From Deltaproteobacteria bacterium (GTDB lineage Bacteria; Desulfobacterota; Binatia; UTPRO1), in contig VBKW01000036.1 in NCBI GenBank assembly GCA_005879405.1, positions 1 to 41,728 of the forward strand: DNA of 41,728 bases, given 5' to 3'. A model generated the notes under the pieces. It ran no database searches. It saw only the letters and a list, made by a program, of their open reading frames with translations, and was not told the origin of the DNA. The translations under genes were made by a program, and so were the position numbers. Below are positions 1 through 41,728 of this stretch, piece after piece (position 1 is the first letter of the stretch; each line of letters begins with the position of its first letter).

Positions 1-1073
1 ATGAAGACGGTGCCGGTCAGTGCGAAGACGGGTCCGAAGATCGGGTTGCGGCGGATCTCTTGCTTGGCGACGCCGACGATATCGCGGCGGAGCAAGCGGC
101 AGAGGAGCAGCATGTCGATGCCGCTCTGGTGGTTGAAGACGAAGACCGCCGGCCGGTGCGACCAAAGATGCTCCTCGCCGGTGACGCGCAGATCGACGCC
201 GGCGAGCGCGGTCCCGAGCTCGCCCCACGTCGAGATGACGACGTTCACCGCCCGCCGCCAGCTGCCGCCGAGAATCGCCGCCGGCAGCCCGAGCGCGAAG
301 GCCGGCGCGAGGCTGCCGACGGCGAGCGCGGTGCGCAGCATCGCGAGCGCGCCCGGCGTGCCGCGGCTGTGGAAGCGCCGCACCGGCCAGCCGCGCTTCG
401 CCGCGATCTCGCCGAGCCGCGCGCTCGGGTTCGTCGGTCGCGGCCGGCCGACGATCTCGAGGAGCGGCAGGTCCTCGTCGCTGTCCGTGTAGAAGAAGCT
501 CTCGGCGAGGTCGACGTCGTGGGCGGCCGCGAAGGTCCGTGCCGCCTCCGCCTTGCCTTCGCCGTAGCACGGCGGATGCACGACGCCGCCGGTGAAGCGG
601 CCGTCGTTCACCTCGAGGCCGGTGCAGAGCACGTGCGGGATGCCGAAGTCGCGCGCCAGCGGCTCGATTTGGTAGCGCGTCGCCGACGACACGACGGCGA
701 CCGTGTGCTGCTTGCGCAAGTGCGCGCGGACGAGCGCGCGCGACTCCGGGTAGACGTCACCGGCGAGGCGCTCGCGAAACACGCGCTCGGCATCGGCCTC
801 GAACTCCGTCTCGGAGCGTCCCGCCATGCGCGCCACCGTGCTGGCGATGAACCCGGAGAAGCCGAGCGCGCCGAGCTGGAAGCGCGTCGCCGCGACGAGC
901 GTCTCCGCGAGCTCGCGGACGCTCATGCGCCCGGTCATCATGTCGTCGCGGATGAACGCGGTCGCGGAGAAGCCAGCGAGGAGCGTCCGATCGAGATCGA
1001 AGAAGGCCGCGACGTGCGGACCCGACGGGCCGCGCTCGATCTCGGCGATCAGCTCGGCGGGGGCGCGCGTCAA
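1..1073 (-). CDS. HAD-IB hydrolase fused to 1-acylglycerol-3-phosphate acyltransferase domain (runs off the left edge of the window)
   Basis: Manual translation from TTG at 1073 (not in ORF track): HAD motif I AAFFDLDRTL, VVSSAT, GEGK, YTDSDEDLPLL, then acyltransferase motif FNHQSGID and AKQEIRRNPIFG. Starts just after the purF stop. Confidence 0.85.
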   Translation of the reverse strand, partial: MTRAPAELIAEIERGPSGPHVAAFFDLDRTLLAGFSATAFIRDDMMTGRMSVRELAETLVAATRFQLGALGFSGFIASTVARMAGRSETEFEADAERVFRERLAGDVYPESRALVRAHLRKQHTVAVVSSATRYQIEPLARDFGIPHVLCTGLEVNDGRFTGGVVHPPCYGEGKAEAARTFAAAHDVDLAESFFYTDSDEDLPLLEIVGRPRPTNPSARLGEIAAKRGWPVRRFHSRGTPGALAMLRTALAVGSLAPAFALGLPAAILGGSWRRAVNVVISTWGELGTALAGVDLRVTGEEHLWSHRPAVFVFNHQSGIDMLLLCRLLRRDIVGVAKQEIRRNPIFGPVFALTGTVF

Positions 1074-1088
1074 CTCGAGTCGCGCCGC

Positions 1089-2534
1089 TCAGCGCTCCTC
1101 GGCGGCGTCGAAGAGCACCAGCTGGCGGTGCTTGGCGTGGTCCTCGAACGGGACGGGATAGCGACCGGTGAAGCAGGCGTCGCAGAAGCCGCTCTGCTTC
1201 CCGCCGAGAAACGCGTACATGCCCTCCTCGCTGAGATACGCCAGCGTGTCGGCGGTGATGTAACGGCGGATCTCCTCGACGTCGTGCGACGAGGCGATGA
1301 GCTCGCTGCGATTCGGGGTGTCGATGCCGTAGTAGCAGGGGCTCGTCGTCGGCGGCGAGCTGATCCGCATGTGCACCTCGCGCGCGCCGGCGTCGCGGAT
1401 CATCTTCACGATCTTGCGGCTGGTCGTGCCGCGCACGATCGAGTCGTCGACGACGATGACGCGCTTCCCGGCGAGCACCTCGCGCTGGGCGTTGAGCTTC
1501 ACCTTCACGCCGAAGTGGCGGATCGCGTCCTGCGGCTCGATGAACGTCCGTCCGACGTAGTGATTGCGGATGAGCCCCATCTCGAACGGGATGCCCGACT
1601 CTTCCGCGTAGCCGATCGCCGCCGGGACACCAGAGTCCGGCACCGGCACGACGATGTCGGCCTCGACCGGCGACTCGCGCGCCAGCTGGTGGCCGAGCTC
1701 CTTGCGCGTGCGGTACACGCTGCGCCCGAAGACGGTCGAGTCCGGGCGCGCGAAGTAGATGTACTCGAAGATGCACTTCGTCGGCGCCTCCGGCGCGAAC
1801 GGCTTGTACGAGGACAGCCCCGCTTCCGACAGGACGACGACCTCGCCCGGCTCGACCTCGCGCTCGTAGGTCGCGTCCATGAGGTCGAGGGCGCAGGTCT
1901 CGGACGCGAGCACGTACGCGCCCTTCACACGTCCGAGGACGAGCGGCCGGAAGCCGTGCGGATCGCGGACGCCGATCAACTTGTCGGTCGAGAGAAAGAC
2001 CAGCGAGTACGCGCCGCGCACCTCGCGCAGCGCCTCGACGACGCGATCCTCGAGCGTCTCACCCTGGGACGCGGCGATCAGGTGGATGATGACCTCGCTG
2101 TCGACGGTCGATTGGAAGATCGAGCCGCGCGCCTCGAGCCGCTCGCGCAGCTCCTCGGCGTTCACCAGGTTGCCGTTGTGCGCGACCGCGAGACCGCCGC
2201 GCCCGTACTCGACGACGAGCGGCTGGGCGTTCTTCAGATGCGACGCGCCGGCGGTCGAGTAGCGGTTGTGGCCGATCGCGGCGTCGCCGCGCAGACGCCG
2301 CACGATGTCCTCGCGAAAGACGTCGGCGACGAGGCCCATGCCCCGATGCGAGACGAGCACGTGCCCGTCCGACGAGACGATACCCGCCGCCTCCTGACCG
2401 CGGTGCTGCAGCGCGCAAAGCCCGAGATAGGCGAGGTTCGCCGCCTCGGGGTGGCCATACACCCCGACGACGCCGCACTTCTCGGTGAACCCGTCGAGTG
2501 CGGCCGAAGTCCGGACGACATCGCTCACGTTCAC
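1089..2534 (-). CDS. purF: amidophosphoribosyltransferase
   Basis: Propeptide-EKCGVVG, LQHRGQE, GHNRYST, HNGNLVN, PRPP loop [12 protein letters not shown]-terminal FCDAC. Confidence 0.97.
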
Positions 2535-2541
2535 AGACCTA

Positions 2542-4772
<2,231 letters not shown>

Positions 4773-4776
<4 letters not shown>

Positions 4777-5431
4777 GGACCCGAAACCACCTTCGCGATC
4801 GACGGTTCTGCGCCCGCCGCCGCAATCACCGAGAGGAAGATCTTGCGCCCGTCCTCGCCGCCGACGAGACGCTCACAGGCGTGCTCCGGGTGCGGCATCA
4901 TCCCGAAGACATTGCCACGCGCATTGCGGACGCCGGCGATCGACGCCAGCGAGCCGTTCGGGTTCGCCTCAGGGTCGCGCCATCGGCGACGTAGCAGCCG
5001 TCGCCGTGCTTGATGGGAATGTCCAGCACGTCACCGCGCCGGCAGCGGTTGGTGAAGAGCGTGTCGGCGTCGTCGACGCGGAGATGCACCCGCGTGCAGA
5101 GGAACGAGAGGCCGCGGTTGCGGATCCGCGCACCCGGCAGGAGCCCGGCTTCGCAGAGAATCTGGAAGCCGTTGCAGATGCCGATGACGACTCGACCCGC
5201 CGCTGCAAAGTCTGCCACCGCGCGCATGATCGGCGAGAAGCGCGCCATCGCGCCGCAGCGGAGATAATCGCCATACGAGAAACCGCCCGGCAGCAGGACG
5301 CAGTCGAGACCGTCGAGCGCCGTATCCTTGTGCCAGAGGCGGACGACGCTCTCGCCGAGCAGGGTCTCGAGGGCGTACGCCGCCTGTACGTCGTCGTTCG
5401 ATCCCGGAAACGTGATGACGCCCCATTTCAT
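4773..5431 (-). pseudogene. purQ: FGAM synthase glutaminase subunit PurQ, frameshifted with an apparent internal deletion near 4970 (or assembly error)
   Basis: N-part has [37 protein letters not shown]-part in another frame has EANPNGS...[12 protein letters not shown] and a TGA at 4773-4775 overlapping the purL GTG. The usual 'LE..GQVVFRY' segment is missing. Confidence 0.85.
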
Positions 5432-5474
5432 GCGCGCAGGCCCATTCTAACCATTCGGCCGGGGGCGGCTACCG

Positions 5475-5729
5475 TCACGAGGCTTCGTCGATGGTGAAGG
5501 TGAAGTCTTCGATGACGCCGTTGGCAAGCAGGCGCTCGCACATCTCGCGGACGCGGGTCTGCGCGCTGTCGCGGCTGACGTCGGCGAGGTGGAGATCGAC
5601 GACCTTCCCGATCCGCACGTCCGTGACTTCCGGATACCCGAGGGTGTGCAGCGAATGCTCGACCGCTTTGCCTTGCGGGTCGAGGATGCCTTCCTTCGGC
5701 GTCACGAACACGCGCGCTCGCCACGCCAT
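5475..5729 (-). CDS. purS: FGAM synthase subunit PurS
   Basis: PKEGILDPQGKAV, VRIGK, MCERLLANGVIEDF; 84 aa; between purC and purQ. Confidence 0.95.
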   Translation of the reverse strand: MAWRARVFVTPKEGILDPQGKAVEHSLHTLGYPEVTDVRIGKVVDLHLADVSRDSAQTRVREMCERLLANGVIEDFTFTIDEAS

Positions 5730-5747
5730 GGCGTCTCCGCCCCCGGA

Positions 5748-6461
5748 TCACGCGCCGACGCGGCGCGCGATCTCCTCGTATGCCTCCTCGACGCGGCCGA
5801 GGTCGCGTCGGAAACGATCCTTGTCGAGCTTCTCTCCCGAGCTGCTGTCCCAGAACCGGCAGGTATCGGGGCAGATCTCGTCGCCGAGAATGATCGTGCC
5901 GTGATGGCGGCCGAACTCGAGCTTCATGTCGACGAGGACGATGCCGCGCTCGGCGACGAACGGCCGCAGGACGGCGTTTACCTTCAGCGTGAGCTCGACC
6001 ATGCGATCGATCTCCGCCTGCGTCGCCATCCCGAGGACGCGCACGTGCCACTCGTTGATCATCGGATCGTCGAGGGCGTCGCTCTTGTAGTAGAACTCGA
6101 CGATCGGCTCGGGCAGCGCCTTGCCCTCTTCGATCCCGAGGCGTTTCGCGAGGCTGCCGGCGATGACGTTCCGCACCACCATCTCGACCGGCACGATCTC
6201 GAGACGCTTCACCAGCATGTGGCGGTCGTCGAGGCGGCGGACGAAATGCGTCGGCACCCCCTCGCGCTCGAGGAGACGGAAGAAGACCTCCGAGATGGCG
6301 TTGTTGCGAACGCCTTTCTCGATGATCGTGCCGCGTTTCTTGGCGTTGAACGCGGTCGCGTCGTCCTTGAAGTACTGGAGGAGAAGATCGGGATCGCCGG
6401 TGGCGAAGAGCTTCTTCGCCTTCCCCTCGTAGACGAGCTCTCGCGCTTCCACGTCGCTCAT
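5748..6461 (-). CDS. purC: SAICAR synthase
   Basis: YEGKAKKLF, FKDDATAFN, VVRNVIAGS, DMKLEFG, DEICPDTCRFWD, LDKDRFR. Confidence 0.97.
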   Translation of the reverse strand: MSDVEARELVYEGKAKKLFATGDPDLLLQYFKDDATAFNAKKRGTIIEKGVRNNAISEVFFRLLEREGVPTHFVRRLDDRHMLVKRLEIVPVEMVVRNVIAGSLAKRLGIEEGKALPEPIVEFYYKSDALDDPMINEWHVRVLGMATQAEIDRMVELTLKVNAVLRPFVAERGIVLVDMKLEFGRHHGTIILGDEICPDTCRFWDSSSGEKLDKDRFRRDLGRVEEAYEEIARRVGA

Positions 6462-7825
6462 CGGATCCCCCCAGGCGTTGCGCGGACGGGCCGCGGCCGA
6501 TCCGCCGGGCCGCGTCGTCGCGTCGAGCGATTGCTACCCAACGCTCGGCGAAAGAGCAAGTCTAAATTCGCGAGATGGCGCGCGGGATCGAGCAGCGCAG
6601 CGATTTGCTGCTTCGTGAGCCGCGTGCGCACCTCGGGCTCGGCACTGAGCGCGTCGGCGAAGCTCGCGCCGCCGTCCCACGCCGCGTGCGCGGCGCGCTG
6701 CACCCAGCGATACGCGTCCTCGCGGCGTGCGCCCGCTCGCACCAGCGCGAGTAGCACGTCCTCCGACAGCACGATGCCGTGGCTGCGCTCGAGGTTCTCA
6801 CGCATCCGCTCGGGGCGGACCACGAGTCCGCCGAGCACCGCAGTCATGCGCGCCAGCATGTAGTCGAGCGCGCAGGTCGCGTCGGGCGCGATCACGCGCT
6901 CGACCGACGAGTGGCTGATGTCGCGCTCGTGCCAGAGCGCGACGTCCTCCAGCGCCGCGCCGGCGTACGCACGCAGGAGGCGGGCCAGGCCGACGGCGTT
7001 CTCGGCGACGATCGGGTTGCGCTTGTGCGGCATGGCCGACGAGCCCTTTTGTTTCTCGCTGAACGGCTCCTCGGCCTCGCCGACCTCGGTGCGCTGTAAG
7101 TGACGGATCTCGATCGCGATGCGCTCGAGGCCGGAGCCGGCGAGCGCGAGCGCGGCGAAGAACTCGGCGTGACGGTCGCGCGCGACGACTTGCGTCGCCA
7201 GCGGCTCCGGCGTGAGAGCGAGCCGTTCGAGGACGTACGCCTCGACCTCGGGTGCCACGTTGCCGAAGACGCCGACGGCGCCCGAGATCTTGCCGACCGC
7301 GACCTGCCGCGCCGCGCGCTCCAGCCGCTCGCGATTGCGGACCGCTTCGGTGTACCAGCCGGCGACCTTGAGGCCGAACGTGATCGGCTCCGCGTGCATG
7401 CCGTGCGTGCGGCCGATCATCAATGTCCGCTTGTGGCGCCGTGCCAACCGACGCAGGGTCGCGATCAAGAGGTCTTGTCCTGCGAGCAGCACGCGCGCCG
7501 CCTCGCGCAGCTGCAGCGCGAAGCCGGTATCGAGAACGTCCGACGAGGTCAGACCGAGGTGGAGGAAGCGGCCTTCCGGTCCCACCGATTCCGCGACCTG
7601 CGTCACGAACGCGATGACGTCGTGTTTCACCTCCGCCTCGAGCGCGGCGATGCGCGCGACGTCGATGCGGCCGCGACGGCGGATGGCCCGGACGGCGGCT
7701 TTGGGGACGCTGCCGCGCGCGGCGAGCGCCTCGCACGCGAGGATCTCGATCTCGAGCCAGTGCGCGTACCGTGCCTCCTCGGTCCAGATCCGTCCCATCG
7801 CCGGGCGGGTGTAGCGGGGAATCAT
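6458..7825 (-). CDS. purB: adenylosuccinate lyase
   Basis: [47 protein letters not shown]. Confidence 0.97.
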
Positions 7826-7829
7826 CGCC

Positions 7830-9176
7830 TCACCCCAACGCCTCGAACACGTCGATGCCGGGCGCGTGACGGCCGACGTCGCCGAGCAGCACGAGCGCGC
7901 AGCCGTCTGCGACGAAGAGCCGCTCGGCCGCGCCGACGACGTCGTCGTTCGTGACGGCGTCGATCCGCCGCGCGATCTCGTCAGCCGACACCGCGCGGCC
8001 GAAGTACATCTCCTCGAGCGCGAGGCGCTCCATGCGCTGCTCGGAGGTCTCGAGCGCGAGCAGCAAGGTGCCCTTGAGCTTGCCCTTGGCTCGCGCCAGC
8101 TCGTCGGCGGGCAAGCCTTCGCGCCGCAGGCGGCGCAGCTCCATCACAATCACGTCCACGACCTCGCGCACCCAGCGCGCCCGCGTACCCGCGGCGATGC
8201 CGACGTAGCCGGTGTCGCGATACGACGAGACGAACGAGTCGATCGAGTACGCGCGGCCGCGGCGCTCGCGGATCTCCTGGAAGAGCCGCGAGCTCGGGCT
8301 GTCGCCGAGCGCCGCGTTCAGTACGGCGACCGCGTCGCGCGCCGGATCCGTGACCGCTACGCCGCGCGTCCCGAGCACGAGCTGCACCTGCTCGAGCTTG
8401 CGCTGGTGCACCGCAACGCAGCCGCGCGCCGTCGGCACGCAGTCGTCGACCGCGGCAGCGCGGCCGTCGAGGTCGCCGAAGCGGGCGCCGATCGCGTCGA
8501 CGAGCGCGGCGTGGTACACCTTCCCGGCGGCGGTGACGATCAGTCGATCGGGGCGATAGCGTGCGGCGAGCAACGCCAAGCAGGCGTCGCGGTCGAAGCG
8601 CGCGACGCTCGCGCGCGTGCCACAGACCGGCGACCCGAGCGGGTGCTCGCGCCAGTACTCTTGGTGGAAGAGATCGTGGACGAGGTCGTCGGGCGTGTCC
8701 TCGATCTGCGCGATCTCCTCGAGCACGACCTCACGCTCGCGCGCGATGTCGTCGGCGTCGAATCGCGACGCCCGAAAGACGTCCGCAAGGAGATCGATCG
8801 CGAGCGCCGAGTGCTCGCCCAGCACCTTCGCGTAGTAGCAGGTGAACTCACGATCGGTGTCGGCGTTCAGGACACCGCCGACGGCGTCGATCTCCTCGGC
8901 GATCTGCGCTGCGCTCCGGCGTGCGGTGCCCTTGAAGAAGAGATGCTCGATGAAGTGCGAGAGCCCGCACTGCGCCGCGGTCTCGTCGCGGGAGCCGTGC
9001 CCGACCCAGAGGCCGATCGCCGCCGACGCGACGCCGGGGATCTCCTCGGAGACGATGCGGATGCCGTTCGCGAGCTCGGTCTTCTCGATTCCGACGTCGG
9101 GACGCGCGTCGGCGCCGGCGGTCGCGCGTCCGGTGCGCGGCCGCTGCCGTCGTGGGTGGCGTCGCTCAGCGGGCAG
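7830..9176 (-). CDS. M16 family zinc peptidase (pitrilysin/insulinase-like); start uncertain, possibly CTG at 9176
   Basis: The frame of ORF 7830..8825 stays open upstream: [14 protein letters not shown]...GSRDE...[14 protein letters not shown] (HXXEH). Also [13 protein letters not shown]. Directly downstream of pnp. Confidence 0.85.
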
Positions 9177-11274
9177 CGCCCGCCTCCGCGCCGAGGGCCT
9201 CCTTGCGGGAGAGGCGGATCTTGCCGCTCTTGTCGACCTCGAGGACTTTCACCATCACCTCGTCGCCCTCGTTCAGCACGTCGCGCACCTTGGCGACGCG
9301 CTCGGCCGCGAGCTGCGAGATGTGCACGAGACCGTCGGTGCCGGGGAGGATCTCGACGAAGGCACCGAAGTCCATGATCTTCTTGACCGTCCCTTTGTAG
9401 ATCTTCCCGACCTCGGCCTCGGCGGTGAGGCGGTGGATCCAGTCGACGGCCTTCTGCATCGCCGACTCGTCGGCCGACGCGATGTAGATCGTCCCATCGT
9501 CCTCGACGTCGATCTTGACGCCGGTCTCCTCGATGATGCCGCGAATCACCTTGCCGCCCGGTCCGATCACGTCGCGAATGCGGTCGACGCGGATCTTCAG
9601 CGTCACAATGCGCGGTGCGTATGACGACACGTCGGAACGTGGCTGCGCGAGCGCCGTCTGCATCGCGTGCAGAATGTGGAGGCGTCCGTCGCGCGCCTGG
9701 TAGAGCGCGTCGCGCATGATGTCGCGCGTCACGCCGCCGATCTTGATGTCCATCTGCACGGCGGTGACGCCCTCGGACGTCCCGGCGACCTTGAAGTCCA
9801 TGTCGCCGAGGTGGTCCTCGTCGCCGAGGATGTCCGAAAGGACGCGGATCTCGTTGCCTTCGCGGATGAGGCCCATCGCGATGCCGGCGACCGGCGATTT
9901 GACCGGCACGCCGGCGTCCATGAGCGCGAGCGAGCTGCCGCAAACCGTCGCCATCGACGACGAGCCGTTCGACTCCAGGATCTCGGAGACGAGCCGGACC
10001 GTGTACGGGAACTGCGTTTCGTCCGGCAGCACCGCCGTGATCGCGCGCTCGGCGAGGGCACCGTGGCCGATCTCGCGCCGCCCCGGGCCGCGCAGGAACT
10101 TCACCTCGCCGACGCTGAACGGCGGGAAGTTATAGTGCAGCATGAACTTCTTGTAGGTGTCGCCGATGAGGGCGTCGATGCGCTGCTCGTCGGACGACGT
10201 GCCGAGCGTGGCGACGACGAGCGCCTGCGTCTCGCCGCGCGTGAAGAGCGCCGACCCGTGCGTCCGCGGCAACACCTGCACCTCGCACGAGATCGGGCGG
10301 ATATCGGCGAGGCCGCGGCCATCGAGGCGGCGCTTCTCGCCGACGATCATGCCGCGCACGATCTCCTCGTGGACGTGCTCGAAGAGGTTCTTCACTTCGC
10401 GCTCGCGCTCCGGGAACTCGCTCGCGAGCGCGGCGAGCACGTCGGCGCGCACTTGCCGTACGGCGTCGGCGCGCTCGTGCTTGCCGGAGGTGGTGAGCGC
10501 CTCGACGATCTTCGACGACGCGAGCTCGCGCACGCGCGCCGCGAGCTTGTGATCGACCGCCGGCGGCTCGACGGTGCGCTTCGGCTTGCCGACGGCGCGC
10601 CGCAGCTCCGCTTGCATGTCGAGGATCGGCTGCAGCTCGCGATGGCCGAAGTAGAGCGCGTCGAGCACGACGTCCTCGGACAGCATCCGCGCCCCGCCCT
10701 CGACCATGACGATCGCGTCGCGCGAGCCGGCGATGATCATCTGCAGATCGCAGTCCGGGAGCTGCGACGCCATCGGGTTCAAGACGAGCTTCCCATCGAT
10801 CCGGCCGACGCGGACGCCCGCGATCGGGCCGTTGAACGGGATGTCGGACATCTCGAGCGCCGCCGACGCGCCGATCATCGCCAGCACGTCGGGATCGTTC
10901 TCCTTGTCGTACGACAGCACGGTCGCGATGACCTGCGTCTCGCAGCGGAAGCCGTCGGGAAAGAGCGGCCGCAGCGGCCGGTCGCAGAGACGCGAGGTCA
11001 GGACCTCCTTCTCACTCGGTCGGCCCTCGCGCTTGAAGAAGCCGCCCGGGATCTTGCCCGCGGCGAACGTCTTCTCCTGGTAGTCGACCGTCAGCGGAAA
11101 GAAGTCGATCGACTCGCGCGGCTCGCGCGCGGCGACAGCGGTCACGAGGACGACGGTATCGCCGTACTGGACGAACGCGGAGCCGTTCGCCTGCTTGGCC
11201 ATGCGACCGCTCTCGATCGAGAGGCGCCGGCCGTGAAGATCCATTTCCACACGTTTCATGAAGCGTACCCCCAT
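9166..11274 (-). CDS. pnp: polyribonucleotide nucleotidyltransferase (alternative start ATG 11259)
   Basis: [51 protein letters not shown] (IGPGGKVIR) and S1 domains. Confidence 0.98.
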
Positions 11275-11339
11275 CCCCCGCAGGGGACTCAGATTGGAAT
11301 GCGTTCGAGAATGGAGATGGGGTGGAAAGAAAGGAGGTG

Positions 11340-11615
11340 TTACTTGCGGATGCCGAGACGCTCGATCAACGACTTGTAGCGCTCGAAATCACTCCGCTTG
11401 AGGTAATCCAGCAGCCGCCGCCTCTGCCCCACGAGCTTGAGTAGCCCGCGCCGCGAATGATGATCTTTCGCGTGCGACTTGAAATGCTCGGTCAGGTACC
11501 CGATGCGGTCGCTGAGCAGCGCGACCTGCACTTCGGGCGACCCGGTGTCGGTCTCGTGACGGCGATACGCCTCGACGATGTGCTGCGCCTCTGCGCTGCT
11601 CGTTCCTTCTCCCAT
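11340..11615 (-). CDS. rpsO: 30S ribosomal protein S15
   Basis: [37 protein letters not shown]; ATG at 11615 preceded by GAGAAGGA; 91 aa. Confidence 0.96.
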
Positions 11616-11683
11616 GTCCTTCTCGTCGACCGTCACGAGTAACATGCACCTGTTGGGATGTAAAGCGAATGCGGCAGCAGGTA

Positions 11684-12178
11684 CTGTCCTACGCTGCCCG
11701 TGAGTGTCCTAATTTCCCGCCGCTAGTGTCCTACTTTCCCACGTTGGCCCGTTCGTCCGCTTCGTCAAGGAGTTGTTCGGCTTCGCGACGCGCCTGCGAC
11801 TGACTCCAGCGGAAGCAGGTCGTCAGCAACCGGCGACCTTTCCGCACGAACGCGGCAAGGGCGAGATGCGCGGATCAGGACCAAGCCGCTGGCACAATCC
11901 GCTGAGAGTCATCAAGGGCGGGCGCAAGTAGATTCCTTGCTGGCGGCGCGTGGTGCGTGCTACGCGCCGCCCTCATGGGCAACATGCTCTACTACGGCGA
12001 CAAATCTGAAGGAGAACCTAGATGGTTGATCCGATTTGGTTCTACGTCATCTTCGGCGTGGTCGTGGTCGTGGTGGCGATCCTGATGTGGTGGGCGGGAG
12101 CCTTCAAGAGGCACTAACCGGACTCCGCCGTCACCCTGGGTGTCCTAATTTCCCGCTCCGGGTGTCTACTTAGGACAG
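11684..12178. mobile_element. Repeat-bounded relic/insertion scar (no intact transposase)
   Basis: ctgtccta (11684-11691) and taggacag (12171-12178) inverted ends; identical 17-mer gtgtcctaatttcccgc at 11704-11720 and 12140-12156 with a variant at 11726-11740; cggcagcaggt on both flanks (11672-11682, 12183-12193); contains gene fragments. Confidence 0.5.
12022..12117 (+). CDS. small single-pass membrane protein, 31 aa (MVDPIWFYVIFGVVVVVVAILMWWAGAFKRH)
   Basis: Strong SD AAGGAG 7 nt upstream of ATG; one hydrophobic helix followed by a basic C-tail. Confidence 0.5.
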   Translation: MVDPIWFYVIFGVVVVVVAILMWWAGAFKRH

Positions 12179-12204
12179 CGCCCGGCAGCAGGTCGTGACG
12201 ATGG

Positions 12205-15204
12205 TCAGCCCTCGCGCGGCGCGAAGCCCTGGCGGATCGTGTTCTCGGTGACGACGCGCGGATCGACGAACTGGAGCAGATAGTCGGGCCCGCCGGTCTT
12301 CGTGCCGACGCCGGAAAGGCCATAGCCGCCGAACGGCTGGCGACCGACGCGCGCGCCGGTGATCGTGCGATTGACGTAGATGTTGCCGGCGCGCAGCGTC
12401 TCGGCGGCGCGGCGTATGCGCGTCGGTGACCGCGAGAAGACGCCCGCCGTCAACGCGTACTCGGTGTCGTTTGCGAGCGCGAGCGCGTGCTCGAAATCGG
12501 CCGCCGGCATGATCGTGAGCACGGGGCCGAAGATCTCCTCGGTCGCGACGCGGCAGCGCGGCCCGTCGACGACGACGATGGTCGGGCCGACGTACCAGCC
12601 GCCGTCCGGCACGTCGTCGCGCGTGTACACGACGTCGCCCTCGACGCGCGCGACGTCGCGGTAGCCGCGCACGCGCCGCCACGCGTCCTCGTCGATGAGC
12701 GGCCCGATTACGGTGTCGAGCGCGCGTGGGTGCCCGAGTGGCAGCAGCGCCGTCGCGCCGACGAGCCGCTCGAGGAGCGCGTCGAGCACGGGCGCGAGCA
12801 CGATCACGCGCGAGGCGGCGGAGCATTTCTGCCCCGCGTACGCGAACGCGCTCGCGACGATCGCCGGCACGGCCTGGTCGAGGTCGGCGTCGCTGTCGAC
12901 GACGATGGCGTTCTTGCCGCCCATCTCGGCCACGACGCGCTTCACCTGCCCCTGTCCTGCATGGTGCGCGGCGCCGCGCTCGACGATCGAGAGACCGACC
13001 GACTTCGACCCGGTGAACGCCACGAACGCGACGTCCGGATGATCGACAAGCGCGGGACCGATCTCCTCGCCGATTCCGGGAAGGAAGGCGAGCGCGCCCG
13101 GCGGCACACCGGCGGCGTGCAACACCTCGACGAGCCGGTACCCGATGCCGGGCGTCTGCTCCGCGGGCTTGAACACGACGCAGTTCCCGGTGACGAGCGC
13201 CGCCGTCACCATGCCGGTCGGGATCGCGAGCGGAAAGTTCCACGGCGCGATGACGACCCCGACCCCGCGCGGCTGATAACGATACGCGTTCGTCTCGCCG
13301 GGCGTCGAGAGCACGCCGGCGCCGCGACCGAGACGAAACGCCTCGCGCGCGTAGTACTCGCAGAAGTCGATCGCCTCGCAGACGTCCGCGTCCGCCTCGG
13401 GTTCCGGCTTCCCCGCCTCGAACACCTCGAGCGCCGCCAGCTCGGCGCGGCGCGCGCGCAGGATCGCCGCGGCGCGGATGAGGACGGCCGCCCGCTCGCT
13501 CCACGGAACGGCCGCCCAGGACGCCGCCGCTGTACACGCGGTCGTCAGCGCGTGCTCGACGTCGCCGACGCCGGCGCGACCGCTCGTGCAGACGAGCGTC
13601 GCGTACGCACCCGGATCGACGGAGCGGATCGTCGCCGTCGTCTGCACTGCTCGGCCGTCGATGACGACGGGCGCGTCGAAGCCGAACGTCGCCGGCGCGG
13701 CCGCCACGGCCGCGGCGAGCGACGCGCGCGCCGCCGGGCGCCGCAATTCGGCGTGAGGCTCGTTCCGAAAGCGCGGCGGCTCCGCGGCGGCGTCCACGAG
13801 TGCGGACCCGGTCGCGATCGGCGCGGCGTCGCGTCCTTCCCGGTCGTCGTCGGCCGCAGCGTGCGCGTCGGGCGGCGCGATCAGCGCGTCGAGAGTGGCG
13901 CCCTCGGCGAAGCGGTGGCGGATGAACGACTCGTTCGACGTATTCTCGAGGAGTCGACGCACGAGGTAGGCCATCCCCGGCACGAGCGCGCCGACGGGCG
14001 CATAGACCCGAACACGGAAGCCCAGACGTGCGAGCGCCGCGTGCACGGGCTCCGCCATCCCGTAGAGGAGCTGCAGCTCGATCGCGGCATCGGGAAGACC
14101 GTGCGCGCGCGCGGCCGCGATCGCGTACGCGAGGCTGCGGACGTTGTGGCTGCCGAATGCCGGCCGCACCGCGCCCGCATGTGCGACGAGATACCGCGCG
14201 CAGCGCTCGTAATTCAAGTCCGTCTCGGCTTTGTGCTCGAATACCGGCACCGGCCACCCCTCCGCCCTCGCCGTCACGGTCTCGACGTCCCAATAGGCGC
14301 CCTTCACCAGGCGCACGTGTAGCGGGAGGCGCAATGTGGCGGCCGACCACGCGACGAGCGCGTGCAGGTCGTCGAACGCGTCGCGGCGATACGCTTGCAC
14401 CACGCAGCCGAGCTGCGGTCCGGCGCGACACTCGTCGCCAAGCGAGCGCAGCAGCTCGAGCGTGAGATCCTTCGCCTCGTCCTGCTCCATGTCGAGATGG
14501 ACCGTCGCGCCGGCGCGGCGTGCGCGCTCGAGGAGCGGATGCAGACGGTCGCGCACGTCCGCCAGGCCGGCGGCGGCGGTGAGCGGCGCGAAGAGCGGCG
14601 AGAGCGCCGTCGGCTTCACCGACACATTCACGCGCGGCACCGTGCCCCACGGATCCTGCTCGAGCCGCGGGTTTGCCGGCCACCGGCGGGCTGTCTTCGC
14701 GAACGTGTCGAGGAGCGCGGCGACACGCGTCGCATACGCGTCCGCCTCACGTCCGGTGATCGTCCGCTCGCCGAGGACGTCGACCGACGATCCTTCGCCC
14801 TTTCGCCATAGCCGCGCGAGCCGCGGCATCGCCTCCGCGGGCGTCGCGCCGGCGATCAGCTGGCGCGCCATGCGGCGGATGTTGCGACGCGCAGCCGCCG
14901 CCGTGACCTGCGCGCCGAACGGCAGATGCGCGGCGACGCCGAGGCCGACCCCGAGCGCAGGCGGCACGTCGATCGTCGCGAAGTAGTCCTCGAGATGGAG
15001 CATGACGTCGCCGTCGTCGCGACAGGCGGGAAAGACGTCGACGAACCGGAAGAGCTGCGTTTTGAACCGGGGATGCGCGAGCGCCCAGTCGAGCATGCTC
15101 TCGCTCCACCAGCTCAGATGGAAGACGCGCGCCGGCTCCGCGGCGCCCGCCGCCGCGATGGTGCGCGCGAGCTCCTGCACCTCGGACTCGGACGGCGCGC
15201 TCAC
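12205..15204 (-). CDS. putA: bifunctional proline dehydrogenase / L-glutamate-gamma-semialdehyde (P5C) dehydrogenase
   Basis: FKTQLFRFVDVFP, RLVKGAYWD, GSHNVRS, QLLYGMA, GMAYLVRRLLENTSNESF; ALDH motifs APWNFP, FTGS, EMGGKN, GQKCSA, EEIFGP; 999 aa. Confidence 0.95.
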   Translation of the reverse strand: MSAPSESEVQELARTIAAAGAAEPARVFHLSWWSESMLDWALAHPRFKTQLFRFVDVFPACRDDGDVMLHLEDYFATIDVPPALGVGLGVAAHLPFGAQVTAAAARRNIRRMARQLIAGATPAEAMPRLARLWRKGEGSSVDVLGERTITGREADAYATRVAALLDTFAKTARRWPANPRLEQDPWGTVPRVNVSVKPTALSPLFAPLTAAAGLADVRDRLHPLLERARRAGATVHLDMEQDEAKDLTLELLRSLGDECRAGPQLGCVVQAYRRDAFDDLHALVAWSAATLRLPLHVRLVKGAYWDVETVTARAEGWPVPVFEHKAETDLNYERCARYLVAHAGAVRPAFGSHNVRSLAYAIAAARAHGLPDAAIELQLLYGMAEPVHAALARLGFRVRVYAPVGALVPGMAYLVRRLLENTSNESFIRHRFAEGATLDALIAPPDAHAAADDDREGRDAAPIATGSALVDAAAEPPRFRNEPHAELRRPAARASLAAAVAAAPATFGFDAPVVIDGRAVQTTATIRSVDPGAYATLVCTSGRAGVGDVEHALTTACTAAASWAAVPWSERAAVLIRAAAILRARRAELAALEVFEAGKPEPEADADVCEAIDFCEYYAREAFRLGRGAGVLSTPGETNAYRYQPRGVGVVIAPWNFPLAIPTGMVTAALVTGNCVVFKPAEQTPGIGYRLVEVLHAAGVPPGALAFLPGIGEEIGPALVDHPDVAFVAFTGSKSVGLSIVERGAAHHAGQGQVKRVVAEMGGKNAIVVDSDADLDQAVPAIVASAFAYAGQKCSAASRVIVLAPVLDALLERLVGATALLPLGHPRALDTVIGPLIDEDAWRRVRGYRDVARVEGDVVYTRDDVPDGGWYVGPTIVVVDGPRCRVATEEIFGPVLTIMPAADFEHALALANDTEYALTAGVFSRSPTRIRRAAETLRAGNIYVNRTITGARVGRQPFGGYGLSGVGTKTGGPDYLLQFVDPRVVTENTIRQGFAPREG

Positions 15205-15259
15205 GACACCAGCGTAGTCCCGGGGCGGCGCGAGTCGAAGAGGCGACGCGCGACGCTCG

Positions 15260-16168
15260 TCAGCGCGCCATCACCCGTGCGAGACGCCAGCCGTCGTCGA
15301 CCGCCGCCGCGACGGCGATCAGCACGCCGTCCGCGCTCTCGATCCGCACCACCTCGTCCGCCGCGTGCGGTGCGCCGAGCGCCCGCAGCGCCTGCTGCCG
15401 TCCGTCGCGGATGGCGGCGATGAGCGGCGCGTCGGCGACGATCGCGCGAAATCCCGTCATCGCCGCCGACGGCGTGAGGAGCGGCAACGTGCCGCGTGTC
15501 GCTCGCTCCTCGACGTCGTGGAGCGGCACGGCGTCGGCGAGTGAGAACGGGCCAAACGCGGTCCGGCGCAACGTCGCGAGGTGGGCCCCGGTGCCGAGCG
15601 CCGCGCCGAGGTCGTGCGCGAGGACGCGCACGTACGTGCCTTTCGAGCACTCGACGGCGAACGCCAGGCGATCGGGCGCGAGGAACGCCACGTCGAAGGC
15701 GGCGACGTGCACCGGCCGTGCGGCGCGTTCCACATCGTGACCGGCGCGCGCAAGACGGTAGAGCGGCACGCCTTCGCGCTTCAGCGCCGAATACATCGGC
15801 GGCGTCTGCATGATCGCGCCGCGCAGCGGCGCAACGGCCGCCGCCAGCGTCGCCGGCGCAATGGATGGCACCGCGCGGCGCTCCACGATGGCTCCGGTGC
15901 GATCGAGTGTGTCGGTCGTCGCGCCGAGGACGATCTCGCCGACGTAGCGCTTGGAGTCCCCGGCGAGAAATTGTGCGAGCTTCGTCCCCTCGCCTACGCA
16001 AATCGGCAAGAGACCCGTCGCAAACGGGTCGAGCGTGCCGAGATGGCCGACCTTCTGCCGAAGCGTCCGCTTGACCCGCGCGACGACCGCCGCGGAGGTG
16101 AGCCCGTCAGGCTTGTCGACGAGGAGAATCCCGTCCGACTGCCGCGACGTCGAGAGGCGACCCGTCAT
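15260..16168 (-). CDS. truB: tRNA pseudouridine(55) synthase
   Basis: VDKP.GLTS, KVGHLGTLDPFATG, PPMYSALK, CSKGTYVR. Confidence 0.96.
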   Translation of the reverse strand: MTGRLSTSRQSDGILLVDKPDGLTSAAVVARVKRTLRQKVGHLGTLDPFATGLLPICVGEGTKLAQFLAGDSKRYVGEIVLGATTDTLDRTGAIVERRAVPSIAPATLAAAVAPLRGAIMQTPPMYSALKREGVPLYRLARAGHDVERAARPVHVAAFDVAFLAPDRLAFAVECSKGTYVRVLAHDLGAALGTGAHLATLRRTAFGPFSLADAVPLHDVEERATRGTLPLLTPSAAMTGFRAIVADAPLIAAIRDGRQQALRALGAPHAADEVVRIESADGVLIAVAAAVDDGWRLARVMAR

Positions 16169-16626
16169 CGCTCCGCGGCATCATCGTCGTCGCGATCGGC
16201 ACCGCGTGGCTCGTCGTCGTCGGCGTCGCGCTCGCCGCGAGACGGCGCGCCTGCCGTCGTCCCGCCCGCCGCGGCAGGCTGATCCGTCGAGTGGATCTCG
16301 CGCAGCAATCGCTCCACCCGCTCGCCGGCCTCGAACGAGGGGTCGAGCTCGAAGCGCAGCTCCGGCGTGAATCGCAGACCGACCTTCCGACCCGCGTGCG
16401 ACTGCAGGTACGCGCGCGCGCTCGCGAGACCGGCGAGACTACGCGCCCGCGCCGCGTCGTCACCGAGCGCGGATACGAAGACGCGCGCGTGCTTCAAGTC
16501 CGGCGACACGTCGACGCCCGTCACCGTCACCATGCGGACGCGCGGATCTTTCACCTCGCGGAGGAGGAGCTCGGCGAGCGCCGACTTGAGGAGCGCGCCG
16601 ACACGGTCGGTTCGTTTCACCGGCAT
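16165..16626 (-). CDS. rbfA: 30S ribosome-binding factor A
   Basis: KRTDRVG, VKDPRV, VDVSPDLKHARVFVS, LRFTPELRFELDPS; ATG at 16626. Confidence 0.94.
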   Translation of the reverse strand: MPVKRTDRVGALLKSALAELLLREVKDPRVRMVTVTGVDVSPDLKHARVFVSALGDDAARARSLAGLASARAYLQSHAGRKVGLRFTPELRFELDPSFEAGERVERLLREIHSTDQPAAAGGTTAGAPSRGERDADDDEPRGADRDDDDAAER

Positions 16627-16630
16627 CGGA

Positions 16631-16918
16631 TCAATAGTGCAGGAACTCGAGCTGCTCCTCGCCGACCTCGGCGATCTGCATGTCGTCGATGAAGCGCACA
16701 ACCTCGCGCAGCGCCGAATCGACGAACGGCTCGTCGACGCCGACCTGGCAGATGACGAGCATGGCGCGTTGCCACATGTCGTGATCGGCGCACTCGGCAA
16801 TCGAGACGTTGAACTTGTCGCGTACACGCGCCTTGATCTTGCGCAGCACGCTGCGTTTGCCCTTCAGCGAGTGGTTTTCGTGGATGAAGAGCGTCAGGCG
16901 TAGGACCCCGACGGTCAC
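16631..16918 (-). CDS. DUF503 (YlxP-like) protein
   Basis: HSLKGKRSVLRKIK..FNVSIAE..DHDMWQRA; conserved position between infB and rbfA. Confidence 0.9.
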   Translation of the reverse strand: MTVGVLRLTLFIHENHSLKGKRSVLRKIKARVRDKFNVSIAECADHDMWQRAMLVICQVGVDEPFVDSALREVVRFIDDMQIAEVGEEQLEFLHY

Positions 16919-16936
16919 GGCACGCTCCGCGCGCCG

Positions 16937-19708
16937 TCAGACGCGGCGCTCGACCTGCGCTTGCCCCCCGCCGGCGCCGTGACGCGCCGCCGGCGCCAAG
17001 TGCCGAGCGACCTCCTCCATCTCGAAGACCTCCACGACGTCGCCTTCCTTCACGTCGGGGAAGTTCTCGATCGTGAGGCCGCACTCGTATCCGGACACGA
17101 CCTCGCGCGCGTCGTCCTTGAAGCGGCGCAGCGTCCCGATCTTGCCCTCGTGCACCACGACGTTGTCGCGCACGACGCGCGCGCTGCCGCCGCGGACGAT
17201 CTTGCCGTCGGTGACGAAGCAGCCGGCGACGCGTCCCGCGCTCGGGATCGTGAAGATCTGCCGCACTTCTGCTTTGCCGACCGCGCGCTCGCGCAACGTC
17301 GGCTCGAGGAGACCTTCGAGGGCGTCGCGCACATCGCTCACGACCTCGTAGATGATGTTGTAGAGACGGATGTCGACGCCTTCGCGCGCGGCGAGATCCT
17401 GTGCCTTCGACTCCGGACGGACGTTGAAGCCGATCACGATCGCATTCGACGCCGCGGCGAGGAGCACGTCGGACTCGTTGATGCCGCCGACAGACGAGTG
17501 GATGACCGAGAGCTTCACCTCGTCAGTGGAGAGCCGGGTGAGCGCGTCGCGAATTGCCTCGACGGACCCCTGCACGTCGGCCTTCAAGACCACCTTCAGC
17601 GCCTTCACGCCGCCCGCTTGGATTTGTTGATACAGATCCTCGAGCGAGACCTTGCTGGTCGTGGCGAGCTCGCTCTCGCGCTGCTTCGCGCGGCGATGCT
17701 CCGCCACCTGTCGCGCCTTCGCCTCGTCGGCGACGGCGATGAACGTATCGCCGGCGGCAGGCACGCCGGTCAGCCCGAGGATCTCGACGGGCATCGACGG
17801 GCTCGCACTTTCGAGCTTGCGTCCGCGGTCGTCGATCATCGCGCGGATGCGACCGTACTCGAGGCCGCAGACGAAGGCGTCCCCGACTTTGAGCGTCCCT
17901 TCCTGCACCAGGACGGTCGCCACCGGGCCACGCCCGCGATCGAGCTTCGCCTCGACGATCGCGCCGCGCGCGCGACGGTTGGCATTCGCGGAGACCTCGA
18001 GCACGTCGGCTTGCAGCAGCAACATCTCGAGGAGCTGGGGGATTCCCTCTTTCGTCTTCGCCGAGACCGGTACGACGATGGTATCGCCGCCCCACGCTTC
18101 CGGTGCGAGACCGTGGTTGGCGAGGTCGCGCGTGACCCGCTCGACGTCCGCTTCGGGTTTGTCGACCTTGTTGATCGCGACGATGATCGGCACCTCGGCG
18201 GCGCGCGCGTGATCGATCGCTTCCTGCGTCTGCGGCATGATGCTGTCGTCGGCGGCGACGACGAGCACGACGAGATCCGTCACCTGCGCGCCGCGGGCGC
18301 GCATCGCCGTGAACGCCTCGTGGCCCGGCGTGTCGAGGAAAGTCACTCGTCGCGCGCCGACGTCGACGGCGTAGGCCCCGATGTGCTGCGTGATGCCGCC
18401 CGCCTCGCCGGCGGTAACGTTCGCCTGCCGAATGGCGTCGAGGAGCGACGTCTTGCCGTGGTCGACGTGACCCATGATCGTCACGACGGGGGGCCGCGGC
18501 TCGCGGTCGGCGTCGTCGGTCGTCTCTTCCGGGCCCGTCTCGAGGAGCGACTCGACGTTCAGCGCGACGTTCTCGACGCTGTAGTCGAACTCCGACGCGA
18601 CGAGCGTCGCGGTATCGTGGTCGAGCACCTGGTTGACGGTCGCCATCATGCCCATGTCCATGAGCTTGCGGATGACCTCGCTCGATTTGACGCCTACCGC
18701 CTTGGAGAGGTCACCGACCGTGATCGCCTCCGAGATCTTCACGACGCGCTTGCTCGCCTTCGGCGTCGTGATCTCGGTACGGTGCTGCTCTTTGCCTGGC
18801 AGCGCGCGCTTTTTCCGGCGCAGCTTGCCGCCAGGGCGCCGATCGCGCTCGAGCGTCTCGAGCATGTCGGTTTTCTTGATGACCTTGCGCTTCTTCTTCT
18901 TGCCGAGATCGACGTCCTTGGCGCGGCCGGGCGTCTCCGCAGGTGCAGGCGTTCCCGGACGCGGGCGCGCGACGCCACCCGGCCGATCGCCGGCGTCGGC
19001 GCGACGGGGCTCGGGACGCGCGGGCGGCGCGGCCTTTTTGAGATCGATGCGCCCGAGGACGCGCACGGTCTGCGGTGCATCATCGAGGCGCGGCGCCGCC
19101 GCCGTCGCGGCGGCATCGCCCGCACCGGGTGCCGGCTCCGCCTCCATTTCGACCGCGGGTGCCTCGTCGTCCGGCGCCGCGTCCGGCTCCGCGATCGCCG
19201 CCTCGGCAAGCTCGGCGGTGCTCGCGGCGATCTCGTCGGCGACCGCCGGCGCCGGCTCGTCGACGAAGAACGGCACCGCGACGTCACCGACCTCGGGCTC
19301 GACGTCGACGACCGGCGCGGGCTCGGCCCCCGCAGCCGGCGCCTCGTCGGGCGCCGTCGGCGGAATCTCCTCGCGCTTCAGGACCTCGACGCGCGTCGTG
19401 CGGCGGCGGATGACGTTGGCACGAACCCGGTTCTCGACCACTTGCTCGCGCGACGTCACCATCTGCTCGACGTCCGCGTCCTTTTCGGTGACGACGCGCT
19501 CGGAGACGATGCGCTCGGTGCCGATCGTGACCGACGCCTTGTCGCGCAGCCCGAGCGCCTCGCGTATACGCGCGATCTGATCGTCGCTCAGCGAGCTCTG
19601 CGACTTCTTGTTACGGATCCCGAGGCGCTCGATCTTCGCGAGCACGTCCTTCGTCGGGACGTTCCACTCCTTGGCGAGCTCGTGAATGCGTTTCTTGGCG
19701 GCGGTCAA
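16937..19708 (-). CDS. infB: translation initiation factor IF-2
   Basis: RIHELAKE N-terminus, [39 protein letters not shown]. Confidence 0.98.
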
Positions 19709-19983
19709 GCCTGCACCTCCGAGAACGACGCGCGTAGCGCGACGCGTTGCGGTTTAGGTATCACGCACCGAAGGGAGCGCACAAACCCGCCCCGGCGTGC
19801 GAACGCTTCGAGACACGTCGCGCGCGCGTGTACCCACGCGCCGCGACCGGGAGCGCGCTTGTCGAGATCGACGTGCAATCGGCCGTCGCGCGCGGTGAGG
19901 CGCGTCAGCATCGCCCGCGCATCGCGCTGGCGACACCCGACGCACGTTCGCATGGGACCGACGCTCGTGCGCATCCGTCGCAC
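19705..19983 (-). CDS. ylxR: YlxR/DUF448 RNA-binding protein (start uncertain)
   Basis: PMRTCVGCR and PGRGAWV motifs; between nusA and infB. Confidence 0.88.
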
Positions 19984-19986
19984 CGA

Positions 19987-21447
19987 CTACGCGCCACCCT
20001 CCTCCGACGAGCCGCTTTCGGCGGTCGACGCGTCGCCCGATTGCTCGGCGCCCGGCGCCGCGGCGGTCGACGCGTCGTCCGATTGCTCGGCGCCCGGCGC
20101 CGCGTCGGCATTGCCCGCCGGGGTCTCGGCGGCCGCGGCCTCTGCCGCAGCCCGTGCCTCTGCTTCGGCCCGTGCGTCTGCTTCGGCCCGTGCCTCTGCC
20201 TCGGCGCGCTTTTCCTCGACGTGCTTCTGCGCCGCGGCGATGATCGTCGTCGCCTTCTCCGCGCTCACGCCGTCGACTTGCGTCACCGTGTCGACGTCCG
20301 AGGTCGCGAGCTCCTCCGCCGACTTGAATCCGTGCTGGTACAAGAGCTCCGCCGTCACGTCGCCGATGCCCGGCACCGAGACGAGCGACGCGCGCGCGTT
20401 CCGCGCTTCCTCTTCCGCCTCCGCCTCGCCGCGCACGTCGAGGCGCCAACCGGTCAAGCGCGACGCCAAGCGGACGTTCTGCCCCTTCTTGCCGATCGCG
20501 AGCGAGAGCTGATCGTCGGGGACGATCACCTCCATCGCGCGCTCGTCCTCGTCCATGATGATCTTCGACACCTTCGCCGGCGAGAGCGCGCGGCAGACGT
20601 ACTCCGCCTGATCGGCTGTCCACGGCACGATATCGATCTTCTCGCCGCGCAGCTCCTGCACGACCGACTGCACGCGTGTGCCGCGCATCCCGACGCAGGC
20701 GCCGACCGGATCGACGTCCCTGTCGTTGGAGTAGACGGCGATCTTGGCGCGCCCACCGGGCTCGCGCGCGGCGCCCTTCACCTCGACGATACCCTCGTAG
20801 ATCTCCGGTACTTCCTGCTCGAAGAGCTTGGTGAGGAGTCCCGGGTGCGTGCGCGAGAGGACGATCTGCGGCCCTTTGCTCGTGAGCTCGACGTCGAGGA
20901 TGTAGGCGCGGATGCGGTCACCCTGGCGGTAGCGCTCGCGCGGGATCTGCTCCTTCTCCGGCAGGATCGCGTCGGTGCGGCCCAGGTTCACGATGATGTT
21001 CTTGCGCTCGAAGCGCTGCACGATGCCGGAGAACAGCTCGCCTTTCCGGTCTTTGAACTCGTTGAAGATGATGCCGCGCTCGGCCTCGCGGACGCGCTGG
21101 ATGATGTTCTGCTTTGCCGCCTGCGCCGCGATGCGCCCGAACTTCTCCTGCGACAGCTTCGAGAGCAGCTCGTCGCCGACCTCGGCGTCGGGATCGAGCG
21201 TCGCCTTCGCGTCCTTCACCGCGATCTGGTTCGTCGGGTCGGTGATCTGATCGACGACGGTCTTGATCTCGAAGAGCTCGACCTCGCCGATGTCGGCGTT
21301 GAACTTGGCCTCGATCTGGTGCTCGAGCCCGAACGTGCGGCGCGCGGCGGACAGCATGGCGTCTTCGAGGGCGGCGATGATGATGCCCTTGTCGATGCCT
21401 TTTTCCTTGCTCACCTGCTCGATGACGCGGTTCAGATCCGGAAGCAT
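19987..21447 (-). CDS. nusA: transcription termination factor NusA
   Basis: FGRIAAQAAKQ, AREPGGRAKIAV, DPVGACVGMRGTRV, LSLAIGKKGQNVRLA; ATG at 21447 after GGAGGA. Confidence 0.97.
   Translation of the reverse strand: MLPDLNRVIEQVSKEKGIDKGIIIAALEDAMLSAARRTFGLEHQIEAKFNADIGEVELFEIKTVVDQITDPTNQIAVKDAKATLDPDAEVGDELLSKLSQEKFGRIAAQAAKQNIIQRVREAERGIIFNEFKDRKGELFSGIVQRFERKNIIVNLGRTDAILPEKEQIPRERYRQGDRIRAYILDVELTSKGPQIVLSRTHPGLLTKLFEQEVPEIYEGIVEVKGAAREPGGRAKIAVYSNDRDVDPVGACVGMRGTRVQSVVQELRGEKIDIVPWTADQAEYVCRALSPAKVSKIIMDEDERAMEVIVPDDQLSLAIGKKGQNVRLASRLTGWRLDVRGEAEAEEEARNARASLVSVPGIGDVTAELLYQHGFKSAEELATSDVDTVTQVDGVSAEKATTIIAAAQKHVEEKRAEAEARAEADARAEAEARAAAEAAAAETPAGNADAAPGAEQSDDASTAAAPGAEQSGDASTAESGSSEEGGA
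20019..20203. repeat. In-frame tandem repeats in the nusA 3' end: 2 x 42 bp (20019-20102) and 3 x 18 bp (20150-20203)
   Basis: Unit cggcggtcgacgcgtcgYccgattgctcggcgcccggcgccg twice; unit gcccgtgcStctgcYtcg three times; encode an Ala/Glu-rich tail. Confidence 0.85.
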
Positions 21448-21458
21448 CGTCGATCCTC

Positions 21459-21995
21459 CTAACGCGCGCCGGAGCGCTGGCCGGCCTGGCGCTCGGCCCG
21501 CCGGGGATGCGCCCGGCCGCCGTCGCCGGGATTGAAGTCGTGCTGGTAGTGCGCACGCGCAATCGCGTCGAATGCGATCGCATGCGGGCCGTCGTCGCCG
21601 GTGACGACGACGCCATGCTCGTCGACCGCGGTCAGCACGCCGCGAAACGAATGGCGCCCGGCAAGCGGCTGGCGCGTCCGCACGTGGACGCGCTTGCCGA
21701 CGTAGGGGGGAAAATGCGCCGGTCGCGTGAGCGGTCGATTGATGCCCGGCGACGACACCTCGAGCGTGTACGAGCCGGGAACCGCCTCGGGTTGCGCGTC
21801 GAGGACGTCGGACACCTCGCGGCTCACGCGTGCGAGCTCGTCCAACAACACGCCACCAGGCTTGTCGATGAGGAGCCGGAGTACCGTGCCGTGCCCCTCG
21901 CGCCGGTGCTCGACGTCGACCAGCTCGAGACCGGCCTCGAGGGCGATCGGCTCGACGATCTCCCACACCGCTCTGGTTTTCGGATCGGTTTCCAT
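21459..21995 (-). CDS. rimP: ribosome maturation factor RimP
   Basis: GLELVDVE, LRLLIDKPGGV, YTLEVSSPGINRPL; first gene of the nusA-infB operon. Confidence 0.95.
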   Translation of the reverse strand: METDPKTRAVWEIVEPIALEAGLELVDVEHRREGHGTVLRLLIDKPGGVLLDELARVSREVSDVLDAQPEAVPGSYTLEVSSPGINRPLTRPAHFPPYVGKRVHVRTRQPLAGRHSFRGVLTAVDEHGVVVTGDDGPHAIAFDAIARAHYQHDFNPGDGGRAHPRRAERQAGQRSGAR

Positions 21996-22121
21996 GCTCG
22001 CTCTGTTCACCCGATTACGCCGCAAGCCCGCCCGCGCGACCGGGGGCCGAGAGCACAACACCAGTTCGGTTCAGGAGACCCCGCCGCGGGGAAGACTGGC
22101 CGACGCATCGGCCCCAAAAGC

Positions 22122-22150
22122 AAAAAAAGCGGGCGCGGGCCCACTTTTTT
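22122..22150 (-). promoter_or_regulatory. rimP leader terminator-like hairpin (attenuator)
   Basis: Minus strand AAAAAAGUGGGC-CCGC-GCCCGCUUUUUUU ~130 nt upstream of rimP; matches the GUGGGC..GCCC+U-tract pattern known for rimP leaders. Confidence 0.7.
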
Positions 22151-22294
22151 GGCCTACAACTATGCGGGAGTTAACACGTGTCGTCGCCGCGCGCAAGCGC
22201 GGCCGTCCCGTCACACGGGATCAAGTTGCGATCCAGACGAGGCGCGGCGGTGAGTACGGGGTCGAGTTGCGAGCGACCCGACGAGCCCGCGGCC

Positions 22295-22420
22295 GGTACT
22301 GGGGCGAGTTGCGAGCGAGACGAGGCGCGAAGGAAGCGAGCAGCGCAGGCGTAGCAGCGCTACGCCGAGCAGCGGAGCGACTGAGCAACGAAGTATCGCG
22401 ACGCAAATCGCCCCAGTACC
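22295..22420. repeat. Palindromic REP/MITE-like element, copy 1
   Basis: 13-bp terminal IR ggtactggggcga / tcgccccagtacc; central hairpin ggcgtagc-agc-gctacgcc; homologous to 29793-29933 in inverted orientation. Confidence 0.8.
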
Positions 22421-24180
22421 TCAGTCGTACATTTGGTCGATCAGATTGCGGAAGCGCTCGGTCACGACCTTCCGTTTGACTTTGAGGCTCGGCGTCAGCT
22501 CGCCGGTCTCCTGTGCGAAGTCGCGGTCGAGAATGCGGAAGTATTTGATGCTCTCGTAGGACGCGAGCTGCTGGTTGACCGTTTGCACCTCGGTTTCGAT
22601 CAGCTCGACGACTTTCGGATGCTGGACGAGCGCCGTGCGATCGCCGACCTCGAGCTGCTGCGTGCGCGCGAACCGCTCGACCTCGTCGAGATCGACGGTC
22701 ACGAGCGCGACGCAGTACTTGCGGTTGTCGCCGATGACCACCGCCTGGCTGATGTGCGGCTGGGTCTTCAGGAGATTTTCGATGTTCTGCGGCGCGACGT
22801 ATTTGCCGCCCGAGGTCTTGATGAGATCCTTCTTACGGTCGGTGATGCGCAGGAAGCCGTCGGCGTCGATCTCGCCGATGTCGCCGGTGTGGAACCAGCC
22901 GTCGCGGTCCCAGCTCTCCGCCGTCGCTTCCGGCCGCTTGTAGTAGCCCTGCGCGATGTTCGGCCCCTTGGCGAGGAGGTCCCGAACTTGAAATGATCAG
23001 GGCGGTTCACAGTGAGGATCGGCGTCGTCTCGGTCAGGCCATAGCCTTCGAGGATGAGGATGCCGGCGGCGTGAAAGAACTCCATGATCTCCCGCGCCAG
23101 CGGTGCGCCGCCCGACACCATGAGACGAACGCGCCCGCCGAGCACCTGCCGGATGCGCGAGAAGACGAGAAAGTCCGCCACGGTCGACTGCCCCCACGTG
23201 AGAAGCGGCACCGGGCGGCGCTCCTGCTCGGCGAGACTGCGCTCACGGCCGGCGCCGACCGCCCAGTCGAAGACCATCTGCTTCACCGCGCTGCCCGACT
23301 CGCGGGTGCTCATGATGCGGGCGTAGATCTTCTCGAAGATGCGCGGCACCGACGGAATGACGTGCGGGCGCACCTCGGCGAGCTCGTGCGCGACGGCATC
23401 CACGGACGACGCGAATGCGGTCGTCGTCCCGATCCACAGACCGTGATACTCGAGCATGCGCGCGAACGAGTGCGCCAGCGGCAAGAACAAGAAATCGATT
23501 TCGCCCTCGCGCGCGAGCCCGATCGTCTCGACCGACTCGAGCGCCGCCAAGTGATTGCCGTGCGTCTGCATGACGCCCTTCGGCGGTCCGGTCGTGCCGG
23601 AGGTGTAGACGATCGTCGCCAGATCGTCGCGGCCCCGCTTCGCCATGCGTGCCGCGAGCGTCTCCTCGGCACGCTCGAGCGCGGCGCGGCCGCGTGCGCG
23701 AAGATCGCCGAGCGTGACGACGTCGCCGCCGTCGGCGTCACCCTCCATGAGGATCAGCCGCTCGACATGGACGGAGCAGCGCGTACCGTCGAGCTCGAAC
23801 CCTTCGCGCTCGGTCGTGCGGATCTTCTCGAGCTGCTTCGCGTTCTCGACGAAGCAGAAGCGTGATTCGGAATTGGCGAGGATGTACCCGCACTCGTGCG
23901 GAAGGCTCGATTGATAGATCGGCACCGAGACCGCGCCGCACGCGTACGTCGCGATGTCCGCCTCGACCCACTCCGGTCGCGTGGAGGCCAGGATCGCGAC
24001 CCGTTCTTCGGGCGCGAGCCCGAGCTCGAGGAGCCCGGCCGCGGTCTCGCGCACCGCCGTCGCGGTCTCCTCCCACGTGACCTCGCGCCATGCGCCGTCC
24101 CGCTTCACCGTGTAGCGTGGCTTGGCCGCGCGCACGGCAGCCCGATCGAAGAACATCTCCGCGAGATTGCGATACGCCAT
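22421..24180 (-). pseudogene. long-chain-fatty-acid--CoA ligase (AMP-dependent synthetase), frameshifted with an apparent deletion near 22980 (or assembly error)
   Basis: ATG 24180; YTSGTTGPPKG, GYGLTET, then FKFGT runs directly into another frame LLAKGPNIAQGYY..GWFHTGDIG..ITDRKKDLIKTSGGKYVAPQ..ELTPSLKVKR. The usual VG.P.PG..VRI..DGE segment is absent. Confidence 0.85.
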
Positions 24181-24194
24181 CCGCCGCTCCTTGC

Positions 24195-24689
24195 TCAGGC
24201 GTCGCGCTGCGGCATCTCTGCGACGGTTTCGTGCAACGTGACCAGTCCCACGATCTGATAGCTCCGCTTGCCGCCCGGCGTCTGCACCTCGACCTCGTCG
24301 CCGACGCCGCGATTCAACAGCGCGCGGCCGATCGGCGAGCTGAGCGAGATGGCGCCGCTCGCCGCGTCGACTTCCTCGGGAAACACGATGCGATACTCGA
24401 CCGTCGCGCCCTCCTCCACGTCCTCCACGGTCACCCGGCTGCCGTAGGCAACGACGTCGTGCGGAATCGACGCCAGCGTGTACATCGCGAGCTCCCGGAT
24501 CCGACCCTGCATCTGCCCGATGCGCGCGCGCACGAACTCTTGCCGCGATTTCGCCGCCTCGTACTCGGCGTTCTCGGAGAGGTCGCCGTGCGACGCCGCT
24601 TCTTGCAGCTCCTTCGGGAGCTTCACGTTGAGCTCGTGCAGGAGGTCCTGCAGCTCCTTTTTCAGGCGTGTGACGACCGGAAGTTCCAT
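24195..24689 (-). CDS. greA: transcription elongation factor GreA/GreB family
   Basis: HGDLSENAEYEAAK, ISLSSPIGRALL, VQTPGG. Confidence 0.9.
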   Translation of the reverse strand: MELPVVTRLKKELQDLLHELNVKLPKELQEAASHGDLSENAEYEAAKSRQEFVRARIGQMQGRIRELAMYTLASIPHDVVAYGSRVTVEDVEEGATVEYRIVFPEEVDAASGAISLSSPIGRALLNRGVGDEVEVQTPGGKRSYQIVGLVTLHETVAEMPQRDA

Positions 24690-24772
24690 CGATTTCCTCC
24701 GAAGGCGCGGATGCTAGCGAAATGCCATTTCGCAAGTCAAAAACATCCGACTCGCGCGGCAGCAGATATGTG

Positions 24773-25178
24773 CTAGCCGTTGCTCGCCAGGATCGATCGA
24801 ACGATCTCGGCGGCGCGTCGGCCGTCGTATTGGCCGGCGTGGCGCTCCTTGAGACGCGCCATGATCGGGCCCATGGCGTTCAGGCCGTCCGCGAGCCAGC
24901 TGCGGACGAGGTTCGTGAGCTCGGCGTCGTCGAGCTGCGCGGGAAGATACCGCATCAGGATGGCACGCTCGGCGGCATTTTGGGCGACGAGGTCCTCACG
25001 AGCGGCGGTGCGGGCGTAGCTCTCCGACGATCTCGGCGTCGTTCAGCTCCGCAACGCCGCGCTCGATGCGGAGATTCGCGATCGCGGCGAGCAGGCCGCG
25101 CAGCACGTACACGGTCGGCATGTCGCGCGCCTTCATGGCCGCCTGCAGGTCTTCGCGCAGCATTGCTTCGGTTGCCAT
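24773..25178 (-). pseudogene. GatB/YqeY domain protein, frameshifted with an apparent deletion near 25022 (or assembly error)
   Basis: LREDLQAAMKARD...LNDAEIVG, then another frame ESYARTAAREDLVAQNAAERAILMRYLPAQL...MGPIMARLK..GQYDG. The K..K.R.E helix is missing. Confidence 0.8.
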
Positions 25179-25228
25179 CCGTGGTCACCTCGCGCTGCCG
25201 ACCGCGTCCTGCGGCCGCCGCGTCCCGC

Positions 25229-25387
25229 TCAACGTTTGGTCGTGAAGACCTTCTCCTGTTTCACCCCGGGATCGTGGGAAGCCCACGCGAACCAGTTCTT
25301 CACCTCCATGAAGAACGCGTCCTTCTCGTACGCATACCAATACATGGATGCCAGCCCGAGCAGCAGGCCGGTCAGAAAACGTCGCAT
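25229..25387 (-). CDS. small hypothetical membrane-anchored protein, 52 aa
   Basis: MRRFLTGLLLGLASMYWYAYEKDAFFMEVKNWFAWASHDPGVKQEKVFTTKR; SD AGAAAGGA upstream; N-terminal hydrophobic helix; GC-rich third positions. Confidence 0.65.
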   Translation of the reverse strand: MRRFLTGLLLGLASMYWYAYEKDAFFMEVKNWFAWASHDPGVKQEKVFTTKR

Positions 25388-25479
25388 AGCGCCGTCCTTT
25401 CTGCCCCTCCGGCACTGCCCGGCGAAAAAGTGTAGCGGCGGGATTGCGGTCCTGTCCAGCCGCTTTCGGCGCCGAGGCG

Positions 25480-25851
25480 CTACTCTCGGCGGCGTGTCGG
25501 CGGCGGCGCGACGTCGCCCGCGGGGCGCGTCGTCGAAGCGGCGCCCGGGCTGCGCTCGCGGAGCCGGCGAACGTCGGCCACCGTCTGGCGCGGGGCGACC
25601 CCCATGTCGGCGAGGAGCCGGTTCGCCATGTCGGCGGTGATCTGGTCTCGAATCGACCCCTGCCCGTCGAGATCCGTCGTCAACACGGCCTCGATCTTCG
25701 CGCGCGCGACCCCGGTCGCGATGAGCTGATCGAGCAGCTGGCTCAATCCCACCTCACCGCGGCAGCGGGCGTAGAGGTCGAGCAGCGTGCCGCAGTCGTC
25801 GCATTGGCGGCGCATCACGCCGGCGCGTTCTCCGCAATATCGACATCGCAC
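25480..25851 (-). CDS. hypothetical protein with N-terminal CxxC-x9-CxxC (start uncertain)
   Basis: CRYCGERAGVMRRQCDDC followed by a helical region; fills the gap opposite comF. Confidence 0.6.
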   Translation of the reverse strand: MRCRYCGERAGVMRRQCDDCGTLLDLYARCRGEVGLSQLLDQLIATGVARAKIEAVLTTDLDGQGSIRDQITADMANRLLADMGVAPRQTVADVRRLRERSPGAASTTRPAGDVAPPPTRRRE

Positions 25852-25915
25852 GTTGCACCGCCCGTCCCCGTCGCATACGGTTCGTGCGCCCTCGGCTCGT
25901 GCGGAGATCCTCCGC

Positions 25916-26668
25916 ATGCGATCCGCCATCCGACGCGTCGCTTCCGCAGCGCTCGACGCGCTCTGCCCGGAGCGCTGCGCGGCGTGCGGCGTCGTCGTCG
26001 CGACGCACGACCTCTTTTGTCACGCGTGTCGCGACGCGGTCAACGTACTCGGTCCGCCGGAGTGCGAGCGCTGCGGCCGTCCCCTCGCGGTGGGCGCTGC
26101 GTGCGCGCCCTGCGTGCTCGAAGACGGCGCCATCCGTCAGGCCCGCGCGTTCGCGCGCTACGAGACCGGCGTCGTCGGTCATCCCGTCGCGCGCGCCCTG
26201 CACGCGTTCAAGTACGCCGGCACGTGGCGCTTCGCCGCGCGGCTCGCCGCCGCAATGCTGACGCGCGTGCCGGCGACCCAAGCAGCCGGCGCGCCACTCG
26301 TCGTGCCCGTGCCGCTGCACCCCGCCCGCCTCCGCGCTCGCGGCTACAATCAGAGCGCGATGCTCGCGCGGCACATTGCCCGCGCGCGCCGCTGGCCGAT
26401 CGTACTCACGCTGCTCGTCCGCACGCGCGATACGCCGTCGCAGACCGCGCTCACCGCCGCTGCGCGCCGCGCGAACGTCGCCGACGCGTTCGCCGTTCGG
26501 CATCCCGGCGCCGCCCGCGAGCGCGCCATCCTCCTCGTCGACGACGTCTGGACGTCGGGCGCGACGGCGCACGCCGCTGTGGCCGCGCTTCGCCGTGACG
26601 GCGCCCGCGTCGTCGACGTGCTCACCTTCGCGCGCGTCGCCGACCCGCGCTATGAGACGGGCACGTGA
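25916..26668 (+). CDS. comF: ComF family protein (double zinc ribbon + PRTase-like domain)
   Basis: Four CxxC pairs, VPVPLHPARLRARGYNQS, LLVDDVWTSGAT. Confidence 0.9.
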   Translation: MRSAIRRVASAALDALCPERCAACGVVVATHDLFCHACRDAVNVLGPPECERCGRPLAVGAACAPCVLEDGAIRQARAFARYETGVVGHPVARALHAFKYAGTWRFAARLAAAMLTRVPATQAAGAPLVVPVPLHPARLRARGYNQSAMLARHIARARRWPIVLTLLVRTRDTPSQTALTAAARRANVADAFAVRHPGAARERAILLVDDVWTSGATAHAAVAALRRDGARVVDVLTFARVADPRYETGT

Positions 26669-27387
26669 GGGACGCGCATCGTGACGAGTGGGAGGAGCGC
26701 CATCGCCGCGGCGGGGTCGCCACCGCGCCGTCGCCGTTCGTCGCCAGCGCGCTCGACCTGATCGTGCGGCGCCACGCGGCGGCGGGCGAGACGTGCGGTC
26801 ACGGCGCGGCGGGCGACGCGCGGCGGGAGCCGACCATGGTCGAGCCGCGCGCGCTCGACGTCGCCTGCGGCGCCGGGCGTCACGCGCTGCTCCTCGCGGC
26901 ACGCGGCTACCATGTCCTCGCGTTCGATTTCGCACGCCCGGCGCTCGTCGCGCTGCGCGCTGCTGCGGCGAGGGTCGGCGCGCAGCGCAGGATCGACGTC
27001 GTCGCCGCCGATGCGACGTCGTGGCCCGTGCGACCGGCGTCCTTCGACATCGTCGTCGTCGTCGATTTCCTCGAGCGCGCGCTCTTCCCCGACCTCCGCG
27101 CCGCCGTCGCACCGGGCGGCGTGCTGGTGATGGAAACCTTCATGGTCGGCCAGGAGCGGCACGGCCATCCGCGCAATCCGGCGTACTTGCTCCGTCCCGG
27201 CGAGCTGCGCGACGCATGCCGTGGATGGACGGTCCTCCTCGCGCACGAGGGTGAGAGCACGGCGGGCGCGGCGGCGTGTCGCGCCGGCATCGTCGCCCAG
27301 CGGCCGCGTGAGGCGCGGTTCGGAGAGCGCACGCGGCCGCGCGACGTTGACAGCACGGAGCCTTTCGGGTCCTATCCGCGTCGATGA
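26665..27387 (+). CDS. class I SAM-dependent methyltransferase (TehB-like)
   Basis: ALDVACGAGRHA, FDIVVVVDFLER, PGGVLVMETF, YLLRPGEL. Confidence 0.85.
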   Translation: MRDAHRDEWEERHRRGGVATAPSPFVASALDLIVRRHAAAGETCGHGAAGDARREPTMVEPRALDVACGAGRHALLLAARGYHVLAFDFARPALVALRAAAARVGAQRRIDVVAADATSWPVRPASFDIVVVVDFLERALFPDLRAAVAPGGVLVMETFMVGQERHGHPRNPAYLLRPGELRDACRGWTVLLAHEGESTAGAAACRAGIVAQRPREARFGERTRPRDVDSTEPFGSYPRR

Positions 27388-28421
27388 CGGCAGGCGCGAC
27401 GTACGCCGCGGCAGGCGTCGACATCGACGCCGGCGAGCGCCTCGTGCGGCGGATCGCGCCCCTCGCCCGCGGCACACGCCGGCCCGAGATCCTCGCCGGC
27501 GTCGGCGGCTTCGCGGCGTTGGCGCGGATTCCGCGCCGCTACCGCGACCCGCTGCTCGTCACCTGTACGGACGGCGTCGGCACGAAGCTGCGCATCGCCT
27601 TCGCCCTCGATCGTCACGACACGATTGGCATCGATCTCGTCGCGATGAGCGTCAACGATCTCCTCACCGTCGGCGCCGAGCCGCTCCTCTTCCTCGACTA
27701 CTTCGCGACCGGCGCGCTCGACGTCCGTCGCGGCACGGCGCTCGTGCGCGGCATCGCCCGCGGCTGTCGGCTCGCCGGCTGCAGCCTCGTCGGCGGCGAG
27801 ACCGCCGAGCTGCCGTCCTTCTACGGGCGCGGCGAGTACGACGTCGCCGGCTTCGCCCTCGGTGTGGTGGAGCGCCGGCGCGTGATCGACGGCCGGCGCA
27901 TCCGTCCCGGCGACGTGCTGGTTGGGCTGCCGTCGGCGGGCTTGCATAGCAACGGCTACGCGCTCGCGCGCGCCGTGCTCCTCGAGCGCGCGCGCCTCGC
28001 GCTCGAGTCGGTGCCGCCGGGCCTGCGTGTGCCCCTCGGCGTCGAGCTCCTGCGGCCGACGCGCATCTACGTCCGACCGGTGTTGGGCCTCCTCGCGAAG
28101 GTACCCCAAGCGGTGCGCGGCATGGCGCACATCACCGGCGGCGGTCTCCCCGGCAACGTCCCGCGCGTCCTGCCCGCGGGTTGCCGCGCCGTGGTCCGAC
28201 GCGGCTCGTGGCGGACGCCGCCGATCTTCGCGCTCATCGCGCGACTCGGAGGCGTTGCGCGCCCCGAGATGGACCGCACCTTCAACAACGGCATCGGCTT
28301 CGTGCTCGTCGTCGCTCGCACCGACGCGGATCGCGCCGTCGCCCACCTCCGCGCGCGCCGGCTGCGCCCGGTCGTCATCGGCGAGATCGTGCGCGGCAAG
28401 CCGGGAATCGACTTCGTCTGA
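27384..28421 (+). CDS. purM: phosphoribosylformylglycinamidine cyclo-ligase (AIR synthase)
   Basis: YAAAGVDIDAG, TDGVGTK, GGETAELP, GLHSNGY, AHITGGG. Confidence 0.96.
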   Translation: MTAGATYAAAGVDIDAGERLVRRIAPLARGTRRPEILAGVGGFAALARIPRRYRDPLLVTCTDGVGTKLRIAFALDRHDTIGIDLVAMSVNDLLTVGAEPLLFLDYFATGALDVRRGTALVRGIARGCRLAGCSLVGGETAELPSFYGRGEYDVAGFALGVVERRRVIDGRRIRPGDVLVGLPSAGLHSNGYALARAVLLERARLALESVPPGLRVPLGVELLRPTRIYVRPVLGLLAKVPQAVRGMAHITGGGLPGNVPRVLPAGCRAVVRRGSWRTPPIFALIARLGGVARPEMDRTFNNGIGFVLVVARTDADRAVAHLRARRLRPVVIGEIVRGKPGIDFV

Positions 28422-29095
28422 TGGCACGGCCGCTCGCGCTCGGCGTCCTGCTCTCCGGCGGCGGCACCAACCTCCAGGCATTGATCGACGCGATCGCTGC
28501 GCGCGCGCTCGACGCGCGCATCGGCGTCGTCGTCAGCAACCAAGCCGCCGCCGGCGGCCTCGCCCGCGCCCGCACGCACGGCATCCCGTCGGTCGTCGTG
28601 CCGCACGGCGATTTCCCGTCGCGCGCGGCGTTCGACACCCGGCTCGTCGAGGTCCTGCACGCGCACGGCGTCGAGCTCGTCGTGCTCGCCGGCTTCATGC
28701 GCCTCGTGACGCCGGTGCTGCTCGGCGCGTTTCCGGCCCGCGTCCTCAACATCCATCCCGCCCTGCTGCCGTCGTTTCCCGGTTTGCACGCGGAGCGCCA
28801 AGCCTTGGAGCACGGCGCGCGCGTGACCGGCGTCACCGTCCACTTCGTCGACGAGCACGCCGACCACGGCCCGATCATTCTCCAGATCGCGGTGCCGATC
28901 CTTCCCGACGACGACGAGGAGCGGCTCCATCTCCGCATCCAGCGTCAGGAGCACCGCGCGTACGCGCAGGCGATCCAATGGATCGCCGAGGGCCGCATCC
29001 GCATCGACGGCCGGCACGTCCTCGTCGACGGCGCGCCGATCGACGCCGACGCGACGCTCGCGAGCCCCGGCGTCTCTCAGCGCACGTCGTCGTAG
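28421..29095 (+). CDS. purN: phosphoribosylglycinamide formyltransferase
   Basis: LLSGGGTNLQA, LAGFMR, LNIHPALLPSFPG, TVHFVDE..DHGPII; ATG overlaps the purM TGA. Confidence 0.96.
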   Translation: MARPLALGVLLSGGGTNLQALIDAIAARALDARIGVVVSNQAAAGGLARARTHGIPSVVVPHGDFPSRAAFDTRLVEVLHAHGVELVVLAGFMRLVTPVLLGAFPARVLNIHPALLPSFPGLHAERQALEHGARVTGVTVHFVDEHADHGPIILQIAVPILPDDDEERLHLRIQRQEHRAYAQAIQWIAEGRIRIDGRHVLVDGAPIDADATLASPGVSQRTSS

Positions 29096-29754
29096 AGCCG
29101 CCGCAGGCGCGCCGGCGAGACGCCGAGTGCGTGCGCCAGGCGCAGCCCCCACATCAACGCGACGGTGCGCAGCGGCCCGCGCCGTTCCCAGCGTCGACCC
29201 GAGGTGACGACGCGGGCGCGCAGGCACGCCGCGCGTCCGCGACGCTTGAGCGCCGCCGTGAAGCGCACGTCCTCGAAGAGCGGTACCGTGGCGTAGCCGC
29301 CGAGCGCCTCGAACGCGACGCGGCGCACGAATATCGCCTGGTCGCCGGTCGCGATCCCCGTCCAGCGCGACCGCCAGTTCATCCCGGCGGCGACGAGCGG
29401 CAGCCAGCGGCTCGTGCCGTCGAGGTGCACGTCGAAGCGGCCGCCGACGACGCCGGGATCCGCGAGCGCGTCGGCGATCGCGACGTCGAAGCCGCGCGGC
29501 AGCAGCGTGTCGGCGTGGAGAAAGAGCAGCGTGTCCCCGCTCGCCGCCGCCGCGCCGGCATTCATCTGCGACGCCCGTCCCGCCGGCGCCCGCAGCACGC
29601 GGTCGGCGTCGCGCGCCGCGACCTCGCTCGTGCGATCACGACTGCCGCCGTCGACGACGATGACCTCGTGCACGTGCCCGCTGCGCACGCGCGCGAGCGT
29701 CGCGCCGATCGTGCGCTCCTCGTCGAGCGCCGGCACGATCACGGACAGTCGCAC
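29077..29754 (-). CDS. GT2 glycosyltransferase, TIGR04283-like
   Basis: SVIVPALDEE, VVDGGSRD, GRASQMNAGA, LFLHADT, TGDQAIFV, PLFEDV, TSGRRW. Confidence 0.88.
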   Translation of the reverse strand: MRLSVIVPALDEERTIGATLARVRSGHVHEVIVVDGGSRDRTSEVAARDADRVLRAPAGRASQMNAGAAAASGDTLLFLHADTLLPRGFDVAIADALADPGVVGGRFDVHLDGTSRWLPLVAAGMNWRSRWTGIATGDQAIFVRRVAFEALGGYATVPLFEDVRFTAALKRRGRAACLRARVVTSGRRWERRGPLRTVALMWGLRLAHALGVSPARLRRLYDDVR

Positions 29755-29792
29755 GCGCCGGTGTATGGACGTGCGGCGCGCGATGTCAAACC

Positions 29793-29933
29793 GTACTGGG
29801 CCGATTTGCTTCGCGATACTTCGTTGCTCGGGCGCTCCTGCTCGGCGTAGCGCTGCTACGCCTGCGCTGCTTGTCCTCGCTTGACGAGGGCTCGCTTCCC
29901 TCGCGCCTCGTCTCGCTCGCAACTCGACCCAGT
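29793..29933. repeat. Palindromic REP/MITE-like element, copy 2 (inverted, with an extra internal hairpin)
   Basis: Reverse complement aligns to 22296-22419; extra cctcgcttgacgagg segment; sits in the divergent promoter region. Confidence 0.8.
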
Positions 29934-29967
29934 CGAAATCGTTGCGCCCGTCTGGTACCCCTGGCGC

Positions 29968-30651
29968 GTGACCGATCCCGCGCTCCGCGCGTTGCTCCTC
30001 GACTACGGTGGAACGCTCGACGGCGACGCGCGGCACTGGTTCGATCATTTTCTCGAGCTCTACGCGCGCTGCGGCGTCGCGCTCTCGGCCGCGGCGTTGA
30101 AGCCGGCGTTCTATGCCGCCGACGAGGCGCTCGCGGCGGAGCCGGACGTGCGTCACTTCGGACTCGAACGCATGACGGACGCGCACGTGCGCTTGCAGCT
30201 CGCGGCGCTCGGACACACCGACGCCGCCCTGGTGCGACGGCTCGTCGACGCCTTCGTCGCTGACACGCGCGCCGCGTGGGAGCGGAATCGGCCCCTGCTG
30301 CAGCGGCTCGCACGCGCGTTGCGGCTCGGCGTCGTGTCGAACTCGTACGGCAACATGCCGGCGCTGCTCGCCGAGGCGGCGCTGGCGCCGTTCGAGGTGA
30401 TCATCGACTCAGCCCTGGTCGGCCTCCGCAAGCCCGATCCGGCGATCTACACGCTCGCCGCGCGCCGTCTCGACCTCCCGCCGGCGGCGATCCTCCACGT
30501 CGGCGACTCGTGGGAGCGCGACGTGGTCCCGGCCGTCGCGGCGGGAATGCGCGCCGTGTGGCTGGCGGCGCCGGACGCACCGGCGCCAGCCGTGCTCGCT
30601 CGTGTCACCCGCATCGCGTCGCTGCGCGAGCTGGAGGCGGTCGTCGCATGA
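29968..30651 (+). CDS. HAD-superfamily hydrolase
   Basis: LDYGGTLD, VVSN, GLRKPDPAIY, HVGDSWERDV. Confidence 0.88.
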   Translation: MTDPALRALLLDYGGTLDGDARHWFDHFLELYARCGVALSAAALKPAFYAADEALAAEPDVRHFGLERMTDAHVRLQLAALGHTDAALVRRLVDAFVADTRAAWERNRPLLQRLARALRLGVVSNSYGNMPALLAEAALAPFEVIIDSALVGLRKPDPAIYTLAARRLDLPPAAILHVGDSWERDVVPAVAAGMRAVWLAAPDAPAPAVLARVTRIASLRELEAVVA

Positions 30652-31355
30652 GAGCGGGCATCATCGCCGCCGGGCTCGGTGAGCGCCTCCGCCGCGCCGG
30701 CATCACGACGCCGAAGCCGCTCCTCGCGATCGGCGGCGAGCCGCTCATCGCGCGCGCGATCGCCACGGTGCGCACCGCCGGCGCGACCAGCGTCGCGTGC
30801 ATCGTGAACGCCGAGACCGATCAGGTGCGACGCTTCCTCGCCGAGACGGACTTCGGCGTCCCCGTGCACGTCGTGCAGCGTACGACCGCGAGCTCGGCGG
30901 AGAGCTTTCTCGCGCTGCGGCCGCTCCTCGACGGCGCGCCGTTCCTCCTGTCGACGGTCGACGCCGTGATCGCCCCCGCCGCCGTCGCCGCGTTGGTGCG
31001 CGCGGCGACCGCGCATCGGGACGCCGCCGGCGTTCTCGGCGTCACGACCGTCGTCGACGACGAGAAGCCGCTCTGGGCGGAGCTCGGCGCCGACGATCGC
31101 ATCGTGACGCTCGGCGACGCCGCGCGTGCGCGCCACGTAACAGCCGGCGTTTACTTCCTGAAACCGCTGGTATATTCGCTCGCTGATGCGTACGGAGCCG
31201 GCAGTTGGAGCGCATTTCGCCGCGTGCTCTGCGCACTTTTGGAGCACGGTCACGTGCTCTACGGCTACGACGTCGGCCCGAGCGTCGACGTCGATCGCCC
31301 CGAGGACGTCGCCGCGGCGGAGCGGCTGCTCGGCCTGACCGGCCGCGCGGGGTGA
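30648..31355 (+). CDS. nucleotidyltransferase (NTP_transferase family)
   Basis: IIAAGLGERL...PKPLL.IGGEPLI, STVD, DVDRPEDV; ATGA overlap with the HAD gene. Confidence 0.88.
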   Translation: MRAGIIAAGLGERLRRAGITTPKPLLAIGGEPLIARAIATVRTAGATSVACIVNAETDQVRRFLAETDFGVPVHVVQRTTASSAESFLALRPLLDGAPFLLSTVDAVIAPAAVAALVRAATAHRDAAGVLGVTTVVDDEKPLWAELGADDRIVTLGDAARARHVTAGVYFLKPLVYSLADAYGAGSWSAFRRVLCALLEHGHVLYGYDVGPSVDVDRPEDVAAAERLLGLTGRAG

Positions 31356-31359
31356 CCGC

Positions 31360-32193
31360 ATGCCGACGATCGTGGGCGTGTTTCGCGAGGCGGAGTATTC
31401 ACCCGGCAAGGTCGAGGACGATGCCGCCATCCTCGAGCGCACCGCCGCGGCGCTCACCGGCCGCGGCTTCGCCGTCCGTCTCGGCGAGCCCGCGCTCGCG
31501 CTCGCCGACGATGTCGACGCGGTGCTCGCGATGTGCCAATCGCCGGCGGCGCTCGCCGTCCTCGATGCCGCGGCGGCTCGCGTACCGGTCGTGAACGCAC
31601 CGGTCGCGATCCGCAACTGCTTCCGCACCGAGACCGTCCGCTTGCTCGCGGCGGCCGTGCCGTTTCCGGCGACGACGATCGTCGCCACCGACGCGCCGGA
31701 CGCAGTCGATCCGGCTGGGGTCGGGACGCCGTGCTGGGTGAAACGGGGCGACGTCCATGCGATGGAGCGCGACGACGTCGTCTTCGCCGCCGACGGCGCG
31801 GCGCTCGGCGCCGCGCTGGCGCGCCTGCGCGCGCGGGGAATCGTCGCGGCGGCGGTGCAGGCGCACGTCGCGGGACCCGTCGTCAAGTTCTACGGCGTCG
31901 CCGACGGCCGCTTCTTCCGTTGCTACACCGACGGCGCCGACGTGCCGGCGCCGGTCGAGCGCTTGTGGACGGCCGCACGTGCCGGCGCCGCCCTGCTCGG
32001 CCTCGACGTCTTCGGCGGCGATCTCGTCGTCACGCCGGAGGGCGAGCCGGTCTTGATCGACGTCAACGACTGGCCGAGCTTCGCGCGTTGCCGCGACGAG
32101 GCCGCGGACGCCATCGCGGGCTACCTTGCCGATCGCGTGGCGGTGCGCCGTCAACCGCACCGGGCGTCGGCGCCACGGCGGGTACACGCATGA
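31360..32193 (+). CDS. ATP-grasp-fold protein (possible cyclitol kinase or ligase)
   Basis: WVKRGDVH, VQAHVAGPVVKFYGV, LGLDVFGGDLVV, LIDVNDWPSF. Confidence 0.7.
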   Translation: MPTIVGVFREAEYSPGKVEDDAAILERTAAALTGRGFAVRLGEPALALADDVDAVLAMCQSPAALAVLDAAAARVPVVNAPVAIRNCFRTETVRLLAAAVPFPATTIVATDAPDAVDPAGVGTPCWVKRGDVHAMERDDVVFAADGAALGAALARLRARGIVAAAVQAHVAGPVVKFYGVADGRFFRCYTDGADVPAPVERLWTAARAGAALLGLDVFGGDLVVTPEGEPVLIDVNDWPSFARCRDEAADAIAGYLADRVAVRRQPHRASAPRRVHA

Positions 32194-32223
32194 CGCGCCC
32201 CGGCGCATCGAGAAGGGATTCGC

Positions 32224-33546
32224 GTGCAGGATAGACCGGGCCTGCGCTCACGCGCGCTCTTCCGTGACGAGCGGGACGTCATCGCCCCCGGGCAGCAGCG
32301 TATCGCGCTGCTCTCGCAGCTCGCGCTGGCGTCCGGCCAGGGCGCGAGCGTGACCGACGTCGACGGCAACACCTATCTCGATTTCTTCGCCGGCGTCGCC
32401 GTCGCGAGTCTCGGCCACGCGCACCCGCGCTACGTCGCCGCGGTCGAAGCGCAGCTGCGGCGCATCTCGGTCGGCAGCTTCACCACCGAGAGCCGCCTCC
32501 GTTTGCTGCGTCTGATCGCCCGCCTCGCGCCCGGCGACCTCGGCCGCACGCAGCTCTACAGCGGCGGCGCGGAGGCGGTCGAGGCGGCGTTCCGCCTCGC
32601 GATGTCGTACACGGGGAAGTACGAGATCGTCGGATTCTGGGGCGGCTTCCACGGCAAGACCGCGGGCGTCATGGGCCTCATCGGCGATGAGTCGAAGCAC
32701 GGCTGGGGGCCGCTGCCCGGCGGCCGCTTCTCGGTCCCGTACCCCGACTGCTACCGCTGCCCCTTCAAGCTCAGCTACCCCGACTGCGCGCTGGCGTGCG
32801 TCGACTTCGCGCGCGAGAGCATCACGCGCACGACGTCGGGCGCCGTCGCCGCGATCATCGTCGAGCCGATGCAGGGCACCGCGGGGAACGTCGTCCCACC
32901 GCCGGAGTTCCTGCCCGCGATCCGCGACCTCGCGCACGAGATCGGCGCCGTGCTCATCGCCGACGAGATGATCACCGGCTTCGGACGTACGGGCCGCTGG
33001 TTCGGCTGCAATCACACCGGCGTTGTCCCCGACGTCATGACGGTCGGCAAAGGGATGGGGAACGGCTTCCCGATCAGCGGCCTCATCTCGACCGATGAGA
33101 TCGTCGCCGCGACGCCGTTCGCGCGCCCGAGCGCGTCGTCGTCGAGCTACGGCGGCAACCCGCTCGCCGCGGCGGCGGCGCTCGCCACGTTGGAAACGAT
33201 CGTCGACGACGGGCTCGTCGAGCACGCCGCGCGCGTCGGCGCCCGCATGCTCGACGGTCTCCGCGACATGCAGGAGCGCTATCCGTTCATCGGCGACGTG
33301 CGCGGCGTCGGCCTGCTCATCGGTCTCGACCTCGTCCGCGATCGCGCCACCAAGGAGCCCCTCGGTCGCGAGGTCACCGAGCGCATCTTCACCGAGGCGC
33401 TCCGCCGCGGGCTGCTCATGATGGGCTATTTCCCGCGCGTCCGCATCAATCCGCCGCTGACGATCACGCAAGAGCAGGCGGACGCCGGCCTCGCGATCCT
33501 CGAGGAGGTGTTCGCCGCTGTCGCCGTGGAGGTGCGCGCGACGTGA
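32224..33546 (+). CDS. class III PLP-dependent aminotransferase
   Basis: DVDGNTYLDF, SLGHAHP, SGGAEAVE, GFHGKT, IVEPMQG, IADEMITGFGRTG, VGKGMGNG, SYGGNP. Confidence 0.92.
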   Translation: MQDRPGLRSRALFRDERDVIAPGQQRIALLSQLALASGQGASVTDVDGNTYLDFFAGVAVASLGHAHPRYVAAVEAQLRRISVGSFTTESRLRLLRLIARLAPGDLGRTQLYSGGAEAVEAAFRLAMSYTGKYEIVGFWGGFHGKTAGVMGLIGDESKHGWGPLPGGRFSVPYPDCYRCPFKLSYPDCALACVDFARESITRTTSGAVAAIIVEPMQGTAGNVVPPPEFLPAIRDLAHEIGAVLIADEMITGFGRTGRWFGCNHTGVVPDVMTVGKGMGNGFPISGLISTDEIVAATPFARPSASSSSYGGNPLAAAAALATLETIVDDGLVEHAARVGARMLDGLRDMQERYPFIGDVRGVGLLIGLDLVRDRATKEPLGREVTERIFTEALRRGLLMMGYFPRVRINPPLTITQEQADAGLAILEEVFAAVAVEVRAT

Positions 33547-34616
33547 CGATCCGCCGCAACCGCGCGCTCCGCGGCGCCCTCGTCGGCTTCGGGAACGTGG
33601 CCGTTCACGGTCACGTTCCCGTGTGGAAGAACGACCGCCACTTTTCGATCCTCGCCGTCTGTGACCCCGACGAGGCGCAGCTCGCGGTCGCCGCCGAGCT
33701 GTTGCCGGACGTGCGCCGCTACCCGACGGTCGACGAGCTCTTCGCCAACGAGCGGCTCGACTTCGTGGACGTCGCGACGCCGCCCGCGCTGCACGGCGAG
33801 CTCGCGATCAAGGCCGCCGCGCAAGGGATCCACGTGCTCTGCGAGAAGCCGCTCACCCTCAGCGTCGACGAGTGCAACCGCATCCGCAGCGCGGCCAGCG
33901 CCGCCCACGTCGTCGTCTTCACCAATCACAATTGGAAGTACGCGCCGATCTTCCGCACCGCGAAGCGCGTGCTCCGTCGCGGCGAGATCGGCCGCGTGAC
34001 GCACGTGGAGCTACAAACGCTGCGGATGCAGCCGCCAGCGACGGTCGGCGAGGGCGATACCTGGCGTCTCGACCCAGCGCGCTCCGGCGGCGGGATCCTC
34101 GTCGATCACGGTTGGCATGCCTTCTACCTCGCGCTGTACGCGCTCGATGCCGAGCCGATCGCGGTGAGCGCCCGCACCGCGCGCCGCAAGTTCCTCGCCA
34201 GCGGCGTCGAGGACACCGCCAATTGCACGATCGAGTTCGACGGCGCCACGGCAGAGATCTTTCTCACCTGGGCGGCCGACGAGCGCCGCAACGCCGCCCG
34301 CTTCACGGGTGCCCAGGGGACAATCGACGTCGCCGACCGGACGCTGATCGTGCGCGTCGCCGAGCGCGCGCCGGTCGAGACAGGATTCGCGCAGCCGCTC
34401 TCGGCGGGGTCGTACCATCCCGATTGGTTCGCGGCGCTGCTCGACGATTTCCGCGAAGAGCTGTACGAGCCGAAGCTGCGCGGCGCGAACTTCCGCGAGG
34501 CGGAGACGTGCTGCCGTTTGCTCGAGCTCGCGTATCGCTCGAGCGCTGCGGACGGCGCGCGTCTGCCCTTCCGTGAGGTGTTGCCGCCGATCGAGGGCCC
34601 CGGCGCCGGTGAGTGA
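33543..34616 (+). CDS. Gfo/Idh/MocA family NAD(P)-dependent oxidoreductase
   Basis: VGFGNVA, VATPPALH, HVLCEKP, SGGGILVDHGWH. Confidence 0.92.
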   Translation: MTIRRNRALRGALVGFGNVAVHGHVPVWKNDRHFSILAVCDPDEAQLAVAAELLPDVRRYPTVDELFANERLDFVDVATPPALHGELAIKAAAQGIHVLCEKPLTLSVDECNRIRSAASAAHVVVFTNHNWKYAPIFRTAKRVLRRGEIGRVTHVELQTLRMQPPATVGEGDTWRLDPARSGGGILVDHGWHAFYLALYALDAEPIAVSARTARRKFLASGVEDTANCTIEFDGATAEIFLTWAADERRNAARFTGAQGTIDVADRTLIVRVAERAPVETGFAQPLSAGSYHPDWFAALLDDFREELYEPKLRGANFREAETCCRLLELAYRSSAADGARLPFREVLPPIEGPGAGE

Positions 34617-35766
34617 CGGCGCCGCGGCGCCGCTCCGGTTCGACGACGCCACATCGAGCTCTGCGCCGCCCTTCGATACCGTGCTCGTCGTCCACCCGGC
34701 GAGCGACCACGAGGTCGCGGGTCTCCACCTCGTCGAGCGCGCCGCGTTCACGCTCGCGCGCGCGGGCGCACGACGGCTCCTGTGTGTCGGCACGCGGCCG
34801 GCGCGGACGCTCCGCCGGCCGGACGTGCCGATCGCATGGGTCGCCGCGGACGACACTGCGGCGCTCGCGTCCTGGCTCGCGAATGCGACCGCCTTCGTCG
34901 TCGGCATGGACGCCGCCGCCGTGACGGACGCCGACACCGTCGTCGCGCTTGCCGCCGATCCACGCGCCGGTCTTCTCGCGACCACCGGCGGCGGGCGTCT
35001 CTGGCGCGCCCCGCGCGAGCGCGTCGCCGCGGTGCTCCAGGGCGCGGTCACGGACGCGACGCAATGGACGCCGCCGGCGGGGGGTTTCCTCCTTCCCGCC
35101 GCCGACGCCGCCGCGCGCGCGACCGCGGCGCAGGCGCTCTTCGCGCGTCTCGGGCGTCCCAGCGACGGCTGGCTCACGCGGCTCGTGGACCGCCGCATCT
35201 CGAACGCCCTCACCGGCCTGCTTCTACCGACCGGCGTGACGCCGAATCAGGTGACGGTGGCCTCGCTCGCCGCCGGCATACTCGCCAGCGGACTCTTCGC
35301 CACCGGTAGCCGCGCCGCCGCCGTCGCCGGCGCGCTCCTCTTTCTCGGCTCGACGATCGTGGACGGCTGCGACGGCGAGCTCGCGCGCCTCACGTTTCGC
35401 GAGTCCCGTTTCGGCGCGCTGCTCGACCTCGTCGGCGACAACGTCGTCCACGTCTTTCTCTTCGCCGGCATCGCGTACGGGCTCTACCGCCGCGATCACG
35501 ATCCACGCCTCGCGGTCGCCGGGTCGGCGGTCGTCCTCGGCGTCCTCGCGGCGATGATCGCCGTCTACGCCTGCCTCGCTCGCCGTGAGCCGACCGCTCG
35601 CCAACGCGCCTTGTTCCAGGCGTTCGCCAGCCGCGAGTTCGCTTACCTCCTGGTCGTCCTCACGCTCGCCGGAAAGCTCGCGTGGTTTCTCTGGATCGCC
35701 GCCGTCGGTACGTGGGCGTTCGTCGTCGCGCTCGTCGCGCTGCGACAGGATCGTCAGAAGGCGTAG
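34609..35766 (+). CDS. CDP-alcohol phosphotransferase with a degenerate N-terminal nucleotidyltransferase-like region
   Basis: TPNQVT and DGCDGELAR-x7-G-x3-D-x3-D signature with TM helices; N-terminal VAGLHLVERAAFTLARAG; GTG at 34609. Confidence 0.88.
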   Translation: MSDGAAAPLRFDDATSSSAPPFDTVLVVHPASDHEVAGLHLVERAAFTLARAGARRLLCVGTRPARTLRRPDVPIAWVAADDTAALASWLANATAFVVGMDAAAVTDADTVVALAADPRAGLLATTGGGRLWRAPRERVAAVLQGAVTDATQWTPPAGGFLLPAADAAARATAAQALFARLGRPSDGWLTRLVDRRISNALTGLLLPTGVTPNQVTVASLAAGILASGLFATGSRAAAVAGALLFLGSTIVDGCDGELARLTFRESRFGALLDLVGDNVVHVFLFAGIAYGLYRRDHDPRLAVAGSAVVLGVLAAMIAVYACLARREPTARQRALFQAFASREFAYLLVVLTLAGKLAWFLWIAAVGTWAFVVALVALRQDRQKA

Positions 35767-36380
35767 GCGAGCCCGGCAATCAAGAGATTGCTGTTGAGAC
35801 CCGGGTTGCTGCGCGACTGGCCCGCGTTCGAGATGTGACGGAAGCGGTAGCCCGCAGTCGCGGCGAGACCGTTCCAGAGCGGCACCTGCAACCCGACCGC
35901 ACCCTGCGCCGTGAAGAGGACGCGCGACCCGAGGTCGAAGTGGCGCAGGTCGCTGTACAGCATGCCGCCTTCCAGCTCGGCGTACGGCTGCACCCGCGGG
36001 AACGCGAGGCGATAGCGCAGCAGGAGACCGCCGCCGAGCTCCATCGCGTGTGTGGGCTCGAAGATGCGGCTGAACATGCCCTCGACGCCGAACGTGACCA
36101 CGCCGGGCGCCGGGCCGTCGAGGACCCTGACCACACGGCTGAGACGCGGAAAGAACGTGACCATCTGCGCGTTGCTGCCGAGGGCGAACGAGTACGCGGC
36201 CTGCAGCCCCGCCTCGTACGAGCCGATTGCCGGCGCGGAGCTCGGCAACACGACGTCCGATGTCGCGGCGGCGTTGGACGCTCGTACATCATCCGCGTGC
36301 GCGGCGCGCGCGACGCCGAGCGTCACGGCGACGACACACAGCAACGTCGTCGTCGCGCCCCGGAAGGGAAACTTTCCCAC
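35754..36380 (-). CDS. PagL-like acyloxyacyl hydrolase / lipid A 3-O-deacylase outer-membrane beta-barrel (start uncertain)
   Basis: Signal peptide-like N-terminus, PYAELEGG, GYRFRHISNAG..NPGLNS, C-terminal YAF. Confidence 0.8.
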   Translation of the reverse strand: MGKFPFRGATTTLLCVVAVTLGVARAAHADDVRASNAAATSDVVLPSSAPAIGSYEAGLQAAYSFALGSNAQMVTFFPRLSRVVRVLDGPAPGVVTFGVEGMFSRIFEPTHAMELGGGLLLRYRLAFPRVQPYAELEGGMLYSDLRHFDLGSRVLFTAQGAVGLQVPLWNGLAATAGYRFRHISNAGQSRSNPGLNSNLLIAGLAYAF

Positions 36381-36416
36381 CCGCGGACGTGTTATGATCA
36401 TCGAGAGGATAAAGCC

Positions 36417-36818
36417 ATGACGCATAACCCAACCTCCCCTCGCGCCAGCGAACGCTGGGACGAGGCATTCCCGCTCCTGCCGGTACAGCATGCCGACCTG
36501 TGCCGTCGCAGCGAGCCCGTACAGCCCGAGCGCCGTCTCATGCTGGCCGTGCTGAGCGACGCGATCGTGCTGTTCCAGACGCGCGGTTCGCCCGGATGTC
36601 GCCGCGACGTCGAGAGCGCCAGACGATGGATCCTGTCCGACGATCGCGCCTGGCCGTTCTCGTTCGTCAACGTCTGCGACACGCTCGGGATCGCGTTCGA
36701 GCCGTTGCGGCGTGCGCTCACGCGGACGCTGCACGAGCTGCCGCGGGAGCACCGTACAGCGGCACGGCGGCGGCTCCTCGCGGGTATCCGCGACGAGCCG
36801 CTCGCGCGGACCGGCTGA
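36417..36818 (+). CDS. conserved hypothetical protein (PE.RLMLAVL.DA...W..SDD..WPFSF.N.C..LG family)
   Basis: ATG after GAGGA; motif recalled from uncharacterised proteins of Binatia-like genomes. Confidence 0.75.
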   Translation: MTHNPTSPRASERWDEAFPLLPVQHADLCRRSEPVQPERRLMLAVLSDAIVLFQTRGSPGCRRDVESARRWILSDDRAWPFSFVNVCDTLGIAFEPLRRALTRTLHELPREHRTAARRRLLAGIRDEPLARTG

Positions 36819-37070
36819 GTCGGCGTCGGCGCGTGCGAGCGCCTGCCGTCGCCGCCTGCAGGACCCGGCGTGCGCAAAAGGTTCAGTGTGCACGACGGGA
36901 GCTGGCGACGATTGCCGGCGCTCGCACACGAACGACGGCGTAGATCGTCGGCGCGGCCGCAGCGGTCGGCCGACCTCGAAGGGCCTTCCGGGCTACAGTT
37001 GACGCGCGTCCGTGCTGCGCGCGCACGGCGTGCGTCGATGTCGCGCATGCACAGACATCGCCGCCCGGCG

Positions 37071-38540
37071 TTATGCGCGGCGGGCACGCCAGCGGGTGTA
37101 GCGGACCATGCGCGCCAACGTGCGGATGGCGCGCTGGCCGGACGGAAATGTCGTTCGGCCGGATTCTGCTACGCCGAGCGGGCCAGCGTTGCCGTAGGCG
37201 CGGTCGGTGTAGACGAGTTCCGACGCGACCAGGATCGGCTTGTCGTGGCGGCGGCTCGCCTCCGCGGCGGCGCGCGCGTAGCGCCGGTCCTGGCTCTCGT
37301 GGAAGGTGCCGATGCGCTCGAGACCGTGATCGGGCCAGAACGGGCCGCCGCGGAACATCTGCGCCTGCGCCGCCTGGATGCCGATTCCGAGGTAGACGAC
37401 GGCGTCGACGTCGGGATGCGCGGCGGCGAGCTCGAGCACCTCCGGAATCGTGTCGCGGGTCTCGCCGCCGGCGAGGTCGATCGGGTTCGAGCGGCTCCAC
37501 CGTGCCGGCACCATGCCGTCGATCGCGCGCCGCAGATCATCCGGCAACGGAATGAGGTCGAGCCCCGCTTCCACGCAGGCGTCGGAGCTGAGCACGCCCC
37601 ACCCCCCCGCGACGGTGAAGAGGAGCGTCCGCGGGCCGCGCGGCAGCGGCTGCGTCGCGAACGCGGCCGCGGTGTCGTAGGCCTCCTCGACGGTCTCGAC
37701 GCGGACGATGCCCGCCTGGCGGCAGACGCCGGCGAAGATGCGGTCGTCGGATGCGAGGGCGCCGGTATGCGAGCTCGCCGCCCGCTTGCCGGCGCCGGTC
37801 ACGCCGCCGCGCACGAGGACGAGCGGCTTCCGCAGCGCATGCGCGCGCGCGACGTCGAGGAAGCGCCGTCCGTCGGCGATGCCTTCGAGGTACGCGAGGC
37901 TCACCTCCGTGTCGGGATCTTCGCCGAAGTACTCGAGGTAGTCGGCGATCTCGAGCTGCGCCGAATTGCCGCACGAGATCGCCTTGGACATGCCGATGCC
38001 GGCGAGACAGCCGTAGTTCATGAAGCTCGACGCGATGTTCCCGCTCTGCGACGCGACCGAGATCGGCCCCGGCGGCGGATAGGGGGCGACGATCTGCGCG
38101 CACATGCGCGCCGGCGTCGAGACCAGGCCCTGCCCGTTCGGCCCCGCGATCACGATCCCGAGGTCGCGCCCGAGCGCGACGAGCCGCTGCTCCATGTCCT
38201 TGCCGTCGGCTGCCTCGCCGTATCCCGCCGAGGCGACGAACGCCGCGCGCACCCCGATTGCGGCGCACGCGCGCAGAATCTCCTCGTTCACGGTGTTCGG
38301 TGTGCAGATGAACGCCAAGTCGGCCCGCCGGGACGGCACGTCGGCGATCGCCTTGTAGGTTGGCCGGCCGAAGCAGGTCGCGCCGTCACGGTTGATCGGG
38401 AAGAGCTCGCCGGCGTACCCGTTCGCGATGAGGTTGTGATACGCGACGCTGCCGAACTTCCCCGGGTGCGTCGAGACGCCGGTGACGATGATGCCGCGCG
38501 GGTAAAACAGCGGCCGCAGCCGCTCGAGGATCGCGCTCAC
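37071..38540 (-). CDS. acyl-CoA synthetase (NDP-forming) alpha subunit / CoA-binding protein
   Basis: GVSTHPGKFG, AGPNGQG, ASQSGN, SCGNSA, phospho-His motif ASSHTGALA, NPIDL. Confidence 0.88.
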   Translation of the reverse strand: MSAILERLRPLFYPRGIIVTGVSTHPGKFGSVAYHNLIANGYAGELFPINRDGATCFGRPTYKAIADVPSRRADLAFICTPNTVNEEILRACAAIGVRAAFVASAGYGEAADGKDMEQRLVALGRDLGIVIAGPNGQGLVSTPARMCAQIVAPYPPPGPISVASQSGNIASSFMNYGCLAGIGMSKAISCGNSAQLEIADYLEYFGEDPDTEVSLAYLEGIADGRRFLDVARAHALRKPLVLVRGGVTGAGKRAASSHTGALASDDRIFAGVCRQAGIVRVETVEEAYDTAAAFATQPLPRGPRTLLFTVAGGWGVLSSDACVEAGLDLIPLPDDLRRAIDGMVPARWSRSNPIDLAGGETRDTIPEVLELAAAHPDVDAVVYLGIGIQAAQAQMFRGGPFWPDHGLERIGTFHESQDRRYARAAAEASRRHDKPILVASELVYTDRAYGNAGPLGVAESGRTTFPSGQRAIRTLARMVRYTRWRARRA

Positions 38541-39193
38541 GCCGGCGCGCCCTCGATCTCGACGAGCGCGTCGACGACGGTCGGCGTACTCCCGGCCACG
38601 ATGAGCGGGTTGACGTCGATCGCGCGGATGTCGGGACGCTCACCGCCGAGACGTCCGAGCGTTTCGAGCAGGCGCGCGAGCGCGTCGCGGTCGACCGCCG
38701 GCTCGCCGCGAAATGGGCCGAGCATCTTGCCGAAGGCGAGGTCTTCGATCAGCGCCTCGGCGTCGCCGTCGCGCAGCGGCGCAACCGCGAACGCGACGTC
38801 GCCGGCCACCTCGGCGAAGATGCCGCCGAGGCCGAGCATCACGCACGGACCGAAGGTCGGATCGCGGACGAGGCCGGCGATGAGCTCGCGCCGGCCGTGC
38901 ACCATCGGGCAGACGAGGAGGCCCGCGTTGCCGTCTTCGGGACGCCGTGCCGCAAGAAGCGCCGCGGCGGCGCGGCGCACGTCGTCGGCCGTCGTCAAGC
39001 CGAGACGCACCAGATTGCGCTCGGTCTTGTGGGCGATCCCGCGGCCGCAGAGCTTGAGTGCGACCGCGCCGCCGAGCAGCGCCGCTGCGTGCGCGGCCTC
39101 GTCGGCGCTCGCGACGACATCCTCCGGCGGAATCGTGATGCCGCCCGCGCGCAACAGCTCCTTCGACTCGTGCTCCGAGAGGGTGTACGTCAT
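38537..39193 (-). CDS. acyl-CoA synthetase (NDP-forming) beta subunit, ATP-grasp
   Basis: LSEHESKELL, IAHKTE, ELIAGLVRDPTFGP, GLGGIFAE, DVNPLIV, VVDALV. Confidence 0.88.
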   Translation of the reverse strand: MTYTLSEHESKELLRAGGITIPPEDVVASADEAAHAAALLGGAVALKLCGRGIAHKTERNLVRLGLTTADDVRRAAAALLAARRPEDGNAGLLVCPMVHGRRELIAGLVRDPTFGPCVMLGLGGIFAEVAGDVAFAVAPLRDGDAEALIEDLAFGKMLGPFRGEPAVDRDALARLLETLGRLGGERPDIRAIDVNPLIVAGSTPTVVDALVEIEGAPA

Positions 39194-39395
39194 CGGCGGC
39201 GCAGCATACGGCCGCGCCGGCGTGTTTGCCACTGCGCGCGACGCGTGTCATGCGCCGCTCACACGTGTGCGCCGCTCGTCGCTCGGTACCGTCCCTTACG
39301 ACAGCACGCGTCGCTGGTAGTCGGTCGGCTCTGACCCATTACCGCGTCGCTCCGGTCGATTGACCCACGCCGGCGCCGCGCGCTATGCGCGTCGC

Positions 39396-39938
39396 ATGAA
39401 GCGGTGGTACGCGCTTTCCGCCATCGGTCGCGACCGTCCGGGCATCGTCGCCGATCTCGCCGAGCTCATCTACGACTGCGACTGCAACCTCGAGGATTCG
39501 AGCATGACGATCCTCGGCAGCGAGTTCGCGGTGCTCCTCCTCCTGTCGTCGACGAGCGCCGACGCGGAGCACTTGCTCGCGAGCACCTGCAAACGGCTCG
39601 AATGGGAGAAGCGGCTCACCGTCTTCTTCCGGCCGCTCGACGCCGAGCCGGTGCCGTACGCCGCCCGCGTGCGCGCGCGCTCGCACACGTTGCAAGCGGT
39701 CGGGGTCGACCGCGCCGGCATCGTTGCGAAGATCGCCCGCTGCCTCGCCGACCATGACGTCAACATCGCCGAGATGACGACGCAGTCACGGCCGGAGCCG
39801 GAGAGCGGCACCCCGATCTACACGCTCCGCATGCAGGTCGAGGTGCCGTCGCACGTCGATGTCGCTGCGCTCGGGCGCCGCCTGCAAGCCGTCGCGGAGA
39901 CGCTGCAGGTCGATCTCACGTTCGCCGCCGGGAGCTGA
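39396..39938 (+). CDS. GcvR-like double ACT domain protein
   Basis: IGRDRPGIVA..NLEDSSMT and GVDRAGIVA..NI; two ACT repeats. Confidence 0.85.
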   Translation: MKRWYALSAIGRDRPGIVADLAELIYDCDCNLEDSSMTILGSEFAVLLLLSSTSADAEHLLASTCKRLEWEKRLTVFFRPLDAEPVPYAARVRARSHTLQAVGVDRAGIVAKIARCLADHDVNIAEMTTQSRPEPESGTPIYTLRMQVEVPSHVDVAALGRRLQAVAETLQVDLTFAAGS

Positions 39939-40043
39939 GGGCGCCCGCTGGGTCGCCGGCCGTGCCGCGTCCGGCGGGTCGCCGAGTGCCGCGCTCGTCG
40001 CCGACGTATCACGTCGCGCCGACGATCGTCGCAGAACGGCCGC

Positions 40044-40610
40044 TCAGGAGGTCCCGACGAGGCGGTGCTCACGCGCGTAGTCATGCAGCGACACCTGCAG
40101 CAAGCGGCGCGCACGCGCGAGACGCGAGCGGATCGTCCCCAGCGGGCAGCCGAGCGTCGCCGCCGCCTCGGCGTAGGAAAGGTCGTACACGTGGACCAAC
40201 AGCACAGCGGCGCGAAAGTCGCGTGGCAGGTTCACGAGCGCGCGACCGACCGGACCGTCGACGAGTCGCTCGAGGAGCGCGTCGCCGGCGCTGCTGCACG
40301 CGTCGAGCGACGCCGCGATGCGCTCGTACGTGTCCGCGAGCGGATCGCAGCCGAGAAACCGCTGCTCGGCGGCGCGGTGGCGGAACTGGTTGCGCAGCAC
40401 GTTGCGCAGAATCGTCAGCAGCCATGCCCTCAGGTTCGTGCCGGCGACGAACCGATCGAAAAACCGATACGCCCGTAGATATGTTTCTTGCAAAAGATCT
40501 TCGGCGTCGGCGCGATTCTCGGTGAGGTACAGAGCCGCCGCATACACGCGCCGCATCAACGGGAGCGCGCTTGCCTCGAAGCGCGTCTTCAGGTTCCCGT
40601 CCACCGCCAT
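40044..40610 (-). CDS. ECF sigma-70 factor (SigH/SigR-like)
   Basis: ADAEDLLQETYLRAY, GTNLRAWLLTILRN, LSYAEAA..LGCPLGTIRSRLARAR. Confidence 0.9.
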   Translation of the reverse strand: MAVDGNLKTRFEASALPLMRRVYAAALYLTENRADAEDLLQETYLRAYRFFDRFVAGTNLRAWLLTILRNVLRNQFRHRAAEQRFLGCDPLADTYERIAASLDACSSAGDALLERLVDGPVGRALVNLPRDFRAAVLLVHVYDLSYAEAAATLGCPLGTIRSRLARARRLLQVSLHDYAREHRLVGTS

Positions 40611-40658
40611 GCACGCTCCCTCTGACCGCGAGGGGCAGCCCCATGGCTGCTCGGCGCC

Positions 40659-40910
40659 CTAGGGAAGGTGCGCCAGACCGCCGCGATCGGCCAAGGCTCG
40701 CAGCTCCACGTATCCCCCGACGTGCGCATCGTCGATGAAGATCTGCGGCACGGTTCGACGCCCCGCGGCGCGGCTGATCATCTCGTCGCGCAGGCTCGCA
40801 TCGGTTTCGACGTTGATCTCCTCGTAGGAAATCCCGCGCTCGCGCAACAGGCGTTTCGCCTGCATGCAAAAGGGGCAAACCGTGGTCGTGTACATCGTCA
40901 CCCGCGCCAC
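40659..40910 (-). CDS. grxC: glutaredoxin 3
   Basis: CPFC, RRTVPQIFI, HVGG; 83 aa. Confidence 0.92.
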   Translation of the reverse strand: MARVTMYTTTVCPFCMQAKRLLRERGISYEEINVETDASLRDEMISRAAGRRTVPQIFIDDAHVGGYVELRALADRGGLAHLP

Positions 40911-40960
40911 GTCCCAAGCCTACTGGCGGCCGCCGATCGCCGCAAGTATGTTCCGCGGGG

Positions 40961-41728
<768 letters not shown>

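What the first reader, a model, noticed from the sequence alone, without database searches (positions are those of the whole stretch)
29968..35766. Six-gene operon that may build an amino-cyclitol phosphodiester lipid or solute
Seen: six co-oriented genes with overlapping or near-abutting stops and starts: HAD, nucleotidyltransferase, ATP-grasp, class III aminotransferase, Gfo/Idh/MocA dehydrogenase, CDP-alcohol phosphotransferase. Known: NTP transferase + CDP-alcohol phosphotransferase + phosphatase is the logic of di-myo-inositol-phosphate synthesis (IPCT/DIPPS) and of the NTP-transferase-type inositol lipid clusters of Bacteroidota, which normally include myo-inositol-1-phosphate synthase. 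A dehydrogenase plus an aminotransferase is the standard way to turn a cyclitol OH into NH2 (inosose to inosamine). Inference: no MIPS is present in this window, and an oxidation/transamination pair is added instead. That suggests cyclitol -> keto -> amino-cyclitol -> phosphate -> CDP-activated -> phosphodiester, with HAD trimming. I know of no characterised pathway with this gene set; substrate and step order are unproven.
Basis: partly seen in the sequence, partly recalled or inferred. Interest (0 to 1): 0.8.

Follow-up and report, generated by a model that had tools for sequence, protein, structure and literature searches.

The report
Operon for aminated inositol-phosphate head group
Six tightly packed genes of an uncultured soil bacterium belong to a widespread, uncharacterised gene set that probably converts inositol to an amino-inositol phosphate and attaches it, through a CDP-activated intermediate, to a membrane molecule; no such head group has been described.

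Summary
Six co-oriented, overlapping or abutting genes lie at 29968-35766: HAD, nucleotidyltransferase, ATP-grasp, class III aminotransferase, Gfo/Idh/MocA dehydrogenase and a CDP-alcohol phosphotransferase.

The organism is a Candidatus Binatia MAG. All six genes keep this order in 21 of 24 relatives' loci and in 19 of 80 loci found through the aminotransferase, including other phyla.

The transferase has the AF2299/IPCT-DIPPS build: a relic cytidylyltransferase-like domain plus an intact catalytic motif. Every transferase next to an aminotransferase orthologue scores best against inositol-phosphate-using subfamilies.

Inositol-phosphate synthase (MIPS) is absent from the window but present elsewhere in the genome. 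It lies inside the cluster in several other phyla.

The aminotransferase, dehydrogenase and a transferase recur in three architectures. One has PgpA and an MMPL exporter. A flippase-like (HpnL-like) gene accompanies the cassette in 21 of 24 metagenome loci.

Best reading (0.55): a CDP-activated route to an amino-inositol phosphate head group on a membrane lipid. The acceptor, step order and ATP-grasp role are inferred (a kinase is favoured). A soluble DIP-like product is not excluded.

The literature searches found no paper describing this gene set. Earlier notes of this scan reached the same reading on other genomes.

The parts
29968..30651 (+). HAD-IA family hydrolase. Presumed phosphatase: either of inositol phosphate at the start of the pathway or of the phosphorylated product at the end.
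   Evidence: PF00702 9.2e-16. Only generic HAD-IA NCBIfam models are passed. Motif I reads DxGGTLD, without the usual Asp+2, in at least 95% of 31 orthologues.
30648..31355 (+). Nucleotidyltransferase, presumed CTP:(amino)inositol-phosphate cytidylyltransferase.
   Evidence: PF12804 1.2e-11. It aligns over its whole length with the IPCT half of NF041135 at 1.1e-9, below the cut-off. G9, R13 and K23 of the G-loop signature are conserved in 34 sequences. The start overlaps the HAD stop (ATGA).
31360..32193 (+). ATP-grasp enzyme of an unnamed family. Favoured role: cyclitol or cyclitol-phosphate kinase. Alternative: amide ligase.
   Evidence: Model pLDDT 93.3. Foldseek matches Ddl/RimK/LysX at about 1e-13; maize ITPK1 7tn7 gives TM 0.72/0.74. 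8 of 22 orthologues give weak Ins134_P3_kin hits, best E 0.017. No NCBIfam model is reached. Atlas neighbours are 'hypothetical protein' clusters. It occurs with NT and HAD in 24 of 24 loci, two of them without the aminotransferase.
32224..33546 (+). Class III (omega-type) PLP aminotransferase, presumed inosose(-phosphate) to inosamine(-phosphate).
   Evidence: PF00202 1.6e-100. The best NCBIfam score is 366.6 against a cut-off of 552; none of the 25 models shown is reached. It is the most conserved gene of the set, 64-96% identity within Binatia and 54-60% in other phyla. K276 and D247 are conserved in 76 sequences.
33543..34616 (+). Gfo/Idh/MocA NAD(P) dehydrogenase, presumed (phospho)inositol to inosose.
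   Evidence: PF01408 and PF22725. IolG model 4.4e-24, 85 bits against a cut-off of 355. E101-K102-P103 and D188...H192 are conserved in 54 sequences.
34573..35766 (+). CDP-alcohol phosphotransferase with an N-terminal relic cytidylyltransferase-like domain (AF2299/DIPPS build). An alternative start lies at 34609.
   Evidence: PF01066 at residues 223-380. NF041135 8.6e-20. AF2299 4o6m 1.8e-19 by sequence. Model pLDDT 92.3. Foldseek gives AF2299 at 2.5e-12 with TMt 0.73 and IPCT-DIPPS 4mnd at 1.5e-11. The motif DGCDGELAR...GALLDLVGD is intact. The N-domain has no glycine-rich loop.
29077..29754 (-). Divergent upstream family-2 glycosyltransferase. Membership of the system is uncertain.
   Evidence: TIGR04283, 260.3 bits against a cut-off of 182. 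It keeps this position only in L045, L048, L056 and L029. Most relatives carry an HpnL-like gene and a second transferase paralogue there.
35754..36401 (-). Convergent PagL-like outer-membrane lipid A deacylase. A neighbour, probably not part of the pathway.
   Evidence: PF09411 1.6e-17. It is kept downstream only in 5 relatives' loci: L014, L015, L029 and L031, of which L014, L015 and L031 are also L045, L047 and L049.

Best explanation
The operon is the core of a conserved cassette that makes an aminated inositol-phosphate head group and joins it by a phosphodiester to a membrane molecule.

Shown:
- The six genes, their synteny and their folds.
- A DIPPS/AF2299-type transferase with intact catalytic residues and a dead activating domain.
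- A separate nucleotidyltransferase with a catalytically competent-looking signature.

Inferred route:
1. Inositol phosphate comes from the MIPS encoded elsewhere in the genome.
2. The Gfo-type dehydrogenase oxidises one ring hydroxyl.
3. The class III aminotransferase turns the ketone into an amine.
4. The ATP-grasp enzyme supplies the phosphate needed for activation, acting as a kinase. In that case the HAD enzyme first frees inositol. Alternatively the HAD enzyme trims a second phosphate at the end.
5. The nucleotidyltransferase makes the CDP-alcohol.
6. The membrane transferase passes the phospho-alcohol to an acceptor.

The acceptor is unknown. A glycerolipid, a hopanoid polyol or the head of an inositol lipid are all possible. 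A flippase-like partner, encoded in cis in most relatives and elsewhere in this genome, would move the product across the membrane.
For: Synteny:
- 21 of 24 relatives' loci.
- 19 of 80 loci in the same order, and 6 more rearranged, including MAGs labelled Acidobacteriota, Nitrospirae, Elusimicrobia, Nitrospinaceae and Verrucomicrobiota.
- Anchored on the ATP-grasp in metagenomes, among 24 loci with enough flank: HAD 24, NT 24, transferase 23, aminotransferase 22, dehydrogenase 22, HpnL-like 21.

Inositol link:
- All 10 further transferases tested from these contexts also score best on AIP, PIP or DIPP synthase models, and far lower on PgsA, PssA or Cls (window protein).
- MIPS lies inside the cluster in L103, L076, L084, L085 and L042 and in 5 of 24 metagenome loci.
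- MIPS was found in 23 of 26 cassette-bearing Binatia genomes against 7 of 15 without the cassette (kin are not independent).

Lipid link:
- In Polyangia the trio sits as dehydrogenase, PIP-synthase-like transferase, GtrA, aminotransferase, PgpA, with MMPL opposite.
- Flippase-like PF03706 genes, MlaC and OEP are neighbours.
- In L042, L067 and L068 the operon runs on into an HpnL-like gene and HpnK.

Precedent:
- Gfo-family Hyg17 plus the aminotransferase Hyg8 make an aminocyclitol from myo-inositol (PMC10949010, passages).
- An NT + transferase + HAD + MIPS cluster is proposed for inositol lipids in Bacteroides (PMC9246714, passages).

ATP-grasp role:
- It occurs without the aminotransferase in L153 and L203, always with NT and HAD. 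This argues against a ligase that needs the amine.
Against: - No product is known, and every carrier seen is an uncultured MAG or a metagenome contig.
- Af2299 and AfDIPP synthase, the closest solved relatives, 'do not process lipids'. The six-helix build is said to go with soluble acceptors (PMC4634129, passages). This favours a soluble product, or at least a soluble acceptor.
- MIPS is not in the window. No MIPS was found in 3 of 26 cassette-bearing genomes, one of them rated 100% complete, nor in 1 of 5 genomes of other phyla.
- Class III aminotransferases are the rarer partners of PF01408 enzymes: 1,236 against 15,139 DegT-type neighbours.
- The HAD lacks the Asp+2 general acid, so a plain phosphatase role is not assured.
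- The fold of the ATP-grasp does not separate kinase from ligase.
- This window itself carries no flippase-like, MIPS or hopanoid gene.
Confidence: 0.55

Rival explanations
1. The product is a soluble phosphodiester of the di-myo-inositol-phosphate or glycero-phospho-inositol kind, with an amino-inositol in it. A soluble CDP-alcohol is joined to a soluble (amino)inositol phosphate, and the HAD enzyme removes the remaining phosphate.
For: - The transferase has the AF2299/IPCT-DIPPS architecture. Those two enzymes use soluble donors and do not process lipids.
- A separate nucleotidyltransferase implies a soluble CDP-alcohol donor.
- NT + transferase + phosphatase is exactly the DIP logic.
Against: - A flippase-like membrane protein is a near-constant partner, in 21 of 24 loci.
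- PgpA, MMPL and GtrA accompany the same aminotransferase/dehydrogenase pair in Polyangia.
- HpnK, MlaC and OEP are neighbours.
- The carriers are soil MAGs. From recall, DIP-type solutes are known from hyperthermophiles.
Confidence: 0.15
2. The cassette makes an ordinary (non-aminated) inositol head group by the CDP-inositol route. The dehydrogenase and aminotransferase act on something else, for instance another sugar or polyol moiety added later, or epimerise the ring by oxidation and reduction.
For: - NT, ATP-grasp, transferase, HAD and MIPS occur without the pair in L203, and partly in L153. The inositol branch therefore stands alone.
- The substrate of the pair is not shown by any search.
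Against: - The pair is tied to an inositol-type transferase in three unrelated architectures: transferase within 8 kb in 40 of 43 loci and dehydrogenase in 36 of 43.
- In Polyangia no other sugar-handling enzyme lies in the cluster.
- A dehydrogenase followed by an aminotransferase is the standard hydroxyl-to-amine route.
Confidence: 0.15
3. The alcohol is not a cyclitol but a small polyol such as glycerol. The product would be an amino-propanediol or serinol-type phospho head group.
For: - AF2299, the best structural match, binds CDP-glycerol.
- Glycerol kinase and glycerol-3-phosphate dehydrogenase genes flank the operon in L042, L067 and L068.
- PgpA sits in the Polyangia version.
Against: - All transferases score much better on inositol-phosphate-using models than on PgsA, for example 1e-25 to 1e-42 against 1e-5 to 1e-7.
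- MIPS lies in cis in several phyla.
- MIPS co-occurs with the cassette.
Confidence: 0.08
4. The genes are neighbours without a common pathway. The aminotransferase would be a GabT/ArgD-type housekeeping enzyme and the dehydrogenase a sugar catabolic enzyme.
For: The best named models for the aminotransferase are GABA and acetylornithine aminotransferase families.
Against: - No such model's cut-off is reached. ArgD is encoded elsewhere (482 bits against a cut-off of 410; the window protein scores 269).
- The genome has 7 class III aminotransferases.
- Overlapping start and stop codons.
- Synteny across phyla.
Confidence: 0.02

Closest known systems
IPCT/DIPPS with a phosphatase: the di-myo-inositol-phosphate pathway (Archaeoglobus fulgidus, PDB 4MND)
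   Same: - A cytidylyltransferase makes a CDP-alcohol, a CDP-alcohol phosphotransferase joins it to an alcohol phosphate, and a phosphatase trims the product.
- Best NCBIfam model for the transferase (8.6e-20).
- Foldseek 1.5e-11.
   Different: - The score is 71 bits against a cut-off of 580.
- The fused N-domain has lost its glycine-rich loop, and the activating enzyme is a separate gene.
- A dehydrogenase, an aminotransferase and an ATP-grasp enzyme are added.
- The host is a mesophilic soil bacterium with flippase-like partners.
AF2299 of A. fulgidus (PDB 4O6M/4O6N/4Q7C), a CDP-alcohol phosphotransferase of unassigned physiological role
   Same: - The same two-part build: a cytidylyltransferase-like cytosolic domain plus a helical membrane domain.
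- Best sequence match in the PDB (1.8e-19) and best fold match (TMt 0.73).
   Different: - About 19-20% identity over the fold alignment.
- AF2299 was crystallised with CDP-glycerol and is said not to process lipids.
- Its gene context was not examined here.
Putative 'alternative' inositol-lipid cluster of Bacteroides vulgatus and Prevotella (Heaver et al. 2022, PMC9246714; passages read)
   Same: [quoted passage not shown]
- Relatives of this operon carry the same accessory genes.
- L203 has NT, ATP-grasp, transferase, HAD and MIPS without the amination pair.
   Different: - That cluster is itself unconfirmed.
- The passages read mention no aminotransferase (0 occurrences in the main text) and no dehydrogenase or ATP-grasp gene.
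- Homology to the Bacteroides proteins was not tested here, because no sequences were at hand.
Aminocyclitol branch of hygromycin A biosynthesis: Hyg18 MIPS, Hyg25 phosphatase, Hyg17 dehydrogenase, Hyg8 aminotransferase (PMC10949010; passages read)
   Same: [quoted passage not shown] This is the chemistry proposed here.
   Different: - It is a secondary-metabolite pathway of Streptomyces, with no CDP activation and no membrane transferase.
- The class of Hyg8 was not stated in the passages read.
Bacterial PIP synthase plus PIP phosphatase route to phosphatidylinositol (mycobacteria; BT_1523/BT_1525)
   Same: - The same enzyme superfamily and the same kind of acceptor.
- The Polyangia and Myxococcales versions of the trio use a short PIP/AIP-synthase-like transferase, with PgpA as the likely phosphatase.
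- This genome has its own MIPS, PIP-synthase-like and flippase-like trio on another contig.
   Different: - The window's transferase scores 45 bits against a cut-off of 170 on the PIP synthase model.
- It carries the extra N-domain.
HpnI-HpnK-HpnJ hopanoid side-chain genes and HpnL (function of HpnL unclear: bioRxiv 10.1101/2025.07.29.667474, passages read)
   Same: - A paralogue of the window's transferase lies beside an HpnL-like gene, HpnI (329 bits against 310), HpnJ (646 against 577.6) and an HpnK fragment in this genome.
- In L042, L067, L068 and L193 the six-gene operon runs into an HpnL-like gene and HpnK.
   Different: - No hopanoid gene lies in this window.
- The link is adjacency only.
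- The HpnL-like proteins score 147 bits against a cut-off of 195.65.

Membership tests
CDP-alcohol phosphotransferase (PF01066) | Signature D-x2-D-G-x2-A-R ... G-x3-D-x3-D | tested here: met
   DGCDGELARLTFRESRFGALLDLVGD. D252, G253, D255, G256, A259, R260, G269, D273 and D277 are invariant in 24 sequences. PF01066 scores 37.6 bits against a cut-off of 22.
Bifunctional IPCT/DIPPS (NF041135) | Score above the curated cut-off | tested here: not met
   71.1 bits against a cut-off of 580. Only the transferase half aligns (residues 196-389).
Bifunctional IPCT/DIPPS (NF041135) | N-terminal domain with a working cytidylyltransferase signature (glycine-rich loop with Arg/Lys) | tested here: not met
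   The nucleotidyltransferase-like fold is present: Foldseek hits to RmlA, IspD and MurU at 3e-3 to 2e-2, and to the whole of AF2299/4mnd. The loop reads VVHPASD with no glycines or Arg.
AF2299-type CDP-alcohol phosphotransferase | Cytidylyltransferase-like cytosolic domain fused to the helical transferase domain | tested here: met
   Model pLDDT 92.3. Foldseek gives 4q7c at 2.5e-12 with TMq 0.64 and TMt 0.73. phmmer gives 1.8e-19.
Bacterial PIP synthase (NF045883) / archaetidylinositol phosphate synthase (NF040950) | Score above the curated cut-off | tested here: not met
   45.1 bits against 170, and 51.1 against 180.
Bacteroides vulgatus-type alternative inositol-lipid cluster | NTP transferase, CDP-alcohol transferase and HAD hydrolase encoded together | tested here: met
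   Definition taken.
Bacteroides vulgatus-type alternative inositol-lipid cluster | MIPS gene in the immediate vicinity | tested here: not met
   There is no MIPS among the window genes that were scanned; several were not scanned. MIPS is on contig C270 of the same genome. It is in cis in L076, L084, L085, L103 and L042 and in 5 of 24 metagenome loci.
Bacteroides vulgatus-type alternative inositol-lipid cluster | Sequence homology to BVU_RS13095/13105/13115 | not tested
   No tool gave these sequences, and sequence from memory is not accepted.
Gfo/Idh/MocA dehydrogenases; inositol 2-dehydrogenase IolG (TIGR04380) | Family domains and catalytic EKP and D-x3-H; the IolG equivalog cut-off | tested here: inconclusive
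   The family is met: PF01408 84 bits against 24, with E101-K102-P103 and D188/H192 conserved. IolG is not met: 85 bits against 355. The substrate is not testable here.
ArgD / GabT class III aminotransferases | Score above the equivalog cut-offs | tested here: not met
   ArgD scores 271 or 269 against a cut-off of 410. GabT TIGR00700 scores 309 against 507. The true ArgD lies at C377 with 482 bits.
ATP-grasp superfamily | ATP-grasp fold with a conserved Lys and D-x-N metal ligands | tested here: met
   Foldseek E about 1e-13 to many ATP-grasp enzymes. K128, D234 and N236 are invariant in 22 sequences.
Inositol-phosphate kinase ITPK1 family (PF05770) | Pfam gathering score | tested here: not met
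   The window protein gives no hit. 8 of 22 orthologues give weak hits, best E 0.017. The fold match to ZmITPK1 has TM 0.72/0.74 but ranks 30th by E-value.
HAD phosphatases | Motif I D-x-D-x-T with Asp+2 as general acid | tested here: not met
   The motif is D12-x-G14-G15-T16-L17-D18. The nucleophile Asp is present and Asp+2 is replaced by Gly in at least 95% of 31 orthologues. That Asp+2 is the general acid is recalled knowledge.

The most novel reading that the evidence does not exclude
The cassette attaches a CDP-activated amino-inositol phosphate to a hopanoid polyol (bacteriohopanetetrol or a derivative). This would create a phosphodiester-linked hopanoid head group that has never been reported, and would give the HpnL-like flippase family its first role. 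In this genome the window operon would supply the activated head group. The transfer would be made by the window's transferase or by its paralogue, which sits in the hpnI-J-K cluster.
Probability: 0.15. Interest if true: 0.9.

Novelty: new variant of a known kind. Interest (0 to 1): 0.72.

Why it matters
If the reading holds, many uncultured soil and sediment phyla make a membrane head group of a kind absent from current lipid catalogues: an inositol ring bearing an amine. The phyla, by MAG labels, include Binatia, Acidobacteriota, Nitrospirota, Verrucomicrobiota, Elusimicrobiota and Myxococcota.

An amine on the ring would change surface charge. By my own arithmetic it would also be easy to mistake for phosphatidylinositol in mass spectra, because the mass is only 0.984 Da lower.

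The cassette would also give testable roles to three unassigned families: the ATP-grasp, the HpnL-like flippase-type protein, and the AF2299-type transferases with a relic activating domain. It would help settle the unconfirmed 'alternative' inositol-lipid route of gut Bacteroidota.

Tried and rejected
- Promoter and terminator consensus scan of 29000-36600: 0 sites of either kind. It is uninformative for this 70% G+C organism.
- Sequencing runs: no RNA holder is listed. 20 DNA rows of soil metagenomes hold the stretch or part of it, 13 with half of the words or more.
- The long ORF L088:7749-8960 was first taken as an N-domain fused to GtrA. BLASTP against the window's transferase and nucleotidyltransferase gave nothing. 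Re-calling the genes showed a short transferase gene plus a small GtrA gene instead.
- PDB sequence search with the ATP-grasp: only one hit, at E 0.16.
- Own-MIPS tblastn against the loci missed the second MIPS type. The search was repeated with the L103 protein.
- A notes look-up near this place returned nothing.
- Literature searches found no paper on this gene set, on an inosamine phospholipid, or on a hopanoid/CDP-alcohol link. Only the papers cited were read, as passages. Supplements were not seen. Those of Heaver 2022 and of the hopanoid preprint may list neighbouring genes that bear on this.
- My gene caller, tuned to high G+C, called no aminotransferase in 9 of 80 loci (L076, L080, L116, L118, L120-L124). 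These 9, and 28 loci with under 4 kb of flank, were left out of the 43-locus count. The tblastn counts cover all 80.

Full report
**1. Observation**

The window has about 70% G+C. ORF listing, third-position G+C and a codon-score gene call agree on six + strand genes between 29968 and 35766.

The junctions, read from the sequence, are:
- an ATGA overlap (HAD/nucleotidyltransferase);
- a 4-nt gap;
- a 30-nt gap preceded by GAGAAGGGA;
- a GTGA overlap (aminotransferase/dehydrogenase);
- an 8- or 44-nt overlap before the transferase.

The sixth has only a sub-threshold ATP-grasp hit. Its alignment-based model (pLDDT 93.3) matches Ddl, RimK, LysX/ArgX, PsnB and maize ITPK1 at about E 1e-13 to 1e-12, so the ATP-grasp call is right.

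The flanks are purM and purN, a divergent TIGR04283-type glycosyltransferase upstream, and a convergent PagL-like gene downstream. The rest of the window is housekeeping: purF, purL, purB, PNPase, PutA, IF-2 and NusA.

**2. Organism and conservation**

Record titles of near-identical loci name a Candidatus Binatia MAG. The same DNA recurs in soil metagenomes.

Around the best transferase match in related genomes, all six genes stand in the window's order in 21 of 24 loci. Two are cut by contig ends. One (L040) has the transferase divergent and no dehydrogenase hit. The aminotransferase is the most conserved member (64-96% identity).

A scan of one genome per species with the aminotransferase gave 80 loci:
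- 19 hold all six in order;
- 6 hold all six rearranged;
- 3 hold five.

The carriers outside Binatia are MAGs labelled Acidobacteriota, Nitrospirae, Elusimicrobia, Nitrospinaceae and Verrucomicrobiota.

A metagenome scan anchored on the ATP-grasp gave 80 more loci. In the 24 with enough flank the counts are HAD 24, nucleotidyltransferase 24, transferase 23, aminotransferase 22, dehydrogenase 22, and an HpnL-like membrane protein 21.

**3. Three architectures share one core**

I called genes in the loci and clustered them. A CDP-alcohol transferase lies within 8 kb of the aminotransferase in 40 of 43 loci with at least 4 kb of flank, and the dehydrogenase in 36 of 43. Nine loci without a gene call and 28 with short flanks were left out.

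- Type A is the window's six-gene form.
- Type B (Polyangia, one Gemmatimonas MAG) reads dehydrogenase, short transferase, GtrA, aminotransferase, PgpA, with an MMPL transporter opposite.
- Type C (Myxococcales, Acidobacteriota) reads transferase then aminotransferase, with the dehydrogenase a few genes away.

The type A transferases are long, with the motif DGCDGE-ARL. The type B and C transferases are short and PIP/AIP-synthase-like.

All 10 further transferases tested, like the window's own, score best on inositol-phosphate-using models (AIPS, PIPS, DIPPS). They score several to many orders of magnitude worse on PgsA, PssA or Cls. None reaches a curated cut-off.

**4. The inositol link**

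MIPS is absent from the window but present in the genome (C270, 126.6 bits). There it heads a trio of MIPS, a 245-aa PIP/AIP-synthase-like transferase and a flippase-like PF03706 protein.

A second MIPS type sits inside the cluster in L103, L076, L084 and L085, and at the edge of L042. MIPS is also in cis in 5 of 24 metagenome loci.

Among 41 Binatia genomes, MIPS was found in 23 of the 26 that carry the ATP-grasp cassette and in 7 of the 15 that do not. The genomes are kin, so this is not a test. Three carriers gave no MIPS hit, one of them rated 100% complete. Of five genomes of other phyla with the trio, four have MIPS.

**5. The transferase**

Its model (pLDDT 92.3) superposes on AF2299 (E 2.5e-12, TMt 0.73) and on IPCT-DIPPS (1.5e-11). 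AF2299 is also the best sequence match in the PDB (1.8e-19).

The N-terminal 180 residues have a nucleotidyltransferase-like fold but no glycine-rich loop. The separate nucleotidyltransferase keeps G9, R13 and K23. The activating domain is therefore a relic, and its job has passed to a neighbouring gene.

Clarke et al. 2015 (PMC4634129, passages) state three things:
- Af2299 and AfDIPP synthase carry such a domain.
- Neither of them processes lipids.
- The six-helix build goes with soluble acceptors.

This is the main argument for a soluble product.

**6. Evidence for a lipid**

- PgpA, MMPL and GtrA in type B.
- PF03706 flippase-like genes in 18 of the 80 genome loci and in 21 of 24 metagenome loci.
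- MlaC and an outer-membrane efflux protein in L032, L056 and L079.
- Heaver et al. 2022 (passages) describe an unconfirmed Bacteroides cluster of NTP transferase, CDP-alcohol transferase and HAD next to MIPS, with a lysyl-PG-synthase-like gene nearby, in species that make inositol lipids.

**7. The hopanoid lead**

Earlier notes of this scan had reached the same general reading on other genomes and pointed to hopanoid genes. I checked this.

- This genome has a squalene-hopene cyclase (805 bits against 431).
- A paralogue of the window's transferase (C2, 429 aa, intact motif) is followed by an HpnL-like gene, HpnI (329 against 310), HpnJ (646 against 577.6) and an HpnK fragment.
- The same arrangement recurs in four relatives' paralogue loci.
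- In L042, L067 and L068, and in metagenome locus L193, the six-gene operon itself continues into an HpnL-like gene and HpnK (317 against 232.6).
- A cyclase lies near the Binataceae loci L063, L064 and L066.

[quoted passage not shown] This is adjacency only, and the window itself has no hopanoid gene.

**8. Role of the ATP-grasp and the HAD**

Fold alone does not separate ligase from kinase.

The family has no name in Pfam, NCBIfam or the Atlas. Eight of 22 orthologues give weak inositol-trisphosphate-kinase hits.

The gene is always with the nucleotidyltransferase and HAD (24 of 24). It occurs without the aminotransferase and dehydrogenase in L153 and L203, and in L143, which was outside the count. 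An enzyme that needed the new amine would not be kept there, so I favour a kinase in the activation branch.

The HAD keeps its nucleophile but has Gly in place of Asp+2 in at least 95% of 31 orthologues. Its exact reaction is therefore open.

**9. Mechanism proposed**

- Shown: the genes, their synteny and folds, and intact catalytic signatures in the nucleotidyltransferase, dehydrogenase (EKP, D-x3-H), aminotransferase (K276, D247) and transferase.
- Inferred: inositol phosphate from MIPS; oxidation and transamination to an inosamine species, on the hygromycin A precedent; phosphorylation by the ATP-grasp; CMP transfer by the nucleotidyltransferase; phospho-alcohol transfer by the membrane enzyme; and phosphate trimming or initial dephosphorylation by HAD.
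- Not decided: whether amination happens on free inositol, on inositol phosphate or on the lipid; which alcohol is CDP-activated; and what the acceptor is.

**10. Comparison and novelty**

The parts are known kinds: DIP/GPI logic, aminocyclitol chemistry and inositol-lipid clusters. The literature searches and the library models found no description of the combination or of its presumed product. No curated family cut-off is reached by five of the six proteins.

I class it as a new variant of a known kind. The scan has met this cassette before on other DNA. That neither raises nor lowers the score.

Noticed in passing
window 29968-30651 and 30 orthologues: The HAD enzyme's motif I is D-x-G-G-T-L-D. 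The catalytic Asp+2 of HAD phosphatases is replaced by glycine in at least 95% of 31 sequences, and a conserved Asp sits at +6. It may not be a plain phosphatase.
   Followed up: partly
own genome, contig C270 (L044 6835-9915): MIPS, a 245-aa PIP/AIP-synthase-like transferase (134 bits against a cut-off of 180) and a flippase-like TIGR00374 protein stand in a row. This looks like a canonical phosphatidylinositol module, separate from the window's operon.
   Followed up: partly
own genome, contig C2 (L036 5327-11124): A paralogue of the window's transferase (same relic N-domain, intact motif) lies beside an HpnL-like gene (apparently frameshifted), HpnI, HpnJ and an HpnK fragment. The same layout is seen in L037, L038, L039 and L043.
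   Followed up: partly
relatives L046-L057, L113, L015-L031 (upstream of HAD): Most Binatia relatives carry a second, divergent transferase paralogue (350-435 aa) with the same relic N-domain. Its signature is altered (DGVDGKLAR...GELEHVGD, one residue shorter, Glu where Asp is expected). It is paired with an HpnL-like gene. This window and L045 have lost both.
   Followed up: partly
window 29077-29754 (-): The divergent glycosyltransferase passes the curated cut-off of TIGR04283, 'arsenosugar biosynthesis glycosyltransferase' (260 against 182). No arsenic or radical-SAM partner gene was among the window genes that I scanned; several were not scanned.
   Followed up: no
L059-L064, L066, L069 (Binataceae): This family's version has the transferase divergent with a B12-binding radical SAM gene (not HpnJ: 78 bits against 577.6). 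After the aminotransferase come a small second HAD, a SnoaL-like protein and luciferase-like monooxygenases, then the dehydrogenase. A squalene-hopene cyclase lies within about 9 kb.
   Followed up: partly
L042, L067, L068: Glycerol kinase (FGGY) and FAD glycerol-3-phosphate dehydrogenase genes lie next to the HAD end of the operon in the same three loci that carry HpnK.
   Followed up: no
L138, L163, L167, L173, L178, L183, L191, L192, L198, L200, L204, L205 and others: Many metagenome versions have the order aminotransferase, transferase, dehydrogenase, HpnL-like. The last two enzyme genes are swapped relative to the window.
   Followed up: no
L028, L029, L030, L031 (genomes G014, G008, G010, G004): Several cassette genes are split into two or more tblastn pieces in these few-contig assemblies. 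This more likely reflects indel errors of the assemblies than decay, but it was not checked.
   Followed up: no
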